From the NCBI GenBank assembly GCA_002787355.1, contig PCWN01000007.1, positions 86,517 through 150,516 on the forward strand: a stretch of 64,000 nucleotides of DNA. Direction: 5' to 3'. The notes below the pieces were generated by a model. That model saw nothing but the letters and a program-made list of their open reading frames with translations, was not told the origin of the DNA and did no database searches. This document shows, in pieces, positions 1-64,000 of this stretch. Each line of letters starts with the position of its first letter. The stretch's first letter is position 1. Origin of the DNA: Candidatus Magasanikbacteria bacterium CG11_big_fil_rev_8_21_14_0_20_39_34 (GTDB lineage Bacteria; Patescibacteriota; Patescibacteriia; Magasanikbacterales; UBA922). A program made the translations under genes and the position numbers.

Positions 1-124
1 CATAATTACAAATATGAACTTTGGTCATACTGATCCGCAATTTATTTTACCACTAGGAATAAAAGCAGAAGTTGATTGCCAGAATAAAAAATTCAAATTG
101 ACTGAAAGTATTTTTGAAGAATAA
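1..124 (+). CDS. LD-carboxypeptidase (peptidase S66) C-terminal fragment, 5'-truncated at window edge
   Basis: Frame 2 translation of nt 2-121 gives ...NFGHTDPQFILPLGIKAEVDCQNKKFKLTESIFEE then stop TAA 122-124. The FGHT(D)P...LPLG block is the conserved C-terminus of LdcA-type S66 peptidases. Confidence 0.4.
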   Translation, partial: IITNMNFGHTDPQFILPLGIKAEVDCQNKKFKLTESIFEE

Positions 125-437
125 ATAAAAGGTGTTTTTGACGTTTGTTTTTGGACTTTTTACAGTTAGTGACTTAAAAGAAACATTTTTTCTCAAAGGA
201 GGGAATGCTTTGCGAAAAAAATATTTTCATTGAAGTTCTTAGCAATTTATTCGTTGTCCCTATTGCTGCACAAAAAACAAAACAGGACTTGCTTAAAAAT
301 AGAAAAATAATACCTTAAAAATATGTTCAGTCTAATCGCTATCGTCTGTGGAATAATCGTTGGTACTATGGCTGAGGGATTAGGGTGTGGTTGTGGGTAA
401 AAAAGTGATACATAACATTGTAAAAAAACGAAAAAAT

Positions 438-1364
438 ATGATACAAATCCTCACAATTATAGCTCCTCTGTTTCTAATAATTTTTGCGAGCGCATTGCTG
501 CAAAAATTCAAAAACATTGGAGATGAATGGAGCAAGGTTTTAAATGAATTTGCTCTTAAAATTGGTTTGCCAGTATTAATTTTTGCTGCACTTGCGAAAA
601 CTTCTTTTTCATTCAAGGAAGAATCATCATTGATAATTGCAAATTCATTATTTCTGCTTGTAAGCTTTATACTTGCAGTTATAGTAGGAAAAATTTTGCA
701 CCTCAAAAAACAGATGTTTCTGACATTTTTCATCTGTTTTGTTTTTGGCAACATCGCCTATTTGGGTATACCAGTATTAACATCGGTTTCAGGAGAACAG
801 ATACTTCCAAAGTTGAGTTTGATTATCGCAATCTACCTATTTTGGCTTTTTACGATTGGAATAGGCTATTTGGATTACTCATTAAATAAAAATAAAAAGG
901 ACGTTACCAAAAACATGCTAAAAAATTTCACCCAAAACCCGCTTCTCCTTGCGGTTATTTTCGGTCTTCTTTTTGGTAGCCTAAAAATCACAATACCCTC
1001 AATAATACTTAAATCTTTAGAAATGATTAGCGCTTCAGTAACACCAATTGTCTTGGTGGTAATTGGGCTTTTCATAGGAACATCAAAAATAGGAAAACTT
1101 TCAGAATGGTTCCCTGTCTTATTATTTTCATTATTTACTCTCATCATATTTCCAGCAGGTTTTTATTTTAGTGCAAAATTTTTTGGTCTTGTGCCATCAC
1201 AGTTTATGAGTTCGATAATTGAAGCAGCAATGCCGCTCGCTATTACTCCCTTTGCACTATCTGATAAATATAATCTACACAAAACCTTTATTGCACGCTC
1301 AATTGTGCTAAGTACAATTTTATCGGTTGTTTCTCTTCCTTTTTGGATCTCATTGATAGGTTAA
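438..1364 (+). CDS. AEC-family (auxin efflux carrier / malate permease-like) membrane transporter
   Basis: ORF 387..1364; polytopic membrane protein with the AEC-like N-terminus MIQILTIIAPLFLIIFASALL. ATG at 438 preferred over the upstream GTG at 387. Confidence 0.55.
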   Translation: MIQILTIIAPLFLIIFASALLQKFKNIGDEWSKVLNEFALKIGLPVLIFAALAKTSFSFKEESSLIIANSLFLLVSFILAVIVGKILHLKKQMFLTFFICFVFGNIAYLGIPVLTSVSGEQILPKLSLIIAIYLFWLFTIGIGYLDYSLNKNKKDVTKNMLKNFTQNPLLLAVIFGLLFGSLKITIPSIILKSLEMISASVTPIVLVVIGLFIGTSKIGKLSEWFPVLLFSLFTLIIFPAGFYFSAKFFGLVPSQFMSSIIEAAMPLAITPFALSDKYNLHKTFIARSIVLSTILSVVSLPFWISLIG

Positions 1365-1521
1365 TATATGACGTCCGACAACAAGTACTCTACGATTTCA
1401 CTGCACTCTGTTTGTTCCTCCAATATTCATTGGCGGCAAAGCCCTGCAGGTGATATTATATCGCCAAGGAACATTGCATATGTCGTTCATAACATACGCC
1501 AAGTACAATAAGCTCCATATT

Positions 1522-1887
1522 ATGGAAACAAGCCCAAAACACGACGAAAAAATAGCAAATATGACATTTGCCTCAGTGTACCCTCACTATATAACAAAAG
1601 TTGAAAAGAAGGGGAGAACGAAAGAAGAATTACATCAGGTTATAGAATGGCTAACCGGATTCAACGAAAGAAAGCTCCAAGAACTTATAGATAAAAAAGT
1701 AAATTTTCAAACATTTTTTCAAAAAGCAAAATTAAATCCCAAGGCTTCTCTCGTTAGAGGAGTAATATGCGGATATCGTATAGAAGAAATCAAAAGTCCA
1801 CTAACACAGAAAGTAAGATATTTGGACAAGCTTGTTGATGAATTAGCAAAAGGAAGGGCGATGGAGAAAATTTTACGGAAGGAATAA
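1522..1887 (+). CDS. DUF2200 family protein
   Basis: MTFASVYPHYITKVEKKGRTKEELHQVIEWLTGF matches the conserved DUF2200 N-terminal block. In-frame ATG at 1522 chosen within ORF 1450..1887. Confidence 0.55.
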   Translation: METSPKHDEKIANMTFASVYPHYITKVEKKGRTKEELHQVIEWLTGFNERKLQELIDKKVNFQTFFQKAKLNPKASLVRGVICGYRIEEIKSPLTQKVRYLDKLVDELAKGRAMEKILRKE

Positions 1888-1926
1888 AATAAAATTTGGA
1901 ATCAACATAATTTTTAATAAAAAACT

Positions 1927-2376
1927 ATGTCAACCAATACCGTAACATTACACAGGGTGATCAAAGCAGAACCGGAAAAGATTTTTCGCGCCTTTTCTGA
2001 TCCTATGGCTTATTCATGGTGGATACCACCTTACGGATTTTTGTGTCTGGTTGACCATATGGAGTTTAAAGAGGGAGGAACCTACAAGATGTCATTTGTC
2101 AATTTTTCCACTGGAAACAAACATTCCTTTGGTGGTGAATATTTGGAAATAAAGCTAAATGAATTTATAAAAGCCACAGATAAATTTGATGACCCAAATC
2201 TGCAAGGGGAGATGATTACTTCTGTTTGGATCAAAAAAGTTTCATGTGGTACAGAACTTAAAGTTGTTCAAGAAGGTATTCCTTCAGCAATACCAGTAGA
2301 AATGTGTTATTTAGGTTGGCAGGAATCATTGGACAAATTGAAAAAATTGGTTGAACCCGAAATACCAGATGCGTAA
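1927..2376 (+). CDS. SRPBCC / AHSA1 (activator of Hsp90 ATPase homolog 1-like) domain protein
   Basis: 149 aa; IFRAFSDP...WW...G...K..F motif spacing typical of AHSA1/SRPBCC small proteins. Confidence 0.55.
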   Translation: MSTNTVTLHRVIKAEPEKIFRAFSDPMAYSWWIPPYGFLCLVDHMEFKEGGTYKMSFVNFSTGNKHSFGGEYLEIKLNEFIKATDKFDDPNLQGEMITSVWIKKVSCGTELKVVQEGIPSAIPVEMCYLGWQESLDKLKKLVEPEIPDA

Positions 2377-2416
2377 TGCAGAAATGTTAGCAGACATTCA
2401 AATTTGAACAATTTAT

Positions 2417-2797
2417 ATGAAGATACATCACGTAGCGGTAACAGTTAATGATCTCAAAGAAAGTGTCGATTTTTACACCCAAATTTTGGGATTTGAAATC
2501 GCCAGACAATTTGCTCGTGAAGATATGGGAGCATATGCTGCTTTTGTAAAACTAGAAGACTTTAAAATTGAGTTGTGGCAATTTCAAGACACAAAAGAGG
2601 ACGCCAACTCGTTGGGTGACATAAAAGTAATAGGTATCAGACACATTGCGTTTGAAGTCGAAAATCTAGAAGAAACAATTCAGGAATTGTCAAAAAAAGG
2701 ATTGAAATTTACTAAACCAAAACTTGGGGCAAGTGGACATCACTATTCCTTTAGTTCTGATCCAAACGGTGTTGCGCTTGAATTTTATGAAAAATAA
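2417..2797 (+). CDS. VOC family (glyoxalase/bleomycin-resistance-like) protein
   Basis: MKIHHVAVTVNDLKESVDFYTQILGFE, HIAFEVENLEETIQELSKKGL, and a C-terminal DPNGVALEF: classic paired beta-alpha-beta-beta-beta VOC modules. Confidence 0.65.
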   Translation: MKIHHVAVTVNDLKESVDFYTQILGFEIARQFAREDMGAYAAFVKLEDFKIELWQFQDTKEDANSLGDIKVIGIRHIAFEVENLEETIQELSKKGLKFTKPKLGASGHHYSFSSDPNGVALEFYEK

Positions 2798-3233
2798 GGA
2801 GTGCGTTCAAAGTAGATATGTGGTACGAACAGTTGGTTGTTTTCTCGAGTGGGATGGAAAATTCTTAATCCTTTTAAGACGTCCAGAAAAACATGAAGGG
2901 AATAAATGGGATATTCCTGCTGGTAAAGTTAGGTTAAACGAAACTGATAAGCAGGCGATTTTAAGAGAGCTTGAGGAAGAAACCGGTTATAGGGGGGCAG
3001 AAGAGGAGTTGGAACTCATAAGAGATCATGTATTTTATTTTTCTGACCTTATAGTAGAGTTTCCTACATTTCGTATTACGTTACAACAACCAATTGAGGT
3101 TAGGCACAGCCCACAAGAACATCAGAAATATAAATGGGTTACTGCTGAAGAATGTTATGCAATGCCAGATTTACATGCTGGTTTTCATGATCTTTTGGAA
3201 AAGATAGGTTATATTAACACTGGCGCTTCATAA
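2787..3233 (+). CDS. NUDIX hydrolase
   Basis: Nudix box GKVRLNETDKQAILRELEEETGY (GX5EX7REUXEEXGU-like). Start MKNKEC at 2787 within ORF 2724..3233; 11-nt overlap with the upstream VOC gene. Confidence 0.7.
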   Translation: MKNKECVQSRYVVRTVGCFLEWDGKFLILLRRPEKHEGNKWDIPAGKVRLNETDKQAILRELEEETGYRGAEEELELIRDHVFYFSDLIVEFPTFRITLQQPIEVRHSPQEHQKYKWVTAEECYAMPDLHAGFHDLLEKIGYINTGAS

Positions 3234-3275
3234 CATAAAAGTAGTATTTCCGGTTTGCCTATTTGTAAACATTAG

Positions 3276-3797
3276 GTGAAATTTTTAACCCAAAATACTA
3301 TGACAAAAAATATTGTCAATACAGCGTATATCTACATAGCCATTTTTTCGGTGGTTACAATTGAAATTTTTTGTGCCAAATTAGCTTTTGAGACACTTGC
3401 AGAAATTACATCAGGATTATACTTCTTTGTCATTGCAATAAACATAGTCCCCATAGTTTTGATCCTATTTAATAAACAAAAGCATGTAGCAATGGGCATT
3501 ATTGCAGTTATAGGCTTCATAATTATTCCTTATCAACTCTACCTTGGAAATAAATTAATTAACATTAAAGAAGAGGCTGCCAATATTACCGCTTATGTAT
3601 ATGCGCAAAAAGTTGATAATGGTATGTATCCAAAGGACATTTCTGGATACACATTCACATTTCCGGAGTTAAAGAAAAATTTTAATTATAACCAAGAGTC
3701 TCTTGAGCAATTTACACTGTATTATTATGTTGGCAATGAAGGAACATCTCACTTTTATAATTCAGATACGAAAAAGTGGGGTTACTATCCAGACTGA
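3276..3797 (+). CDS. hypothetical membrane protein
   Basis: 173-aa ORF with 3 predicted TM helices in the N-terminal half; no recognisable family. Confidence 0.4.
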   Translation: MKFLTQNTMTKNIVNTAYIYIAIFSVVTIEIFCAKLAFETLAEITSGLYFFVIAINIVPIVLILFNKQKHVAMGIIAVIGFIIIPYQLYLGNKLINIKEEAANITAYVYAQKVDNGMYPKDISGYTFTFPELKKNFNYNQESLEQFTLYYYVGNEGTSHFYNSDTKKWGYYPD

Positions 3798-4067
3798 CGT
3801 TTAGGTTAAAAACATCGCTTAATCATGAATAACCGTTTTACTCATTTCACTTTTTCCCCTTCATCCAAATTGGATGTGGTAGGGGGGCTAGAGCACTGTA
3901 TTGGAATGCTCTGTAAAATCGAGAAAAAGATTATGGAGACAATACTTGTAATTTTAACTATAGTTCTTCTGTAGGGGAGTAGTATTCCGCTATTATACAA
4001 AGCACAAAATATCTGGCTCAAAAATTTGATGTACTTTAGAATTATAATTTTTAAGAAAGAAGAAATG

Positions 4068-4107
4068 AGTTGATTTCTTCGTGAAAAAAATCAACTGGTT
4101 TTTTTTT
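4068..4107 (+). terminator. rho-independent terminator-like hairpin
   Basis: AGTTGATTT-loop-AAATCAACT followed by a T9 run. Confidence 0.45.
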
Positions 4108-4159
4108 GTGTATGTATAAGGCTGAGATATAACGATTGTATATGCTTACATAGTTTTTT

Positions 4160-4196
4160 TGCTATAATTGCGCAATTTCATTTTGTGGGTTATAAT
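4160..4196 (+). promoter_or_regulatory. tandem sigma70-like promoters (extended -10 TGCTATAAT; TTGCGC-17-TATAAT)
   Basis: TGcTATAAT at ~4160-4168; TTGCGC (4168-4173), 17-nt spacer, TATAAT (4191-4196). About 255 nt upstream of the asparaginase start. Confidence 0.45.
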
Positions 4197-4457
4197 TTCA
4201 ACAAAATTTGCCATATGGTCGTATTTATGGTGCAATATTACAAGTATAGTACTAGGGTACGGATATGAGACAATTTGTTATTTATATACGAAGTAAAGTT
4301 CGTATATAAGCGAGTTAAGTGAAATAAAGATAATCTTTCAAAAGATAGACAAATTTGATTTTTTCTTTATAATAGGAGGAAAAAAATATTGAGTTTTCCT
4401 CCGCTGTTATTCGAGAAAACGATTTATTTATAAACTTTGAAATATTACAGTAATATT

Positions 4458-5555
4458 ATGACTACATACACTAAAAAAAGAGTACTTGTCATTTTTACAG
4501 GAGGAACCGTAGCCGGTAATGTTGCGAAGAGCAAAGTTTCCCAAAATACAAAATCTGATCCAAATAATTTTATAGCTATATTGGAAGATTCCGTAGATAT
4601 TGTAAAAAAGAACTGGCACATCGAGATTAGTCCTTCTATTGTTGAGTTGCTCAATGTTGATAGCTCTAATATGCAACCAGAGAATTGGACTATGATAATT
4701 GAAGAAATCCATAAAAAATATGATGATTATGATTCGTTTATTGTATTACATGGAACAAATACAATGGGATACACGGCAGCAGCTTTAACTTTTTCCCTTG
4801 AAAATATTAACAAGCCTGTAATCTTGACTGGAGCACAGGTCCCTTTGGGTTACTTAGGAACAGATTCCGTGACAAATTTAGTTAATTCTTTAAGAATGGC
4901 AGTTTGGGGCTATCACGAGATCAAAGGAGTAATGGCTGTATTTGGTAGCAAGATAATCACTGGTGCAAGAGTTAAAAAAGGGACTGATTTTGACTACGAT
5001 CCTTTCAAAGCCTTTCAAACAGGATCCTTGGGAGAAATCGGAAGATTTATGAGAATTGATGAAGCCGCAATGAAAAGACATGTCTCTTATTTGTCAAAAT
5101 ATAAAGCCTTAGCAATACAATCTAAGGTTCTAAGTGTAAAGAAAAATTTTGAAACTAAACATATTGCATCGCTTACAGAATTTCCAGGAATGTCCGAAAA
5201 TATTTTTCAATCTTTGGTTGAAAATAATGGGATAAAGGCATTTGTTTTTAGAGCATTTGGGGCTGGTGACCCAAGTAGTCATTTGTTTCCTGCGTTTAAG
5301 TATCTAAAGAAAAAGAAAATTCCAATTGTTATAACTACACAAGCACCAAGTGGTGTTTCAAATTTTCAAGTAAACGAGACAGGACAATATTTAAGAGAAC
5401 ACGATTTGGCAATTCCTGCGTATGATATGAGTATTGAAGCAATGACTGTAAAATTGGCTTGGTTATTGGCTCAAAAAACAAAATACGAAGATATCAAACA
5501 GAAAATGATTGAAGATATGCATGGGGAAATTACCCTTGAACAAGAATTAATTTAG
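4458..5555 (+). CDS. L-asparaginase family protein (type I asparaginase / GatD-like)
   Basis: VLVIFTGGTVAG N-terminal threonine motif, HGTNTMGYTAAAL and GAQVPLG blocks typical of asparaginases. Start ATG 4458 within ORF 4437..5555. Confidence 0.75.
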   Translation: MTTYTKKRVLVIFTGGTVAGNVAKSKVSQNTKSDPNNFIAILEDSVDIVKKNWHIEISPSIVELLNVDSSNMQPENWTMIIEEIHKKYDDYDSFIVLHGTNTMGYTAAALTFSLENINKPVILTGAQVPLGYLGTDSVTNLVNSLRMAVWGYHEIKGVMAVFGSKIITGARVKKGTDFDYDPFKAFQTGSLGEIGRFMRIDEAAMKRHVSYLSKYKALAIQSKVLSVKKNFETKHIASLTEFPGMSENIFQSLVENNGIKAFVFRAFGAGDPSSHLFPAFKYLKKKKIPIVITTQAPSGVSNFQVNETGQYLREHDLAIPAYDMSIEAMTVKLAWLLAQKTKYEDIKQKMIEDMHGEITLEQELI

Positions 5556-5910
5556 AGAGTTTTGAAAAATGAAACTCACTTCTAACCCCTTTTTCATTTT
5601 TCAAGACGGGAAAAATCAAATTTATAAAGATTGAGGAAAGCCTATTATAATGAGTAAGAACAAGAAATATTTGTTGGGCTCATGTCGCTACGCGCTCCGT
5701 GTCACGCTGTATCCTCGTTGGACTGCGTTTCGCTTGTAGTGTATAACAGTGACTAAATGGAAAGCTCGTTGCACTTCGCTTTTTCAAACTTGCCAATTGT
5801 GAGCCTTCGGTATATTATACAATTAGTAAATTTCGTTTGGTTGCAAACGTTAGGCAAATTGTGTTAACTTTTTCCACGATTTTGCCACTTTAATTATTAC
5901 CTACAAACGT

Positions 5911-6780
5911 ATGAAAAAAATAATTATTTGGGTCATCGTAGTCATTATTGTAGTTGCTATTGGTGAAGGTTTTTGGTGGTGGCAAAACAATAATAAATCT
6001 ATAACAGATACATCTCACACAACAGAGAATGCTGAAGAACTAGTATTGAAAAATGTTAATGAACAAGAAAACAAAATCTTTGATAATAAGAAACTTGTAC
6101 CTTCACAGCAAAATGACAATAAAATTATTTCCTATCAAACAGGAAAATACACTATTTTTTATGAATTGAATAATAATCCCTTTGCACAAAAAAAAGTAAC
6201 TGTTTACTTAGATGATGGCAATGAAAAAACTGAACTATTTCAAGAAACGGCTTGGTCAATTGGCGGTAGCAATCCAGAATTTCAAGAGATAAAATCCAAC
6301 AATATAGTCTTGCTTACTTTTACCAATGGAGACATGGGTTGGTTTCAAAAAAATTATCATTATGTAAATGTCACTAATAAAGAGGTTATATCTGTTGAAG
6401 ATATTGATGTTGATGCTGGGTTAATAAAAATTTCTAATCAAAAACAAGATTGGGAAATTTCCACATTCATAAAAAATGAGTGTAAATATTTTGAAGATGG
6501 AAAAGTTAAAATTAGAGACGGAGAAAATTCATATCTAACGGACTTGACTTTAAATGGTAAAAGAGTCAACGTTCTAACACAAGAAAGGGTATTAAAATGT
6601 ATAGATTCAGATGGTTTAGGCACGGGACTTAATCCTGATGTGGATTTGAAATATTCAGGAATAAGTAAAGATCTATCAAAAATTTTCTTTTCTTTGACAA
6701 GTACAGATGGTGTTGAATTTGCTTTTGATATAAATAATCAAACAATATTAGAAAGTGTGCCACAAGATTTGGTGGAATAA
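5911..6780 (+). CDS. hypothetical membrane-anchored/secreted protein
   Basis: N-terminal TM/signal anchor IIIWVIVVIIVVAIG then a Trp-rich soluble domain; no family recognised. Confidence 0.4.
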   Translation: MKKIIIWVIVVIIVVAIGEGFWWWQNNNKSITDTSHTTENAEELVLKNVNEQENKIFDNKKLVPSQQNDNKIISYQTGKYTIFYELNNNPFAQKKVTVYLDDGNEKTELFQETAWSIGGSNPEFQEIKSNNIVLLTFTNGDMGWFQKNYHYVNVTNKEVISVEDIDVDAGLIKISNQKQDWEISTFIKNECKYFEDGKVKIRDGENSYLTDLTLNGKRVNVLTQERVLKCIDSDGLGTGLNPDVDLKYSGISKDLSKIFFSLTSTDGVEFAFDINNQTILESVPQDLVE

Positions 6781-7007
6781 AAAATCAGCGTGGCTGTCGC
6801 CTAACACGGAGTGTTCGATTATACAAAATTGCATTTCACATAAATTACGGTGCGTGATTTTACACTGACCTTATTTTTGCTCTGATTGGTTGCGAAAACT
6901 ACGGATACAATGATACATTGTGTGACATTATGAAAAAAATTAAATCACAGTCATGAAAAAAACATACCTTTTTTTGCAAAACATTTATAATTAGTTAACA
7001 CAATTTT

Positions 7008-7454
7008 ATGGAACCACTTATTGTAGGAATTCTGGGCGCAGTAATAAGCGCTATCATTGGGACACTATGGTATGCTAGATCCACTCCCATGGGGAGATGG
7101 CATATGGAATACCTTGGTTTTGATAAGCTTCCAGAAGAAGAGAGACAAAAAATGATTGCAGAGGCAAAACCAAAAATGTGGAAAAGCTATCTAGCACAAT
7201 TTTTCCTTTCATTTTTAACATCGGTGTTTATTGGTTTTGTCACAAGCTACACCGTTCAAAATGGTGGTCCGGAAAATGCCGTCTATTTTTATGTTTTTTC
7301 CGTTTGGTTTGCGTTTACCGTGCCTATGGTTGGACAAAACATTCTTTGGGGAACTTCCGGGGGCAGCTTAGCGTGGAAAAGGTTCTTTTCAGATATTTTC
7401 ATGAACTTGATTACCTATTTCATTATTGCTTTTGTTGCAACTTTGTTTTTTTAA
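7008..7454 (+). CDS. DUF1761-like membrane protein
   Basis: 148 aa, 4 TM, N-terminal LGAVISAIIGTLWY; resembles DUF1761 small membrane proteins. Confidence 0.4.
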   Translation: MEPLIVGILGAVISAIIGTLWYARSTPMGRWHMEYLGFDKLPEEERQKMIAEAKPKMWKSYLAQFFLSFLTSVFIGFVTSYTVQNGGPENAVYFYVFSVWFAFTVPMVGQNILWGTSGGSLAWKRFFSDIFMNLITYFIIAFVATLFF

Positions 7455-7486
7455 TTTTCAATTTTTAAACGAATTTTTTGTTTAGG

Positions 7487-8017
7487 ATGAAAAAATTACA
7501 TACTATGGGAAAGAAAATTGTTATCGTAAATGATTCAATGCAAAAAAATTATACCTATGAGCTGGTAGAACCCATGGGAAAAAATTTTGATCTTTCCTTC
7601 AAGCCAGAACTTACACCCAAGCAGATGCTTGAGTTGGGAGTATTTGGGGGACATTACATGACTGATTGTAAAAAAGAGTTTCCCAAAGAGTGGTTTGAAA
7701 ATGCAAAAATAAATCCTGATAAACCAGACAACACACTCAATTACTTTCATAAACATGCATCTCAACCGCTCAAAGTTTGGAAGCAAAAAGGATGGATAAA
7801 TGAAAAACATGATCCACGTGGCTGGTTTCAGTGGTACTGTAGATATTATATGGGCAGAAGGCTTCCGGAAGAAGATACAAGACAGATTAAACGCTGGAAA
7901 GCATATCGCAGGCATTTAGCTCAGGTAGTAAAAAATTGTAAAGCGAAAGATTTTTCCTGTCGAGCAAAACAAAGGCAGTCACTCCTTCATTGGGCGTATG
8001 ACTCTCGAAAGATTTAA
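7487..8017 (+). CDS. hypothetical protein with conserved W/Y/R-rich motif (GWFQWYCRYYMGRR)
   Basis: ORF 7478(TTG)..8017; first ATG at 7487. Soluble and basic, with no confident family assignment. Confidence 0.4.
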   Translation: MKKLHTMGKKIVIVNDSMQKNYTYELVEPMGKNFDLSFKPELTPKQMLELGVFGGHYMTDCKKEFPKEWFENAKINPDKPDNTLNYFHKHASQPLKVWKQKGWINEKHDPRGWFQWYCRYYMGRRLPEEDTRQIKRWKAYRRHLAQVVKNCKAKDFSCRAKQRQSLLHWAYDSRKI

Positions 8018-8038
8018 GGTAAGAAACAATAAGCTCTT

Positions 8039-8503
8039 ATGAAACAAAGTGCGTGGTATATATTTTGGGTCGCTCTTATAACATTGATTGGTATACTTTT
8101 GTTTCAACTGGGGAATTGTTTTGGAGAGCATGGAAGTGATATTAAAAATTTTTGTACTAGCAGTAGGCTGGTTTATTATTTGTGGAGATATCCATTGGGT
8201 TCAATTTTTCTTTTTTTTGTGGCACCATTGTTTGCGGTTCTGGCTCAGTTTAAAATATTTCTCATATTTGAGAAAAAAAGATCGCTTATCTTTTCCTATG
8301 TGTTTTCGCCTTTTCCCATCATTCTCTATGGAATCTTGTTTTTAATGCTTGTTTACTACAGAAATAGTCAAAACATGGCACATGAGCTTGACCTCTCTAG
8401 AATATTGTGGTGGATTTGTGGTACATTTGTCATAGGTTTTTTCTCCATAATTGTATATAGACTCCTTTTTTCTCAGAAGAAAAAAATAGTATCTAATAAA
8501 TAG
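8039..8503 (+). CDS. hypothetical membrane protein
   Basis: 154 aa, 4 TM helices. Confidence 0.35.
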   Translation: MKQSAWYIFWVALITLIGILLFQLGNCFGEHGSDIKNFCTSSRLVYYLWRYPLGSIFLFFVAPLFAVLAQFKIFLIFEKKRSLIFSYVFSPFPIILYGILFLMLVYYRNSQNMAHELDLSRILWWICGTFVIGFFSIIVYRLLFSQKKKIVSNK

Positions 8504-8542
8504 ATATCTAAAATAAACTCAATTAAAAAATAAAAAAATTTT

Positions 8543-9049
8543 GTGAGCAAAACATACCTAAAAAACCCAACCTTTTTAATTCCTATTCTTTTTAATGCGT
8601 TTTATATAGTGTGGACCGTTATTCGTATAGCCATGCGTGGTTTTTATTCGGGAACACACATGAACCAAGATTTGATTTTTTTTGGTATTGCTTGGGTCAT
8701 TTTATTCTTTTATAAAGAAAGAGCGTACAAATTCTTTTTTTATACGTTCCTGATCCCTCTGTTTGTAATCCTGTTTCTCGGGGATAAATTTGGGGATCTT
8801 ATTTTAGGAACAAATTTTTCTACATTATATTTTCCTTTTGTAGCCTTGTATTTTTACACTGTGACACAAAAATATATACCAACAAACCTCTTCATAATTA
8901 TTTTGGCTTTTGCAATATTAATAATTGTTCAGGCATTTCATTCAAAGGTGTATGCAGGATATCATGCCGCATTTGGATATTTTATCATTGCTATGATTAT
9001 CCCTTTCGTAACTTCTTACTTGTTTCAACAAAGACAGAAAAAAGTGTAG
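8543..9049 (+). CDS. hypothetical membrane protein
   Basis: 168 aa, GTG start, 5 TM helices. Confidence 0.35.
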   Translation: MSKTYLKNPTFLIPILFNAFYIVWTVIRIAMRGFYSGTHMNQDLIFFGIAWVILFFYKERAYKFFFYTFLIPLFVILFLGDKFGDLILGTNFSTLYFPFVALYFYTVTQKYIPTNLFIIILAFAILIIVQAFHSKVYAGYHAAFGYFIIAMIIPFVTSYLFQQRQKKV

Positions 9050-9082
9050 TTTTAGACAGAATGTTAAGATAAAAAGAATCTT

Positions 9083-9436
9083 ATGGATAAACAAATAGAG
9101 TTAGTAAGGAAGTTCCATGAAAAGTTTCATCAGCCTGTGGCGGATTCTCCTACCCTGATACCAGAGGATAGATCTCAAAATAGATATTCACTTATGAAAA
9201 GTGAAGTTGAAGAATATTTGGAAGGGGTAAAGAATGGGGACTTAGAAAATATAGCAAAAGAATTAGCGGATATTCTCTTTACCGTATATGGAACCATTGT
9301 GGAGCATGGCCTACAAGGTAAAATGGATGAAATTTTTGATGAAGTAACAAAGTCCAATATGAGCAAAGATTATCATAAGTATAAAATGATAAAGGGGGAG
9401 AGTTATAGAGAAGCAGACCTAAGTAAGTTCTTTTAG
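9083..9436 (+). CDS. MazG-like nucleotide pyrophosphohydrolase (all-alpha NTP-PPase)
   Basis: 117 aa; EVEEYLEG...ELADILFTVYG pattern of MazG/NTP-PPase EExxE metal-binding helices. Confidence 0.5.
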   Translation: MDKQIELVRKFHEKFHQPVADSPTLIPEDRSQNRYSLMKSEVEEYLEGVKNGDLENIAKELADILFTVYGTIVEHGLQGKMDEIFDEVTKSNMSKDYHKYKMIKGESYREADLSKFF

Positions 9437-9463
9437 TTTGTACCAAAAAACAATCAATTATCT

Positions 9464-10006
9464 ATGAAGAGTGTAACATTTATAACCGGAAACCAAGATA
9501 AAGCGGATTATTTGGAAAAATATCTTGGTTATCCTGTGGATCATGTAAAGTTAGATTTGGATGAAATTCAATCAATGGATCTGAAAGAAATTGTGGAACA
9601 TAAAATAAAGCAGGCGTATCAGTCAATACAAAAACCGGTTATTGTAGAAGATGTTTCATTGGAGTTTGCAGCGTTGAATGGTTTACCGGGACCATTCATT
9701 CGTTTTTTTGTAGATAAGGTTCCGTTTAAGAGCATTTGTTCAATGATTCCTCCTCAATCACGTGCGGCAACGGCACGTTGTGTTTTTGGGTATTATGATG
9801 GAAATATATTGAAACTTTTTGAGGGATCACTTAATGGAACCATTGCAGAAGAGCCTGCCGGTGAAAATGGTTTTGGTTGGGACAAGATATTTATTCCAGA
9901 TGGATACTCTGTCACTCGTGCATCTCTGAGTGAAGAAGATGACAAAAAAACATATTTGCAAGTTAAACCTTTTGCAAAACTGAAGGAATTTCTTCTATCA
10001 GAATAG
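9464..10006 (+). CDS. rdgB: non-canonical purine NTP pyrophosphatase (Ham1/RdgB/ITPase family)
   Basis: FITGNQDKADYLEKYLG N-terminus and the FGWD/GYS blocks of the Ham1 family. Confidence 0.75.
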   Translation: MKSVTFITGNQDKADYLEKYLGYPVDHVKLDLDEIQSMDLKEIVEHKIKQAYQSIQKPVIVEDVSLEFAALNGLPGPFIRFFVDKVPFKSICSMIPPQSRAATARCVFGYYDGNILKLFEGSLNGTIAEEPAGENGFGWDKIFIPDGYSVTRASLSEEDDKKTYLQVKPFAKLKEFLLSE

Positions 10007-10030
10007 GAAAGGGAAAGCCAATTTTTTTAC

Positions 10031-10933
10031 ATGAAAGAAATAGAGAAGAAAATTCGGGAATATATATGTGCATATGAAGGTCCAAAAAGGATGGCTTTGT
10101 CGAGGCGGTATCCTTTTCTTCGTGGACCTATTATTTTTTTTAGGCATTTTCTACGAAATATCCAAAATTTTTTTGATCAAAATATACAGTATAGAAGGGA
10201 AAAAAGTTTTTTTGAATGTGTGGTTGCCAGACATCAGTCTGTGTTGAGACGTAAACTGGGACAGAGTAACCCAAGGTTGCAGGAGCAAAAAATAACAAAC
10301 TTAAAACATGCTATTGATAAGCTCAATGGTATAGTCATAGAACCTAACCATATTTTTTCCTTTTGGGACATTGTAGGAAAACCAAGATATAAGGACGGAT
10401 ATGTAGATGGGATGTTGCTATCCAATGGGGAAGTGGTAGAAGGCATTGGAGGTGGTCTTTGCCAACTTTCTAACTTTCTGTATTGGATTTTTTTACATAC
10501 TTCTACCGAAATTGTAGAAAGGCATCATCATTCCAAGGATGTATTTCCAGACTCTGGAAGAGTACTTCCATTTGGAGGAGGGGCAACTATCTTGTATAAT
10601 TTTATTGACCTCCAAGTAAGGAATACGTCGAATTATCCGCTCCAGGTAAAAATATGGTTAACAGAGGACCATTTGGAGGGGCAGCTATATTCACCCCATC
10701 AATCGATGGAAAAATTTCATATAGGAGAAAAGAACCATTTTTTTGTAAAAAGAGGAAATCACTACTTCCGTTATAATGAAATCTATAGGGAAAAATTCAA
10801 AGATGGAGTTCTCTTAAAAACAGAAAACATAGTTACCAACTTTGCACCGGTACTCTATGAGGTCACGGAAGATTATATACAAAAAAATCATTTTAAGGTT
10901 TTAGATTTTTCTCATGTAAATTGTGACAAATAA
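10031..10933 (+). CDS. VanW family protein
   Basis: The GGGLCQLSNFLYW motif is diagnostic for the VanW domain; 300 aa. Confidence 0.7.
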   Translation: MKEIEKKIREYICAYEGPKRMALSRRYPFLRGPIIFFRHFLRNIQNFFDQNIQYRREKSFFECVVARHQSVLRRKLGQSNPRLQEQKITNLKHAIDKLNGIVIEPNHIFSFWDIVGKPRYKDGYVDGMLLSNGEVVEGIGGGLCQLSNFLYWIFLHTSTEIVERHHHSKDVFPDSGRVLPFGGGATILYNFIDLQVRNTSNYPLQVKIWLTEDHLEGQLYSPHQSMEKFHIGEKNHFFVKRGNHYFRYNEIYREKFKDGVLLKTENIVTNFAPVLYEVTEDYIQKNHFKVLDFSHVNCDK

Positions 10934-10936
10934 AAT

Positions 10937-11470
10937 ATGAGTATGGATTTAACACAAGTAAAAATAGAAACAGGACGTCTGCTTCTTGTACCTGTTTCCA
11001 CAGAATATACCGAACAGCTTTTTTCTGGTTATCGTGAACCTGTTATTCAATATATGAATCACGGCCCCGCAGAAAGTTTAGAGGTATTAAAAGAAAGAAT
11101 TTTACAGAAAGAGAAAGATACGAAGGATGGATTGCAACTTCCTTTGGTTGTGCTGAATAAGGAAACAAAAGAGTTTCTTGGTTCATTTGTATTGGAGGAT
11201 CTGGACGGAAGAACTCCTGAGATGGGGGGATGGTTAAAAGAGTCTGCACTTGGAAATCACTACGGTCAGGAAGCTACCGCAGCATTGAAAAATTGGGCAG
11301 ATGAAAATCTTGATTTTGACTACATTATATGGCCATGTGTAGCTACGAATGTTCCAAGCAGAAAACTCGCAGAGTCCCTGGGTGGGAGGGTAGAGAAAGA
11401 ATATGAAAAAAAGACGGCAAGGGGAAAGGTCTGGCCATACGTGGAATACTGGATTTCAAAAAAGTTGTAA
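10937..11470 (+). CDS. GNAT family N-acetyltransferase (RimJ/RimL-like)
   Basis: RLLLVPVSTEYTEQLF N-terminus and the HYGQEATAALKNWADENL acetyl-CoA binding region. Confidence 0.6.
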   Translation: MSMDLTQVKIETGRLLLVPVSTEYTEQLFSGYREPVIQYMNHGPAESLEVLKERILQKEKDTKDGLQLPLVVLNKETKEFLGSFVLEDLDGRTPEMGGWLKESALGNHYGQEATAALKNWADENLDFDYIIWPCVATNVPSRKLAESLGGRVEKEYEKKTARGKVWPYVEYWISKKL

Positions 11471-11472
11471 AA

Positions 11473-11880
11473 ATGTTTTGTATGGATGATAAAGATGAAA
11501 TTTTTGTAAAAAATTCAGTCTTAGAAGGGACTGGGGTTTTTGCGGCCAAAAATTTTAAAAAAGGAGAGGCCGTAACGAAATGGAAAATACAAAAAATATT
11601 AACACACAAGCAGGTACAAAATTTGAGTGAGGAGGAATCCAAATATGTTTCTCAAGTAGGAAAAGATGCCTTTATTATTATTGGAGAGCCGGAAAGGTAT
11701 ATCAATCACTCCTGTAGTCCAAATACACAGATACAGGGTAACTCAGATATTGCTATAAGGGATATAAGAAAAGGTGAAGAGATAACATCAGACTATTCAA
11801 AAGAAGAATATCCGGCCCCATTTACTTGTAACTGTGGGGAAATAAATTGCAAAAAAGACATTGGAAAAATTTTTTCTTAA
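11473..11880 (+). CDS. SET-domain protein (putative lysine methyltransferase)
   Basis: GTGVFAAKNFKKGE (GxG), RYINHSCSPN (NHSCxPN), EEITSDY (ELxFDY) and post-SET Cys cluster CNCGEINC. Confidence 0.7.
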   Translation: MFCMDDKDEIFVKNSVLEGTGVFAAKNFKKGEAVTKWKIQKILTHKQVQNLSEEESKYVSQVGKDAFIIIGEPERYINHSCSPNTQIQGNSDIAIRDIRKGEEITSDYSKEEYPAPFTCNCGEINCKKDIGKIFS

Positions 11881-11891
11881 ATTTTATTTCT

Positions 11892-12386
11892 ATGGCGGAC
11901 TTTGATCTTACAAAAAATGCAAAAAAAGTAATAGAAGATATAATCTATATTACTATTGCTACCTGTGATAGCGATGGTCAACCATGGAACTCCCCCGTAT
12001 ATTCTGCATTTGATAAAGAATATCAATTTTATTGGGCATCTTGGAAAGAAAATCAGCATTCAAGAAATATACGAGAAAATAAAAATGTTTTTGTGGTGAT
12101 TTATGATTCTACGGTTCCTGAAAGTACTGGGTTTGGTGTATATATGAGAGGAACGGCATATCAACTTGGGAAAAGAAATATGGTAGAAATCATAAAAGCA
12201 TTGAAACTGTTGTATGTTCGAAAAGAAAAAAAACCAAAAAAACCTGAAGAGTTTTTAGGTATATTACCCAGACGAATTTATAAATTTGTACCAGAACAAA
12301 TATGGGTAAATTCTTGTGGAGATATAAAAGGAAATTTTGTTGACTCAAGAACTGATATCACCTCAGAAATTCTGAATTCGCTATGA
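11892..12386 (+). CDS. pyridoxamine 5'-phosphate oxidase-like FMN-binding split-barrel protein
   Basis: ITIATCDSDGQPWNSPVYSAFD...FYWASW pattern; start ATG 11892 within ORF 11847..12386. Confidence 0.5.
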   Translation: MADFDLTKNAKKVIEDIIYITIATCDSDGQPWNSPVYSAFDKEYQFYWASWKENQHSRNIRENKNVFVVIYDSTVPESTGFGVYMRGTAYQLGKRNMVEIIKALKLLYVRKEKKPKKPEEFLGILPRRIYKFVPEQIWVNSCGDIKGNFVDSRTDITSEILNSL

Positions 12387-12790
12387 AAAAAATATTAGTA
12401 AACATTATTTTTGGAATACACGTTTGTGTTTTTTTATTTTTTCCCCTCGCTTTTTTTATTCCTGCAAGTGTATGGGAAAAAAGGATTGAATTTCATTTTT
12501 GGTATTGTTTTTCGCTTTTCATGCTCTTTTATCTTTGGGGAATGTTATGGACGCTCAGACGAAAAGATAAAATATACTCCATCTGTATACTGGATACACT
12601 AATGCAATATTTGAGAGGATATTCTATGTGGGATCCTAAAAACTATGAGCACTCCTTTGTAGAGGAAATGACTACAAGATTTGGAAGGCTAAGACTGGCA
12701 AATGAACGTATACCATTACTTTTGCTTATTTGTATTATTTTATCGGCTGGACTATACTTGCTTAAACTTGAGGGGGTTATACTCTATTAA
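12383..12790 (+). CDS. hypothetical membrane protein
   Basis: 135 aa, 3-4 TM. Confidence 0.35.
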   Translation: MKKILVNIIFGIHVCVFLFFPLAFFIPASVWEKRIEFHFWYCFSLFMLFYLWGMLWTLRRKDKIYSICILDTLMQYLRGYSMWDPKNYEHSFVEEMTTRFGRLRLANERIPLLLLICIILSAGLYLLKLEGVILY

Positions 12791-12837
12791 CGAAAAAAGT
12801 ACACTTAATTATATAAAAAAATAAGCAGAAGAACCAT

Positions 12838-13239
12838 ATGCATAGTGAAGAACAAAGAAGACAAACATTAGAGATGGCTTTAACAGAATTTGAGCGGGAT
12901 GAATTTGATGCCGGTGCTAGGTTAACCAGAGATGCGTATAATGTGTGGAATAATATAAAATTATGGTTTGAACTTCGAGATGATATGGGGGATGAAATTG
13001 GGGAATTACAGCCTTTAGAGCATTACGAGCAATATTATAGAAGAACAAGAGCGGAAAGACCCGGAAATGTAGATGCATTAATGATGAGAAGTGACGCTAC
13101 TGCGGTTGCAGAATTTGATGCGCTTGTGGATGAATTTAATAACAATTTAGATTCGATTTTAACAGGTGGTATTGAAGAGGCAAAAAAATATATTGGAAGA
13201 GCAAAGGCGCTTATTGATTCAAATAAGTCTGAAAAATAA
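12838..13239 (+). CDS. hypothetical acidic protein
   Basis: 133 aa, helical and acidic, no family recognised. Confidence 0.4.
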   Translation: MHSEEQRRQTLEMALTEFERDEFDAGARLTRDAYNVWNNIKLWFELRDDMGDEIGELQPLEHYEQYYRRTRAERPGNVDALMMRSDATAVAEFDALVDEFNNNLDSILTGGIEEAKKYIGRAKALIDSNKSEK

Positions 13240-13241
13240 TT

Positions 13242-13631
13242 ATGCAAAAAAATTGGAATACACTTACAAAAGTACATGAATTTCGCTTTAAAATGTATCC
13301 CAAAAATTTTGACCTTGTGAAAAATTTTTACAGAGAGATTCTTCAGTTTCCCATTATTGAAGAATGGAATACCGCTTCAGACGATAGAGGGGTTATGTTT
13401 GATACCGGAAGTTGTACTGTGGAGTTATTATCACCGGAAGGGGGGTACTATCCCATACAGGGGTGTAGTCTTTCTTTTGAGGTTAAAGATGTTTGGAAAC
13501 TTTGGGAAAAATTTGAAGGTCAAAGTTATGTAGTTTTCTCTATTCGGCATAATGAATGGGGAGACACTTCGTTTAAAATTTCTGATCCGGAAGGTTTGCC
13601 AATTACTTTTTTTACAAAAGATAACGTGTAA
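13242..13631 (+). CDS. VOC family (glyoxalase-like) protein, second copy
   Basis: Single VOC module fold pattern (KMYPKNFDLVKNFYREIL..., C-terminal DPEGLPITFF). Confidence 0.5.
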   Translation: MQKNWNTLTKVHEFRFKMYPKNFDLVKNFYREILQFPIIEEWNTASDDRGVMFDTGSCTVELLSPEGGYYPIQGCSLSFEVKDVWKLWEKFEGQSYVVFSIRHNEWGDTSFKISDPEGLPITFFTKDNV

Positions 13632-13638
13632 AATTTGT

Positions 13639-14232
13639 ATGGATGAAAAAATGGATAGACTTATTGCAGATATATTAAAATTAAAGCAACCACTCATTAT
13701 AGGCGTGTCTGGTTTTGGCGGATCAGGAAAATCTACTTTTGCAAAATATTTGGCAAAAAAATTAGATGCTCCGGTTGTGGGTGTAGATTCTTTTTGTACC
13801 AGTAATCTTCATCTTGGACATAAGCTTTGGGATATTATGGATTATGAGAGAATGGAAAAGGAAGTACTCATACCGGTACAACAGGGGGAGTCAGATATAA
13901 AATATGGAGAGTATGGTTGGGATAAGAGTGAAGAAACTCATGTGGTTGAGATTCATTTTAAGGGTATTCTCGTGGTAGAAGGTGTTGGTCTTTTTAGACC
14001 GAGTTTGCGAAAATACTTTTCTTTCACCTTTTGGATAGACTGTCCAATTGATGAAGCAATGGAACGAGGAAAAAAAAGAGACAAAGAATTGTATGGCAAT
14101 CCTCAAGATTTCCTTTGGGATGGTATATGGAAAGAACAGGATCAAGAATGTTTTGAAAAATTTTTGCCAAAAGAATATGTAGACCACATTATTGATCATT
14201 CAAAAGTAGGGGAATGGGTTATTGAAAAATAA
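13639..14232 (+). CDS. P-loop kinase of the uridine kinase/phosphoribulokinase family
   Basis: Walker A IIGVSGFGGSGKSTFAKYL; ATG 13639 within ORF 13552..14232. Confidence 0.55.
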   Translation: MDEKMDRLIADILKLKQPLIIGVSGFGGSGKSTFAKYLAKKLDAPVVGVDSFCTSNLHLGHKLWDIMDYERMEKEVLIPVQQGESDIKYGEYGWDKSEETHVVEIHFKGILVVEGVGLFRPSLRKYFSFTFWIDCPIDEAMERGKKRDKELYGNPQDFLWDGIWKEQDQECFEKFLPKEYVDHIIDHSKVGEWVIEK

Positions 14233-14650
14233 ATGTATGAAAAAAACTCTTATCCATGCCGCAGGATGTTTTATGGAATATGATGGAGAATTCATTATTC
14301 TTTTAAGAAATTCAGAAAAACCTGATGGAAATACTTGGGGACTGCCTGCGGGAAAAATAGATTCTGGTGAGACTCCTCTTGGTTGTATTGTCCGTGAAAT
14401 CAAAGAAGAAACTGGATATACGACTGAACCAGAAGAGCTGAAATTTTTGGGGAAATATGAATATTCGTTCCCAGAGTTTAACCTTGTATTTTTTACATAC
14501 AAATTATGTCTCCAAGAACGAATTAAAATCGTATACAGTGAGAGAGAGCATAGAGATTGGATGTATGTATCTGCAGATAATTGTTATAGTATGAAAAATT
14601 TGGTTCGTGGACTTCATGATGTTATAAAGCGGACTGGTTATATAAAATAA
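14222..14650 (+). CDS. NUDIX hydrolase (paralog of 2787..3233)
   Basis: Nudix box GKIDSGETPLGCIVREIKEETGY; N-terminus MKNKC parallels MKNKEC of the first copy. Confidence 0.7.
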   Translation: MKNKCMKKTLIHAAGCFMEYDGEFIILLRNSEKPDGNTWGLPAGKIDSGETPLGCIVREIKEETGYTTEPEELKFLGKYEYSFPEFNLVFFTYKLCLQERIKIVYSEREHRDWMYVSADNCYSMKNLVRGLHDVIKRTGYIK

Positions 14651-14669
14651 AAAAACTCTCATCCGAGAG
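14646..14669 (-). terminator. rho-independent terminator of the GC-rich minus-strand cassette
   Basis: Minus-strand sense CTCTCGGATGAGAG followed by a U-run (plus strand AAAAAAACTCTCATCCGAGAG). Confidence 0.5.
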
Positions 14670-14719
14670 ATTGTGCGACGACCCGAAGAGGTGGGGGATC
14701 CGGGTCGCGGCGAAGGGGG

Positions 14720-14986
14720 CTAGCGGAGGCGTGGCTGCCGCCGAGGAGGAGAGAAGAGGAAGCGGTAGATGGAGTAGATGATCACCACCGTGATGATGAG
14801 GGCGCAGATCTTGGCAGCTTCCTCGGATGGCCACCAGGGGATGAGGTTGAGGCCGAGCCCTGCATCCAGGGTCACCGTCCCCAGGATGAGGTGGCAGAAG
14901 ATAGCAAACACCCGCACGGAGAGCGGGTACTCTTGGGCGGTTTGCTTCCACGTGTTCCCGGTGGTCGTTCTCGCGGTGCCGTGCAT
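14720..14986 (-). CDS. small two-TM membrane protein encoded in a compositionally foreign (GC3-rich) ORF
   Basis: 89 aa, MHGTARTTTGNTWKQ...RQPRLR. Strong GC3 codon periodicity, SD AAGGAGGAG 6 nt before the ATG at 14986, own promoter and terminator. Confidence 0.55.
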   Translation of the reverse strand: MHGTARTTTGNTWKQTAQEYPLSVRVFAIFCHLILGTVTLDAGLGLNLIPWWPSEEAAKICALIITVVIIYSIYRFLFSPPRRQPRLR

Positions 14987-15018
14987 GGGTCTCCTCCTTA
15001 TCATGCGTGGCCGCGCCT

Positions 15019-15047
15019 ATTTTTACAGATTTTTACAAAAAAGTCAA
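15019..15047 (-). promoter_or_regulatory. sigma70-like promoter (TTGACT-16/17-TAAAAAT) driving the GC-rich small ORF
   Basis: Minus-strand TTGACTTTTTTGTAAAAATCTGTAAAAATAGG about 35 nt upstream of the SD. Confidence 0.45.
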
Positions 15048-15120
15048 TTTTTCTTTTAAAACAAGTCTTTTCAAGTAGAAGAAAATTCTATACAATGGAG
15101 ATGGAATAGAAAAATATTTT

Positions 15121-15630
15121 ATGAAACATGCCAAAAAATTTTGGTCACTTATGAAAATATGTTTAGCAATTTTATTTTTTTGCTTTGTTTTGATTCTCAT
15201 GAGTATCTACACACCTAAAGATAAAAAAGAAGACATGCGCTTGCCTATACCTGGAATTTATCTTGGGGATTCGGGCCTGTGTAATGCAACGGAATGTTTT
15301 CCAGAAACAAGTATTTCTATGAAACTTATGAATGGAGCGGAAGTGACACACACATATGTGTGGAACAAAAATTTTCAAGAGGAGGTTCTTTTTTCTACAG
15401 ACTCACCACAGCGGCTTACCGAGGTTGGTTCTCAGGAAGATGACACATTTTTTGCGCCTATTGATAAACGGGATGTCCTCTATCAAGAAAATCCGTTTTT
15501 TATGGATCTTGAGGGAAAATTTTTTTTGAAAGAAAAAGATTATTTAATCTATCCACTTCTCTTTTGGAAAAATTCGGATAATACATGGATTGAGCTTATA
15601 AATAAGAATTTTATCCATCCTATGGACTGA
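15121..15630 (+). CDS. hypothetical secreted/membrane-anchored protein
   Basis: N-terminal signal anchor ICLAILFFCFVLILM; no family. Confidence 0.4.
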   Translation: MKHAKKFWSLMKICLAILFFCFVLILMSIYTPKDKKEDMRLPIPGIYLGDSGLCNATECFPETSISMKLMNGAEVTHTYVWNKNFQEEVLFSTDSPQRLTEVGSQEDDTFFAPIDKRDVLYQENPFFMDLEGKFFLKEKDYLIYPLLFWKNSDNTWIELINKNFIHPMD

Positions 15631-15654
15631 AATATAATTTCTATACCAAAATAT

Positions 15655-16089
15655 ATGCATTATCAACATAAACAAATTGGATACCTCATGATATATATGC
15701 TTTCAGGAATAAGTATTCTTTTTTTGTGGAGTATAAAAATTTCAGGTTTTAACCCTCTCACTTTTATTGGTATGTTTGTTGTTTTTGGTATTGTTTTTTC
15801 TTTTACTTCTCTGAGTGTGACCATTGATCAACAATTTTTAAAGATTCAGTTTGGCTATGGCCTTTATAAAAAAAGTTTTATTTTATCTGAGATTACTTCT
15901 GTGAAGGAAGTAAAAAATCATTGGTATTATGGCTATGGCGTTCGAGTATGGTGGTGGCCATATATGTGGATCTACAATGTATCTGGATTTGATGCCGTGG
16001 AAATTATTCTCAAGAATGGCCGAAGATACCGGGTCGGGACAGATGAACCGCAAAAATTAGCAGAAGCATTAAGAAGGAGTATTTTGTAA
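15655..16089 (+). CDS. hypothetical membrane protein (2 TM + bacterial PH-like C-terminal region)
   Basis: 144 aa; two N-terminal TM helices then a soluble W/Y-rich domain. Confidence 0.35.
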   Translation: MHYQHKQIGYLMIYMLSGISILFLWSIKISGFNPLTFIGMFVVFGIVFSFTSLSVTIDQQFLKIQFGYGLYKKSFILSEITSVKEVKNHWYYGYGVRVWWWPYMWIYNVSGFDAVEIILKNGRRYRVGTDEPQKLAEALRRSIL

Positions 16090-16107
16090 AATGAGATAAA
16101 TCTTCAC

Positions 16108-16656
16108 ATGAATAAAAATATTAAGATTCTCCTTTTGGGAGCAAACATTTGGTTTTTTGGTGAAGGTCTCTTGGGTCCACTTTTTGCGGTATATACCCAA
16201 AAAGTTGGAGGAGATGTTTTAGATATTTCTTGGGCATGGGCAACATATCTTATCCTTGCTGGGTGTCTTTATATTCTTGTTGGAAAGTTAACGGATAAGC
16301 ATAATAATAAAGAAAAGGTGATGGTTATTGGGTATGCATTAAATGCTATAATGACGTTTGGATATCTACTTGTTTCTGTCCCTTGGCATCTTTTTGTGGT
16401 ACAGGCTGGATTGGGAGTCGCTGTTGCTATGTCCACTCCAACGTGGAATGCTTTATATGCGAAGTATAGTGATAAAGAGTATGATGGATTTCTTTGGGGG
16501 CTTGCCGGAGGGATGGCACAAATTTGTACGGGATTAGCCATAATTGTTGGTGGATATATTGTGAGTTATGGTTCTTTCAAAATATTATTTATAACCATGG
16601 GGACACTTCAGACAATATCAACGATATATCAGGCACAAATACTTAAAAATAACTGA
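16108..16656 (+). CDS. half-size (6-TM) MFS-type transporter domain protein
   Basis: 182 aa with 6 TM and a GKLTDKHNNKEK loop resembling the MFS TM8-9 G-x-L-x-D-R/K motif; no partner half nearby. Confidence 0.45.
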   Translation: MNKNIKILLLGANIWFFGEGLLGPLFAVYTQKVGGDVLDISWAWATYLILAGCLYILVGKLTDKHNNKEKVMVIGYALNAIMTFGYLLVSVPWHLFVVQAGLGVAVAMSTPTWNALYAKYSDKEYDGFLWGLAGGMAQICTGLAIIVGGYIVSYGSFKILFITMGTLQTISTIYQAQILKNN

Positions 16657-16685
16657 AACTATCATTTTTTACAAATAAATACAAT

Positions 16686-17024
16686 ATGCCCAATCATAGT
16701 GTAGGGATTCATCATCATATTAAAAGGAAACAAAAAAGAAAAGAATCCTTTTTAGAAAATTCATTTACAAAACAGTTCATTGATCGAGCTATCTATTTTG
16801 TGGGTTTCTTTGGTCCTATCATGACCCTTCCGCAACTTTCCAAAATATGGTTGGAAAAAAATGCAGAGGGAGTTTCTGCGGTTTCTTGGGGGGCCTATAT
16901 TATAGTAGCTATATTTTGGGTTTTATATGGTCTTATTCATAAAGAAAAACCTTTAGTGGTGATATCTTTGGTATGGATAGTTTTAGAATTTATGATTGTT
17001 ACCGGTACATTGATGTATGGCTAG
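16686..17024 (+). CDS. SemiSWEET / PQ-loop family small sugar transporter
   Basis: 112 aa, 3 TM, conserved PQ motif (GPIMTLPQLSKIW). Confidence 0.6.
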   Translation: MPNHSVGIHHHIKRKQKRKESFLENSFTKQFIDRAIYFVGFFGPIMTLPQLSKIWLEKNAEGVSAVSWGAYIIVAIFWVLYGLIHKEKPLVVISLVWIVLEFMIVTGTLMYG

Positions 17025-17118
17025 TCGTATTTTTGTAATATTTCTTATTCTAGGAAAGACTTGAAAAAATATTGAGAAATTGGTATTCTATAAACCGTTA
17101 AATCTTATAGTATTGTGT

Positions 17119-17283
17119 ATGAAATGTATTTGCGTTGAATGCAAAAATGAAGTGGATCTCTCAGATTACACTCATATAAAAGAAGGACAAATCATAGAAT
17201 GTAATACCTGTGGTATAACTCTGTGTGTACTTGCTACCAATGATGGAGTGGTAGATGTAGAGGTTGCAGACGAAGGAAAATAG
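17119..17283 (+). CDS. LysW-like zinc-ribbon small protein
   Basis: 54 aa, MKCICVECKNEV...IIECNTCGITL with CxxC...CxxCG and an acidic tail; same architecture as LysW/ArgW amino-group carrier proteins, but the C-terminal residue is Lys. Confidence 0.4.
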   Translation: MKCICVECKNEVDLSDYTHIKEGQIIECNTCGITLCVLATNDGVVDVEVADEGK

Positions 17284-17289
17284 ACCATA

Positions 17290-17322
17290 AAAAAAGAAAG
17301 GACGTTGCCTTTCTTTTTTTAT
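17290..17322. terminator. bidirectional rho-independent terminator between convergent genes
   Basis: AAAGAAAGGACGTTGCCTTTCTTT flanked by an A-run and a T-run. Confidence 0.6.
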
Positions 17323-17326
17323 TCAT

Positions 17327-17971
17327 CTATATTTTTCCAAAGAGGCGTGCCATGCGAAAGATTTCCAAATATACCGAATCCCAATCCTTGCATGGAATCA
17401 CATTTATGGTGGTATCATGAGGATAGTCCAGATGACTATAGAGAAATACGGTTCCATCATATGTTGGTGGAAGAGAAGCAATGAGACCCGGATTATCATC
17501 TATGATACCCAAGAGTCTATCTTCATATTCTGCCAGAATGGAAGCCTTCCAAGGATTATGATTGGATCTTCCAAGCTCCGTTGGTTTCATAATCAGGGGA
17601 ATTTCTGGAAAGCCATGCTTTTGTAACCACTCTTGTGTAACTTCTCGTGTAGATTCAGGTCTAGCCGTAAGATAACAAGAAATGGGCAAAAATTGGCTTA
17701 TCCGTTCAACGAGGTGATGGGCGTTTTCAATGATAGGCAGGTTCTTATACCCTGCTACATCGTAATACTTTGCAATCTTCCATTGTATGACCTCTTCACT
17801 CTCCCAGTAGGGAACTGCATCCGAATGCGAGTACTTTTTTGCAATTTCCTGTATTGTTAAATTTTCGGGGTTTCCAAAAGTATCCATGAGACCTTGGTAC
17901 CAGCTTACGTGTGTAATGGAAAGAGTATCATCAATATCAAGAGCAATTCCTTTTTGTATGTCTTCAATCAT
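17327..17971 (-). CDS. HAD superfamily hydrolase (5'-nucleotidase-like)
   Basis: DxDxT motif in IALDIDDTLS near the N-terminus; 214 aa. Confidence 0.5.
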   Translation of the reverse strand: MIEDIQKGIALDIDDTLSITHVSWYQGLMDTFGNPENLTIQEIAKKYSHSDAVPYWESEEVIQWKIAKYYDVAGYKNLPIIENAHHLVERISQFLPISCYLTARPESTREVTQEWLQKHGFPEIPLIMKPTELGRSNHNPWKASILAEYEDRLLGIIDDNPGLIASLPPTYDGTVFLYSHLDYPHDTTINVIPCKDWDSVYLEIFRMARLFGKI

Positions 17972-19346
17972 ATTTTTTTATAAGTTCTTCAATCATTCCA
18001 CGGAATCCATGTGATCCCAAAAAGACTATAGTATCATCTTTTTCTGCTTTTGAAAAGAGGTGATCAATTAAAAGTTGATCATTATCAATACAAATAACAT
18101 TATTATGCGAATGAGAAATCACTTCTGTAAGTTTCTTTTCATTCATAGGTGGAGCAGAGGCCGTTTTATCAATCTTAATTTTGGTAAGTTTGGGAATGAT
18201 GACTTCATCTGCTTCTCCAAAGGCATTAGTATATGAGTTTATAGACTCTACTTGTCGGTTACCAGTATTTGGTTCAAAGACTGCAAAAATTTTTCCGTTA
18301 CAAATATTGCGAAGTGTCTGAAGTGTATTTCTTGCCTTTGCTGGAGAATGAGCAATATCATCTATGATGGTAATATCTCCCACATATCTTTTTTCCAGTC
18401 TTCTTTTTATCCCTGGAAAATTTTGTATGGCATGCGTAATAGATTCTGGTTCAAATCCTTGTCTGTTGCAAAGAGCAAAACATGCCGTTATATTGGGAGC
18501 CATATACTCACCAAGCAAGGGGAGTGATATTTTTTGCGTAAAGTTTTTGTGTACAATAGAAAAAGTGAGTCCACTTTTTTCTGCTTGGAGATTGGTGTAG
18601 GTATAGTCCGCATTTTTTGATCCATAGGAAACTTTTACGCCAGAAAAATTTTTGGAAAGTCTCTCTACATTCGGGTCATCTGCATTATATACAAGTGATC
18701 CTTCTTCTGGAAGAAGTGTGATAAGTTGCTCAAAAGCCTCAAAATATGCTTGTTCTGTTTTATATATATCTGCATGATCCCACTCAAGGGCAGTGAGAAC
18801 CAAGTGGGTAGGTTTGTAGTGAAAAAACTTAGCTTTCTCATCCCAACGAGCACTTTTGTATTCATCTCCTTCCATAACAGAAAGGTTCGATTTTCCAATG
18901 TATGCTGAATCAAGTGTATCTACCAGACCTCCAAACATATAGCTTGGATCTGCCCCAAGTTTTTGCAACGTCCAAGATAAAAGTGCAGAAGTAGATGTCT
19001 TTCCATATGTTCCAGAAACCACAATAGAGGTATCCTTGATAAAAAATTCTGAGAGTGCTTCCGGGTAGGAAAGGTAGCGGATACCCTTTATTTGTACATA
19101 CATCCATTCTGGATTGTCTGAGCTGGCAACATTTCCTACAATCACAAGATCCGGATCTCCATCTTCCGTCATTTTTTCAACATGCCATCCCGGGTAATAG
19201 GGAATACCAGTATTTTTAAGATGATCAGAAACAGGAGGATAAAACCCTTTATCTGATCCGGTAACTTTGTATCCTTGTTTATGAAAAGCCGTTGCAAGTG
19301 CACTCATGGCGACTCCGCAGATACCTATAAAATGAATGTGCTTCAT
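17964..19346 (-). CDS. mpl: Mur ligase family: UDP-N-acetylmuramate--L-alanine / tripeptide ligase (Mpl/MurC-like)
   Basis: HIHFIGICGVAMSALA, GTYGKTSTSALL, EGDEYKSARWDEKAKF, LEWDHADIY and DDIAHSP blocks align with Mpl better than with MurC. Confidence 0.75.
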   Translation of the reverse strand: MKHIHFIGICGVAMSALATAFHKQGYKVTGSDKGFYPPVSDHLKNTGIPYYPGWHVEKMTEDGDPDLVIVGNVASSDNPEWMYVQIKGIRYLSYPEALSEFFIKDTSIVVSGTYGKTSTSALLSWTLQKLGADPSYMFGGLVDTLDSAYIGKSNLSVMEGDEYKSARWDEKAKFFHYKPTHLVLTALEWDHADIYKTEQAYFEAFEQLITLLPEEGSLVYNADDPNVERLSKNFSGVKVSYGSKNADYTYTNLQAEKSGLTFSIVHKNFTQKISLPLLGEYMAPNITACFALCNRQGFEPESITHAIQNFPGIKRRLEKRYVGDITIIDDIAHSPAKARNTLQTLRNICNGKIFAVFEPNTGNRQVESINSYTNAFGEADEVIIPKLTKIKIDKTASAPPMNEKKLTEVISHSHNNVICIDNDQLLIDHLFSKAEKDDTIVFLGSHGFRGMIEELIKKYD

Positions 19347-19861
19347 ACGATTTTTGGAGTGAAACGCTTTTTAGCTATGAGTTCATCATCTTGTTCTTTT
19401 GGCTCGTATATACTATCCCAATGAAAGATTTGCATACCTTTTCCTTTTGCCCAGAGAATAAGTTTTTCATGGGAAGTTTGAAGAATATATTCTACAGGTT
19501 TTTGACTCACATTAGCAAGATTTTGAAGGTATTTTGCAAGAGCTCTATAGATTTCAGTTGTATCGTTATCCTTTTTTTCCATGCTACTGTTACTTGATAT
19601 CATTGTCGATACTTCTATCATCTGCTCTAACTCTAATATTGAAAACAAAAGTAATTTATTTCCGTAGGTAAGGAGCACATTCTTTTCACCAGAAAATAGA
19701 GATACAGCACGTGTCTGATGTAATAAGGATTCATCTTCAGTATCGGGAAAATATTTTTCTGCAAATGCTAAAGCTTCTTGCGGAGAAAGGACTTTGGCAT
19801 GCTGAAGTATTTCTTCGGTTAGCATTCGAGCGTCGCGTCCGCTTTCTATTTGTGTACGCAT
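19343..19861 (-). CDS. hypothetical protein (translationally coupled between Bpt-like gene and mpl)
   Basis: 172 aa, no family; 4-nt overlap with mpl start. Confidence 0.4.
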   Translation of the reverse strand: MRTQIESGRDARMLTEEILQHAKVLSPQEALAFAEKYFPDTEDESLLHQTRAVSLFSGEKNVLLTYGNKLLLFSILELEQMIEVSTMISSNSSMEKKDNDTTEIYRALAKYLQNLANVSQKPVEYILQTSHEKLILWAKGKGMQIFHWDSIYEPKEQDDELIAKKRFTPKIV

Positions 19862-19869
19862 AACAAAAT

Positions 19870-20541
19870 CTATTTGAGAATATTTTTCAATTGAGTAAGG
19901 TCAGTTTGCCATGTGTTTCCATCAAACCATTCAAAACCTTTAAATTGCATTTTGTATATGTCCCCGGGGCGTTGTGCACTCCCAAGATAAAAATATTTTT
20001 TGCCTTGCTCCTTGGCATAGGTGAGGGCACGTACCATCATACCCATTCCAGTATTGGGATTCATTTCATCGGAAAGGTTATAGAATGGATAGGAGTAGTG
20101 GAGGATATTTTTGGTTTTTCGGGCAATACAATAGCCTACATTTGATGCTGCAATGGAGTATACAAAGACACAATTAAAATTGTTTTGTTCAGGATTGGTA
20201 AAAAGTTCTTTAACTTTATTAGCACTAAACGTTTTTTCACCAAACTTGGTATCATAAAAATCTTTTGCCATTTTTCCAATGCTCCAATGATACTCTGTAA
20301 AAGGAAGGTCTTCCAGTTTCATCTGAAATTCTTCCGTTTTGCGAAGTATACGTTTATTTTCACTGGAGAGTTCAAAAGCTTCCAGGTCAATACGAACGCT
20401 TCGAGTTTGATCCATCATTCCTTTTCCTTTCCGCGTAAAAACATAGCCATTATGATAATACTTTTCAATAGTATGGTCAGAGAAATCCTCAAGAGCCGTT
20501 TGTTTCCAGAATAGATAAGCCATAGAATGTAAGAAGTGCAA
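19870..20541 (-). CDS. Bpt/Ate1-like aminoacyl-tRNA--protein transferase homolog (GNAT fold), N-terminal Cys cluster absent
   Basis: C-terminal YFYLGSAQRPGDIYKMQFKGFEWFDGNTW resembles Bpt YVYLGYWI...KMAYKARF...DGEW. Central YSYPFYN...NTGMGMM resembles Bpt YTFYDPD...SLGTF. Confidence 0.45.
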   Translation of the reverse strand: MHFLHSMAYLFWKQTALEDFSDHTIEKYYHNGYVFTRKGKGMMDQTRSVRIDLEAFELSSENKRILRKTEEFQMKLEDLPFTEYHWSIGKMAKDFYDTKFGEKTFSANKVKELFTNPEQNNFNCVFVYSIAASNVGYCIARKTKNILHYSYPFYNLSDEMNPNTGMGMMVRALTYAKEQGKKYFYLGSAQRPGDIYKMQFKGFEWFDGNTWQTDLTQLKNILK

Positions 20542-20579
20542 GAAAAAATATTTTAAAAAATTTTTTATACGTCATATCA

Positions 20580-21713
20580 CTAATACAGTGCAATCCAGAG
20601 GCCCAAGATCACAAATGCAGCATGGAGAATCCAGAATCGCATAACTGTTTTTTCTTCACTCCATCCACGCAATTCAAAGTGGTGGTGCAGAGGTGCCATT
20701 TTGAAAATTCTTCTTCCCAAAAGGTATCGTCCACCAATTTGGATAATCACGGACAAAATTTCTACATAGAAGATAAAGGCCAAAAAGGGGAGCAGGAGCA
20801 TCTGATTTATAACAATGGTGTTAATGGCCAGAAGTGCTCCCATACCCAGTGATCCTACATCTCCCATCTGAAAACGTGCTGGCTTAATATTGAAATACGT
20901 ATAGGCAATCAATGCACCGGTTGCCGTAGCATTGAGGTATGCCATAGAGTTGTATCCATACATCCAAGAGAGGAGGGTCAATACGGCAAAGGTAATAATA
21001 AGCGCCCCCCCGGCCAGTCCATCCATACCATCTGCAAAGTTTACCGCATTTGCAGTAAACATAACAAAGAAAATAATAAGCGGAATGATGAGCCAACCAA
21101 TATTGAGGAATCCATCAAAAGGAATATGAATTTGGCGCCAATGTTCCCCAAGTTTGAAATATATCCACCACGCAGCAATTCCTCCTGCTAAAAATTGCAT
21201 GATTAAACGTTCATGCACATGCAATCCTTTCCCCGGATGAGATCCAAGCCAGAGAGATGTGCGTTTAAAAAAAGTCCAAGGTAAAGTAAGGGTGAGCCAA
21301 AGGCGTTGTTTCCAATCTTTGTGTACCCGGATAAGTTTGAGAACATGTTTTATTTTTCGTATGCGTCTCTTTTTTCCAATAAGATTATTCATCACGTCAT
21401 CGAGTCCTCCAAGAAGTGCAGCAAGGGTCATAACGGCAATAGGCATCCAAGTGAATTTTCTTTCCCAGTTGAAAAGAAGGGTAATCACAATGATCGTGAT
21501 AATGATAAGGAGGCCCCCCATGATAGGGACGCCATATTTGGTTCTTCTTGCACCCATGGCAAGCGTAGCATCATATTCGGGATGTCTCTGAATTTTATAC
21601 TTGTAGAGAAATTTTATAAGTAAGGGCGCCCATAAAAATGCGGAAAGCGTAGCGGCAAGCGCAAAGAGAATAGCGGTGCGAAGGATGTCTACGGACATGT
21701 CTGAAATAAGCAT
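20580..21713 (-). CDS. mraY: phospho-N-acetylmuramoyl-pentapeptide transferase
   Basis: NAVNFADGMDGLAGG and APLHHHFEL signature motifs; 10 TM. Confidence 0.95.
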   Translation of the reverse strand: MLISDMSVDILRTAILFALAATLSAFLWAPLLIKFLYKYKIQRHPEYDATLAMGARRTKYGVPIMGGLLIIITIIVITLLFNWERKFTWMPIAVMTLAALLGGLDDVMNNLIGKKRRIRKIKHVLKLIRVHKDWKQRLWLTLTLPWTFFKRTSLWLGSHPGKGLHVHERLIMQFLAGGIAAWWIYFKLGEHWRQIHIPFDGFLNIGWLIIPLIIFFVMFTANAVNFADGMDGLAGGALIITFAVLTLLSWMYGYNSMAYLNATATGALIAYTYFNIKPARFQMGDVGSLGMGALLAINTIVINQMLLLPFLAFIFYVEILSVIIQIGGRYLLGRRIFKMAPLHHHFELRGWSEEKTVMRFWILHAAFVILGLWIALY

Positions 21714-21730
21714 AGAAGGAAGAATAGTTT

Positions 21731-21778
21731 AGGAATAATTCTCTCATGTATGACGAAAAGTCATGAGGAGAAAATATA
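21731..21778 (-). promoter_or_regulatory. perfect 10-bp inverted repeat in the mraY leader
   Basis: CTCTCATGTA-N28-TACATGAGAG with a nested TGAC-GAAAAG-GTCA, lying 18-65 nt upstream of the mraY start codon. Confidence 0.35.
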
Positions 21779-21888
21779 TACATGAGAGCTAATTTTAGCA
21801 AAAAACATAGAAACTATATCAAAAATTTGCTGTATTGACAAGGTTGGAGCAGAAAACCTCGTCTGGACGAGGTTTTCTATCTTTCAAC

Positions 21889-22728
21889 TCAAAGTGCATG
21901 CAATCTTCGTATCTCACATCTTTGTGCGGTTTTTGCTCTCCAAAAGGTTTCATTTTCTTCTCCTGTTTTCTCGTTTTCAGTCCATGTTTGCTCCAAAAGG
22001 GACGTATTGTGGTCTGTTATCTCGATATGTCCTTTTCTTACACCACCACCATATTTTCCATCCCTCTTCCACTGCAGTGCATGGGTGTAGTGGATGATCA
22101 CAGGGGAGAGTGGGTTATATTCTATTGCATGGATAACAAGGATATGGTTGAGATCATGGTCTTTCCCCGTGCCAAGGAGGATAATCATATCTCCGGGGGT
22201 GACTTGAGACAACTGAACAACTTTGGTGTTCATGTCTGAAACCAGTGTTTCAACGCTGCAGTTTTCTGCCGGTCGTAGACGAACAAGAATTTTTCGGAAG
22301 AAGCTTTTTGCATGGGGGTAAAAAAGCTTCAGAGGTTTTGCCTTTGTGGCCCGTACTTCTTGGTGGAGTATATGATAGGCAAGTCCGGAACAATCAATAC
22401 CAAGATTATTGTCCACTAAAAACTCCTTGAGTTTTTCTTGTGGAATACTGGCAAGGTCAAGATGATGTTTTAAAGATATAATTTTTGCTTCTTCTTCAAT
22501 ATCTTCGGGTGTTCCTTTCCCAATCAACACGCCGAGTGCCGCTCGGACCTTTGTTGCCTTATTCAAAAAATAAGGGCATTGAATTTTTTTCCCATCTATT
22601 TGAAGATTCATAAAATGATCAATCAGTCGCAGGGTTGATTCATGGAGAGATTGTGTAGTTTCAGAAGGAATAGGTTTCATGGAAAATGATTTATTCAAAT
22701 ATTTTTTTAATTCTTTCTCCTTCATCAT
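21889..22728 (-). CDS. C40 (NlpC/P60)-like cysteine peptidase/amidase domain protein
   Basis: GIDCSGLAYHIL (catalytic Cys context DCSG) followed by GDMIILLG...NHILVIHAIE (His); 279 aa. Confidence 0.4.
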   Translation of the reverse strand: MMKEKELKKYLNKSFSMKPIPSETTQSLHESTLRLIDHFMNLQIDGKKIQCPYFLNKATKVRAALGVLIGKGTPEDIEEEAKIISLKHHLDLASIPQEKLKEFLVDNNLGIDCSGLAYHILHQEVRATKAKPLKLFYPHAKSFFRKILVRLRPAENCSVETLVSDMNTKVVQLSQVTPGDMIILLGTGKDHDLNHILVIHAIEYNPLSPVIIHYTHALQWKRDGKYGGGVRKGHIEITDHNTSLLEQTWTENEKTGEENETFWRAKTAQRCEIRRLHAL

Positions 22729-23932
22729 TTAATTTTTCCTCATGTGAAATGAAGGATCCATGTTTTGTTCGGATACGCAGGAGTTCAGTTCCGTCTTCTG
22801 TATTGGGAGTATCAATAACCGTGTATCCAAGGGATTCAAGTTGATTTTTCCAAGATAAAAGTTTTTGTGCATCAAAATGAATTTCTGCATCACGAAGAAT
22901 GATTTGCGCTCCCTTAGTCAGGGGAATGATTGATTGGTATGGAATTGAAAAATCCAAAAGACTCATGAGATGAGCTTCAAAAATTGTGAGCGGCATTTCC
23001 AAAGAGGTTTTTTCTTTTTGTAAAAGAGATTCAAAAGGAACGGATGCCGGTTGGCGTGCATTTACCTCCAAGAGATAAAGTTCTTGTGTTTCTTTATCTA
23101 CAATAACGTCAATTCCATAAGCTCCAAGCCAACCATCTTGTTGGAGTTTTTCTCCCACTTTTTTTGCAATATCAAAAAATTTTTGTTTTTGGGTATCCGT
23201 TAAAAAGCGATTTGCAAAATCAAAATCATTTCCAATAGTTGCAAAGGGATTATTGGTAAAAGGAGAGATCCCGGTGATTTGATAACTGATATTTCCCAAA
23301 AAAATATTTTCTTTGGATACCACATTATTACTGGTAAATGTTGGACCAGAAATATACTTGAGAGCACGTACGGGACGCTTCGGGAAGGTTTGTTTGAGTG
23401 CATTGAGCTGCTTGATGTCAGAGATACATTGTGTCCCCGTTCCAGTGTGAGAAGTATTAAACTGCAAAATAAAGGGGATTTCAAAATCAAGATTTTCAAG
23501 CGTATCCACACAATGGGGCGGAAGAAGGTATTCAAGAGGCCCAAGCCAGTCAATTTGTGAAATTTTTTCTTCAATAGTAGAGCTCAAAGAGACGAGAGGG
23601 TTGAGGAGCTTCCATGTATTTTGTGTGCAGATACGTTCAATTTGAGAAGTTGGTTTGAATACTAAAAGAGAGGGATTGGGCCCGTTTGAAGCAATATTTT
23701 TGAGAAAGCTTTCTGTTTCTTCCCTTTGTAAAAGATCAAAGGTAGGGAGGAGGTGTTCAGATTCAATGAGAAGAATATTTTTCCTTCCTTGTGAAATGAA
23801 TTTGGCAAAAGGGGTTGAATTTGAGATAATAAAGTACCCGGGAGTATCAAAAGAGAGGCCCATAGCACGCTCAATATCTCGGGTCACATAAACAACGGGA
23901 TGTTTTTTGAGAAATGTAAGGAATTCCTGCAT
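22691..23932 (-). CDS. ATP-grasp domain protein (carboxylate-amine ligase)
   Basis: C-terminal GWLGAYGIDVIVDKETQELYLLEVNARQPAS is a typical ATP-grasp Mg/ATP-binding block; 413 aa; 38-nt overlap with the downstream C40-like gene. Confidence 0.6.
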   Translation of the reverse strand: MQEFLTFLKKHPVVYVTRDIERAMGLSFDTPGYFIISNSTPFAKFISQGRKNILLIESEHLLPTFDLLQREETESFLKNIASNGPNPSLLVFKPTSQIERICTQNTWKLLNPLVSLSSTIEEKISQIDWLGPLEYLLPPHCVDTLENLDFEIPFILQFNTSHTGTGTQCISDIKQLNALKQTFPKRPVRALKYISGPTFTSNNVVSKENIFLGNISYQITGISPFTNNPFATIGNDFDFANRFLTDTQKQKFFDIAKKVGEKLQQDGWLGAYGIDVIVDKETQELYLLEVNARQPASVPFESLLQKEKTSLEMPLTIFEAHLMSLLDFSIPYQSIIPLTKGAQIILRDAEIHFDAQKLLSWKNQLESLGYTVIDTPNTEDGTELLRIRTKHGSFISHEEKLNDEGERIKKIFE

Positions 23933-24005
23933 AGATACGTCAAGTATACTAGATAAGCCTTTACTCTACAATAATGGACGTGTGAGGAAGGACAAATCTT
24001 ACACT

Positions 24006-24977
24006 ATGTATCAGACACTGAAAAATTTTGGGAAAGCAAAAATTCAAGAACCACTTTGCAAGCATACGACCTTTAAAATAGGAGGACCCGCGGATTTTTT
24101 TGTGACGGTTGAAAAAATAGACAAGTTGCAAGAGTTACTTGCTTTTTTGGATGGTGAAGGACAGGAGTATTTCATTTTGGGAGGTGGGTCAAACATGCTT
24201 GCAAGAGATGAGGGATTTCGTGGAGTTGTCATAGAAGTAAAGGATAAAACCATTGAGCAAGAGGGAGATGAAATGATTGCCTGTGCTGGGGCCGTTACTG
24301 TAGAAGTGGCACAACAGAGTATGAAAGGTGGACTTACTGGATTTGAATGGGGAGTGGGAGTACCGGGAACCATTGGCGGTGCGGTTCGAGGAAATGCTGG
24401 TGCAATGGGGAGTGAAATGAAAGATAATGTAAAAAAAGTTTTGCTCTACAAAGATGGATCTTTACATGAGTATGATAATGATGCTTGTGGTTTTGAATAT
24501 AGAAGCAGTATTTTCAAACGTGAAGGAGGAATTATTTTGAAAGTTTGGTTAAAACTCAAAAAAGGAGAAAATATTGAAGGTAAAAAGAAAATGCTTGAGT
24601 TTTTGCGATATAGAAATACTACACAACCACAAGGGTATGCCTCAACTGGGTGTATCTTTAAAAATGTTGAGTTCAATGAAACAGTACCAAAAGGAGCATA
24701 CAACAGAAAAAAACTTTTGGAGCATTTTGATAAAGAAAATGAAAAAGTTCAACAATTCTTGTCTGTGGGAAAGATTTCTGCTGGTTGGTTGGTTCAAGAG
24801 GCAGGTTGTAAAGGGTATCAAGTGGGACAGGCACAGGTTTCAGAGAAGCATGGAAATTTTATAATCAACTTGGGAGGAGCGACTTCTCATGATGTTTTGA
24901 AAATCATTGAAATGGTAAAGGAAAAGGTGTACAATACCTATGGGATAGAACTTGAAGAAGAAATTCAAATCGTGTAG
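24006..24977 (+). CDS. murB: UDP-N-acetylenolpyruvoylglucosamine reductase
   Basis: TTFKIGGPADFF, ILGGGSNML FAD-binding blocks, C-terminal MurB domain. ATG 24006 chosen within ORF 23907(TTG)..24977. Confidence 0.85.
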   Translation: MYQTLKNFGKAKIQEPLCKHTTFKIGGPADFFVTVEKIDKLQELLAFLDGEGQEYFILGGGSNMLARDEGFRGVVIEVKDKTIEQEGDEMIACAGAVTVEVAQQSMKGGLTGFEWGVGVPGTIGGAVRGNAGAMGSEMKDNVKKVLLYKDGSLHEYDNDACGFEYRSSIFKREGGIILKVWLKLKKGENIEGKKKMLEFLRYRNTTQPQGYASTGCIFKNVEFNETVPKGAYNRKKLLEHFDKENEKVQQFLSVGKISAGWLVQEAGCKGYQVGQAQVSEKHGNFIINLGGATSHDVLKIIEMVKEKVYNTYGIELEEEIQIV

Positions 24978-25056
24978 GTCTTAGTTTAGAAATATTGGGT
25001 CTTTTTGAAAAAATTGGGTTTGCGATATCTCTAATCTAATACCTAACCCATAATAT

Positions 25057-25413
25057 ATGACTATAAATGTCAAAGCTGTTGGTGTAGACATGACAGACGC
25101 GTTGCATACCTATACAAAAGAAAAATTTGAAACACTTACGAAATTTTTTGATAATATTATTAAAGCAGATGTGACCATTGGTAAAAACAGTGACCATCAC
25201 CAAAATGGAGATATATTTTTTGCACATGCTACCCTACAGATACCCAATCATGGGAACTTATACGTTGAAAAAACAGAGCAAGATTTGTACAAGGCCATAG
25301 ACAAAGTAAAGGATCATTTAAAGATTGAACTGGAAAAATTAAAGGGGCATATGCGGGCAAAGGATAAAGATATTATACGAGAGCAAAAGGCCTACCAAAT
25401 GGAGAATGACTAG
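25057..25413 (+). CDS. hpf: ribosome hibernation promoting factor (short HPF/RaiA)
   Basis: 118 aa, INV...GVDMTDALHTYTKEKFETLTKFFD pattern of the sigma-54 modulation/YfiA family; hpf-secA synteny is common. Confidence 0.8.
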   Translation: MTINVKAVGVDMTDALHTYTKEKFETLTKFFDNIIKADVTIGKNSDHHQNGDIFFAHATLQIPNHGNLYVEKTEQDLYKAIDKVKDHLKIELEKLKGHMRAKDKDIIREQKAYQMEND

Positions 25414-25424
25414 CAAAAAATTAA

Positions 25425-25456
25425 GAATTCGCCTCAACATGGCGGATTCTTTTTTC
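25425..25456 (+). terminator. rho-independent terminator after hpf
   Basis: GAATTCGCC-TCAACAT-GGCGGATTC then a T-run. Confidence 0.6.
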
Positions 25457-25574
25457 TGCTAGACAAAAGGACAAAAAAATGTTAGACTGTGGGGGTTATA
25501 ATTCGTGAGTATTTGAAATACGAAATGCACTCTATGAATGGGAATTTTGTGTTTTGAATCGAGAAACTCGTTAT

Positions 25575-28433
25575 ATGGCTTCTACAAAACATTTTTACGA
25601 AAAAATATTTGGGGATCCGAGTAAAAGAAAGTTGAGAGCACTTGAAAAAGATGTTGAGAGAATCAATGCTTTGGAACCTCAGTTTGAAACGCTTTCTGAC
25701 TCTGAGCTGAAAGCAAAGACCACAAAATTTCAAGAAAGACTAAAGGATGGTGAAACCACTGAAGATATTCTTCATGAGGCTTTTGCTGTAGTACGTGAAG
25801 CTGCAAAGAGGACGCTGAAAATGCGTCATTTTGATGTTCAGTTGATTGGTGGAATAACCATGCATCGTGGTCAGATTGCTGAGATGAGAACAGGAGAGGG
25901 AAAAACATTGACCGCCACCCTTCCCGTGTACCTCAATGCACTTGAAGGAAAAGGAGTACACTTAATTACCGTGAATGACTATTTGGCAAGACGTGATGCC
26001 GTTTGGATGGGACAAATTTATGATTTTCTCGGATTATCCATTGGTGTTATTCAAAACCAAAGAGAGACATATGTATATGATGCCAGTATAAAAGGAGAAT
26101 CTCTTGCAGAAGGATCTGAAGGAGATAAAGAAAGGGATGAAGATGGTGCTTTCAAAGTACAATATGATTATCTGCGTACTGCTTCTCGACAGGAAGCGTA
26201 TCGGTGTGATATTACCTACGGAACAAACAATGAATTTGGTTTTGATTATCTTCGTGACAACATGGTCCAGGTGATAGATCAAATGGTTATGCGCCCGGGA
26301 CATGAAATGCATTATGCAATTATTGATGAAGTAGATTCTATTTTGATTGATGAGGCAAGAACTCCATTGATTATTTCAGCACCTGCTGAACAGGCTACTG
26401 AGCAATACTACCATTTTGCAAAGTTAGTACGTCAACTCGATGCTGCAGAAGACTACAATGTAGATGAGAAACTTCGAAGTGCTACACTTACTGAGGAAGG
26501 AATAAATAAATTTGAAAAATGGTTAGGAGTAGAAAATATTTATGTTTCTGCGGGTATACGTACCGTTCATCACATTGAGCAGGCACTCAAGGCAGAACTT
26601 TTATTTAAGCGTGACAAAGAGTATGTGGTTGAATCTGGTGAAGTTATTATTATTGATGAATTTACCGGAAGAAAGATGCCGGGAAGAAGATATTCAGAAG
26701 GTTTACACCAAGCTATAGAAGCCAAAGAAGGAGTAGAAATTCAACGTGAAAGCAGGACACTTGCTACCATTACTTTCCAAAATCTTTTCCGCATGTATGG
26801 AAAGTTATCTGGTATGACAGGAACTGCGGATACGGAAGAAGAAGAATTAAGAAGTATTTATGGTTTGGAAGTACTCGTTATTCCAACCAATAGACCGGAT
26901 GCACGAAAGGATTTGGATGATAGAATTTACAAAACAGAGGAAGCAAAATTTCAAGCCGTAGTGAAAAAAGTTCAAGAATGTAGGGAAAAGGGACAACCAA
27001 TTTTGATTGGTACCATTTCTGTAGAACGCAACGAACTTTTGAGTCAGTACTTGAGCATGAGTGGTATAGAACACCAGGCTTTGAATGCAAAAAATCATGA
27101 ACGTGAAGGAGAAATTGTTGCAGAAGCAGGAAGACCGGGTGCTGTGACCTTGGCAACCAATATGGCGGGTCGTGGTGTAGATATTAAATTAGGAGGACCT
27201 CATCAGGAAGAATATGAAAAGGTGGTACAGGCCGGTGGACTCTTTGTTTTGGGAACGGAAAGACATGAGTCACGTAGAATTGATAATCAGCTTCGTGGAC
27301 GTTCTGCTCGTCAGGGAGATCCGGGTGAAACACAATTTTTTGTTTCAACGGAAGATGATCTCATGCGTGTATTTGGTGGAGACAGACTCAAAACCGTGAT
27401 GACTCGGTTGAATGTTCCAGATGATATGCCAATTGAGCAAAAGGTGATTACCAAAATGCTTGAAACAGCACAGAAAAAGGTAGAAGGACACAATTATGAT
27501 ATCAGAAAACATCTTCTCTCGTATGATGATATTTTAAATCGTCAACGTACTGCAATTTATAGAAAAAGACGAAGAACTCTTGAGCTTTTTGATCAGTCCA
27601 TAAAGGCAGAATTTCAACCTGAAATTGTTGAAGAATCGATTGAGTTAGATGAAGAAAAAGAAGAAAATACCGAAAAAGCAATCCGTTATACTTCAACTAA
27701 GCAAATGATCATGGAAATGGTTGAATCAGAAATTGAATTTGTAGTCTCGTATCATACCCATGGAGGAGAAAGAGATGGTGAAGGAAAGGAAAATTTTTCC
27801 GGTGAAACAACTGAGGAATGGAATATTCAAGAAATTTTTGAAACTATGCGTACTATTTTTCCATTTTCTCCGGAAGAAAAAGCGCATCTCTTTGAACTTG
27901 GTTTGCGAGAACATGAGGGAAGAAAGTTGGATGATATTGAGGCACGAGACAGGATTGTAAACTTTCTGGTGGAAAAAGCACACAAAGAGTATGAAAGCAT
28001 GTGGCAAAAAATTCAAGCAAGCATAAAGCAAGAAGATGAAGCGAAAAAAATAATGAGAAAGGTAGAGAAAGATATTCTCTTGCGTGCTATGGATACGCTT
28101 TGGGTGGATTACTTGGTAGACATTCAATATTTAAGACAAAGTATAGGTCTTCGTGGGTATGGACAACGCGATCCTCTTGTAGAATACAAGAAAGAGGCAT
28201 TTTATATGTTTAATGCACTACAGGACTCTATTCAAAAGGAGGTTGTGTACAGTTTCTTTAAATTGAGTATTGGTATTGAGTTGGCACCAAGTATCATGGC
28301 AGACGATAAGTTAGTTCTTGAAGGGGCACAAAAGACCAGTGATTCGGCAAAAAATGTACTCAAGTCCGGACCCGCTGAGGCAAAGAAGAAAAAAATGAGT
28401 AAGAAGGAGAGAAGGAAGCAAAAAACTTCCTAA
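25575..28433 (+). CDS. secA: preprotein translocase ATPase SecA
   Basis: GEGKTLTATLPVYLNAL Walker A, DEVDSILIDEARTPLIIS DEAD-like box and the full-length SecA domain order. Confidence 0.95.
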   Translation: MASTKHFYEKIFGDPSKRKLRALEKDVERINALEPQFETLSDSELKAKTTKFQERLKDGETTEDILHEAFAVVREAAKRTLKMRHFDVQLIGGITMHRGQIAEMRTGEGKTLTATLPVYLNALEGKGVHLITVNDYLARRDAVWMGQIYDFLGLSIGVIQNQRETYVYDASIKGESLAEGSEGDKERDEDGAFKVQYDYLRTASRQEAYRCDITYGTNNEFGFDYLRDNMVQVIDQMVMRPGHEMHYAIIDEVDSILIDEARTPLIISAPAEQATEQYYHFAKLVRQLDAAEDYNVDEKLRSATLTEEGINKFEKWLGVENIYVSAGIRTVHHIEQALKAELLFKRDKEYVVESGEVIIIDEFTGRKMPGRRYSEGLHQAIEAKEGVEIQRESRTLATITFQNLFRMYGKLSGMTGTADTEEEELRSIYGLEVLVIPTNRPDARKDLDDRIYKTEEAKFQAVVKKVQECREKGQPILIGTISVERNELLSQYLSMSGIEHQALNAKNHEREGEIVAEAGRPGAVTLATNMAGRGVDIKLGGPHQEEYEKVVQAGGLFVLGTERHESRRIDNQLRGRSARQGDPGETQFFVSTEDDLMRVFGGDRLKTVMTRLNVPDDMPIEQKVITKMLETAQKKVEGHNYDIRKHLLSYDDILNRQRTAIYRKRRRTLELFDQSIKAEFQPEIVEESIELDEEKEENTEKAIRYTSTKQMIMEMVESEIEFVVSYHTHGGERDGEGKENFSGETTEEWNIQEIFETMRTIFPFSPEEKAHLFELGLREHEGRKLDDIEARDRIVNFLVEKAHKEYESMWQKIQASIKQEDEAKKIMRKVEKDILLRAMDTLWVDYLVDIQYLRQSIGLRGYGQRDPLVEYKKEAFYMFNALQDSIQKEVVYSFFKLSIGIELAPSIMADDKLVLEGAQKTSDSAKNVLKSGPAEAKKKKMSKKERRKQKTS

Positions 28434-28535
28434 AACTATCCACCGAAGGGACTATTGACCCACAAGAGAAGATGGGGTAGAATGGGGGCACAGTTTTTTG
28501 TAGGAAAGAATATATATTTGTATGGAAAAATTTGT

Positions 28536-30593
28536 ATGGCAAAAGATTTAAGAAAACGTTCACAATCAAAGATTCGATCTAAAATTCGTTGGGGGACAGC
28601 AGTATTGTTACTGCTTCTTGTTATTTGTGGAGCATATGATGCACCTGCATATTATAATTCCCTGGCAGGAAAAATTTCTAAGTCTACAGGAATTGGGATT
28701 CCACAGTTGAGTGAGAACCCATTTCGCTTAGGACTTGATCTCCAAGGAGGAGCACACCTTATCTATCAGGCAGATACTTCAGATATAGCAGAATCTGAGC
28801 AACCAGCAGCCGTAGAAGGTGTTCGAGATGTCATTGAGCGCCGTGTAACTGGTATTGGTGTTGGTGAACCAAATGTTCAGACCAACCGTGTAGGAAGCGA
28901 TTATCGTATTATTGTGGAACTTCCGGGAGTAACGGATATCAAAGAGGCTATTGGTATGATTGGTGAGACCCCAATTTTGGAATTCAAAGAACCAAATAAC
29001 GTTCCACCAAGAGAGTTGACAGCAGAGGAACAAAAGCAGATAGATGAATATAATGGAGATGCCAAACAAAGAGCTGAAACATTATTAAAAAAAATTCAGG
29101 ATGGTGAAAATTTTGAAGATGTGGCAAGAGCTTCATCTGAAGATCGTACAACAAAAGAAAAAGGTGGTTATCTGGGATTTGTTGGAAAAAATTCTCTATA
29201 CTTTCAATACTACATCTGGGGAGCGTCATCTGCGGAAGGGGATATCAGTCAAACTGTTTATGATGGGGAAGACGGATACAATATCCTAAAGCGTGGTTCT
29301 GAGCGTGAAGGTGAAAACGAGGTAGAGGCAAGTCATATCCTTATTTGTTATCTTGGTTCTGCAGGGTGTGAATCTCCACAGTATACAAAGGATGAGGCAC
29401 TTCTAAAGGCAGAAGAGCTTTATAAACAAGCAAATGCTGATAACTTTGCTGAACTTGCGAAAGAAAACTCGGAAGATACTGGATCTGCAAGTATTGGCGG
29501 AAAACTTCCTCCTGTTACCAAAGGGATGATGGTTCCAGCATTTGAAGAAGCTCTTATGCAGGCAAAAGTTGGAGAAATTATTGGTCCGGTAGAAACTCAA
29601 TTTGGATACCACATTATTTACAAAGAATCAGAGGCTCCATCAAAAGAATATGAACTTTGGAGAATTTTGGTAAAAAAAGAAACAGAATTCGATATTTTGG
29701 GTCCACAAGATCAATGGATGAAGACGGATCTTTCTGGAAAACAACTTGATAGATCTGAAGTAGTAACAGATCCAAAGACAGGAGCAGCAGAGGTTGCATT
29801 AAACTTTGATAAAGAAGGTACAGAACTTTTCCGTGATATAACAGAACGAAATGTAGGAAAACCTGTTGCAATTTATCTTGACGGACAGCCAATCAGTACT
29901 CCAACAGTGAATCAGCCAATCCGAGATGGAAAAGCCGTCATTAGTGGAAATTTTAACATTCAAGAAGCAAAACTTCTTTCACAAAGATTGAATGCTGGTG
30001 CATTGCCAGTCCCAATTGATTTAATTTCACAACAGGCAATTGGTGCAACACTTGGAGCACAATCTTTGGCAAAGAGTTTGAAGGCTGGTGTCATAGCTGT
30101 GATTATTGTGATGTTGTTTATGATTTTGTACTACAGACTTCCAGGAGTGTTATCAGTGGTTGCTCTACTCCTTTACATCGCACTAACTTTATCTCTCTTT
30201 AAGATTATTGGCGTGACTCTTACATTGGCAGGTATTGCAGGTTTGGTACTGTCTATTGGTATGGCAGTTGACGCCAATGTGTTGATCTTTGAAAGAATTA
30301 AAGAAGAACTCAATGAAGGAAAGACACTCAAAACGTCTATTGAAGAAGGATTTATTCGTGCATGGAGCTCAATTCGCGATGGAAATGTTTCAACCTTGCT
30401 TACTTGTTTCATCCTTATGGGATTTGGAACCAGTTTCGTAAAAGGTTTTGCTATTACTCTTTCACTGGGAGTATTAGTAAGTATGTTTTCTGCCATTACG
30501 GTGACAAAAACCTTCTTGCGATTTATAAACCCTTGGTTTAAAGAAGAAGCAAATTGGTTGTTCTTAGGTAGCAAAAAAAATAAAAACGTATGA
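28536..30593 (+). CDS. secD: protein-export membrane protein SecD with an embedded parvulin (PpiC-type) PPIase domain
   Basis: SecD P1-head and TM blocks (GLDLQGG, SLGVLVSMFSAITVTKTF). Between them, ASHILICY...GGKLPPVTKGMMVPAFEEA...TQFGYHIIYKE matches the PpiC/parvulin fold. Confidence 0.85.
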   Translation: MAKDLRKRSQSKIRSKIRWGTAVLLLLLVICGAYDAPAYYNSLAGKISKSTGIGIPQLSENPFRLGLDLQGGAHLIYQADTSDIAESEQPAAVEGVRDVIERRVTGIGVGEPNVQTNRVGSDYRIIVELPGVTDIKEAIGMIGETPILEFKEPNNVPPRELTAEEQKQIDEYNGDAKQRAETLLKKIQDGENFEDVARASSEDRTTKEKGGYLGFVGKNSLYFQYYIWGASSAEGDISQTVYDGEDGYNILKRGSEREGENEVEASHILICYLGSAGCESPQYTKDEALLKAEELYKQANADNFAELAKENSEDTGSASIGGKLPPVTKGMMVPAFEEALMQAKVGEIIGPVETQFGYHIIYKESEAPSKEYELWRILVKKETEFDILGPQDQWMKTDLSGKQLDRSEVVTDPKTGAAEVALNFDKEGTELFRDITERNVGKPVAIYLDGQPISTPTVNQPIRDGKAVISGNFNIQEAKLLSQRLNAGALPVPIDLISQQAIGATLGAQSLAKSLKAGVIAVIIVMLFMILYYRLPGVLSVVALLLYIALTLSLFKIIGVTLTLAGIAGLVLSIGMAVDANVLIFERIKEELNEGKTLKTSIEEGFIRAWSSIRDGNVSTLLTCFILMGFGTSFVKGFAITLSLGVLVSMFSAITVTKTFLRFINPWFKEEANWLFLGSKKNKNV

Positions 30594-31633
30594 TAGATGT
30601 AATCAACAATAGAAAAATTCCTTTTTGGATTTCAGGTGCTTTTTTTGTAGTAAGTGTTGCACTTCTCTTGTTTGTAGGACTTAAACCAGGAATGGATTTT
30701 ACCGGGGGTTCACTAATTGAGGTAACCTTCGCGGAACACAGACCAACTATTACAGAAGTTCAAGATGCTTTGCAAAGTATAGATCTGGGGAACGTTGTTG
30801 TTCAGCCAACCAATGAAATGGGAATGATCCTCAAAACACGTTTCGTAAGTGAAGAAGAACACCAACAGATTCTTGAGAATCTTCAGAAGGCTTTCGAAGT
30901 AGTGGGCAATGATGTCCCAACAGAGGAACAATTGACGCAAGAAGGATATTCTGGTGTTGTTTTAACCAATAAAGAAGGTGAGGAACAAACTTTGGTAAAG
31001 GATAAAGATGGAAACTTTATTTCACCTGAGGACTTGGTAACCAAGAATAAAATCACCGAAGAGCGAGTTGAGACTATTGGTCCAGCTATTAGTTCTCATC
31101 TTCGAACACGTGCGGTAAAGGCAGTCATTATTGTCATGGTAGTTATCATTTTGTATGTGGCATACGCATTTCGAAGAGTATCAAAGCCAGTATCTTCTTG
31201 GAAGTATGGTATGACAGCAATCATTGCTCTTATACATGATGTGGTTATAACCATGGGAGTATTTGTTATCTTGGGAAAATACTTTGATGTTGAAGTAGAT
31301 ATTCCTTTCATTGTGGCACTCCTTACCATATTGGGGTATTCTGTAAATGATACTATCGTGGTGTTTGATAGAATCCGTGAAAATTTGATTCGATTTGGTT
31401 CAAATAAATTCATTGAAAATATCAACAAAGGTATTAATCAAACCTTTGTACGTTCTATCAACACGTCATTGACGACATTGGTAGTATTGGTAGCCCTTTT
31501 CCTTTTTGGAGGAGATTCTATTCATTACTTCTCTTTAGCACTGATTATAGGTATTTTACTTGGTACATACTCTTCCATCTTTTTGGCAAGTCCATTGCTA
31601 GTAGTTTGGCAGAATTGGTCACAGAAGAGATAA
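30590..31633 (+). CDS. secF: protein-export membrane protein SecF
   Basis: MDFTGGSLIEV and TILGYSVNDTIVVFDRIREN SecF blocks; 4-nt overlap with secD. Confidence 0.9.
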   Translation: MIDVINNRKIPFWISGAFFVVSVALLLFVGLKPGMDFTGGSLIEVTFAEHRPTITEVQDALQSIDLGNVVVQPTNEMGMILKTRFVSEEEHQQILENLQKAFEVVGNDVPTEEQLTQEGYSGVVLTNKEGEEQTLVKDKDGNFISPEDLVTKNKITEERVETIGPAISSHLRTRAVKAVIIVMVVIILYVAYAFRRVSKPVSSWKYGMTAIIALIHDVVITMGVFVILGKYFDVEVDIPFIVALLTILGYSVNDTIVVFDRIRENLIRFGSNKFIENINKGINQTFVRSINTSLTTLVVLVALFLFGGDSIHYFSLALIIGILLGTYSSIFLASPLLVVWQNWSQKR

Positions 31634-31654
31634 AAAAAACAAACAGCAAAAAAA

Positions 31655-31678
31655 AACCGGAACTTCCGGTTTTTTTGT
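31655..31678 (+). terminator. rho-independent terminator after secF
   Basis: AACCGGAA-CT-TCCGGTT followed by T7. Confidence 0.65.
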
Positions 31679-31715
31679 TGTTATGGTATACTAGAGACAG
31701 AGTGTCTTTTTTCGT

Positions 31716-31913
31716 TTGGCGTTCATTTTTAAGAAAATATCCTATATGACCGAGGGCTTTATTCGTCACTTTATTTCATTTTTAGGAATGCTTATTTTGG
31801 CTGTGGTATTTTTTGCTGGGTACAAATCCGGGATGTTGGGATGGTGGTGGGCTGCTTTTTTTCTTATTATTACATATTTTATAATATACAAGCTCCTTGG
31901 TGTAGAGGAATAA
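31716..31913 (+). CDS. small hypothetical membrane protein
   Basis: 65 aa, 2 TM, Trp-rich (GWWWAAFFLIITYFIIY); alternative start 31746. Confidence 0.35.
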   Translation: MAFIFKKISYMTEGFIRHFISFLGMLILAVVFFAGYKSGMLGWWWAAFFLIITYFIIYKLLGVEE

Positions 31914-31916
31914 TCT

Positions 31917-33371
31917 ATGGATCAGATTTTACTTTTTGTAACTCAAAGCCCGATTGAAGCTATTTTGCAGATTTTTGTATTGGGAGGGTGGCTTGTGTTT
32001 TTTTGGGCCATGCTGCATGCAGGATTATTATTGCTGGGTGCGTACAAGTCTATACTTTATACCAAAGGTTGGAATTGGACGCTTCTTGCTATTGATATAC
32101 CGGCAATAAATATTCAGACTCCAAAGGCCGTCGAGCAGCTTTTTTCGCATATCTATTCTGTCATGGAACCGCCCAGTATTGCCACTGTTTTTGGAAGAGG
32201 GTTTACACAGTTTAGCTATAGCTTTGAAATTGTGAGTATTGAAGGATATATTCAGTTTATTATACGTACTCTTGATATTTATCGTGATGTTGTGGAGGCG
32301 GCCGTTTATGCGCAATATCCGGAGGCGGAAATTACAGAAATTGAAGACTACACACAAGAAATGCCAACTCAATATCCCAATGATACGTATAATATGTGGG
32401 CAACAGAATTTGGTCTCACACAGGATTATGCCTTTCCCATTCGTTCATACCATGATTTTGAACATAGCATATCCAAAGATACGGTCTTAAAAGATCCTAT
32501 GGGAACGTTTTTGGAAAGCTTTAGTCGTATTGGACCGGGAGAACAGATGTGGTATCAGATGATTATTGAGCCAACTCCTGAGAGTGCATGGAAACCAAAA
32601 TGTATAAAAAAGATTAAGGAAGTTATTGGAGAAAAATCAAAATCAAGTGGAGGTTTCCTATCCGGTGCGCTTGGCGATGTATTGGGAGGACCCTTAAAGT
32701 TTTTGGAAACTGCAGGGGATCAAATTCTTGGAAGAGTAGACGGAGGGTCTGCTGGATCTTCTGGGGGAGACGATGGCCCTCCAAACCAAATTCTTTTTTT
32801 GACCCCAGGAAAGAAAAAAATATTGGAGGCTATGGAAGATAAAATTAGTAAAATTGGTTTTAAAACAAAGCTTCGGGCAGTTTATGTTGCTCGCAAGGAA
32901 GTGTACAACCCAGCTCGAGGTGTAAATTCTTTGGTGGGAGCCGTAAATCAGTTTAACAACCCTTACTCAAACATGTTACTTCCAAAGTATCTCACGAGTA
33001 CTCGATATTTTTTTGCAGAAAAGAGAAAAAATTACAGAAGAAGAATACTCATGAGTGCATATAAGAGTAGGGACATGTATATGGGTGGAAAACAACCTTA
33101 TGTTTTGAATCTTGAAGAATTGGCAACTATTTGGCATTTTCCAATGTCACATGTAAAAACTCCTTTGATACAGAAGTCGGAAACAAAACGTTCTGAACCC
33201 CCCTCTGGACTCCCTCTAGAGCAGATTGGTTTGGGAGGAAATATGTTTGATGGGGAAGGAGAAAAAAGCATATCTTCCCAAAAGAATGGTGATACCAACC
33301 CCACAGAACAGAAGAAGCCATATATTACTGATTCCGGCTATGTTTTTGATGATGATGTAAGATTTGGCTAA
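31917..33371 (+). CDS. hypothetical membrane-anchored protein with Gly-rich linker
   Basis: 484 aa; 2 N-terminal TM, a large soluble region, low-complexity GGSAGSSGGDDGPP segment; no family recognised. Confidence 0.4.
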   Translation: MDQILLFVTQSPIEAILQIFVLGGWLVFFWAMLHAGLLLLGAYKSILYTKGWNWTLLAIDIPAINIQTPKAVEQLFSHIYSVMEPPSIATVFGRGFTQFSYSFEIVSIEGYIQFIIRTLDIYRDVVEAAVYAQYPEAEITEIEDYTQEMPTQYPNDTYNMWATEFGLTQDYAFPIRSYHDFEHSISKDTVLKDPMGTFLESFSRIGPGEQMWYQMIIEPTPESAWKPKCIKKIKEVIGEKSKSSGGFLSGALGDVLGGPLKFLETAGDQILGRVDGGSAGSSGGDDGPPNQILFLTPGKKKILEAMEDKISKIGFKTKLRAVYVARKEVYNPARGVNSLVGAVNQFNNPYSNMLLPKYLTSTRYFFAEKRKNYRRRILMSAYKSRDMYMGGKQPYVLNLEELATIWHFPMSHVKTPLIQKSETKRSEPPSGLPLEQIGLGGNMFDGEGEKSISSQKNGDTNPTEQKKPYITDSGYVFDDDVRFG

Positions 33372-33474
33372 TTATAGAGTATTTTTATAAAAATAGTCTC
33401 GATAGGTGAGACTTTTTTTATTGACAATAGATGGAAAGAGTGGTATTCTGGCTTTTCTTGGATCAAAAACTCCT

Positions 33475-34458
33475 ATGTGGATTGAAAATATCTTATCAAA
33501 AAACAAAAAAATTTTGGCACTTTCCCCTATGGCTGATATGACAGATTCTTCATTCTGTCAAATTGTTCGGAAGATAGGTGGAGCAGATATTGTATTTCGG
33601 GAAATGGTTTCAAGTGAGGCTATTATTCGAAATAGTGAAAAAACATTGGGGATGACAGATTTTGTGGAGGAAGAAAGACCTATTGTACAGCAAATTTTTG
33701 GTGCGGACCCTTCTGTAATGGCACAAGCCGCTGCAGTTGTTATGCAACATGCAAATCCTGAAGGAATCGATATCAATATGGGCTGTCCTGTCTATAAATT
33801 GACCAGTAATTTCAATGGTGCGGCACTCATGAAAGATGCAGACCTAGCTTGTAGAATTATACGGGAAATAAAAAAGGAAATTGGAGAAACTCCACTTTCT
33901 GTAAAAATTCGTTTGGGATGGGACGATCCAGATACTTTCAAAACCTTCATCCCAAAAATTGAAGAAGCGGGGGCAGAACTTATCACCATCCATGGAAGAA
34001 CAAAAAAACAAGGTTACAGTGGAAAAAGTGATTGGGAGAGGATACGGCAGGCAAAAGAAATTGCGAGTGTTCCACTTTTGGCAAATGGAGATATTCACAA
34101 ACCCAAACAGGTTTCTGAAGTATTAGAACAGACACAGGCAGATGGTGTACTTATTGCACGGGGTGCACTGGGTAATCCTTGGTTTTTTTATCAATACATA
34201 AATGACATCGAAAATATCCCATTGGAAGAACGTGTAGAAACTATTTTAGATCATCTTCGTAGGCATATTGTGCAGTATGGGGAACGGGGAGTGGTAACAT
34301 TCCGTAAACACCTGTCTTGGTATTTAAAAACAGATAAACTTGGAAAGGAAATTCCAGGAATAAAGGAATTTCGCTCACAGCTTGTGCGGATAAATACGTA
34401 TGAAGAAACAGAAAAAATCTTGAAAGATTTTATTCAATATGCAAAAAGTTTTTCCTAA
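33475..34458 (+). CDS. tRNA-dihydrouridine synthase (Dus family)
   Basis: ALSPMADMTDSSFCQI, QIFGADP, DINMGCPV (catalytic Cys) and TIHGRT blocks; ATG 33475 within ORF 33406(GTG)..34458. Confidence 0.85.
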   Translation: MWIENILSKNKKILALSPMADMTDSSFCQIVRKIGGADIVFREMVSSEAIIRNSEKTLGMTDFVEEERPIVQQIFGADPSVMAQAAAVVMQHANPEGIDINMGCPVYKLTSNFNGAALMKDADLACRIIREIKKEIGETPLSVKIRLGWDDPDTFKTFIPKIEEAGAELITIHGRTKKQGYSGKSDWERIRQAKEIASVPLLANGDIHKPKQVSEVLEQTQADGVLIARGALGNPWFFYQYINDIENIPLEERVETILDHLRRHIVQYGERGVVTFRKHLSWYLKTDKLGKEIPGIKEFRSQLVRINTYEETEKILKDFIQYAKSFS

Positions 34459-34460
34459 AG

Positions 34461-35147
34461 TTATGCACGATTGTATATCTTTGCTAACTTTTCTGGAGAA
34501 GTGTGAAAAAAGAAAAGAATTTTTATATAAAAGTATCGGAAGATACTTTTTATAATTCCATAGGATTCAATACGTCTTGGAGAGGTGGTACTTAGGGAAG
34601 AAATTTGGACTACAGGACCAAAGGCTTTCATTTTTTTGGAGAGGACAACATCTTCCATGAGTGGAATATCTGGAAAGCCTCCAATTTTATCAAAAACTTC
34701 TTTTTTGATAAATTGTGTTTGGTCGCCATGATAGATATGAAAAAGTTTTGCTCTACAGTTTGAATAAAAACTTATGAAGGAATAGATAATTTTTGATGTC
34801 TGAAAGTGTAATGTGAATGCCCCTCCAATATAGCCCTCGAGTATTTTTTTTGATATGGCGTTGAGTGCATTTTTTTCAAGTGTAGTATCTGCATGGAGAA
34901 AGAGAAGAATCTTTCCATTTGCATTTTTTGCCCCTATATTCATTTGGTTTGCTCGTCCGGGATATGTGGCATCAAATATTTTGGGGATAATATTTCCAGA
35001 ATAGGTATATATTTTTTCTTTTGTATATGAATCTACATTACTGTCTACAATAATAACTTCAAATTCCCCCTCGAGTTTTTCTAAATTTTGAAGCGTATAA
35101 TAGATACTCTCTTCTTCATTGTGTGTAGGGATAATAATAGAAAACAT
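34461..35147 (-). CDS. family-2 glycosyltransferase (TIGR04283-like)
   Basis: FSIIIPTHNEEESI and FLHADT, DxD-type GT-A signatures; paired with the downstream DUF2064 gene. Confidence 0.6.
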   Translation of the reverse strand: MFSIIIPTHNEEESIYYTLQNLEKLEGEFEVIIVDSNVDSYTKEKIYTYSGNIIPKIFDATYPGRANQMNIGAKNANGKILLFLHADTTLEKNALNAISKKILEGYIGGAFTLHFQTSKIIYSFISFYSNCRAKLFHIYHGDQTQFIKKEVFDKIGGFPDIPLMEDVVLSKKMKAFGPVVQISSLSTTSPRRIESYGIIKSIFRYFYIKILFFFHTSPEKLAKIYNRA

Positions 35148-35149
35148 AA

Positions 35150-35884
35150 TTAAAAAAGTTTATATATTTTTCCATTATTAAGAAGATGCATATAGGTAAG
35201 TGGAAGATAAGAATATTTCTTTTCCAACTCATTCTTATATGTGATCGTCTTCCAAAGGTTTTGAACATCTTCAAGTAAATCTATATCATATATTTTCTTC
35301 AAAGAATATATTTTGAGTCCTAGGGAGTTGATAATTTCAAGGGTCTGTTCGAATAAGTGATAACCTTCGGTATGTGAGTTCCAGTTAGTGATGGATGAAT
35401 AAATATCATGAGGCTCTTTCATACCTACGAGGCAATAGCCACCATCTTCTACTGGATTGAAGACCATATCATAGTGATCCAACTTCTTAAAGGCCTTACA
35501 AATCCTTTTGGGATGAAGGAGCGGAATATCTGAACCCACAATGATGACTTTTTTATAGTCGTTGAGCATTTGTTCTTGGATAAACTGCATATTGATAGGA
35601 AGAGTGTCTTCAATCTGGGGTATAAATTTTTCAACTTTACAGTTTTTGGGTGGTACAAAATTTCCACGGTGTCCCTTATGGAAAAATATGAGATCATAAT
35701 TTCGTTGGGGGAATGTACCATAGAGGGTTAACATATCTAAAATAAGCGAACGTGCCAGTTCGTTTGCTATGGTCTGGTTTTCTATAATTTTTCCAATGCG
35801 TGTTTTTCCCTCCAAATGTATATCTGGAATTCGAGAATAAAAAACAAGAGCATTGTTTAGTGTGTTTTGCATAGTGTTATGCAT
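35150..35884 (-). CDS. DUF2064 (TIGR04282-like) nucleotidyl/glycosyl-transferase fold protein
   Basis: VIIVGSDIPLLHPKRI...VFNPVEDGGYCLVGMKEP is the DUF2064 core. Start set at 35884 to limit overlap with the upstream gene. Confidence 0.55.
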   Translation of the reverse strand: MHNTMQNTLNNALVFYSRIPDIHLEGKTRIGKIIENQTIANELARSLILDMLTLYGTFPQRNYDLIFFHKGHRGNFVPPKNCKVEKFIPQIEDTLPINMQFIQEQMLNDYKKVIIVGSDIPLLHPKRICKAFKKLDHYDMVFNPVEDGGYCLVGMKEPHDIYSSITNWNSHTEGYHLFEQTLEIINSLGLKIYSLKKIYDIDLLEDVQNLWKTITYKNELEKKYSYLPLTYMHLLNNGKIYKLF

Positions 35885-37359
35885 TTTTTTCGAAAATAAC
35901 AGTAGATACTCAAGAGAATGGGGGGAATCCACACCAAAATTTGGTGAGAAAAAATTTGTCCATTCTCTATATATTTATACGTGTAATGTTCAATATTGTC
36001 AAAGTAAATCAAAAGATATTGAAATATAATAGTGAAAGAGAGGGCAAGTGCAAAGATGCGATTACGGACAAAAGGGATAAAGGCAAGTATCCACAGTACA
36101 TACCATGAGGCAACAATGGATGAAAAGAGGAGCAGAAAGGTAAATGATAGGGAACTCATAAAAATAAGATAAGAGGCATCTATTTTTTTGGATCTGAAAA
36201 AAATGCCATAGAGAGAAATAATACTCAGAAGGGTCAAGAGTGCGGAAAGTTTTTTTGCTAACACAAATGGATCGGATACATGCAAAAATTGTAAAAATGA
36301 AAAAAGAATTTGAAAAATACCAGGACTGAGAATCCATTCCTTACTAAAGTTTCGTAGAGATTCATACAGGAGCGGTGTTTGTATATGGAAAAAAAATGGA
36401 AAGTACATGAGTAGAAGAGAAAAAAATGTGGTTCCAAAAAACACAAAAAAATTCTTTAAAGGATATTTCATTTTGTACAAATAAATGAAAAAAAATGGGG
36501 CGAGTATTATGGGAAAAAACTTTGTGAGAATAAGAGCCGAAAAAAATATTCCAGCAAAGAAATAACGTTTTTTTAAGAAAAAATAAAGGGTAGAAAGAAG
36601 ACAAAAAATGATGATGGATTCTGTATGTGTGGTACTCAGGGTCTCAAAGAGAAAAAGGGGATTTATGATTAAAAAAGCAATAAAGAGTATATTGAGTTTA
36701 AGATGTTGTAGGAGCTTTATTCCAAAGTAAATGCTCAATGAATTAAATATCCAAAAAATGGATTTGAGTACAAAAGCACTATCTTCCTTTACTAGGTTAG
36801 ATATGGCAAAAATGTATTGGAGAAATGGAGGATAAATGGTGTGTGTCCATTTAAAATACATTATATCCCAATACCAGACCTGACTCAGATTGTGAAGCTC
36901 TGGAGTATCATGTATGGCCCAGGGGAAGTAGGCGAAGGGGTTTATTCCATGAATAAAAATTTTTCCATCCCAAAGATAGCGAAAAAAATCATTAAAATAT
37001 GCTGGCATATGAAAAAATATTCCTTGTGCCACTAAACTTAATGTAAGAGTCAGAAAAAAATAAAAGTTAAGTTGAGATTGAAATATTTTTCGACCGGTGT
37101 GAAAGTGGAGAAAATGTTTGAGTTTGGTTTCACTCTCAGAAGTATAAAATTTTTTTTGTGAAAGAGAAGAAAAGACAAAAAAGATATATAAAAGGGTTGT
37201 GTAGCAGGCAAACATGATGGATAAGTATTGCACAAGAGAAATGGTATGGTCAAGAGGATTGTGAAGTTCAGATATCTTCCAAGTTGCAAACAAAAAAATA
37301 GCTCCTACAATAATACTAAAGGATCGTAAAATTTTTTCTCGGTTAGTCAGAACTTTCAT
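35857..37359 (-). CDS. polytopic membrane protein, probable GT-C fold glycosyltransferase
   Basis: 500 aa, more than 12 TM, Phe-rich, no soluble domain; sits beside the GT2/DUF2064 pair. Confidence 0.35.
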   Translation of the reverse strand: MKVLTNREKILRSFSIIVGAIFLFATWKISELHNPLDHTISLVQYLSIMFACYTTLLYIFFVFSSLSQKKFYTSESETKLKHFLHFHTGRKIFQSQLNFYFFLTLTLSLVAQGIFFHMPAYFNDFFRYLWDGKIFIHGINPFAYFPWAIHDTPELHNLSQVWYWDIMYFKWTHTIYPPFLQYIFAISNLVKEDSAFVLKSIFWIFNSLSIYFGIKLLQHLKLNILFIAFLIINPLFLFETLSTTHTESIIIFCLLSTLYFFLKKRYFFAGIFFSALILTKFFPIILAPFFFIYLYKMKYPLKNFFVFFGTTFFSLLLMYFPFFFHIQTPLLYESLRNFSKEWILSPGIFQILFSFLQFLHVSDPFVLAKKLSALLTLLSIISLYGIFFRSKKIDASYLIFMSSLSFTFLLLFSSIVASWYVLWILAFIPFVRNRIFALALSFTIIFQYLLIYFDNIEHYTYKYIENGQIFSHQILVWIPPILLSIYCYFRKKCITLCKTH

Positions 37360-37813
37360 AGATATAATTCTCTACATCTTGCAAAAGTCTTTTTGCTCCT
37401 TCATGGGTGAGTTTTTCTTTTGCATCAGAAAAAGAAAGCCATTCAAAATCGGAAAGTTCTTTTTCCAGAAGTGTAACTTTCTGGCTTTGAACAAAACCAA
37501 TATAGTAAATTACCGTTTTATCACGTTTTTGATTTTCTATAAAGTACGTGTAGGTATCAGTAAATGTTGGATGTGGTAGTACCATAACATCGAGATCTAC
37601 TTCCTCCTTCATCTCGCGTTTGGCACAAGCTATAGCCGTTTGATCAATACTCTCCAAAGGATTTTTTGGGTCAGATGCTTGTATATCTATTTCTTCTACA
37701 TGTCCTTTGGGGAATCCCCAGTATTGCTCTTTGGCTTGTTGTATGACAAGAACTTCATAGGTTTGATCCGCTTTTTTGAAGAGTGGGATTATTCCATAAG
37801 ATTGTTCTTTCAT
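37343..37813 (-). CDS. NUDIX hydrolase (third copy, Ap4A hydrolase-like)
   Basis: GFPKGHVEE...AKREMKEEVDL Nudix-box-like segment; 156 aa. Confidence 0.55.
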   Translation of the reverse strand: MKEQSYGIIPLFKKADQTYEVLVIQQAKEQYWGFPKGHVEEIDIQASDPKNPLESIDQTAIACAKREMKEEVDLDVMVLPHPTFTDTYTYFIENQKRDKTVIYYIGFVQSQKVTLLEKELSDFEWLSFSDAKEKLTHEGAKRLLQDVENYIYESSD

Positions 37814-37823
37814 AGGCTTTTAT

Positions 37824-40178
37824 TTATTTTTTCCAAATTTTTTTGTATCTACCAAAACTGAGAACTCCGGTAGGACATACATTGACACAGGCACTACAGT
37901 TTACACACTCAACATCGTCCAGAGGATTTCCTTGTTGAGCGTAGGCCATAACATCAATTCCCATATGACAATTCTTTGTACACAGGCCACAGCTAATACA
38001 TTTTTTCTTATCAGAAAGTATATGCCATGAAGAAAATTTGTTGTAGATATGCATCAATGCTGCAAGAGGACATGCAAATCTACACCAAACACGTCCACCA
38101 AAAAAGAAGTACAAACCAACTCCAATAATTCCTGCAATGAAGGTGTCTACGATGATTTTGTACCCTGAAAGAAGCATTGCGTTGATTCCTTCAAGTGAAT
38201 GAGAGAGGGAAGGATTCCAACCAAGAATGTGGAGAATGGAAATAACAAATATGGAAAAGAGGATGATTTGTCCAAGATTTTCCCATTTTTTTGCACGTGG
38301 ACCATGGGAAGCGAGGGTACGGTATTCGTCTCCAAGAGTTTCTGCCATAGCTCCACAAGAGCATATCCAGCCACAATAGGCACCTTTTCCCCAACGTATG
38401 ACAATAAAGGGGATAATGACAAAGGTTTGTATGAGGCTTACGATAAGCCAGAACATACTTGGGTTGTCTGTAAAAACATTCCAAATAAAAAGTGGCCAGG
38501 CCAAAACAAAACCAACAAACCGCCACCATTCACCACCCAAAAATACTACATCCCTCCACCAACTATTGATAAGGCCATGGGCATCCATCCAGGGAAGGAG
38601 AAAGTTTGGAATCAAAAAGAGCGGGATGGCTTGGATAAAAAAGAGGAGGAGGGTTTGTTGTGTCACGTAGCGCTTTTTTGCAACGGCAATTCGCCTTGCC
38701 CCAAAAAGTGCTATGGTTACCGTATAGGAAAAACTATACCAGAAATAGGGGTCTTTTCCTCCGAGATAAAAATGAAAGTACTTACTGCCAAAAAAAGCAA
38801 AGAAGAAAAGAATCAGAACAAGAAAAAAGTACGTATTTTTTATGTAGGACCATTTGGTGGCGAAATATCTTTTCCAGTTTGCGATGAGATCATAGGCACA
38901 CACCAATCCCGAAACAAAAAGAACCAGTACAGATATCCATGCAATGCATTTGAAGATAATAGCTTCAAGAGACCCGGAAAAAAGTTCTGAAATAAAACTT
39001 CCACTGTCGGAAGAAAAAATTGCCTCGGAACTCTTTCCAAAGTAGACAATTCCCATAAAGGAAAGAGAAAATGCCATCCACCATTTTGTCATTTTGGTTT
39101 TTGCATTTTCAATTCGAATTCCCACTTTTTGAAAAAACTCGTAAGGAAGTTGTGTTCCTATCATTACAAATATAATATCAAAGGGAAGTGTTTCCTTTTT
39201 CCCGTTATTATCCATATCTACTTGAGATTCGGTAATTTTCAGTACATTTGAGTTCAGTAACACTGTAATCTTTTTTTCTTCTGCAAGTTTTTGAATCAAA
39301 AGAATATTGTCGGGTTTTGGCCGGGTAAGCGCTGCGCCCCGATAGGAGAGCGTAACTTGGTTTCCGGATTTTTCCAAAAGTTGGACGGATTCCATAGCAT
39401 TATCTCCACCCCCGATAACCAAAATTCTTTTATTTTTAAATTCACCAGGATCAAAGAGTTTATTATACACATGGGGAAGATTTTCTCCTTCTATATTGAG
39501 TCTTCTATGGTTTCCACTCTTTCCAATGGAGAGAATAATTTTTTGGGATGTGTATTCTGCTCCGGATTGTGTTTTTACAGTATGTCCATTTGGACCCAAC
39601 ACGGCAATATCTTCTACTTTTTCATTAAAGGCAATATTGAGATCATGTTTTTGTGCAATCGTTTTCAGATGAGAGAGAAGATCTTCTTTGGTGGAACCCT
39701 GCATGGTAAGTTCACTGGTTTCTTCCATGTCCTTTGGCTCATAAAACATGGGTTTTCCCTTTGGAAAGTCCTCAATGGTATTAAAGAGTCTATCCGTTGC
39801 TTCAAGTATGATATATTTGTATCCACGTTTTTTCGCTTCAATTCCTGCAGAAATTCCAGCCGGACCGGCACCTACGATAACTAAATCATAGGTATTTTCA
39901 TCTTTTTTTGAGTTTTTTGATGTTTGCATCTTGTGGTCTGCATCCATCTCATTGAAAATCTGCTTATTCTTTTTCCACATCTCAAAAATAGGGGAACGAA
40001 TAAGATCTGCCGCCTTTTGGGTAGCAAATTTAAGAAGGGGGATACCTGTGAGATCACCTACTATATAAATGCCCTTTACGGAGGTTTCACCATCTTCGGT
40101 GAGTTCTGGGTAGTTTACGACAAAACCCGTTGGGTTATCCTTTTGGATCCATTGAAAATAACGTTGGATAATGTTCAT
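37824..40178 (-). CDS. multidomain redox protein: FAD/NAD(P)-dependent oxidoreductase + NapH/CcoG-like CxxxCP membrane domain + 2x[4Fe-4S] ferredoxin domain
   Basis: YDLVIVGAGPAGISAGIEA and ILVIGGGDNAMES Rossmann motifs; about 9 TM with GWICSCGAMAE and WCRFACPLAAL; C-terminal CISCGLCTKNC...CVNCSACVNVCP. Confidence 0.6.
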   Translation of the reverse strand: MNIIQRYFQWIQKDNPTGFVVNYPELTEDGETSVKGIYIVGDLTGIPLLKFATQKAADLIRSPIFEMWKKNKQIFNEMDADHKMQTSKNSKKDENTYDLVIVGAGPAGISAGIEAKKRGYKYIILEATDRLFNTIEDFPKGKPMFYEPKDMEETSELTMQGSTKEDLLSHLKTIAQKHDLNIAFNEKVEDIAVLGPNGHTVKTQSGAEYTSQKIILSIGKSGNHRRLNIEGENLPHVYNKLFDPGEFKNKRILVIGGGDNAMESVQLLEKSGNQVTLSYRGAALTRPKPDNILLIQKLAEEKKITVLLNSNVLKITESQVDMDNNGKKETLPFDIIFVMIGTQLPYEFFQKVGIRIENAKTKMTKWWMAFSLSFMGIVYFGKSSEAIFSSDSGSFISELFSGSLEAIIFKCIAWISVLVLFVSGLVCAYDLIANWKRYFATKWSYIKNTYFFLVLILFFFAFFGSKYFHFYLGGKDPYFWYSFSYTVTIALFGARRIAVAKKRYVTQQTLLLFFIQAIPLFLIPNFLLPWMDAHGLINSWWRDVVFLGGEWWRFVGFVLAWPLFIWNVFTDNPSMFWLIVSLIQTFVIIPFIVIRWGKGAYCGWICSCGAMAETLGDEYRTLASHGPRAKKWENLGQIILFSIFVISILHILGWNPSLSHSLEGINAMLLSGYKIIVDTFIAGIIGVGLYFFFGGRVWCRFACPLAALMHIYNKFSSWHILSDKKKCISCGLCTKNCHMGIDVMAYAQQGNPLDDVECVNCSACVNVCPTGVLSFGRYKKIWKK

Positions 40179-40356
40179 ATTTGGCTCAATTAAGATAATT
40201 TTATTATAGTTGAAAAGGACAGGAAGTGCAAGTGGGGATCAATGGAATGGTCTCTTTTTTTGAATATATCCACTTTTTTCGTTCCTTGATTTTTTCTCTT
40301 TCCCATGGTATATTAACCTCAACTTAATGAAGCTCATTTAACGTTTTTTTTTGCAT

Positions 40357-41463
40357 ATGAAAATACTTGTTTGTGGAGGTGCTGGGTTTATCGGATCAAA
40401 TTTTGTCCATCATATTTTGGAAAAATATCCGCATTATGAAGTGGTAAACTATGATAAGCTTACCTATGCGGGGAATTTAGATAACCTCTCGGATATTGAG
40501 AATAATTTAGAATATCGCTCTCGATATACCTTTGTAAAGGGAGATATTTGTGATGCTGCTCGCTTGGAGGAAGTGATGCAAATGCATCGAATTACCCATA
40601 TCATCAACTTTGCTGCAGAGACACATGTGGACCGTTCTATACATGGAGATTGTTCTGATTTTGTAATGACCAATACATATGGGGTTCTCATGCTTTTGAA
40701 TATTGTTCGTAAATATCAAATAGAAAAATTTGTAAATGTGTCCACAGATGAAGTTTACGGATCTCTTGATTTGGATGATGGAAAAAGGTTTACGGAAAGT
40801 ACTCCGATTGAGCCAAACATGCCCTATGCTGCGGCAAAAGCCGGTGGAGATCTTATGTGCAGGAGTTATAGTGTTTGTCATAATATTCCGGTTGTTGTAA
40901 CCCATTGTTCAAATAACTATGGTCCATATCAATTTCCAGAAAAACTTATTCCTATTTCAGTCTTTCGTTTATTAAAAAATAAGCCCATTACCATTCATGG
41001 AACTGGAAAAAATATCCGTGATTGGATTTATGTTCGGGATCATTGCGAGGCACTTGATCTAATGCTTCATAAAGGAGTTCCAGGTGAAGTCTATAACGTG
41101 GGAGTAGACAATGAACGTTCAAATTTGGATATTGCAAAACTTGTTTTGCAGGCGATGAATAAGCCAGATGATATGATTGAATTTGTTGCAGATCGTCCAG
41201 GAAATGATCTTCGTTATGCCATTGATTCGAGTAAAATGGAGAGTTTGGGATGGAAACCAAAATATGGCAGAGATAAATTTGAAATGGGACTCGCAGAAAC
41301 CATAAACTGGTATTTGACCAACAAGGATTGGGTTGAATCACTTTGGAAAAAACATGAACAGGCCTATGATATAAACCACACCCCAACTCGAAAGAGTAGC
41401 GGGAAGTCAGACGTTGTTCGTGAACCAAAAACCACCCCAAGACTGGCACAAGAAAATCAATAA
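40357..41463 (+). CDS. rfbB: dTDP-glucose 4,6-dehydratase
   Basis: KILVCGGAGFIGSNFV, YDKLTYAGN, NVSTDEVYG and the PYAAAK YxxxK catalytic motif. Confidence 0.9.
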   Translation: MKILVCGGAGFIGSNFVHHILEKYPHYEVVNYDKLTYAGNLDNLSDIENNLEYRSRYTFVKGDICDAARLEEVMQMHRITHIINFAAETHVDRSIHGDCSDFVMTNTYGVLMLLNIVRKYQIEKFVNVSTDEVYGSLDLDDGKRFTESTPIEPNMPYAAAKAGGDLMCRSYSVCHNIPVVVTHCSNNYGPYQFPEKLIPISVFRLLKNKPITIHGTGKNIRDWIYVRDHCEALDLMLHKGVPGEVYNVGVDNERSNLDIAKLVLQAMNKPDDMIEFVADRPGNDLRYAIDSSKMESLGWKPKYGRDKFEMGLAETINWYLTNKDWVESLWKKHEQAYDINHTPTRKSSGKSDVVREPKTTPRLAQENQ

Positions 41464-41483
41464 TTCTATTTACAAAAAAATAT

Positions 41484-41894
41484 ATGCTAAAGTTTGAGCA
41501 AACACAGTTAAAAGTAGTAGATGACCCAAAAGGGCTATATACTTTTTGTGAAGTAAAGAATTATATAGATTGGGAAATTAAAAGGGTATACTTTATTCAA
41601 AACTGTAAAGGAACCGGTCAGCACTGTCATTTTGTAGAAAATGAATTTTTTACTTTGGTAAAAGGAACCTGTACTGCTATTATTGATCGTGGAAATGGTA
41701 AGGAAGATATTCCTATGAAGGGGCCGGGAGACGGTATCCACGTAGGAAATCATGTTTGGCATGGATTTAAAGACATGAGTGAAGATTGTATTTTGCTTGC
41801 TTTTTCTTCTACAAACTATAGTCCTGATAGGTCAGACTATTGTGAGGACTATGATGAGTACCAAAAGATTTTAAAAGAAAAAATGGGGGCATAG
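41484..41894 (+). CDS. WxcM/FdtA-like cupin (dTDP-4-keto-6-deoxyhexose 3,4-isomerase-like)
   Basis: 136-aa cupin between rfbB and rfbD; size and His-containing beta-barrel pattern resemble FdtA/QdtA. Confidence 0.4.
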   Translation: MLKFEQTQLKVVDDPKGLYTFCEVKNYIDWEIKRVYFIQNCKGTGQHCHFVENEFFTLVKGTCTAIIDRGNGKEDIPMKGPGDGIHVGNHVWHGFKDMSEDCILLAFSSTNYSPDRSDYCEDYDEYQKILKEKMGA

Positions 41895-41906
41895 GAGAAG
41901 ATATAT

Positions 41907-42221
41907 ATGATATTTGATGTTACTTTCAATCAAGCGCGAGAACTTGAGGGAATACACAAAGATGTGTTTTTTGTAGATGTTCGTGAAAAAGATGAATGGC
42001 AAACGGGCCATATAAAAGATGCACAACATATTCCTTTTTCACTTTTTGATCATCTTTTTAAAGAGCGACTTCCAGACAAAAAAGCAGCCTACATAGTGTA
42101 CTGTGCAAGTGGCGGGAGAAGCAGAAGAGTCTGTGATTTTTTGGAGTATGAGGGATATGAAAATATCTATAATCTTTTAGGAGGAATTTCCGGGGTCCCG
42201 GAAAGTGAAGTTGAGGTATAA
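41907..42221 (+). CDS. rhodanese-like single-domain sulfurtransferase
   Basis: Active-site loop CASGGRS (CxxGxR) near the C-terminus; 104 aa. Confidence 0.7.
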   Translation: MIFDVTFNQARELEGIHKDVFFVDVREKDEWQTGHIKDAQHIPFSLFDHLFKERLPDKKAAYIVYCASGGRSRRVCDFLEYEGYENIYNLLGGISGVPESEVEV

Positions 42222-42222
42222 T

Positions 42223-43491
42223 ATGAGTCAAAAAATAATTGAAATTATGGCCCCTGCGGGGTCATTTGAGTCTTTACAGGCGGCACTCTTTGCAGGAGCA
42301 AATTCTGTCTACTTTGGTATAGAACAGCTCAATATGCGTGCCCATGCTGCCAACAATTTTCAAATTTCTGACCTGCCAGAAATTGTTCGTCTTTGTGAAG
42401 AAAAAAATTGTAAAACCTATCTCACACTGAATACCATACTGTATAACCATGATATTGTCCTCATGAAAAAAATTATTGATGAGGTAAAAAAAGTTGGTGT
42501 GACTGCGATTATTGCAAGTGATATTGCTGCTATCTCCTATGCAAATGAAGTAGGGGTAGAAGTACATATTTCTACACAGGCCAATGTTTCCAATATTGAA
42601 GCAGTAAAATTTTTTGCAAAATTTGCAGATGTGATTGTGCTTGCTCGTGAGCTTCCTCTTACACACATAAAAAGCATTTGTGAGACTATTGAAAAAGAAC
42701 ACATTTGTGGTCCGAAAGGGAATCTTGTAGAAATTGAAATTTTTGCGCATGGTGCACTGTGTGTTGCTATCTCTGGGAAGTGTTATATGAGTTTGGCTAC
42801 ACAAAATTCTTCAGCAAATCGTGGAGCATGTTTACAAAATTGTAGAAGGTCCTATCGGGTGATAGATGAAGAAACAGGAGAGGAACTGGTTTTGGATAAC
42901 AAATATGTTATGTCTCCAAAGGATTTATGTACCATTGGCTTTATTGATAAAATTTTGGATGCCGGTGTAACGGTACTCAAGCTGGAAGGACGTGGGAGAC
43001 CTGCAGATTATGTACATACGGTAACCAAGACATATCGCGATGCTGCAAATGCCTATCTTGAAGGAACCTACACTCCGGAAAAAATTGAGTCTTGGACGCA
43101 TGATTTGGAAACGGTATTTAACAGAGGATTTTGGCATGGTGGATACTACATGGGCAAACAGCTTGGTGAATGGAGCGGGTTGTATGGATCCAAGGCCAGT
43201 GAGGAAAAAATATATCTTGGAAAAGGACTTCATTATTATGAAAAACCACAGATTGGTGAGTTTACTTTGGAAAGTGGGGAACTTTCTTTGGAGGATGAAG
43301 TATATATTATTGGTCCGACAACGGGAGTCCTCAGACAAAAAGTAACAGCATTGCGCGTAGACGAAGGGGATGTAACGGTCGCAAAAAAAGGGCAAATTTT
43401 TACCATGCCGGTAGAAAAAAAAGTACGATCAAGTGATAAACTGTTTGTGATCAAAAAAAGGAATACAGAATATGCCAAAGGTAACGCATGA
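42223..43491 (+). CDS. peptidase U32 family protein
   Basis: N-terminal TIM-barrel portion IEIMAPAGSFE...E. coli YhbU-like blocks and GALCVAISGKCYMS; ATG 42223. Confidence 0.75.
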   Translation: MSQKIIEIMAPAGSFESLQAALFAGANSVYFGIEQLNMRAHAANNFQISDLPEIVRLCEEKNCKTYLTLNTILYNHDIVLMKKIIDEVKKVGVTAIIASDIAAISYANEVGVEVHISTQANVSNIEAVKFFAKFADVIVLARELPLTHIKSICETIEKEHICGPKGNLVEIEIFAHGALCVAISGKCYMSLATQNSSANRGACLQNCRRSYRVIDEETGEELVLDNKYVMSPKDLCTIGFIDKILDAGVTVLKLEGRGRPADYVHTVTKTYRDAANAYLEGTYTPEKIESWTHDLETVFNRGFWHGGYYMGKQLGEWSGLYGSKASEEKIYLGKGLHYYEKPQIGEFTLESGELSLEDEVYIIGPTTGVLRQKVTALRVDEGDVTVAKKGQIFTMPVEKKVRSSDKLFVIKKRNTEYAKGNA

Positions 43492-43723
43492 TAAGGGAGA
43501 GTGTATTGGTTGTGGCTCTTGTACACTGTATGCAGAGCATTATTTTGAGATAGATAAAGAAGATGATGCCAAAGCGCATTTAATACGTTCTACACAAAAA
43601 GGAAACATGGAAATTTTGGATATAGAAGACTTTGAAATGGAGGTAAATATTGATGCGGCAAGAGGATGTCCCATGAGCTGTATCAAGGTATTGGGAGATG
43701 ATGGAAGAATTTTGGGGGAATAA
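43472..43723 (+). CDS. small ferredoxin-like protein (Cys-x2-Cys-x2-Cys ... Cys-P)
   Basis: ECIGCGSCTLYAE ... ARGCPMSCI; 83 aa; overlaps the U32 stop by 20 nt. Confidence 0.55.
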   Translation: MPKVTHDKGECIGCGSCTLYAEHYFEIDKEDDAKAHLIRSTQKGNMEILDIEDFEMEVNIDAARGCPMSCIKVLGDDGRILGE

Positions 43724-43729
43724 ACGATC

Positions 43730-43758
43730 TTGACAAAAGATGAGGAAAATGGTAAAGT
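43730..43758 (+). promoter_or_regulatory. sigma70-like promoter TTGACA-17-TAAAGT driving the GC-rich ORF
   Basis: TTGACA at 43730-43735, 17-nt spacer, TAAAGT at 43753-43758; directly after the ferredoxin stop. Confidence 0.5.
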
Positions 43759-43872
43759 TTGGTGCTTGCCATTTTTGTTTTTGGGTTCAGAGAAAAGCAA
43801 CAAAGGTTGTTTTTCCCTGGACCCAGTGGTGGTCCGTGTATCCGTGCCGTTGGCACACAGGAAAATGGGGGC

Positions 43873-44586
43873 ATGATGCGAATCAAGCCTTGGAGTGAGC
43901 GCTCGGCGCTCACTCGCCTCCTCGTGATCGAGGGGGAGGTGAATTCGGTTGAGGAACTCGCGACGCGACTGGCCGCGGAGGGACTGCTGGAGTGGGCCAG
44001 CAACAACTCCCTCCGGGCTGTCGTTTCCGAGATCGTCGGTGAGGGCGGCTACAAGGAAGCCGCCCGATGCCGGCAGATCCAGGGAGGCGTCAACCTCGGT
44101 GAGGAGAGCATCGAGATGTTCCGCGCGTGCGCGGAGCGTCTCATCCGGATCGGGGGGGATGAGAACCTCCCCACGATCACCCGAGCGCTCGCTCTGCACA
44201 ACGCCGCTTCCTGCCTCGCGGCGTGGAACGGCGTGGATCTCGATCGCCAGGAGTCACTCAACGAGCGGTCGGTCGAGTTGCTGGAGCAGGTCCCCGAGGC
44301 GAACCGAGGCGACGACTGGTGGGAGGCCTACAGGAAGCCTGTCGTCGGCCTCTTCGAGGCCGGCGTGAAGGCTTGGGATCCCTTCATGTACTTCCAGATT
44401 ATCCGGCGGATGATCGAGAACGGTTCCAAGGACTCAGCGGGTCGTCTCGAGTACTTCATCCGGCGAATGGCCTCCGATCTGGGGGCCATGGCTGGGGTGG
44501 TCCTCGACGAGGAGCTCGGAGCTCACAACCAGCGAGATCGTTTGCTGGCCCTCATGGGGCACCTGCAGGCACTCGTCGCCGCCTGA
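43873..44586 (+). CDS. hypothetical alpha-helical protein encoded in a compositionally foreign (GC-rich) ORF
   Basis: 238 aa (MMRIKPWSERSALTRL...LQALVAA). GC3-rich codons (ctc/atc/ggc/gag) unlike every other gene here. About 107-nt structured GC-rich leader; strong terminator downstream. Confidence 0.55.
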   Translation: MMRIKPWSERSALTRLLVIEGEVNSVEELATRLAAEGLLEWASNNSLRAVVSEIVGEGGYKEAARCRQIQGGVNLGEESIEMFRACAERLIRIGGDENLPTITRALALHNAASCLAAWNGVDLDRQESLNERSVELLEQVPEANRGDDWWEAYRKPVVGLFEAGVKAWDPFMYFQIIRRMIENGSKDSAGRLEYFIRRMASDLGAMAGVVLDEELGAHNQRDRLLALMGHLQALVAA

Positions 44587-44644
44587 TTCACCCCCCACCT
44601 ACGACCTTACCTTCGGCGGCCAGCACCCACATTGGCCGCAAAAA

Positions 44645-44696
44645 ACACCTGAGTTTGTATGTATGCCATATAGCTTCAGGTGTTTTTTTATTTTTG
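44645..44696 (+). terminator. rho-independent terminator after the GC-rich ORF
   Basis: ACACCTGA-(23 nt)-TCAGGTGT followed by TTTTTTTATTTTT. Confidence 0.6.
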
Positions 44697-44956
44697 GATA
44701 AATTCATTGTCATTGCGAGCTGAGTATACAGCGTGGCAATCCACCCACCTGAATATACGCCAATTATGGAATTTCCTCTTCCTAACAAGGAGATTGCCGC
44801 GTCGTCGTGGCGGACTCCTTGTAATGACAAAGTGAAGGATATTCAAAAGTATTATACAACTGGATTACCTGTATATATAGATAATTTTTTGTTTGCAAAA
44901 AAAAGGAAAAGAAGATAGAATAAGGGAAAAAGCTAAGATATATATTTTGTGGGTTT

Positions 44957-45817
44957 ATGAAAAAAATTCTTATTTTAGGTGCAAAGGGGACACTTGGGGG
45001 AGCTCTAGTAGAGGAGTTTTCAGGGGATGCTACCGTCATTGCCTGGGACAAGGAAGATTTGGATCTGGCTCATATGGGTGATGCAAAAGAAAAGATTCAG
45101 GGGGTTCAACCAGATATTATCATCAATGCCGTTGCAATAAATGCCGTGGATGCCATAGAGGAAGATGAGGAAGTTTACGAAGTTGCCAAACAAGTGAATG
45201 GTCATGCCCCGGGGGAATTGGCAAAGATTGCAAAAGAACTTTCTATTCCATTTGTCCACTATTCAACGGATTATGTTTTTGATGGAGAAAATACATCTGG
45301 ATATCAGGAAGACGATATTCCGCATCCACTCAGTCGTTATGGGTATATTAAAAGACTTGGCGAACAAGAAGTAGAAAATGCCGGTGGAGAGTATTTTATT
45401 ATTCGTTTATCCAGATTATTTGGGAAACCAGGTATAAGTGAACATTCCAAGCGAAGTTTTGTTGATACCATGATTTTTTTGGCAACAGAAGGTGGAAAAA
45501 CTGAACTCAATGTGGTGGAGGATCAGTTTGGATCACCAACCTACGCACCGGATCTTGCAAAATTTACGCGACATCTTTTGGAAAGTGGAAAAGAACCAGG
45601 GATATATCATGGCGCAAATGATGGATCATGCAGTTGGTATCAATGGTGTAAAAAAGTTTTTGAGATAAAGGGGATTACTATCCCAGTTCATAAAGTACCC
45701 CATACAGATTTTCCACGTCCGGCACCGGTACCACAATGTTCAACACTCAAAAATACAAAGTTTCAAAAACAAAGGACTTGGCAAGAAGCATTAGAAGCAT
45801 ATTTGGCAGGTAAATAA
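44957..45817 (+). CDS. rfbD: dTDP-4-dehydrorhamnose reductase
   Basis: MKKILILGAKGTLGGALV Rossmann N-terminus, the YSTDYVFDG block and the overall RmlD pattern. Confidence 0.8.
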   Translation: MKKILILGAKGTLGGALVEEFSGDATVIAWDKEDLDLAHMGDAKEKIQGVQPDIIINAVAINAVDAIEEDEEVYEVAKQVNGHAPGELAKIAKELSIPFVHYSTDYVFDGENTSGYQEDDIPHPLSRYGYIKRLGEQEVENAGGEYFIIRLSRLFGKPGISEHSKRSFVDTMIFLATEGGKTELNVVEDQFGSPTYAPDLAKFTRHLLESGKEPGIYHGANDGSCSWYQWCKKVFEIKGITIPVHKVPHTDFPRPAPVPQCSTLKNTKFQKQRTWQEALEAYLAGK

Positions 45818-45822
45818 AATAT

Positions 45823-46695
45823 ATGAAAATGGATTTGAGTATTATCACTGTCTGCACCAATGATAAAGAACGTATTTTGGAAGTACTCCAGTCTGTTTTT
45901 GATGGTACAAAAGGTATCTCTTTTGAATACATTGTTTCAGATAATGGATCAACGGATGGCTCTGTAGAAACTATACGAAAAGAGTTCCCACAAGTAAAGA
46001 TTGTAGAAAATGGAAAAAATGTGGGTTTTGGTGCTGCAAATAATGCTGCGCTCCAGCTGGCAACAGGGGAATATATTCTTCTTCTAAATCCTGATATGAG
46101 GATTCATCCAGGAAGTTTGGAAAAAATTCTTGAATGGGCAAGAAATCACGATAACGTTGGGATTGTGAGTCCAAAACTGGTAGATCAAAACGGAAAATTT
46201 CAACAAAATGCAAAGCCCAGACGTTTCCCCGAATTTTGGGATCAAGCCGCAATTTTGCTAAAATTACCACATATTTTCCCAAAAATATTGGATAGATATA
46301 TGTATATGGGGTTTGATCCAGAAAAAGAACAGAAAGTGGACTCCGTGCGTGGTTCGTTTATGTTGATTCGTAAGGATATTCTTGATACACTAGGATGGGC
46401 TTTTGATCCAAGGTATTTTATTTGGTTTGAAGATGTGGATACCTGCCGTGAGGTGCAGAGGTTAGGATATGCTGTCATGTATTCTCCAGTGATTGAATGT
46501 GTGGATTATGTAGGTCAAACATTCAAACGCCTTCCAACCCTTCAGAAGCAAAAGTGGTTTACGACATCTATGGTTCAATACTTTAAAAAGTGGGAACCGT
46601 GGTATAAGTGGATGCCACTTGTGTTTCTCAAATACATTGGTATATTTCTTGCCTGGATTTACGATACTTTTTTTCTTAAAAAAATAAAAAAATAA
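45823..46695 (+). CDS. family-2 glycosyltransferase
   Basis: SIITVCTND, DNGSTDGS and LLNPDMRI: GT-A DxD-type motifs. Confidence 0.7.
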   Translation: MKMDLSIITVCTNDKERILEVLQSVFDGTKGISFEYIVSDNGSTDGSVETIRKEFPQVKIVENGKNVGFGAANNAALQLATGEYILLLNPDMRIHPGSLEKILEWARNHDNVGIVSPKLVDQNGKFQQNAKPRRFPEFWDQAAILLKLPHIFPKILDRYMYMGFDPEKEQKVDSVRGSFMLIRKDILDTLGWAFDPRYFIWFEDVDTCREVQRLGYAVMYSPVIECVDYVGQTFKRLPTLQKQKWFTTSMVQYFKKWEPWYKWMPLVFLKYIGIFLAWIYDTFFLKKIKK

Positions 46696-46715
46696 TTTTT
46701 TCTCATTGCTTTGAT

Positions 46716-47810
46716 ATGCCAAAACTTTCCATAAACATGGTGGTATTTCATGAAAAGGAAATGAAATATATTGCCTATCTTTTTGATTCTCTAAAAAAGC
46801 AAACTTTTCAAGATTTTGAAATGCTTCTTGTAGATAACAGCGACGCAGGAAGTAGTATTATAAAAATGGTAGAAGAAAAGGCAAAAGAATTGGGAAATCC
46901 ATACAAGATAATCAAAAGCAATGGAAATGTAGGATTTGCAGCAGGACACAACAGCGGGTATAAAGAAGCAAAAACTCCTTTTGTACTCCTTTTGAACCCA
47001 GACATGTACTTGCTTCCGGATGTTCTCTCACGAATGGTAGATGTTTTGGAAAGTAACAGTAAGGCGGCTTCAGTTTCTACAAGACTCATGCGTTGGGATT
47101 TTGAAAAAGTAGAAAAAAGTAGTAAGGACAGTGTAGAAGAACAGGCACGGGAAGGGTTTACCAATCAAGTGGATGCAATAGGTATTCGTTTACTGAGAAA
47201 TCGTCGTGCGGTAGAATGGTTTGCACAAGAATTGTGGGATAAAGGAGAAGAAACGCCTCCTATGTTAGGCAATATTTTAGATAAACAAATTTTAGAAGTT
47301 TTCGGAGTTTCTGGTGCTTTGGCTATGTACAGAAAGGAAGTTGCAGATACAATACTTCTTCCGGGTGATAATCTGTTTGATCCTACGTATCACAGTTATA
47401 AAGAAGATTTAGATTTAGCATATAGACTTCGTAATGCTGGGTATACATCATATGTTGTCCTTGATTCCATTGCTTACCACGATAGAACGGCAGCAGCACC
47501 AAAAGGTTTATCCGATTTGAAGGCGGCAATGAATAAGGGAAAACAATCCGAATATGTAAAATTTCATTCCTACAAAAATCACCTTCGTACACTGTATAAA
47601 AATGAATATTGGCAAAATTTTTTTTGGGATTTTCCTTGGATTGTTTGGTTTGAACTAAAAAAATTTGCGTATATGTTGTTCATTCACCCCGTCATTTTGT
47701 GGAAAAGTGTACGAGAAATTGTAAAAGACTGGAAGTATACAAGATCTGCGCGTCGGCAAATTGTAGAAGATAGGAAACTTTATTGGAAAGGACTAAGAAG
47801 ATGGTTTTAA
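46716..47810 (+). CDS. family-2 glycosyltransferase
   Basis: LLVDNSDAGS, LLLNPDMYL GT2 blocks. Confidence 0.65.
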   Translation: MPKLSINMVVFHEKEMKYIAYLFDSLKKQTFQDFEMLLVDNSDAGSSIIKMVEEKAKELGNPYKIIKSNGNVGFAAGHNSGYKEAKTPFVLLLNPDMYLLPDVLSRMVDVLESNSKAASVSTRLMRWDFEKVEKSSKDSVEEQAREGFTNQVDAIGIRLLRNRRAVEWFAQELWDKGEETPPMLGNILDKQILEVFGVSGALAMYRKEVADTILLPGDNLFDPTYHSYKEDLDLAYRLRNAGYTSYVVLDSIAYHDRTAAAPKGLSDLKAAMNKGKQSEYVKFHSYKNHLRTLYKNEYWQNFFWDFPWIVWFELKKFAYMLFIHPVILWKSVREIVKDWKYTRSARRQIVEDRKLYWKGLRRWF

Positions 47811-47814
47811 TCCT

Positions 47815-48666
47815 ATGCAGTTTGATATTGTAGTTACAATGGTAAATACCAATGAGAAGGAACTTATAAAGGGATGCCTTACTTCTTTGTGGGTGGATAC
47901 CAAGGATGACAACCTTAAAGTTGCTATTGTAATTGTAGATAATAACTCTACAGAAGATATAGAACCCATGCTCAACGAGCAGTTCAAAGACAGCTTTGCT
48001 TTTGTGCGTTTGATTCGTCAGGAAAAAAATGAAGGATTTGGAAAATCTCATAACAAGGCTATGAGTGCTGTAGAGGGAAAATATTATTTTATTCTCAATC
48101 CAGATACGCATTTTAAAGCAGGACAGCATATGCTCAAAAAGATGTATGCGTTTATGGAGGAGAATGAGAATATTGGTATGATTGGGCCAAGAATTATATA
48201 TCCGGATGGAAATATACAGTATTCTTGTTATCGGTTTCCAACATTTTTGCAACCACTCTATAGCAGAACAAAGCTTGGAAGATCCGGGAATGGGAAAAAA
48301 ATTGCGGATCATTTTTTGATGAAAGATTTTGAACACAATGCCACTATCCCGGTTGATTGGATCATGGGATCTGCCATGTTTACACGAAAAAAAGTAATAG
48401 ATGAAGTTGGGGGATTTGATGATAGGTTTTGGATGTATGCAGAAGACAGTGACTGGTGCAGAAGGCTCTGGGAGCATAATTGGCCGGTATATTATTTTCA
48501 TGAAGTAACAATAGAACATATCCATAGACGTGCCTCTGCAGATGTTCCGGGTGTTATAAAAGCAATGTTAAAAAATAAATTTGCAAGACAACACTTAAGA
48601 AGTTGGATAAAATATTTTTGGAAATGGCGTGGTAATCATAAGTACTACCAATCAAAGCTCAAATAG
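47815..48666 (+). CDS. family-2 glycosyltransferase
   Basis: IVIVDNNSTED, ILNPDTHF, YAEDSDWCRR GT2 blocks. Confidence 0.7.
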   Translation: MQFDIVVTMVNTNEKELIKGCLTSLWVDTKDDNLKVAIVIVDNNSTEDIEPMLNEQFKDSFAFVRLIRQEKNEGFGKSHNKAMSAVEGKYYFILNPDTHFKAGQHMLKKMYAFMEENENIGMIGPRIIYPDGNIQYSCYRFPTFLQPLYSRTKLGRSGNGKKIADHFLMKDFEHNATIPVDWIMGSAMFTRKKVIDEVGGFDDRFWMYAEDSDWCRRLWEHNWPVYYFHEVTIEHIHRRASADVPGVIKAMLKNKFARQHLRSWIKYFWKWRGNHKYYQSKLK

Positions 48667-48690
48667 CAAATTTCATTTTAGTTCTTCACT

Positions 48691-49818
48691 ATGATAGAGA
48701 CAGTACACAACAATTCAATTCTCCCAAAGGTGGTTATCATGTATTTGGTATGGGACCAGGAGCCATTTCTTTATATGGATGATGTTATAATGGGGGTAGA
48801 AGCACAAACGTATGATAAAGACGCTTTAGAGTTTCTTATTGTTTATAATCACTTTAAAGAGGGAAATACATCTGCGTGCAGTCACATTCGTGAACAGATA
48901 GAAAAACATAAAGAGCGTCTTCCTCATGTAACTATTCTAGAACAGACGGAAAACCTTGGTTTTTCAGGAGGAAATAACCTTGGTATGCAATGGGCAATGG
49001 ATCATGGGTATCAGTATGTTTTTTTGCATAATGCGGATGCATATATGGGAGCCAGCTGTATCCAGGAGTTAGTAACAGCAATGGAGAATGACAAAATGAT
49101 TGGGGCTGCGCAGTCATTGGTTATGCTACATCCAGAAACCAATAAAATTAATACCTCTGGGAATGTGCTTCACTACCTTATGATAGGTTACTGTGATGAT
49201 TATAAAAAAACAAAAGAAGAAGTACATCTTCCAAAAATAAAAAAAGTTGGATATATCAGTGGAGCTGCGGTGATGATGAGAACGGATCTCCTAAAACAGT
49301 ATGGTTTTTGGGATGATGACTACTTTATGTACCATGAAGATACGGATTATTCTCTTCGATTACAGATGCAAGGGTATAAGACGGTAATGATACGCGATTC
49401 AGAATTTTTTCATAAGTATCAATTCAAAAAAAGTATCGAAAAGTATTTTTGGATAGAGAGAAATAGATATGTGCTCATTTTACTCTTTTATAAGTGGCCT
49501 ACTATTATATTTCTTCTTCCCATGCTTTTTGTATTTGAGGTTGGGCTTATCATCTTTTCATTGCGAGGAGGTTGGTTTGATAAGCGTGTGGAGGTATATC
49601 AGTACTTTCTAAAAAAAGAGAATTGGAATATTTGGCTTAAAAAAAGAACTGAAATCCAAAAAAACAGAAAAATAAGTGATAGAAGTTTACTGAAAAATGC
49701 AGGTACGGGAGTCTACTTTCAAGAAGATGAAATGCGTAACCCACTTCTTCTATATGTGGGAAATCCCTTAATGTGGGCCTATTATGTAGTAGTTGTCAAA
49801 CTCTTTATCTGGTGGTAG
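48691..49818 (+). CDS. family-2 glycosyltransferase with C-terminal TM segments
   Basis: NLGFSGGNNLG, LHNADAY, YHEDTDYSLR GT2 blocks; hydrophobic C-terminal third. Confidence 0.65.
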   Translation: MIETVHNNSILPKVVIMYLVWDQEPFLYMDDVIMGVEAQTYDKDALEFLIVYNHFKEGNTSACSHIREQIEKHKERLPHVTILEQTENLGFSGGNNLGMQWAMDHGYQYVFLHNADAYMGASCIQELVTAMENDKMIGAAQSLVMLHPETNKINTSGNVLHYLMIGYCDDYKKTKEEVHLPKIKKVGYISGAAVMMRTDLLKQYGFWDDDYFMYHEDTDYSLRLQMQGYKTVMIRDSEFFHKYQFKKSIEKYFWIERNRYVLILLFYKWPTIIFLLPMLFVFEVGLIIFSLRGGWFDKRVEVYQYFLKKENWNIWLKKRTEIQKNRKISDRSLLKNAGTGVYFQEDEMRNPLLLYVGNPLMWAYYVVVVKLFIWW

Positions 49819-49825
49819 TAAAAAT

Positions 49826-49866
49826 AAAAAAGACATCTCTAAAAGGGATGTCTTTTTCGTTTTTAA
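49826..49866. terminator. bidirectional terminator between convergent GT2 and PEGA-domain genes
   Basis: AGACATC-TCTAAAAGG-GATGTCT flanked by an A-run and a T-run. Confidence 0.6.
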
Positions 49867-51185
49867 AAAGAAAGTTTGTAGATATCGCCAGAATAAGAAA
49901 ATAAAATCAAATGATTTTTTTCATCAAGTGCTACTTTTTCCATATTGTCATTGGAGAGAAGCTCCTGTTGTGTGTTGTAACCGGGATTGAAGGCAATGAG
50001 CGAGTGGCGATTTTTAATGAGAAAAGAATTGCTTTCCTGGAGGAGAAATACATCATCTATGCTTTCTCCACTACGATTGAGAAGATCTATTTTTCCCGCC
50101 TCATCGATAGAGTATATTTCCCAAGCAGACCAGAAAACATATCGTGATTGTGCTGCCGAATAGAAATAACGAGTAAAGTCAAAACTTTTGTTGAGGGCAT
50201 AAGCAGAATTTTTTTGAGAAAATACCAGAGCTTTTCCACGATATGTTCCTAGAAGAAAATTTTCATTTGCATCTATTATTTTATCTATATTCTGTGGAAG
50301 GTGGAATGAGGTAGTTTGTTTGAAAGTATCAATGAGTAAGATTGTTTCGTTGGAAGAGGCAGATTGCGTCCAGAGTCTTTGGTTTGAATCTACGTACCAA
50401 ATTGGAGAATTGGTATGTGCTATAAGCAAATGGGGGGACTTCCCAAAGTCTATGGCATTGATATTTGTGCCCTCCTGAACATAAATACGATTCAAATTTT
50501 TCTTATCCCATTGAAAACTTAAAGTTGGAGAAACTACTTCTGTTTTAAAGGTGACTCGATTGGTAGGATTGTAAAAAACAAGATCCTGGGCATCGCCGTT
50601 TTGTGAAACTACTAAAAGCAGGTTTGTGTGTGGTGACCAAAAAATTTGTGGTGAAATGGAACTCGTAGTATGAAATATATTTGTTTCAGTATTATCCAAA
50701 AGATTTTTCAAAGAAATAGATTGCCCTTCAGAATCGTTTTGGAGCATGGCAACAAAATGACCATCTGAAGAAAAGGATATGTTTGTTCCGGTTGAAGAAG
50801 AAAGAATCTTTTCGGGAGTTGCTTCCTTGTATAAAGAAATGTCTTTTATATATGTAGTTTTTTTGGTTTCAACACTAATATCTTGTACCCAGTCGTGATA
50901 ACCCTCTTTTTGTATACGGAGATGATAAACTCCAGGAAGATAATTTGCCAGTCGTATAGGAAGTTTTGCATTAATAAAAATATTATTGAGGTATACCTTC
51001 GCATCATTTGGTGTAACATCTATACTTATGACTCCGGTCTGTTCTATATGGAAAGTTGAGAAGTTAAAAGTATATCCAGCGGTATAGAGGATTATAAGTG
51101 GTGAAAGAATAAAAAAGCTCAGAAAAAGGCAGAGCATGATAGCGATTCGGATGGGTCGTGTCAGAAAAACTCCCGGATAATGCAT
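49863..51185 (-). CDS. PEGA-domain secreted protein with beta-propeller-like C-terminal region
   Basis: N-terminal TM anchor, the PEGA-like motif AKVYLNNIFINAKLPIRLANYLPGVYHLRIQKEGYHDW, and a long repetitive beta-rich region. Confidence 0.45.
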   Translation of the reverse strand: MHYPGVFLTRPIRIAIMLCLFLSFFILSPLIILYTAGYTFNFSTFHIEQTGVISIDVTPNDAKVYLNNIFINAKLPIRLANYLPGVYHLRIQKEGYHDWVQDISVETKKTTYIKDISLYKEATPEKILSSSTGTNISFSSDGHFVAMLQNDSEGQSISLKNLLDNTETNIFHTTSSISPQIFWSPHTNLLLVVSQNGDAQDLVFYNPTNRVTFKTEVVSPTLSFQWDKKNLNRIYVQEGTNINAIDFGKSPHLLIAHTNSPIWYVDSNQRLWTQSASSNETILLIDTFKQTTSFHLPQNIDKIIDANENFLLGTYRGKALVFSQKNSAYALNKSFDFTRYFYSAAQSRYVFWSAWEIYSIDEAGKIDLLNRSGESIDDVFLLQESNSFLIKNRHSLIAFNPGYNTQQELLSNDNMEKVALDEKNHLILFSYSGDIYKLSF

Positions 51186-51247
51186 AAATTTGAATAAAAG
51201 GGGTAAATACGCTACAATAGTATCACATTTATACCAAAAATCAATTT

Positions 51248-52546
51248 ATGTCATCATATATCATCCAGGGGGGAAAGCCTCTAAAGGGTACAATTACTGT
51301 AAATACAGCCAAAAATTCTGCTGTTGCGCTTTTGTGTGCGGCAACTATGGTCCAAGGTGTGGTGGTTCTCAGAGATATGCCACGAATTCAAGAGGTTGAG
51401 CGAATCTTAGAACTCCTTGCAAGCATTGGAGTGAAATTTTCATGGAAAGATAAAAAAACTTTGCAACTTAATTGCTCAGGGAAATTGCATATGGAAACTA
51501 TTGATAAACGGGCATGTCGCAATACCCGTGCATCTCTACTGCTTTTGGGGGCATTATCAGCACGTGTAAAAGAGTTTAAGCTATACAAGTCTGGTGGTTG
51601 TAAACTTGGAAAAAGAACGGTGAAGCCACACCTGTTTGCGTTGGAAAAATTTGGTGTTGAGGTAGCCTCAAAACCAGGCTACTACGAAGTAAAAAACAAA
51701 AGACAGCGTGCTGGTACTGTGATCATGTATGAAGCGGGAGATACGCCAACAGAAAATGCGATTATGGCTGCGGTTCTCACACCTGGGAGAACAACTATTA
51801 AATTTGCATCTGCAAATTATATGGTTCAGGATCTTTGTCATTTTCTCATTTCTGCAGGAGCAAAAATTTCGGGTATTGGAACAACAACACTTCAAATTGA
51901 TGGTGTAAAAAAATTGAAAAAAACAGAATATAATATCATGCCTGATCCTATTGAAGCGTTTGCTTTTGTTGCGTTGGGAGTGACAACAAATTCTGAGATT
52001 ACCATAAAAAATTGTCCGCTTGATTTTTTAGAGTTGGAGTTGGAAAAGATAAAAATAATGGGGCAGAAATTTCATTTATCAAAAGAAAGAAAATCAAAAA
52101 ACGGAAATTTTAGAATTGCTGATATAACTTTGAAGAAAAGTCAGTTAGTGGCACTTCCAGATAAAATATCTTGTCAGCCATTTCCAGGTCTTAATATAGA
52201 TAACCTTCCTTTTTTTATTCCTATCCTCACTCAAGCAAAAGGGAGAACTTTGGTTCATGATTGGGTTTATGAAAATCGTGCCATCTATGGTTTAGAATTA
52301 CAAAAACTTGGTGCAGAAATTTATCTGATAGATCCACATAGACTTTTTGTAGAGGGGAAGTCAAAAATGATGGGAGCGGAATTGATGTGTCCTCCGGCTA
52401 TTCGTCCGGCGGTTGCGGTGCTTATTGCTATGATTGCTGCAAAAGGGAAATCTCTTTTGCGCAATTGTTATCCCATTGAGCGCGGTTATGAAAATATTGT
52501 TTCTCGTCTTCACGATATAGGTGTAGATATAGAACAGGTAAACTAA
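51248..52546 (+). CDS. murA: UDP-N-acetylglucosamine 1-carboxyvinyltransferase
   Basis: Start IQGGKPLKGTITVNTAKNSAVALL, full EPSP-synthase-like MurA fold, C-terminal IERGYENIVSRL. Confidence 0.9.
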   Translation: MSSYIIQGGKPLKGTITVNTAKNSAVALLCAATMVQGVVVLRDMPRIQEVERILELLASIGVKFSWKDKKTLQLNCSGKLHMETIDKRACRNTRASLLLLGALSARVKEFKLYKSGGCKLGKRTVKPHLFALEKFGVEVASKPGYYEVKNKRQRAGTVIMYEAGDTPTENAIMAAVLTPGRTTIKFASANYMVQDLCHFLISAGAKISGIGTTTLQIDGVKKLKKTEYNIMPDPIEAFAFVALGVTTNSEITIKNCPLDFLELELEKIKIMGQKFHLSKERKSKNGNFRIADITLKKSQLVALPDKISCQPFPGLNIDNLPFFIPILTQAKGRTLVHDWVYENRAIYGLELQKLGAEIYLIDPHRLFVEGKSKMMGAELMCPPAIRPAVAVLIAMIAAKGKSLLRNCYPIERGYENIVSRLHDIGVDIEQVN

Positions 52547-52551
52547 GAGTT

Positions 52552-53817
52552 ATGTTCAAAAACAAACACATTCAAAGAAGGTTTCTTTTCGGTCTGCTTT
52601 TTTTGGTCATCTTTTTTCTTGGGTTTTTTTCTGGTACTACGTTCAGTATAAAAAAATCTGTTTTAAATGAAGATGGAGAAGTGGAAATTACAAAAGTAAT
52701 GGATCTCTATAGTAAGACACGGTCAGATAAAGTAAGTTTTGATCAATTTTGGAAACTTTGGGATGAAATTCATGAAAAGTATGTTATTCAACCGGTGGAT
52801 GATGTAAAACTTTTTTATGGGGCGATGCAGGGGCTTGTAGCGGGTATTGGGGATCAACATTCTGTATTTTTTCCACCAGAACAAGCAAAACAGTTTGCAG
52901 AGGATCTTTCAGGAAAGTTCAGTGGCATTGGCGCAGAGATTGGTGAAAAGGAGGACAGACTCGTAGTAATTGCACCACTTGCGGGGTCACCTTCTGAAAA
53001 AGCGGGAATTCGTACGGGCGATACTATCCTTACCATAGATGGAAAGGAAACATATGGATTGACTGTGGGCGAGGCAGTAGAAAAAATTCGAGGAGAAAAA
53101 GGAACGAAGGTCGTTTTGGGGGTATCAAGAAATGATGGAGCGGTTACGAAAGATATTACAGTAATTCGTGCGGATATTGATGTGCCTACCGTTACATTGG
53201 ATTTTCTGGACGGGAATATAGCGCTTTTGAAAATTGCCTATTTTAATGGGAATACAGTAAAACAGTTTAATGAAAAGGTTTTAGAAATTGAAAAGAAAAA
53301 TCCTCAGGGGATTGTACTTGATATGAGAAGTAACCCGGGTGGATATCTTGATGCTGCCATTGTTGTTGCCAGTGAATGGATCCCCGATGGAGAAGTACTT
53401 AAAGAAAAATTTAAAGATGGAGAAGCAAAAGTGTATAGAAGTAGTGGGAGTCATAAACTCACTGGTATTCCAACCGTAATTTTGGTAGACGAAGGCACAG
53501 CCTCTGGATCAGAAATTGTAGCAGGAGCGTTACAAGATTATCAAATTGCAAAACTAGTAGGAAAAAAGACATATGGAAAGGGATCAGTGCAAGATTTTGA
53601 AATTTTAGATGATGGATCAGCAGTAAAACTTACTGTTGCGCTTTGGTATACACCGGCAGATCGTGCTATCAATGGGGAAGGTTTAAAACCAGATGTTGAA
53701 GTAGAAAAGATGTTTGTAGAAAAACCTGGGGTGGAAGAAGGAAAAGGGGAGACCCGGGATGATTTTGTTGATATGGGATTGAAAAAGGGACTCGAAGTTC
53801 TCAAAGAAAAATTATGA
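52552..53817 (+). CDS. S41 family C-terminal processing peptidase with PDZ domain
   Basis: PDZ (GIRTGDTILTIDGK), S41 catalytic region VLDMRSNPGGYL ... GTASGSEIVAGAL, catalytic Lys in the YGKGSVQ context. Confidence 0.8.
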   Translation: MFKNKHIQRRFLFGLLFLVIFFLGFFSGTTFSIKKSVLNEDGEVEITKVMDLYSKTRSDKVSFDQFWKLWDEIHEKYVIQPVDDVKLFYGAMQGLVAGIGDQHSVFFPPEQAKQFAEDLSGKFSGIGAEIGEKEDRLVVIAPLAGSPSEKAGIRTGDTILTIDGKETYGLTVGEAVEKIRGEKGTKVVLGVSRNDGAVTKDITVIRADIDVPTVTLDFLDGNIALLKIAYFNGNTVKQFNEKVLEIEKKNPQGIVLDMRSNPGGYLDAAIVVASEWIPDGEVLKEKFKDGEAKVYRSSGSHKLTGIPTVILVDEGTASGSEIVAGALQDYQIAKLVGKKTYGKGSVQDFEILDDGSAVKLTVALWYTPADRAINGEGLKPDVEVEKMFVEKPGVEEGKGETRDDFVDMGLKKGLEVLKEKL

Positions 53818-54176
53818 AATTAACCTCAGAGGTGATTCACGGAGATAAGATTGGGAGGACCGTTGGCTACCCTACAGCAAATATAGATATAGATTTTTTT
53901 GAATGCACATTGGTCTCTGGAGTGTATGTTTCTCACATTCTTTTGAAAGGGGGACAATATAACGGTTTACTCGTAGTACAAAAGGAGATGCAAAAAGCTG
54001 AAGTACATCTTCTTGATTACCTTGGTGAAGATTTTTATTCACAAGTAATTGAGATTGATGTCTTTGACAAAATAAGCGAAATAGAACGGTTTACAGATGT
54101 ACCTTCTTTAAAGAAAAAAATTCAACATGATATAGATAAGGCAAGAAAATGGTTGGAGAAAAATAGTTCAGAATAA
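53814..54176 (+). CDS. riboflavin kinase domain protein (RibF C-terminal domain-like)
   Basis: GRTVGYPTANI flavokinase motif; 120 aa, stand-alone kinase domain. Confidence 0.65.
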   Translation: MKLTSEVIHGDKIGRTVGYPTANIDIDFFECTLVSGVYVSHILLKGGQYNGLLVVQKEMQKAEVHLLDYLGEDFYSQVIEIDVFDKISEIERFTDVPSLKKKIQHDIDKARKWLEKNSSE

Positions 54177-54210
54177 AAAAAACCCGGTAGAAACCGGGTT
54201 TTTTTTTATT
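54172..54210. terminator. bidirectional rho-independent terminator (ribF-like / rpmA convergent)
   Basis: AACCCGGT-AGA-AACCGGGTT flanked by A8 and T9. Confidence 0.7.
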
Positions 54211-54484
54211 CTGGTAAAACGTGAACGTAAGTAGATGTCTTTAAGGTTCTGTCAAAGCGTACTCGCTTTTTCTTTTGAAACTTTACAACACCTTTTGTCA
54301 TTGCATATAAGGTGTCATCCTTACCGCGTTTTACATTTTTTCCTGGGTGAATCTTTGTTCCTCGCTGGCGAACGATGATCATTCCCGTTTTCACGGTTTG
54401 TCCATCAGCAACTTTTGTACCAAGGTACTGTGGATTTGAATCTCGTCCCAGCCGGGTAGAACCACCCGCCTTTTTATGTGCCAT
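54206..54484 (-). CDS. rpmA: 50S ribosomal protein L27
   Basis: [24 protein letters not shown]...[13 protein letters not shown] is the L27 signature. Confidence 0.95.
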
Positions 54485-54602
54485 AGGGAGTTTATTGTAA
54501 AATATAGATTCTTTCCAGTGGTCCTTTGTCTACCAACTTGGGACGCGAATGATACGAGGGATATAGCCCATATCAGCTGAGAAATTGCAGGTATTATAGT
54601 AT

Positions 54603-54631
54603 ATATAGGTTTTTTTGTCAAGAAAACCTGG
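54603..54631 (-). promoter_or_regulatory. consensus sigma70 promoter TTGACA-17-TATAAT for rpmA
   Basis: Minus strand TTGACAAAAAAACCTATATATACTATAAT; leader about 110 nt. Confidence 0.6.
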
Positions 54632-54667
54632 CATAGGAGGGAAAATGTATATATATCTTGATATTTC

Positions 54668-54696
54668 GCTTTTTTTAGCATATACTAAGAAGGAAT
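54668..54696 (+). promoter_or_regulatory. divergent sigma70-like promoter TTGATA-17-TATACT toward the membrane protein/ftsW
   Basis: TTGATA at 54668-54673, 17-nt spacer, TATACT at 54691-54696. Confidence 0.45.
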
Positions 54697-54730
54697 TGGA
54701 CGTTCTATTTATGTTTTTTAATCGTAGTTC

Positions 54731-55081
54731 ATGTATCCACTTAAACTCTATTTCAAGAATTCCTTAAATATTGTTTTTCTTTCTTTAGCACTTTTGATGA
54801 ACATATCTTTATGGGTATGGCTCTTTTTGGATATTGGGCCAAGGGAAGAACAAATTTTTTTACACTATAATATACTGTACGGAGTAGACCTGATTGGGAC
54901 CTGGGGAAAGGTACTCTATCTTCCGATTATTGGTTTATGTATCCTTATTATCAATGCCTTTTTGGGTTGGCTTTTATTTGAAAGAAGTAAAGTGCCTGCA
55001 TATCTTTTGTCCTTATCTTCAGTAGTTTGCCATATATTTTTGTTGTTGGCAGCATACTTGCTTGTTTTCCTCAACGTATAG
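54731..55081 (+). CDS. hypothetical membrane protein
   Basis: 116 aa, 3-4 TM. Confidence 0.35.
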   Translation: MYPLKLYFKNSLNIVFLSLALLMNISLWVWLFLDIGPREEQIFLHYNILYGVDLIGTWGKVLYLPIIGLCILIINAFLGWLLFERSKVPAYLLSLSSVVCHIFLLLAAYLLVFLNV

Positions 55082-55089
55082 AAAACTTT

Positions 55090-56199
55090 ATGACAAATTC
55101 AAAACAACATAAGGCGGATCATATTTTACTTCTGTATTTTGTTATCCTTTTGGTTGTTGGGCTTATTCTTTTGACTTCAGCTGGTTCTGCCATTGGTTTT
55201 GCAAGGTTTGGCGATAATTACTTTTTCATAAAACGACAACTTCTCTACGGTGTATTGCCAGGACTTGTTGCCTTTTTTACACTCAGTAAAATTGAGTATA
55301 CGTATTTTCGGAAAGTCATGTGGGTCATCTTTGGTCTCATGGTACTCAGTTTGTTACTTGTTTTTATACCTGGATTGGGTGCCAACTTTAGTAAAGGTGC
55401 AAAAAGTTGGCTCCAAGTTGGATCAATTTCACTTCAGCCTTCAGAATTTGCAAAATTGGGATTGATACTTTTTATGTCAGCCTTTTTAGAAAAGCAGGGG
55501 AGGAAAATAGAAAATTTTACACATGGTTTTTTAGTTTCCTTGGGAATTGGAATGGTACCTATTGTACTCATCGTACTGCAACCGGATGTAGGAACCGTTT
55601 TTATTATCTTCTCGATTTTATTTGGTTTGCTTTATGTTGGGGGGGCGAAAATTTCCCATATGGTTGCTTTGGCAGCGGCTGGAGTAGGTGGGTTTATAAC
55701 TATGATACTGATAGCTCCATATCGTGCTGCTCGTCTTACCACTTTTTTGCATCCGGAACTTGACCCTTTGGGAATTGGTTATCATATGAATCAGGCGCTT
55801 CTTGCCGTGGGGTCTGGTGGGCTTTTTGGTTTGGGACTTGGACAGTCAAGACAAAAATTTCAATATCTTCCAGAGGTTCATGCAGATAGTATTTTTGCAA
55901 TTTTTGCAGAAGAAATGGGTTTTATATTTGCGGTAGCCTTTTTGGTACTTCTGTGTGTTATTTGTTTTCGAGGTCTTATGATTGCCAAACATGCCAAGGA
56001 TGATTATGGAAAATTGGTAGTGGCAGGTATCGTGATATGGTTTATGGTACAATCATTGTTGAATATTGGAGCCATGGTAAATCTTCTGCCACTTACGGGT
56101 GTGCCACTTCCGTTTGTCAGCCACGGAGGGACAGCGCTTATGATGGGGATGGGAGCTTTAGGTATTATTATGAATATTAGTAAATATACTCATAAGTAG
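55090..56199 (+). CDS. ftsW: SEDS-family peptidoglycan polymerase FtsW/RodA
   Basis: 10 TM, GLGANFSKGAKSWLQVGS, QPSEFAKL and PLPFVSHGGTA SEDS blocks; ATG 55090. Confidence 0.85.
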   Translation: MTNSKQHKADHILLLYFVILLVVGLILLTSAGSAIGFARFGDNYFFIKRQLLYGVLPGLVAFFTLSKIEYTYFRKVMWVIFGLMVLSLLLVFIPGLGANFSKGAKSWLQVGSISLQPSEFAKLGLILFMSAFLEKQGRKIENFTHGFLVSLGIGMVPIVLIVLQPDVGTVFIIFSILFGLLYVGGAKISHMVALAAAGVGGFITMILIAPYRAARLTTFLHPELDPLGIGYHMNQALLAVGSGGLFGLGLGQSRQKFQYLPEVHADSIFAIFAEEMGFIFAVAFLVLLCVICFRGLMIAKHAKDDYGKLVVAGIVIWFMVQSLLNIGAMVNLLPLTGVPLPFVSHGGTALMMGMGALGIIMNISKYTHK

Positions 56200-56210
56200 C
56201 TTTATATATT

Positions 56211-56795
56211 ATGATCCCAAATCTAAAAAAACGACCAATTTTCCCCATTCTCAACTTTATTGTAAATATCTTTCTTTTTGTTATGGTAATTTGTTTATTA
56301 CAGGAAGTATCAACATTAAATGATCTTATTTCACAGAATTCATTATTTGATTCTCAATCTTTAAACAAGACTTTGCACAAAGATACGGGTGAGAATAGTT
56401 TTACTTCCAAAGAGGGGGATTTTCATTTCATTGTTCCAGATGGGTATAAGGTAACTGGTTCTGAAGGCGAATATTTGGTTATCCATCAAGATGCAGAACA
56501 ATATAGTATGATTCCAGAGATGAGCATACACAAATATGAAATTTCAAGGGAAGAATACTTGACTGGTATAAAAAAGATTCATAACAATGTAGTGGTTGAA
56601 AAATTTATAACGGGTAAAGACACAATTGGATGGAAAATAGTATATACCTATAAATACCCTGGTATGGAAATTGAAGCATATGCCACAGTCTATATTTTTG
56701 AGAAGGATGGACAAGTTATCGAACTTTCTACATGGGAAAATTTACAATGGGATTATTTTGATAGTGTGGCAGAGTCCTTCACTTTAATAAAGTAG
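56211..56795 (+). CDS. hypothetical membrane-anchored protein inserted between ftsW and murG
   Basis: 194 aa, one N-terminal TM then a soluble domain; no family. Confidence 0.4.
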   Translation: MIPNLKKRPIFPILNFIVNIFLFVMVICLLQEVSTLNDLISQNSLFDSQSLNKTLHKDTGENSFTSKEGDFHFIVPDGYKVTGSEGEYLVIHQDAEQYSMIPEMSIHKYEISREEYLTGIKKIHNNVVVEKFITGKDTIGWKIVYTYKYPGMEIEAYATVYIFEKDGQVIELSTWENLQWDYFDSVAESFTLIK

Positions 56796-56800
56796 AAGAT

Positions 56801-57874
56801 ATGAAAATATTACTTTCTGGGGGAGGAACACTCGGTCCTGTAACACCACTCCTTGCTATTGCAGATATTGTATTGGAACATACCCCAGATGCGCAGTTTG
56901 TGTTTGTTGGAACAAAAGGTGGACCCGAGAGGGATATTGTTCAAGAAAAAGGAATCCCTTTTTATTCAATTACCTCAGGAAAGCTACGGAGGTATTTTTC
57001 TTTACTCAATTTTATAGATCTCTTTAAATTTTTAAAGGGATTTTTGGATTCCATAAAAATTATTTGGCTTGAAAAACCAGATCTTTGCATATCCGCCGGT
57101 GGATATAATTCTGTACCATTGCATATTGTTTCTTGGTTTTTTGGAATTCCCACATGGATTCACCAACAAGATCTACGGGTGGGACTTTCCAATAAAATTA
57201 TGGCCCCTTTTTCCAAGTGCATTACGGTTGCTTTGCAGGAGAATGTAAAGAAATTTTCCAACCGGAAAACGATTCTTTTGGGGAATCCAGTTCGGCAAGA
57301 TATTTTAAATGGAGATAAATCTTTAGCGAGAAAACGATTTGGATTGAAAAACAATATGCCAGTTGTTTTTTGTATGGGAGGGGGAACGGGCTCTCAACGT
57401 ATAAATGAAATAATTCTTCAAGCACTTCCACATCTTCAGGATTCTGTACAGATAGTGCACGTTGTTGGAAAAGACAGGGGTGTACAAATTGCAAAAAAAG
57501 CAAGCACCATTTATAAAAATTATCATCCCTATGCACTCTTTACCAGTGAAATGAAAGATGCTTATGCTGTGAGCGATATCATTATAAGTAGAGGAGGATT
57601 TGGGAGCCTTACAGAAATTGCTGCCGTTAAAAAGCCAGCAATTATTATTCCCAAGTCCGGACACCAGGTAGAAAATGTGGCCTTTTTGGCGGAGAGGAAA
57701 GCCGTTTTACTCTGTAATGAGGATGCTTTGGATGGAAATATTTTAAGTGGGCGGATCAAAAATCTTTTACTTTCGCCAGATGAGGGGAAAAGAATGGTTG
57801 AAAATCTAGAAAAAAATTTTCGTATTGCCAATACCTTTGAAGTTGAATTGATCGTAAATAGATTAACTCGATAA
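56801..57874 (+). CDS. murG: UDP-N-acetylglucosamine--N-acetylmuramyl-(pentapeptide) pyrophosphoryl-undecaprenol GlcNAc transferase
   Basis: ILLSGGGTLGPVTPLLAI N-terminus, GT-B fold (GT28), C-terminal SRGGFGSLTEIAAVKKPAIIIP. Confidence 0.85.
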   Translation: MKILLSGGGTLGPVTPLLAIADIVLEHTPDAQFVFVGTKGGPERDIVQEKGIPFYSITSGKLRRYFSLLNFIDLFKFLKGFLDSIKIIWLEKPDLCISAGGYNSVPLHIVSWFFGIPTWIHQQDLRVGLSNKIMAPFSKCITVALQENVKKFSNRKTILLGNPVRQDILNGDKSLARKRFGLKNNMPVVFCMGGGTGSQRINEIILQALPHLQDSVQIVHVVGKDRGVQIAKKASTIYKNYHPYALFTSEMKDAYAVSDIIISRGGFGSLTEIAAVKKPAIIIPKSGHQVENVAFLAERKAVLLCNEDALDGNILSGRIKNLLLSPDEGKRMVENLEKNFRIANTFEVELIVNRLTR

Positions 57875-57877
57875 ATA

Positions 57878-57912
57878 AAAAAGCACCGATGTTTAGTCAG
57901 TGCTTTTTTTAG
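57878..57912 (+). terminator. rho-independent terminator after murG
   Basis: AAGCAC-CGATGTTTAGTCA-GTGCTT then T7. Confidence 0.65.
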
Positions 57913-58141
57913 TCGTTATAGGATCCAGTTACACCGAGTACAGTCGTGCCTCTGTTGATATCCTACCTCATCCTGTACTCGAGTGAACCAGAATGCGAAA
58001 GAGCTATACGGTCTAGCATAAATTGGTTTTAAAAATTACTCTTTCTACTTCTACAGTAGCATGAAGTATGAAAAGAAGTCAAGAAAAAATACATAAGAAA
58101 ATGGAGCTAAATTAAGCTGTTGAGATTGAAGTTATGCACAG

Positions 58142-58615
58142 GTGTATATAGGCCTTGATTTTTTTGAAAAAATGTGCTACAATTACCGTGATATGTTTAG
58201 TATTAAAGCAAAAAATTTACGGGTACTCACCTTTCTGGTATTGGCTTCTTTGCTGTTTTTCTGTAAAGGGGCGTCTTTGAATATGGCTTTTGGATCACTT
58301 GCACCGTTTGGCTCACACTCCATGCATTCTATGAGTCATTCAACAGATACCCAGGAAGGAATGGACTGTTGCGGTGTCGTTGGAAGTAACTATAATATAG
58401 ATTTTGTTTCTCCAGCAGCTTTGTCTGTATTAGCTTCAGTCGTACTCCTTGGGATTGTTTTTATTGCTCTTGTAAGAATATTTTTTGAAAATGGCTATGC
58501 GGAAATTTTGAAGGTTAAATTGAGATCTCGGTCGGTGTTGTTTGGACAGGGGATACTTCCAAAGTATATAGCTTTACTGTTTCAGAGAGGAATTTTGCAT
58601 CCAAAAACATACTAG
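58142..58615 (+). CDS. membrane-anchored His/Met-rich putative metal-binding protein
   Basis: HSMHSMSHS plus MDCCG cluster between two TM helices; immediately upstream of the MFP/HME-RND efflux genes. Possible start 58196. Confidence 0.45.
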   Translation: MYIGLDFFEKMCYNYRDMFSIKAKNLRVLTFLVLASLLFFCKGASLNMAFGSLAPFGSHSMHSMSHSTDTQEGMDCCGVVGSNYNIDFVSPAALSVLASVVLLGIVFIALVRIFFENGYAEILKVKLRSRSVLFGQGILPKYIALLFQRGILHPKTY

Positions 58616-58624
58616 TTTGATATA

Positions 58625-58672
58625 AACTCCGTTTTTTCGTACATGAATTGTATGGATACGGAGTTTTTTTGT
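58625..58672 (+). terminator. terminator/attenuator-like hairpin between metal-binding gene and efflux genes
   Basis: AAACTCCGT-(24 nt)-ACGGAGTTT followed by T7. Confidence 0.45.
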
Positions 58673-58694
58673 ATCATATTTAAATCAAACTCGT

Positions 58695-60605
58695 ATGAAA
58701 AAAATGAATTTTATAGCAGATATACACCAAAAGCGAATAAAGGAGATTCTTCTTACAAAAAAATATGTAATTGGAGGTATTATATGCGTCCTTCTGATAG
58801 GTGGAGTATCCTTTGGAAAGGTTTCCGGTGTATCTAAAGAAAATGAAAATACGGATATTCAAACTCCCCAAAAAACAGCATATAACTTCATATATCCAGA
58901 AAAGATTCATGATGAAGAGATTCAGCTCATTGGTCGTGTTTTGTCGCACGAAACAGCAAGTGTATTTCCAAGAAGATCTGGTATTGTAGGTGATATTTTA
59001 GCTGACATTGGTGACTCGGTAAAAAAAGGTGATGTTTTGGCCTATCTTCTTCCAGAAGGTGTGGAAAATGAATCATCTTTGGAGGTAGAGACACAAAGAA
59101 ATGCCATGCAAAAAGCAAAGGATGAATATGAAAATACGCAGCTTTTAGAACAGGCTGGTATTGATAGAATGGAACAAAAAGTTGAAGAAAAATTTGTGAA
59201 TTTAAGAACAATAAAAAACGACAACTATAGTTCTCAGGATAATGGACTGCGTATGGAGAATGAAGAAATTAATCTTGCAGAAGCAAAATTATCTGTTTTG
59301 GAAACTCAATTGAATAAAGCAGAGAATAATCGTGATGCAAAGTTGCAAGAAAGTAAAAACTCTATAGAAAATGCACAGGATACGGTATATGTTGCCCTAC
59401 AGCATACATATCAGACCGCTCTTGATGTGATGGGGGGTGGAAGTGGCCGATTTGATGAAGGAAGTAATCGTGTAATATCTGAGAATGATCTTAACCCAAG
59501 TTTGGGTATACTTGACGTAAATGTGAGAAATGAAGTGGTAGCAAATTTTAATAACTATCGAAAAGCTTTATACGTCTACGGGATAACCACTGATGAAGAT
59601 TATTTTACTGCCATAGAGGGTGGAAAAGAACTTCTCATGACATTGCAGAGACTTATTGATGCCTCTTCGTCAAGTGGAAAACTTTCTTCATCTATGATAA
59701 ATGATCTTTCCAATAAGATCCATCTCAGTCAAGATAAAATTGATAGTGCAAGTGAAAAGCTACAAAAGGCCAAGGACAGCTATACGGTTATACAAGCAGA
59801 TGTAGTTGATGCAGTTTCTATTCTTAAAAGACAATGGGAGGAGCAAAAACAAAATATTGCACTATTACAAAGTAAGTGGCAAAAAAGTAAAAGTCAGGTT
59901 GAATCACAAATTTCTCTTACTGAATCAGGCATTGAACAAATGCAAAAGGAACTTGAGTATACTCGTGCTATGGCGCAAAAAAATATTGATGCAGCAAAGA
60001 ATCAGTATAATATTGCCAATACGGCATATCTAAAAGTTGCAGCACAAAAGGGTCATACAGCACTTATTTCTCCATTTTCTGGTATTGTATCAAAACGAAG
60101 TATTGAGGTTGGACAAAATATTATGATGTCTCAATCTGCATTTGAATTGGTAGATGTAGATACGAGCCTATCCCAGAAAGCAAAGAATGAAATTCAATTT
60201 GGTCTTCCAGAGGATCTCCAAACTATTTTATCTCTTGATGATGAAATTACTTTCTTTTTGCCAGAACAGGAGACAAAGTTATATAGAGCACGGGTAACAA
60301 GAATCAGTCCACAAGTTGATTCGGAACTTCATACCTTTACGGTACAGGCTAAGTTATTGGATGATATTTCGTTGCCACACCACACAAGTGTCCAGGTAAA
60401 AATTTCAACAGGAGAAAAGAAAAGTTATAGAGTTGATTCTTCTGTACTCAAACGTGAAAACAATCAAAATTATGTATGGATACTTAAAACAGACGAACCG
60501 GAGCGTTTGTACGTAGATGTTATAGAAGAAGATGGAGAGTTTGCAGAAATCACAGGAGATATCAATGAGCAAACAAAGATTGTTCTTAACTATTATGGAA
60601 AATAG
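58695..60605 (+). CDS. efflux RND periplasmic adaptor (membrane fusion protein, HlyD family) with unusually long coiled-coil
   Basis: N-terminal TM, biotinyl-lipoyl-like GDILADIGDSVKKGDVLAYL, about 300 aa of coiled coil, C-terminal beta-barrel ALISPFSGIVSKRSIEVGQNI. Confidence 0.75.
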   Translation: MKKMNFIADIHQKRIKEILLTKKYVIGGIICVLLIGGVSFGKVSGVSKENENTDIQTPQKTAYNFIYPEKIHDEEIQLIGRVLSHETASVFPRRSGIVGDILADIGDSVKKGDVLAYLLPEGVENESSLEVETQRNAMQKAKDEYENTQLLEQAGIDRMEQKVEEKFVNLRTIKNDNYSSQDNGLRMENEEINLAEAKLSVLETQLNKAENNRDAKLQESKNSIENAQDTVYVALQHTYQTALDVMGGGSGRFDEGSNRVISENDLNPSLGILDVNVRNEVVANFNNYRKALYVYGITTDEDYFTAIEGGKELLMTLQRLIDASSSSGKLSSSMINDLSNKIHLSQDKIDSASEKLQKAKDSYTVIQADVVDAVSILKRQWEEQKQNIALLQSKWQKSKSQVESQISLTESGIEQMQKELEYTRAMAQKNIDAAKNQYNIANTAYLKVAAQKGHTALISPFSGIVSKRSIEVGQNIMMSQSAFELVDVDTSLSQKAKNEIQFGLPEDLQTILSLDDEITFFLPEQETKLYRARVTRISPQVDSELHTFTVQAKLLDDISLPHHTSVQVKISTGEKKSYRVDSSVLKRENNQNYVWILKTDEPERLYVDVIEEDGEFAEITGDINEQTKIVLNYYGK

Positions 60606-60606
60606 T

Positions 60607-63600
60607 ATGATAAATAAACTTATCAGATGGTCTTTCCATAATCGGTTCATTACCATACTCCTTTTTGTGGTTATTACAGGACTTGGTATTTGGGTTTTGT
60701 ATAAAACACCTATTGATGCGCTTCCGGATCTCTCAGAAAATCAAGTTATTATTATGACTGAGTGGTCTGGACAAAGTCCTCAAAATATTGAGGATCAGGT
60801 GACATATCCACTTACGGTAGCAATGCAGGGGCTTGCCGGTGTAAAAGATATCCGAGCAATGTCACAACTTGGAGTTTCAATGGTTACGGTTATTTTCAAT
60901 GATGATGTTGATCTCTATTTTGCAAGAGATAGAGTATCGGAAAGATTAAATACCGTAAGAAAAATTCTTCCGTCCAGTGTTATGCCGATACTTGGTCCAG
61001 ATGCAACAGGACTGGGGCAAATATTTATGTATACCTTAGAAAGTAAGGATCTTTCTTTGACTCAATTACGTTCACTTCAGGATTTTCAAGTGCAATATGC
61101 ACTGCAGAGTGTGGATGGAGTGGCAGAGGTTGCATCAGTTGGTGGATATGTAAAAACGTATCAAGTTGTTCTTGATCCTATAAAGTTGGATCAATATTCA
61201 CTAAAAATTCAAGACGTTATTTCTCAAATTCAAATGGGAAATAATAATGTATCAGGAAAAGTAGTGGACACAGGAGAGAGAGAAATATCCGTTCAGGGGA
61301 TTGGTTTTTTTCAGAATAAACAAGATATTGCAAGCCTGGTAGTAAAAGTTAAGGGTGATGGTACGGCGCTTACTATAGAGGATATTGGTGATGTACGTGA
61401 ATCAGGATCTTTTCGTAGGTCTATTCTTGCAGATGATACATCTGAAAAAATTGGTGGGGTGATTGTCATGCGTTATGGAGGTAATCCGCTAGAAGTGATA
61501 AAGAGAGTAAAAGAAAAAATAGCAGAGCTTGAAAAATCGTTGCCACAAGGTGTAAAAATTGTTCCCTTTTATGATAGAACAAAATTGATTGAATCTGCCG
61601 TAGAAACTATGCAAGGCGTTCTTGTACAAGAATTAATTATCACAGCATTCATTCTTGCGCTTTTTCTAATGAGCTTTGGGGCAACAATTATAACGGCTAT
61701 TTCTCTTGTTATTGGAGTCTTGATTGCCTTTATCATAATGTATTTTGGTAAAATTCCATCAAATATTATGAGTTTGGGAGGAATCGCAATTGCTGTTGGA
61801 ACAATGGTAGATTCGGCAATTGTTATCATTGAAAACATATACAGAAAGTTATTGGAAAGCAATGTAAAAACACAAAAAGAAAGATTGGAAAAAATACTTG
61901 AGGCTACTCTTGAAGTTGGAAAACCTATTGTTTTTGCAATATTTATCATTATTCTTTCATTTATCCCGATTTTTAGTTTGGAAGGAATGGAAGGAAAACT
62001 CTTTTCACCACTTGCATATACGAATATGTTTGCAATGCTTGGTGCATTAATAACGGCACTGTTTTTAGTTCCGGCATTAGCTGTTTTCTTTCTCAAGGGG
62101 CGTTTAAGAAATGATGAGGAAATACGTATTGTACATTTCTGCAAAAAAATATACGAACCAATTCTCAAAAAGGCGCTTGAATATCGAAAAATGACCATTC
62201 TCTTGATGGTTGGTCTCCTGGGAATAGGTGGAATTATTATGACTCAAATTGGAAGTGAGTTTATGCCACCACTTGATGAAGGGGCTATTATGTACATGCC
62301 CATGACGGTTCCTAATGTTTCAGAGCGTCGTGCACAAGAACTTTTATTGCAAACCAATGCAATTATTGCCCAAATTCCAGAAGTAGAAAATGTAGTTGGA
62401 AAGTCAGGACGCGCGAGTACGGCAACAGACCCAGCTCCTCTGTCTATGATTGAAACATTTATTACGCTCAAACCAAAGTCTGAATGGAGAAAGGGAATAA
62501 AGAAGGAAGATATCATAGTGGAACTCAATCGAAAAATTAAAATTGATAAACTTTGGAATGGATTCACACAGCCAATTATAGGTCGTGTGGACATGCTTTC
62601 TACTGGAATTCGTGCGCAGGTAGGAATAAAAATATTTGGAGATGATACGGCTAAACTTGAAGAAATTGCGGTTGAAGTTGAAAAATATATGAATCAAATC
62701 CCTGGTGCCTCTGGGGTCGCTGCAATTCGTACGAGTGGTCTAAAATATCTCAATATTGATCTGGATGAAGGAAGGCTAGCACAATTTGGAATACCAAAAA
62801 TGGATGCACTTACGTTAATTTCTTCAGGAGTAGGTGGAAACATAGTAAGTTATACCATTGAAGGTCGAGAAAGGTATGGAGTAGAAGTACGTCTTAAACA
62901 AGATTTTCGACAGGATACCGATGATATAAAGTCACTCCAGTTAACAGGAAAGGGAGGAAATAAAGTACCATTATCAAGTGTTGCAGATATTCGTTTGGAA
63001 AATGGACCGGCTACCATAAATAGTGAGGATGGACGTATTAGGAGTGCTGTTCAGATGAATGTTGTCGGAACAGATCTGGCTTCATTTGTTAAAGAGGGAC
63101 AAAAATTTCTTTCGCAAAATCTTGAGCTTCCCGAGGGATATTCTATCCAGTGGAGTGGACAATATGAAAATCAGCTTCGCGCAAAGAAGCGGTTATCCAT
63201 TATTGTTCCCATTGTAATCTTTATTATATTCCTTATCTTATACCTTACATACAAGGATTTTGGGCTGGTATCTATTGTGATGCTCTCGATTCCTATTTCT
63301 ATGGTGGGAGGAATTATATCACTCTACATTGCGCATTTTAATTTTTCGGTTGCTGTCTGGGTAGGATTCATTTCTCTATTTGGAAATGCCGTTGAGACGG
63401 GAGTTGTTATTGTGGTATATTTGGAAAATGCATATAGAAAGAAATTTGGTATGAGTCTCATAGATGATGATAAAGAGGAAAAAGATATATCAAAGCTCCC
63501 AATAACAAAGGAAGGAATCCATGAGGCTATTCTTGAAGGAGCTACTTTGAGGTTGAGGCCAGTCTTGATGACTGCATTTACATCAGTAATAGGGCTCTTT

Positions 63601-63756
63601 CCTATGCTTTATGCAGCTGGAGTTGGTGCGGAAGTTCAGAAACCCTTGGCTATCGTGGTTGTTGGTGGTCTGACAACATCTGTTATTCTTACACTTATTG
63701 TTATACCGGTACTTTTCAGTGGCCTCAGGGAAAGAAAAATTAAAAATAATTCATAA
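60607..63756 (+). CDS. heavy-metal efflux RND transporter (CusA/CzcA family)
   Basis: IDALPDLSENQVIIMTEWSGQSPQNIEDQVTYPLT and GPDATGLGQIFMYTL match the HME-RND N-terminal signature; 12 TM and two large periplasmic loops; ATG 60607. Confidence 0.9.
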   Translation: MINKLIRWSFHNRFITILLFVVITGLGIWVLYKTPIDALPDLSENQVIIMTEWSGQSPQNIEDQVTYPLTVAMQGLAGVKDIRAMSQLGVSMVTVIFNDDVDLYFARDRVSERLNTVRKILPSSVMPILGPDATGLGQIFMYTLESKDLSLTQLRSLQDFQVQYALQSVDGVAEVASVGGYVKTYQVVLDPIKLDQYSLKIQDVISQIQMGNNNVSGKVVDTGEREISVQGIGFFQNKQDIASLVVKVKGDGTALTIEDIGDVRESGSFRRSILADDTSEKIGGVIVMRYGGNPLEVIKRVKEKIAELEKSLPQGVKIVPFYDRTKLIESAVETMQGVLVQELIITAFILALFLMSFGATIITAISLVIGVLIAFIIMYFGKIPSNIMSLGGIAIAVGTMVDSAIVIIENIYRKLLESNVKTQKERLEKILEATLEVGKPIVFAIFIIILSFIPIFSLEGMEGKLFSPLAYTNMFAMLGALITALFLVPALAVFFLKGRLRNDEEIRIVHFCKKIYEPILKKALEYRKMTILLMVGLLGIGGIIMTQIGSEFMPPLDEGAIMYMPMTVPNVSERRAQELLLQTNAIIAQIPEVENVVGKSGRASTATDPAPLSMIETFITLKPKSEWRKGIKKEDIIVELNRKIKIDKLWNGFTQPIIGRVDMLSTGIRAQVGIKIFGDDTAKLEEIAVEVEKYMNQIPGASGVAAIRTSGLKYLNIDLDEGRLAQFGIPKMDALTLISSGVGGNIVSYTIEGRERYGVEVRLKQDFRQDTDDIKSLQLTGKGGNKVPLSSVADIRLENGPATINSEDGRIRSAVQMNVVGTDLASFVKEGQKFLSQNLELPEGYSIQWSGQYENQLRAKKRLSIIVPIVIFIIFLILYLTYKDFGLVSIVMLSIPISMVGGIISLYIAHFNFSVAVWVGFISLFGNAVETGVVIVVYLENAYRKKFGMSLIDDDKEEKDISKLPITKEGIHEAILEGATLRLRPVLMTAFTSVIGLFPMLYAAGVGAEVQKPLAIVVVGGLTTSVILTLIVIPVLFSGLRERKIKNNS

Positions 63757-63815
63757 TAAAATGCCTATGTAAAAATTTTATTTTTGTATAATCATTAATA
63801 TTATCAGTAAAAATA

Positions 63816-64000
63816 TGAAGAATAAAAAATTGTTATCACTTACTACTGTATCATTTTTAGGACTTCTCTTGTTCATGGGGGCAGGATGTTCAAAAGATCA
63901 ACCACTTACAGAAGAACAGCAGGCAAAAAAGTATAATGTGAGTTTAGAAGAATATCGTCAAATGAAGGATACTGCGGCGAGAATGAACATGACAGTTGAA
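63816..64000 (+). CDS. lipoprotein, 3'-truncated at window edge
   Basis: Signal peptide with lipobox LLFMGAGCS; preceded by the extended -10 TGTATAAT at about 63784. Confidence 0.5.

Follow-up and report, generated by a model that had tools for sequence, protein, structure and literature searches.

The GC-rich stretch described here is probably one allele of a long-standing, hypervariable and autonomous cassette that is specific to CPR/Patescibacteria and whose high GC content is maintained. The window, which is the whole 64,000-nucleotide stretch of DNA that was analysed, comes from an ultra-small (CPR) bacterium, and the single gene of the cassette, gene X, has about 65% GC within a genome of 37% GC. 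Because divergent, still GC-rich versions of the gene occupy the same slot in relatives, the unit appears to be a cassette of long standing whose alleles are swapped rapidly, rather than a fresh import. On the best reading of the evidence, its high GC content is not the fading mark of a recent donor.

The window as a whole has 36.8% GC. The GC-rich block, at about 65%, extends over positions 43815-44640, so that some 58 nt of the 5′ leader and some 55 nt of the 3′ untranslated region (3′UTR) of gene X belong to it. In 200-nt intervals, GC rises from 0.36-0.40 to 0.61-0.67 across 43800-44600 and is back to 0.39 by 44700. The ORF, on the plus strand, has GC1, GC2 and GC3 values of 0.69, 0.43 and 0.82, and GC3 in 12 neighbouring genes is 0.27-0.35. 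When recomputed against the 47 other long ORFs of the window, the codon adaptation index of gene X is 0.358 versus 0.692 ± 0.026 (z = -12.9), while its GC3 deviates in the other direction (z = +13.4). The original prediction of a GC-rich stretch with foreign codon usage, forming a self-contained single-gene transcription unit, is therefore upheld, both by these values and by the predicted promoter and terminator. Other GC-rich orphan ORFs are present in the same genomes: at 14650-15050 of the window, in L024 and as second ORFs in L017 and L020 (L numbers denote comparison loci). The second ORFs of L017 and L020 have no detectable homology to gene X and were rejected as its homologues.

A GC-rich island in an AT-rich genome often turns out to be a structured RNA, and this island contains long ORFs in other frames and on the opposite strand as well. 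Both points would suit a segment that is mainly structured non-coding RNA, with an ORF that is incidental since GC-rich DNA has few stop codons. Such an explanation is extremely improbable: only one frame of the island, that of the 237-residue ORF, is free of stops, the GC1/2/3 pattern is that of coding DNA, protein motifs are retained at 30-50% identity over 28 clusters of homologues, the protein is modelled by AF2 with a pLDDT of 96, and Rfam returns zero matches for the region at E ≤ 1, as it does for the whole window at gathering thresholds. The antisense and alternative-frame ORFs are rejected because those frames carry stops, and are by-products of GC-richness. With Rfam empty, a known riboswitch, leader or large ncRNA is unsupported, and the 55-nt 3′UTR contains no ORF.

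Features of the gene X cassette, in window coordinates; functional assignments are predictions
Feature	Position	Strand	Description
Promoter	43730-43758	+	-35 TTGACA (43730-43735), 17-nt spacer, extended -10 TGgTAAAGT (43750-43758); predicted
Terminator-like hairpin	43748-43782	+	GGTAAAG/CTTGCC followed by T-run, overlaps -10; weak fold in window (-7.4 kcal/mol, z -0.75)
5′ leader	43765-43872	+	~107 nt; two hairpins and purine-rich SD-like stretch
Leader stem-loop	43819-43835	+	GGACC-CAGTGGT-GGTCC; conserved, also in L012 and L024
Second leader hairpin	43844-43856	+	GTGCC-GTTG-GCAC; non-conserved
Gene X	43873-44586	+	237 aa plus stop, 65% GC, GC3 0.82; predicted TPR-like alpha-solenoid of an unnamed family
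3′UTR	44587-44639	+	C-rich, G-poor; closes with GC hairpin GCGGCCAG...TTGGCCGC at ~44615-44639
Intrinsic terminator	44640-44700	+	Strong; A-tract, 14-bp outer stem plus inner stem, T-tract

The cassette is a single ORF with its own predicted promoter and terminator on either side. The near-consensus promoter is present as originally described; in a consensus scan, TTGACA-17-TAAAGT matches at 10 of 12 positions and has TG ahead of the -10 element. TTGACA and TGnTAnnnT are invariant in an alignment of the window with L020, L012 and L024, and an equivalent layout is found in L011, L017, L018 and L019. The hairpin that overlaps the -10 element has counterparts with other arm sequences, each followed by a T-run, in L017 (z -3.2), L012 (z -3.1), L018 (z -4.4) and, weakly, L020 (z -1.6). 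Lying inside the promoter, this terminator-like hairpin may stop read-through from the upstream rmlB...ferredoxin operon, so that promoter, leader with its conserved stem-loop, GC-rich ORF, C-rich 3′UTR and terminator would together make up an insulated, autonomous unit. Both GC hairpins previously noted in the leader are there, but their stability is no better than that of shuffled sequences (folding energy z = -0.08 in the window). The leader core (43781-43838) is 83% identical to positions 9913-9970 of L020, in a set of four alignable leaders with register shifts among them. C-rich 3′UTRs are also found in L011, L017, L020 and L012, and the 3′ hairpins of the unit vary between loci. The strong terminator expected after the ORF is confirmed by its fold (dG -22 kcal/mol, z = -5.4, 0 of 200 shuffles equally stable). 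It looks bidirectional, and was missed by a simple scanner because its loop is long.

The database annotation of gene X from TTG 43759 (274/275 aa) is probably over-extended. The protein has no significant match in Pfam, NCBIfam, PHROGs or PADLOC, nor do the companion ORFs and a small membrane ORF. To this extent it has, as first stated, no recognisable family; an exhaustive HMMER scan, however, assigns it to an unnamed family of about 28 clusters. A word-indexed protein search returns gene X only, to which a profile adds four distant members. Pattern scans of GTDB genomes and IMG/VR find zero family members, and a scan of JGI metagenomes finds the window's own gene alone. The family appears to be restricted to CPR-type genomes. 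Given the family alignment, AF2 yields a TPR-like fold with a pLDDT of 96.3, compared with 52 from the single sequence, and a usable model came only with the alignment. The model is mostly alpha, in line with the helical protein foreseen, except for one short beta-hairpin. At the sequence level there are weak matches to TPR_19, TPR_7 and TPR_12 in 8 of the 28 members (best E = 0.0013) and none in the window protein, and the family profile finds just marginal PAT1 matches in the PDB (E = 0.01). On inspection, the protein has neither a signal peptide nor a lipobox, and no obvious membrane segment. Its conserved polar motifs LHNAAS, NGNxPxxQ, SKDxAGR and SAPNQ point to a putative ligand site. The protein would most likely serve as a sensor, or as an adaptor for binding, where recognition or conflict is tied to the cell-surface glycan pathway.

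The genes on the two sides of the cassette are those originally named: RmlB, FdtA-cupin, rhodanese, U32 and ferredoxin to the left, and RmlD with four GT2 genes to the right (Pfam). Within 10 kb on either side, the genes are of the sugar-nucleotide, glycosyltransferase and housekeeping kinds. Gene X follows RmlB-FdtA in L017, L018 and L011, and precedes RmlD in the window, L017, L020 and probably L019, while a LamG gene lies upstream of it in both L020 and L012. In L021, a distant relative that has no such gene, rmlB, fdtA and rmlD are contiguous, with a gap of 5 nt between fdtA and rmlD. The cassette thus splits an operon that is uninterrupted elsewhere, as had been supposed.

The sharp-edged, extreme contrast in composition, the identity of all copies in the population and the unbroken operon of L021 are the features that would be expected if a foreign ORF had been acquired horizontally in a single, very recent event and had come under a resident promoter, or if it were cargo of a newly arrived element; both had been proposed. 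The surroundings and relatives of the window nevertheless make such an event very unlikely. Diverged homologues (32-53% identity), each equally GC-rich, sit in the same slot of L020 (FdtA 89% identical), L017, L018 and L011, and only the distant L021 has none. Synonymous sites in the flanks are saturated between the window and L020, yet both carry gene X. The supposedly resident promoter and the leader stem-loop are homologous between genomes and move with the gene, even into the different genomic context of L024. Neither mobility genes nor target-site duplications were seen around gene X. A similarly GC-rich ORF is therefore, in essence, an established part of the glycan locus in relatives, even though its inheritance is not simply vertical, because alleles have been swapped.

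An assembly or engineering artefact had also been considered. Several contigs end 13-149 nt past the stop codon, and the right-hand context differs in one contig (L004), as might be seen in an assembly chimera, contamination or an engineered sequence. This is hardly tenable, since the same left junction, followed by the identical ORF, is found in at least 10 independently assembled contigs. Contigs that differ in sample, assembler and sequencing run (JGI 3300004210, 3300004185 and 3300025288; ENA ERZ272934xx and ERZ17912254; Logan SRR6240784 and SRR6240789) agree in every base from the left junction through the ORF and the terminator to 52 bases beyond. The point at which contigs branch, at about 44751, lies past the terminator within a palindromic element, away from the edge of the GC island, and homologous cassettes occur in unrelated datasets.

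Gene X is far more variable than its surroundings. Between the window and L020, flanking proteins are 64-89% identical and gene X is 41% identical, with dN of 0.07-0.31 in the flanks and 0.58 in gene X; dS in the flanks is saturated. In L011 and L017, the leaders are 85-90% and the 3′UTRs 82-95% identical in nucleotides, while the ORFs are 36% identical in amino acids, with indels, and the UTR of L017 holds a remnant of the 3′ end of the other allele. Between L015 and L016, flank dS is 0.012, compared with a dS of 0.40 and a dN of 0.20 in gene X, and the gene is a mosaic with segments of 50-60%, 100% and 75% identity. The relationships of the alleles disagree with those of their hosts. These patterns are consistent with a unit that would have been inserted at the fdtA/rmlD junction of the dTDP-sugar/glycan locus in an ancestor of the clade. 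Homologous recombination may since have exchanged its coding part, either as a whole or in single segments, with the conserved leader and 3′UTR, or the flanks, as putative homology arms. Against this reading, gene X is monomorphic within the window's own population, every copy being 100% identical.

The composition of the island is shared by the whole family. In 10 of 10 distinct loci, drawn from the 10 of about 28 clusters whose genomic context was inspected, ORF GC is 0.55-0.65 and GC3 is 0.71-0.84 in flanks of 0.38-0.50, and amino-acid usage is GC-shifted in all 28 members. Since high GC is a family-wide property that persists inside AT-rich genomes, it appears to be actively maintained. 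The most plausible cause would be GC-biased repair or conversion tied to frequent recombination, or selection acting on the DNA or mRNA. To our knowledge, no bacterium has been shown to undergo GC-biased conversion of such size (GC3 0.30 to 0.82).

The same allele replacement and discordance with host relationships would also arise by recurrent import, with alleles of gene X, together with promoter and leader, living mostly in an unsampled GC-rich replicon (a CPR mobile element or phage, or a GC-rich host organism) and repeatedly re-entering the slot by recombination, so that chromosomal copies are young and un-ameliorated. We regard this as a possible but rather doubtful account. GC1 and GC2 are shifted besides GC3, and amino-acid usage with them, as a true GC-rich mutational background gives. 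The other GC-rich orphan ORFs fit a general influx of GC-rich DNA, as does a GC-rich purA of non-CPR type that adjoins gene X in L012 (named relatives Geobacter, Myxococcales and Nitrospira, 55-61%); a search for its donor gave none that was clear. Since context was seen for 10 of about 28 clusters, other members of the family may reside on mobile elements or in genomes of high GC. Against such a reservoir, all 10 inspected loci are islands of high GC with AT-richer chromosomal sequence on both sides, none lies on a GC-rich contig, and no donor lineage with the composition of the island was found among them. No relative of gene X was detected by tblastn in 50,697 phage and 72,556 plasmid records or by the IMG/VR pattern scans, and a fold search of viral proteins in BFVD gave no match below E = 0.18. 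The first leader motif has three chance matches in GC-rich coding DNA of IMG/VR and the second has zero. The conserved unit includes an AT-rich promoter and leader, which would be odd for a replicon of 65% GC. Finally, the GC-rich parts of the UTRs are about 90% conserved between L011 and L017 along with the AT-rich flanks, and the GC-rich sequence is therefore stably resident there. Maintenance of high GC in place is thus the preferred reading.

Several known systems share some of the features of the cassette. Phage morons, a concept of Hendrix and colleagues, are genes that stand singly, with a promoter and a terminator of their own and a deviant composition, between genes that are adjacent in relatives. 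The gene X cassette is likewise an autonomous promoter-ORF-terminator unit of deviant composition between genes adjacent in a relative. Unlike a moron, it lies in a glycan locus of a bacterial chromosome and not in a prophage, has no phage relatives in the searches above and no significant PHROGs match, occupies a slot that is filled by diverged alleles across the clade, and is consistently more GC-rich than its surroundings throughout the family. Polymorphic loci that swap alleles within conserved flanks include the RRNPP-type TPR-receptor pherotype, Rhs/CDI toxin/immunity and O-antigen/capsule loci. The AF2 model of gene X is a TPR-like alpha-solenoid, as in the RRNPP-type receptors, but Pfam and NCBIfam find no HTH or phosphatase domain in it and no signalling-peptide gene is adjacent. 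Unlike in Rhs/CDI loci, no toxin gene adjoins gene X in the window, and O-antigen genes are usually of low GC, an anomaly opposite in sign. A diversity-generating retroelement is rejected, the L015/L016 differences comprising all base types and indels and the recorded neighbours having no RT domain. An integron gene cassette is rejected as well: gene X has its own conserved promoter, and no integrase is found among the called genes within 10 kb on either side.

Closer in composition is the vls locus of Borrelia, with 49.1% GC versus 28.6% in the genome, kept high across lineages, and a GC skew of 0.52 (PMC11499132). Gene X, too, is a variable gene some 20-28 GC points above an AT-rich genome with high GC across lineages, and shares with vls and with pilE/pilS of Neisseria a segmental mosaic variation between near-identical strains. 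Its GC skew, however, is only 0.01-0.09 in all 10 alleles, in contrast to vls (PMC11499132), and a vls-type mechanism is rejected on this ground. No silent gene X-like cassettes, as DNA or protein segments, were found in about 160 kb of flanking sequence, including the 64-kb window. In further contrast to vls/pilE-type systems, the product has no export signal of the kinds inspected for, and its variation is seen between strains and species. The lgr genes of Protochlamydia amoebophila, which have 41-43% GC versus 34.7% and a codon usage like that of the genome (PMC2216083), are comparable as a lineage-restricted family of helical/repeat proteins that is GC-richer than its AT-rich genome. They differ in their small GC effect and in being large paralogues, whereas gene X is a single-slot cassette with 65% GC in 37% and strongly deviant codon usage.

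It may tentatively be proposed, though we consider it rather less than probable, that CPR/Patescibacteria carry an unrecognised class of autonomous, hypervariable single-gene cassettes, whose GC content, 20-28 points above that of their genomes, is actively kept up in place by a GC-biased process linked to recombination or by a dedicated diversification mechanism. Gene X would be the prototype of this new kind of diversity-generating locus, and the remaining small GC-rich genes, namely the one at 14650-15050 of the window, the islands of L024 and the second ORFs of L017 and L020, would also belong to it.

Deviant base composition is a standard cue for recent horizontal transfer, and for gene X this cue is misleading. 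The family stands at about 60-65% GC, with a GC3 of about 0.8, in genomes of 37-47% GC, though identity among its alleles has fallen to 30-50% and its neighbours are saturated at silent sites. If this composition is maintained in place, few local deviations from genomic mutational equilibrium seen in bacteria would be as strong, and GC-biased gene conversion or selection on GC content could be tested here in a natural setting. In practical terms, GC islands in metagenome-assembled genomes need not mean binning or assembly errors. Gene X belongs to a confidently folded, unannotated and hypervariable family with a link to glycan genes of the cell envelope. Such a locus would be expected to mediate recognition or conflict of episymbionts with their hosts or phages.

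The window as a whole has a GC content of 36.8%, which rises to 0.61-0.67 at about 43815-44640 and is back at 0.39 by 44700 (200-nt windows). The sole open frame in this island, X, lies on the plus strand and encodes 237 residues, with GC1/GC2/GC3 values of 0.69/0.43/0.82, while GC3 is 0.27-0.35 in 12 neighbouring genes. Codon adaptation is 0.358 for X and 0.692 ± 0.026 for the window's 47 other long ORFs (z = -12.9), whose mean GC3 X exceeds by 13.4 sd; the GC-rich, foreign-codon block of the original prediction is strongly deviant in all three recomputed measures. The public gene, which starts at TTG 43759 (274/275 aa), is probably over-extended, since homologues begin at ATG and the SD position agrees; the true start is probably ATG 43873 or 43876.

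The product (PIR04017.1 of a Candidatus Magasanikbacteria MAG) has no match in Pfam, NCBIfam, PADLOC or PHROGs, its region has none in Rfam, and a word-indexed protein search returned X itself only. The predicted absence of a recognisable family holds for those four protein libraries, but an unnamed family of 28 proteins emerged when 1.84 billion representatives were scanned exhaustively with HMMER, the top relatives of X being 52% and 46% identical and the remainder 30-40%. The family has conserved YKxAA, GVNxNxES, LHNAAS, NGNxPxxQxxLN, DDDW..EKVxVGLxE, SKDxAGR and SAPNQ motifs. X is a genuine protein, novel and TPR-like, from a small family without a name. Three members (P0007, P0010 and P0020) carry a low-complexity C-terminal extension of 60-80 aa, closed by a similar short motif (HDNLQKNIS, HDLLQKSIK and YNTFKRAS), which may be either read-through into the conserved 3'UTR/terminator or a genuine appended tail.

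Features of the window and of the compared loci (L011, L012, L015-L020 and L024 carry other X alleles; L004 carries the ORF of the window)
Feature	Locus	Coordinates	Strand	Description
Rhodanese-U32-ferredoxin	window	41907-43723		extra genes at slot
Promoter-like site	window	43730-43758	+	TTGACA-17-TAAAGT, TG before -10; best match in region
In-frame upstream extension	window	43759-43872		spans leader
Leader core	window	43781-43838		83% identical to L020 leader
X ORF	window	43873-44586	+	open frame, GC1/GC2/GC3 coding pattern
Terminator	window	44640-44700		dG -22 kcal/mol, z = -5.4
Imperfect palindrome	window	44700-44850		about 130-150 nt, directly past terminator
Palindrome start	L004	10939-10990		agrees with first 52 nt, then diverges
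GC-richer stretch	L004	~11080-11280	-	between TTGACA-N17-TATATA promoter-like site and terminator
GC-rich segment	L004	~11390-11530		adjacent; resembles structured RNA
Second GC island	window	14650-15050	-	0.56-0.60 against 0.37
Small ORF of second island	window	14720-15004	-	~88-94 aa, two hydrophobic segments by eye
X, P0007 extension	L019	840-1065		X then ORF beginning MKVLILG, resembling RmlD N-termini
Second GC-rich ORF	L017	8043-8750		235 aa, GC 0.54; RmlB-FdtA-X-(this ORF)-RmlD
X	L018			RmlB-FdtA-X
X	L011			FdtA end on left, matching L017
LamG	L020	8470-9822		LamG, X, second GC-rich ORF, RmlD
Second GC-rich ORF	L020	10923-11312		129 aa, GC ~0.58
purA	L012	2372-3418		immediately 3' of X; LamG-X as in L020
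X	L015, L016			beside FtsW and UvrB
X	L024			flanked by RuvB and HD gene
Three more GC islands	L024	261-720, 5691-6040, 12411-12930		0.62-0.68 in 0.47 locus

The predicted promoter, terminator and leader hairpin sequences were all found, even though shuffled sequence folds as well as the two leader hairpins (z = -0.08). In an alignment of the window with L020, L012 and L024, the -35 TTGACA and the extended -10 TGnTAnnnT are invariant, and the same arrangement is seen in L011, L017, L018 and L019. The stem-loop GGACC-CAGTGGT-GGTCC also occurs in L020, L012 and L024, the last of which has a different genomic context. The regulatory DNA is, on this sequence evidence, part of the cassette, and the suggestion of a resident promoter fails because promoter and leader accompany X in other genomes. 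A hairpin with a T-run encloses or adjoins the -10 element at each locus, with arm sequences that vary; its fold has z of -3.1 to -4.4 in L017, L012 and L018 and is weak in the window and L020. Since a transcript from the X promoter would be without the 5' arm, this hairpin may insulate X by terminating transcription that runs on from the upstream operon. The 3'UTRs are C-rich, with the terminator at the end.

In the window, X is flanked on the left by RmlB, FdtA, rhodanese, U32 and ferredoxin genes and on the right by RmlD and four GT2 genes. In L021, a distant relative (locus GC 49.5%) in which X is absent, rmlB, fdtA and rmlD are contiguous with an fdtA-rmlD gap of 5 nt; X has therefore been inserted into an operon that is otherwise tightly packed, as had been proposed. 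The proposed very recent acquisition is contradicted by related genomes that carry X in the same slot, among them L020, a close relative labelled Candidatus Nomurabacteria HK-STAS-PATE-1 (FdtA 89% and RmlB 82% identical to the window). The insertion is old and common to a clade. Genes seem to accrete preferentially at the fdtA|rmlD junction, which has taken up rhodanese-U32-ferredoxin in the window, LamG in L020 and L012, and the second GC-rich ORFs in L017 and L020.

An assembly artefact, also suggested originally, is excluded by contigs that were built with different assemblers from several samples (JGI, ENA and Logan) and have the identical ORF, left junction and terminator, with 52 further bases. 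Some of these contigs end 13-149 nt past the stop codon, and two (L007 and L009) stop at about 44735. L004 departs from the window into a GatC/GatA neighbourhood absent from the window. Its branch point, at about 44751, falls away from the GC-island edge, within the palindrome 3' of the terminator (TTGTCATTGCGAG..GGCAATCC ... GGAGATTGCC..AATGACAA), which has no second copy within the window; the divergence reflects a structural variant or else a branch in the assembly. Further along L004, the minus-strand GC-richer stretch may represent a further mini-cassette or encode a small RNA.

X is hypervariable and its alleles appear to be replaced by recombination, as indicated by three independent comparisons. 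The window and L020 share 64-89% identity in their flanking proteins (dN 0.07-0.31, dS saturated) but 41% in X (dN 0.58). Between L011 and L017, DNA identity is 85-90% in the leader and 82-95% in the 3'UTR, while the ORFs have indels and 36% protein identity; the L017 3'UTR keeps 'ctcaccgcctgaac', which matches the final codons and stop of the L011-type allele. L015 and L016 have over 2 kb of flank in common at 99-100% identity (dS 0.012), but their X genes are mosaic, with blocks at 50-60%, 100% and ~75% identity (dS 0.40, dN 0.20). Allele relationships are also discordant with host relationships: the nearest host to the window is L020 and the nearest X is that of L011, the flanks of which resemble L017, and the L020 X is nearest to that of L012.

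Other GC-rich elements occur in these genomes. The second island of the window has its own TTGACT...TAAAAAT promoter-like site, AGGAGG SD, GC hairpin and terminator, an anatomy of the same kind as that of X, and its small ORF has no family match in any library searched. The second ORFs of L017 and L020 each have their own promoter-like site, the leader and 3'UTR hairpin being duplicated in L017, and have no detectable homology to X or to Pfam, PADLOC, PHROGs or NCBIfam families. Islands one and three of L024 match called genes with no recorded Pfam domain. These genomes seem generally to carry GC-rich orphan mini-genes. The L012 purA (adenylosuccinate synthetase) has GC 0.59 and GC3 0.62, with a LamG neighbour at 0.42 GC; its nearest matches are unnamed metagenomic proteins (70%), followed by Geobacter, Myxococcales and Nitrospira types (55-61%), which suggests an older transfer from outside CPR.

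All ten distinct alleles inspected (window, L011, L012, L015-L020 and L024) have ORF GC 0.55-0.65 and GC3 0.71-0.84 between flanks of 0.38-0.50, and GARP is 24-35% in all 28 family members against 20% in window neighbours, a GC-shifted amino-acid usage. GC3 stays at 0.82 in the window and 0.84 in L020 despite saturated silent sites in the flanks; with such saturation, a vertically inherited X under AT-biased pressure should have lost it. Two explanations remain, maintenance in place or continual re-import from a GC-rich reservoir. Re-import, which we regard as rather unlikely, would fit the shift of GC1, GC2 and amino-acid usage as well, the further GC-rich orphan genes in the same genomes and the GC-rich, non-CPR-type purA adjoining X in L012; about 18 family clusters also lie outside the ten alleles. 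No family member was found in the phage records, plasmid records or viral contigs searched. Maintenance in place is somewhat favoured because every sampled copy sits in an AT-rich chromosome, the unit includes the AT-rich promoter and leader as integral, conserved components, and GC-rich UTR segments are stably conserved beside AT-rich flanks.

Like a phage moron, X is a promoter-ORF-terminator unit of deviant composition between genes that are adjacent elsewhere, but it is not located in a phage. The nearest behavioural precedent is Borrelia vls, in which variable cassettes have 49% GC in a 28.6% genome and the high GC is thought to be selectively maintained, serving gene conversion (PMC11499132). 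However, the GC skew of X is 0.01-0.09 against 0.52 for vls (PMC11499132), no silent X cassettes turned up in ~160 kb of sequence, nor does the product look surface-exposed. Diversity-generating (DGR) and integron models each fail in defining features: the L015/L016 differences span all base types, and X has its own conserved promoter. Good functional analogies are offered by polymorphic loci whose alleles displace one another within conserved flanks, such as toxin/immunity modules, O-antigen genes and the pherotype loci with TPR receptors, although X has no evident partner gene. No description of such cassettes in CPR bacteria was found in the literature searched. The mechanism of recombination, the GC-keeping force and the role of the protein are what we infer here. 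The unit is autonomous, compositionally foreign and operon-splitting, as first read, while the central claim, either that X was recently acquired and placed under a resident promoter or that it is an artefact, is contradicted. X is a single-gene cassette of long standing, hypervariable and persistently GC-rich, that is characteristic of a CPR clade.
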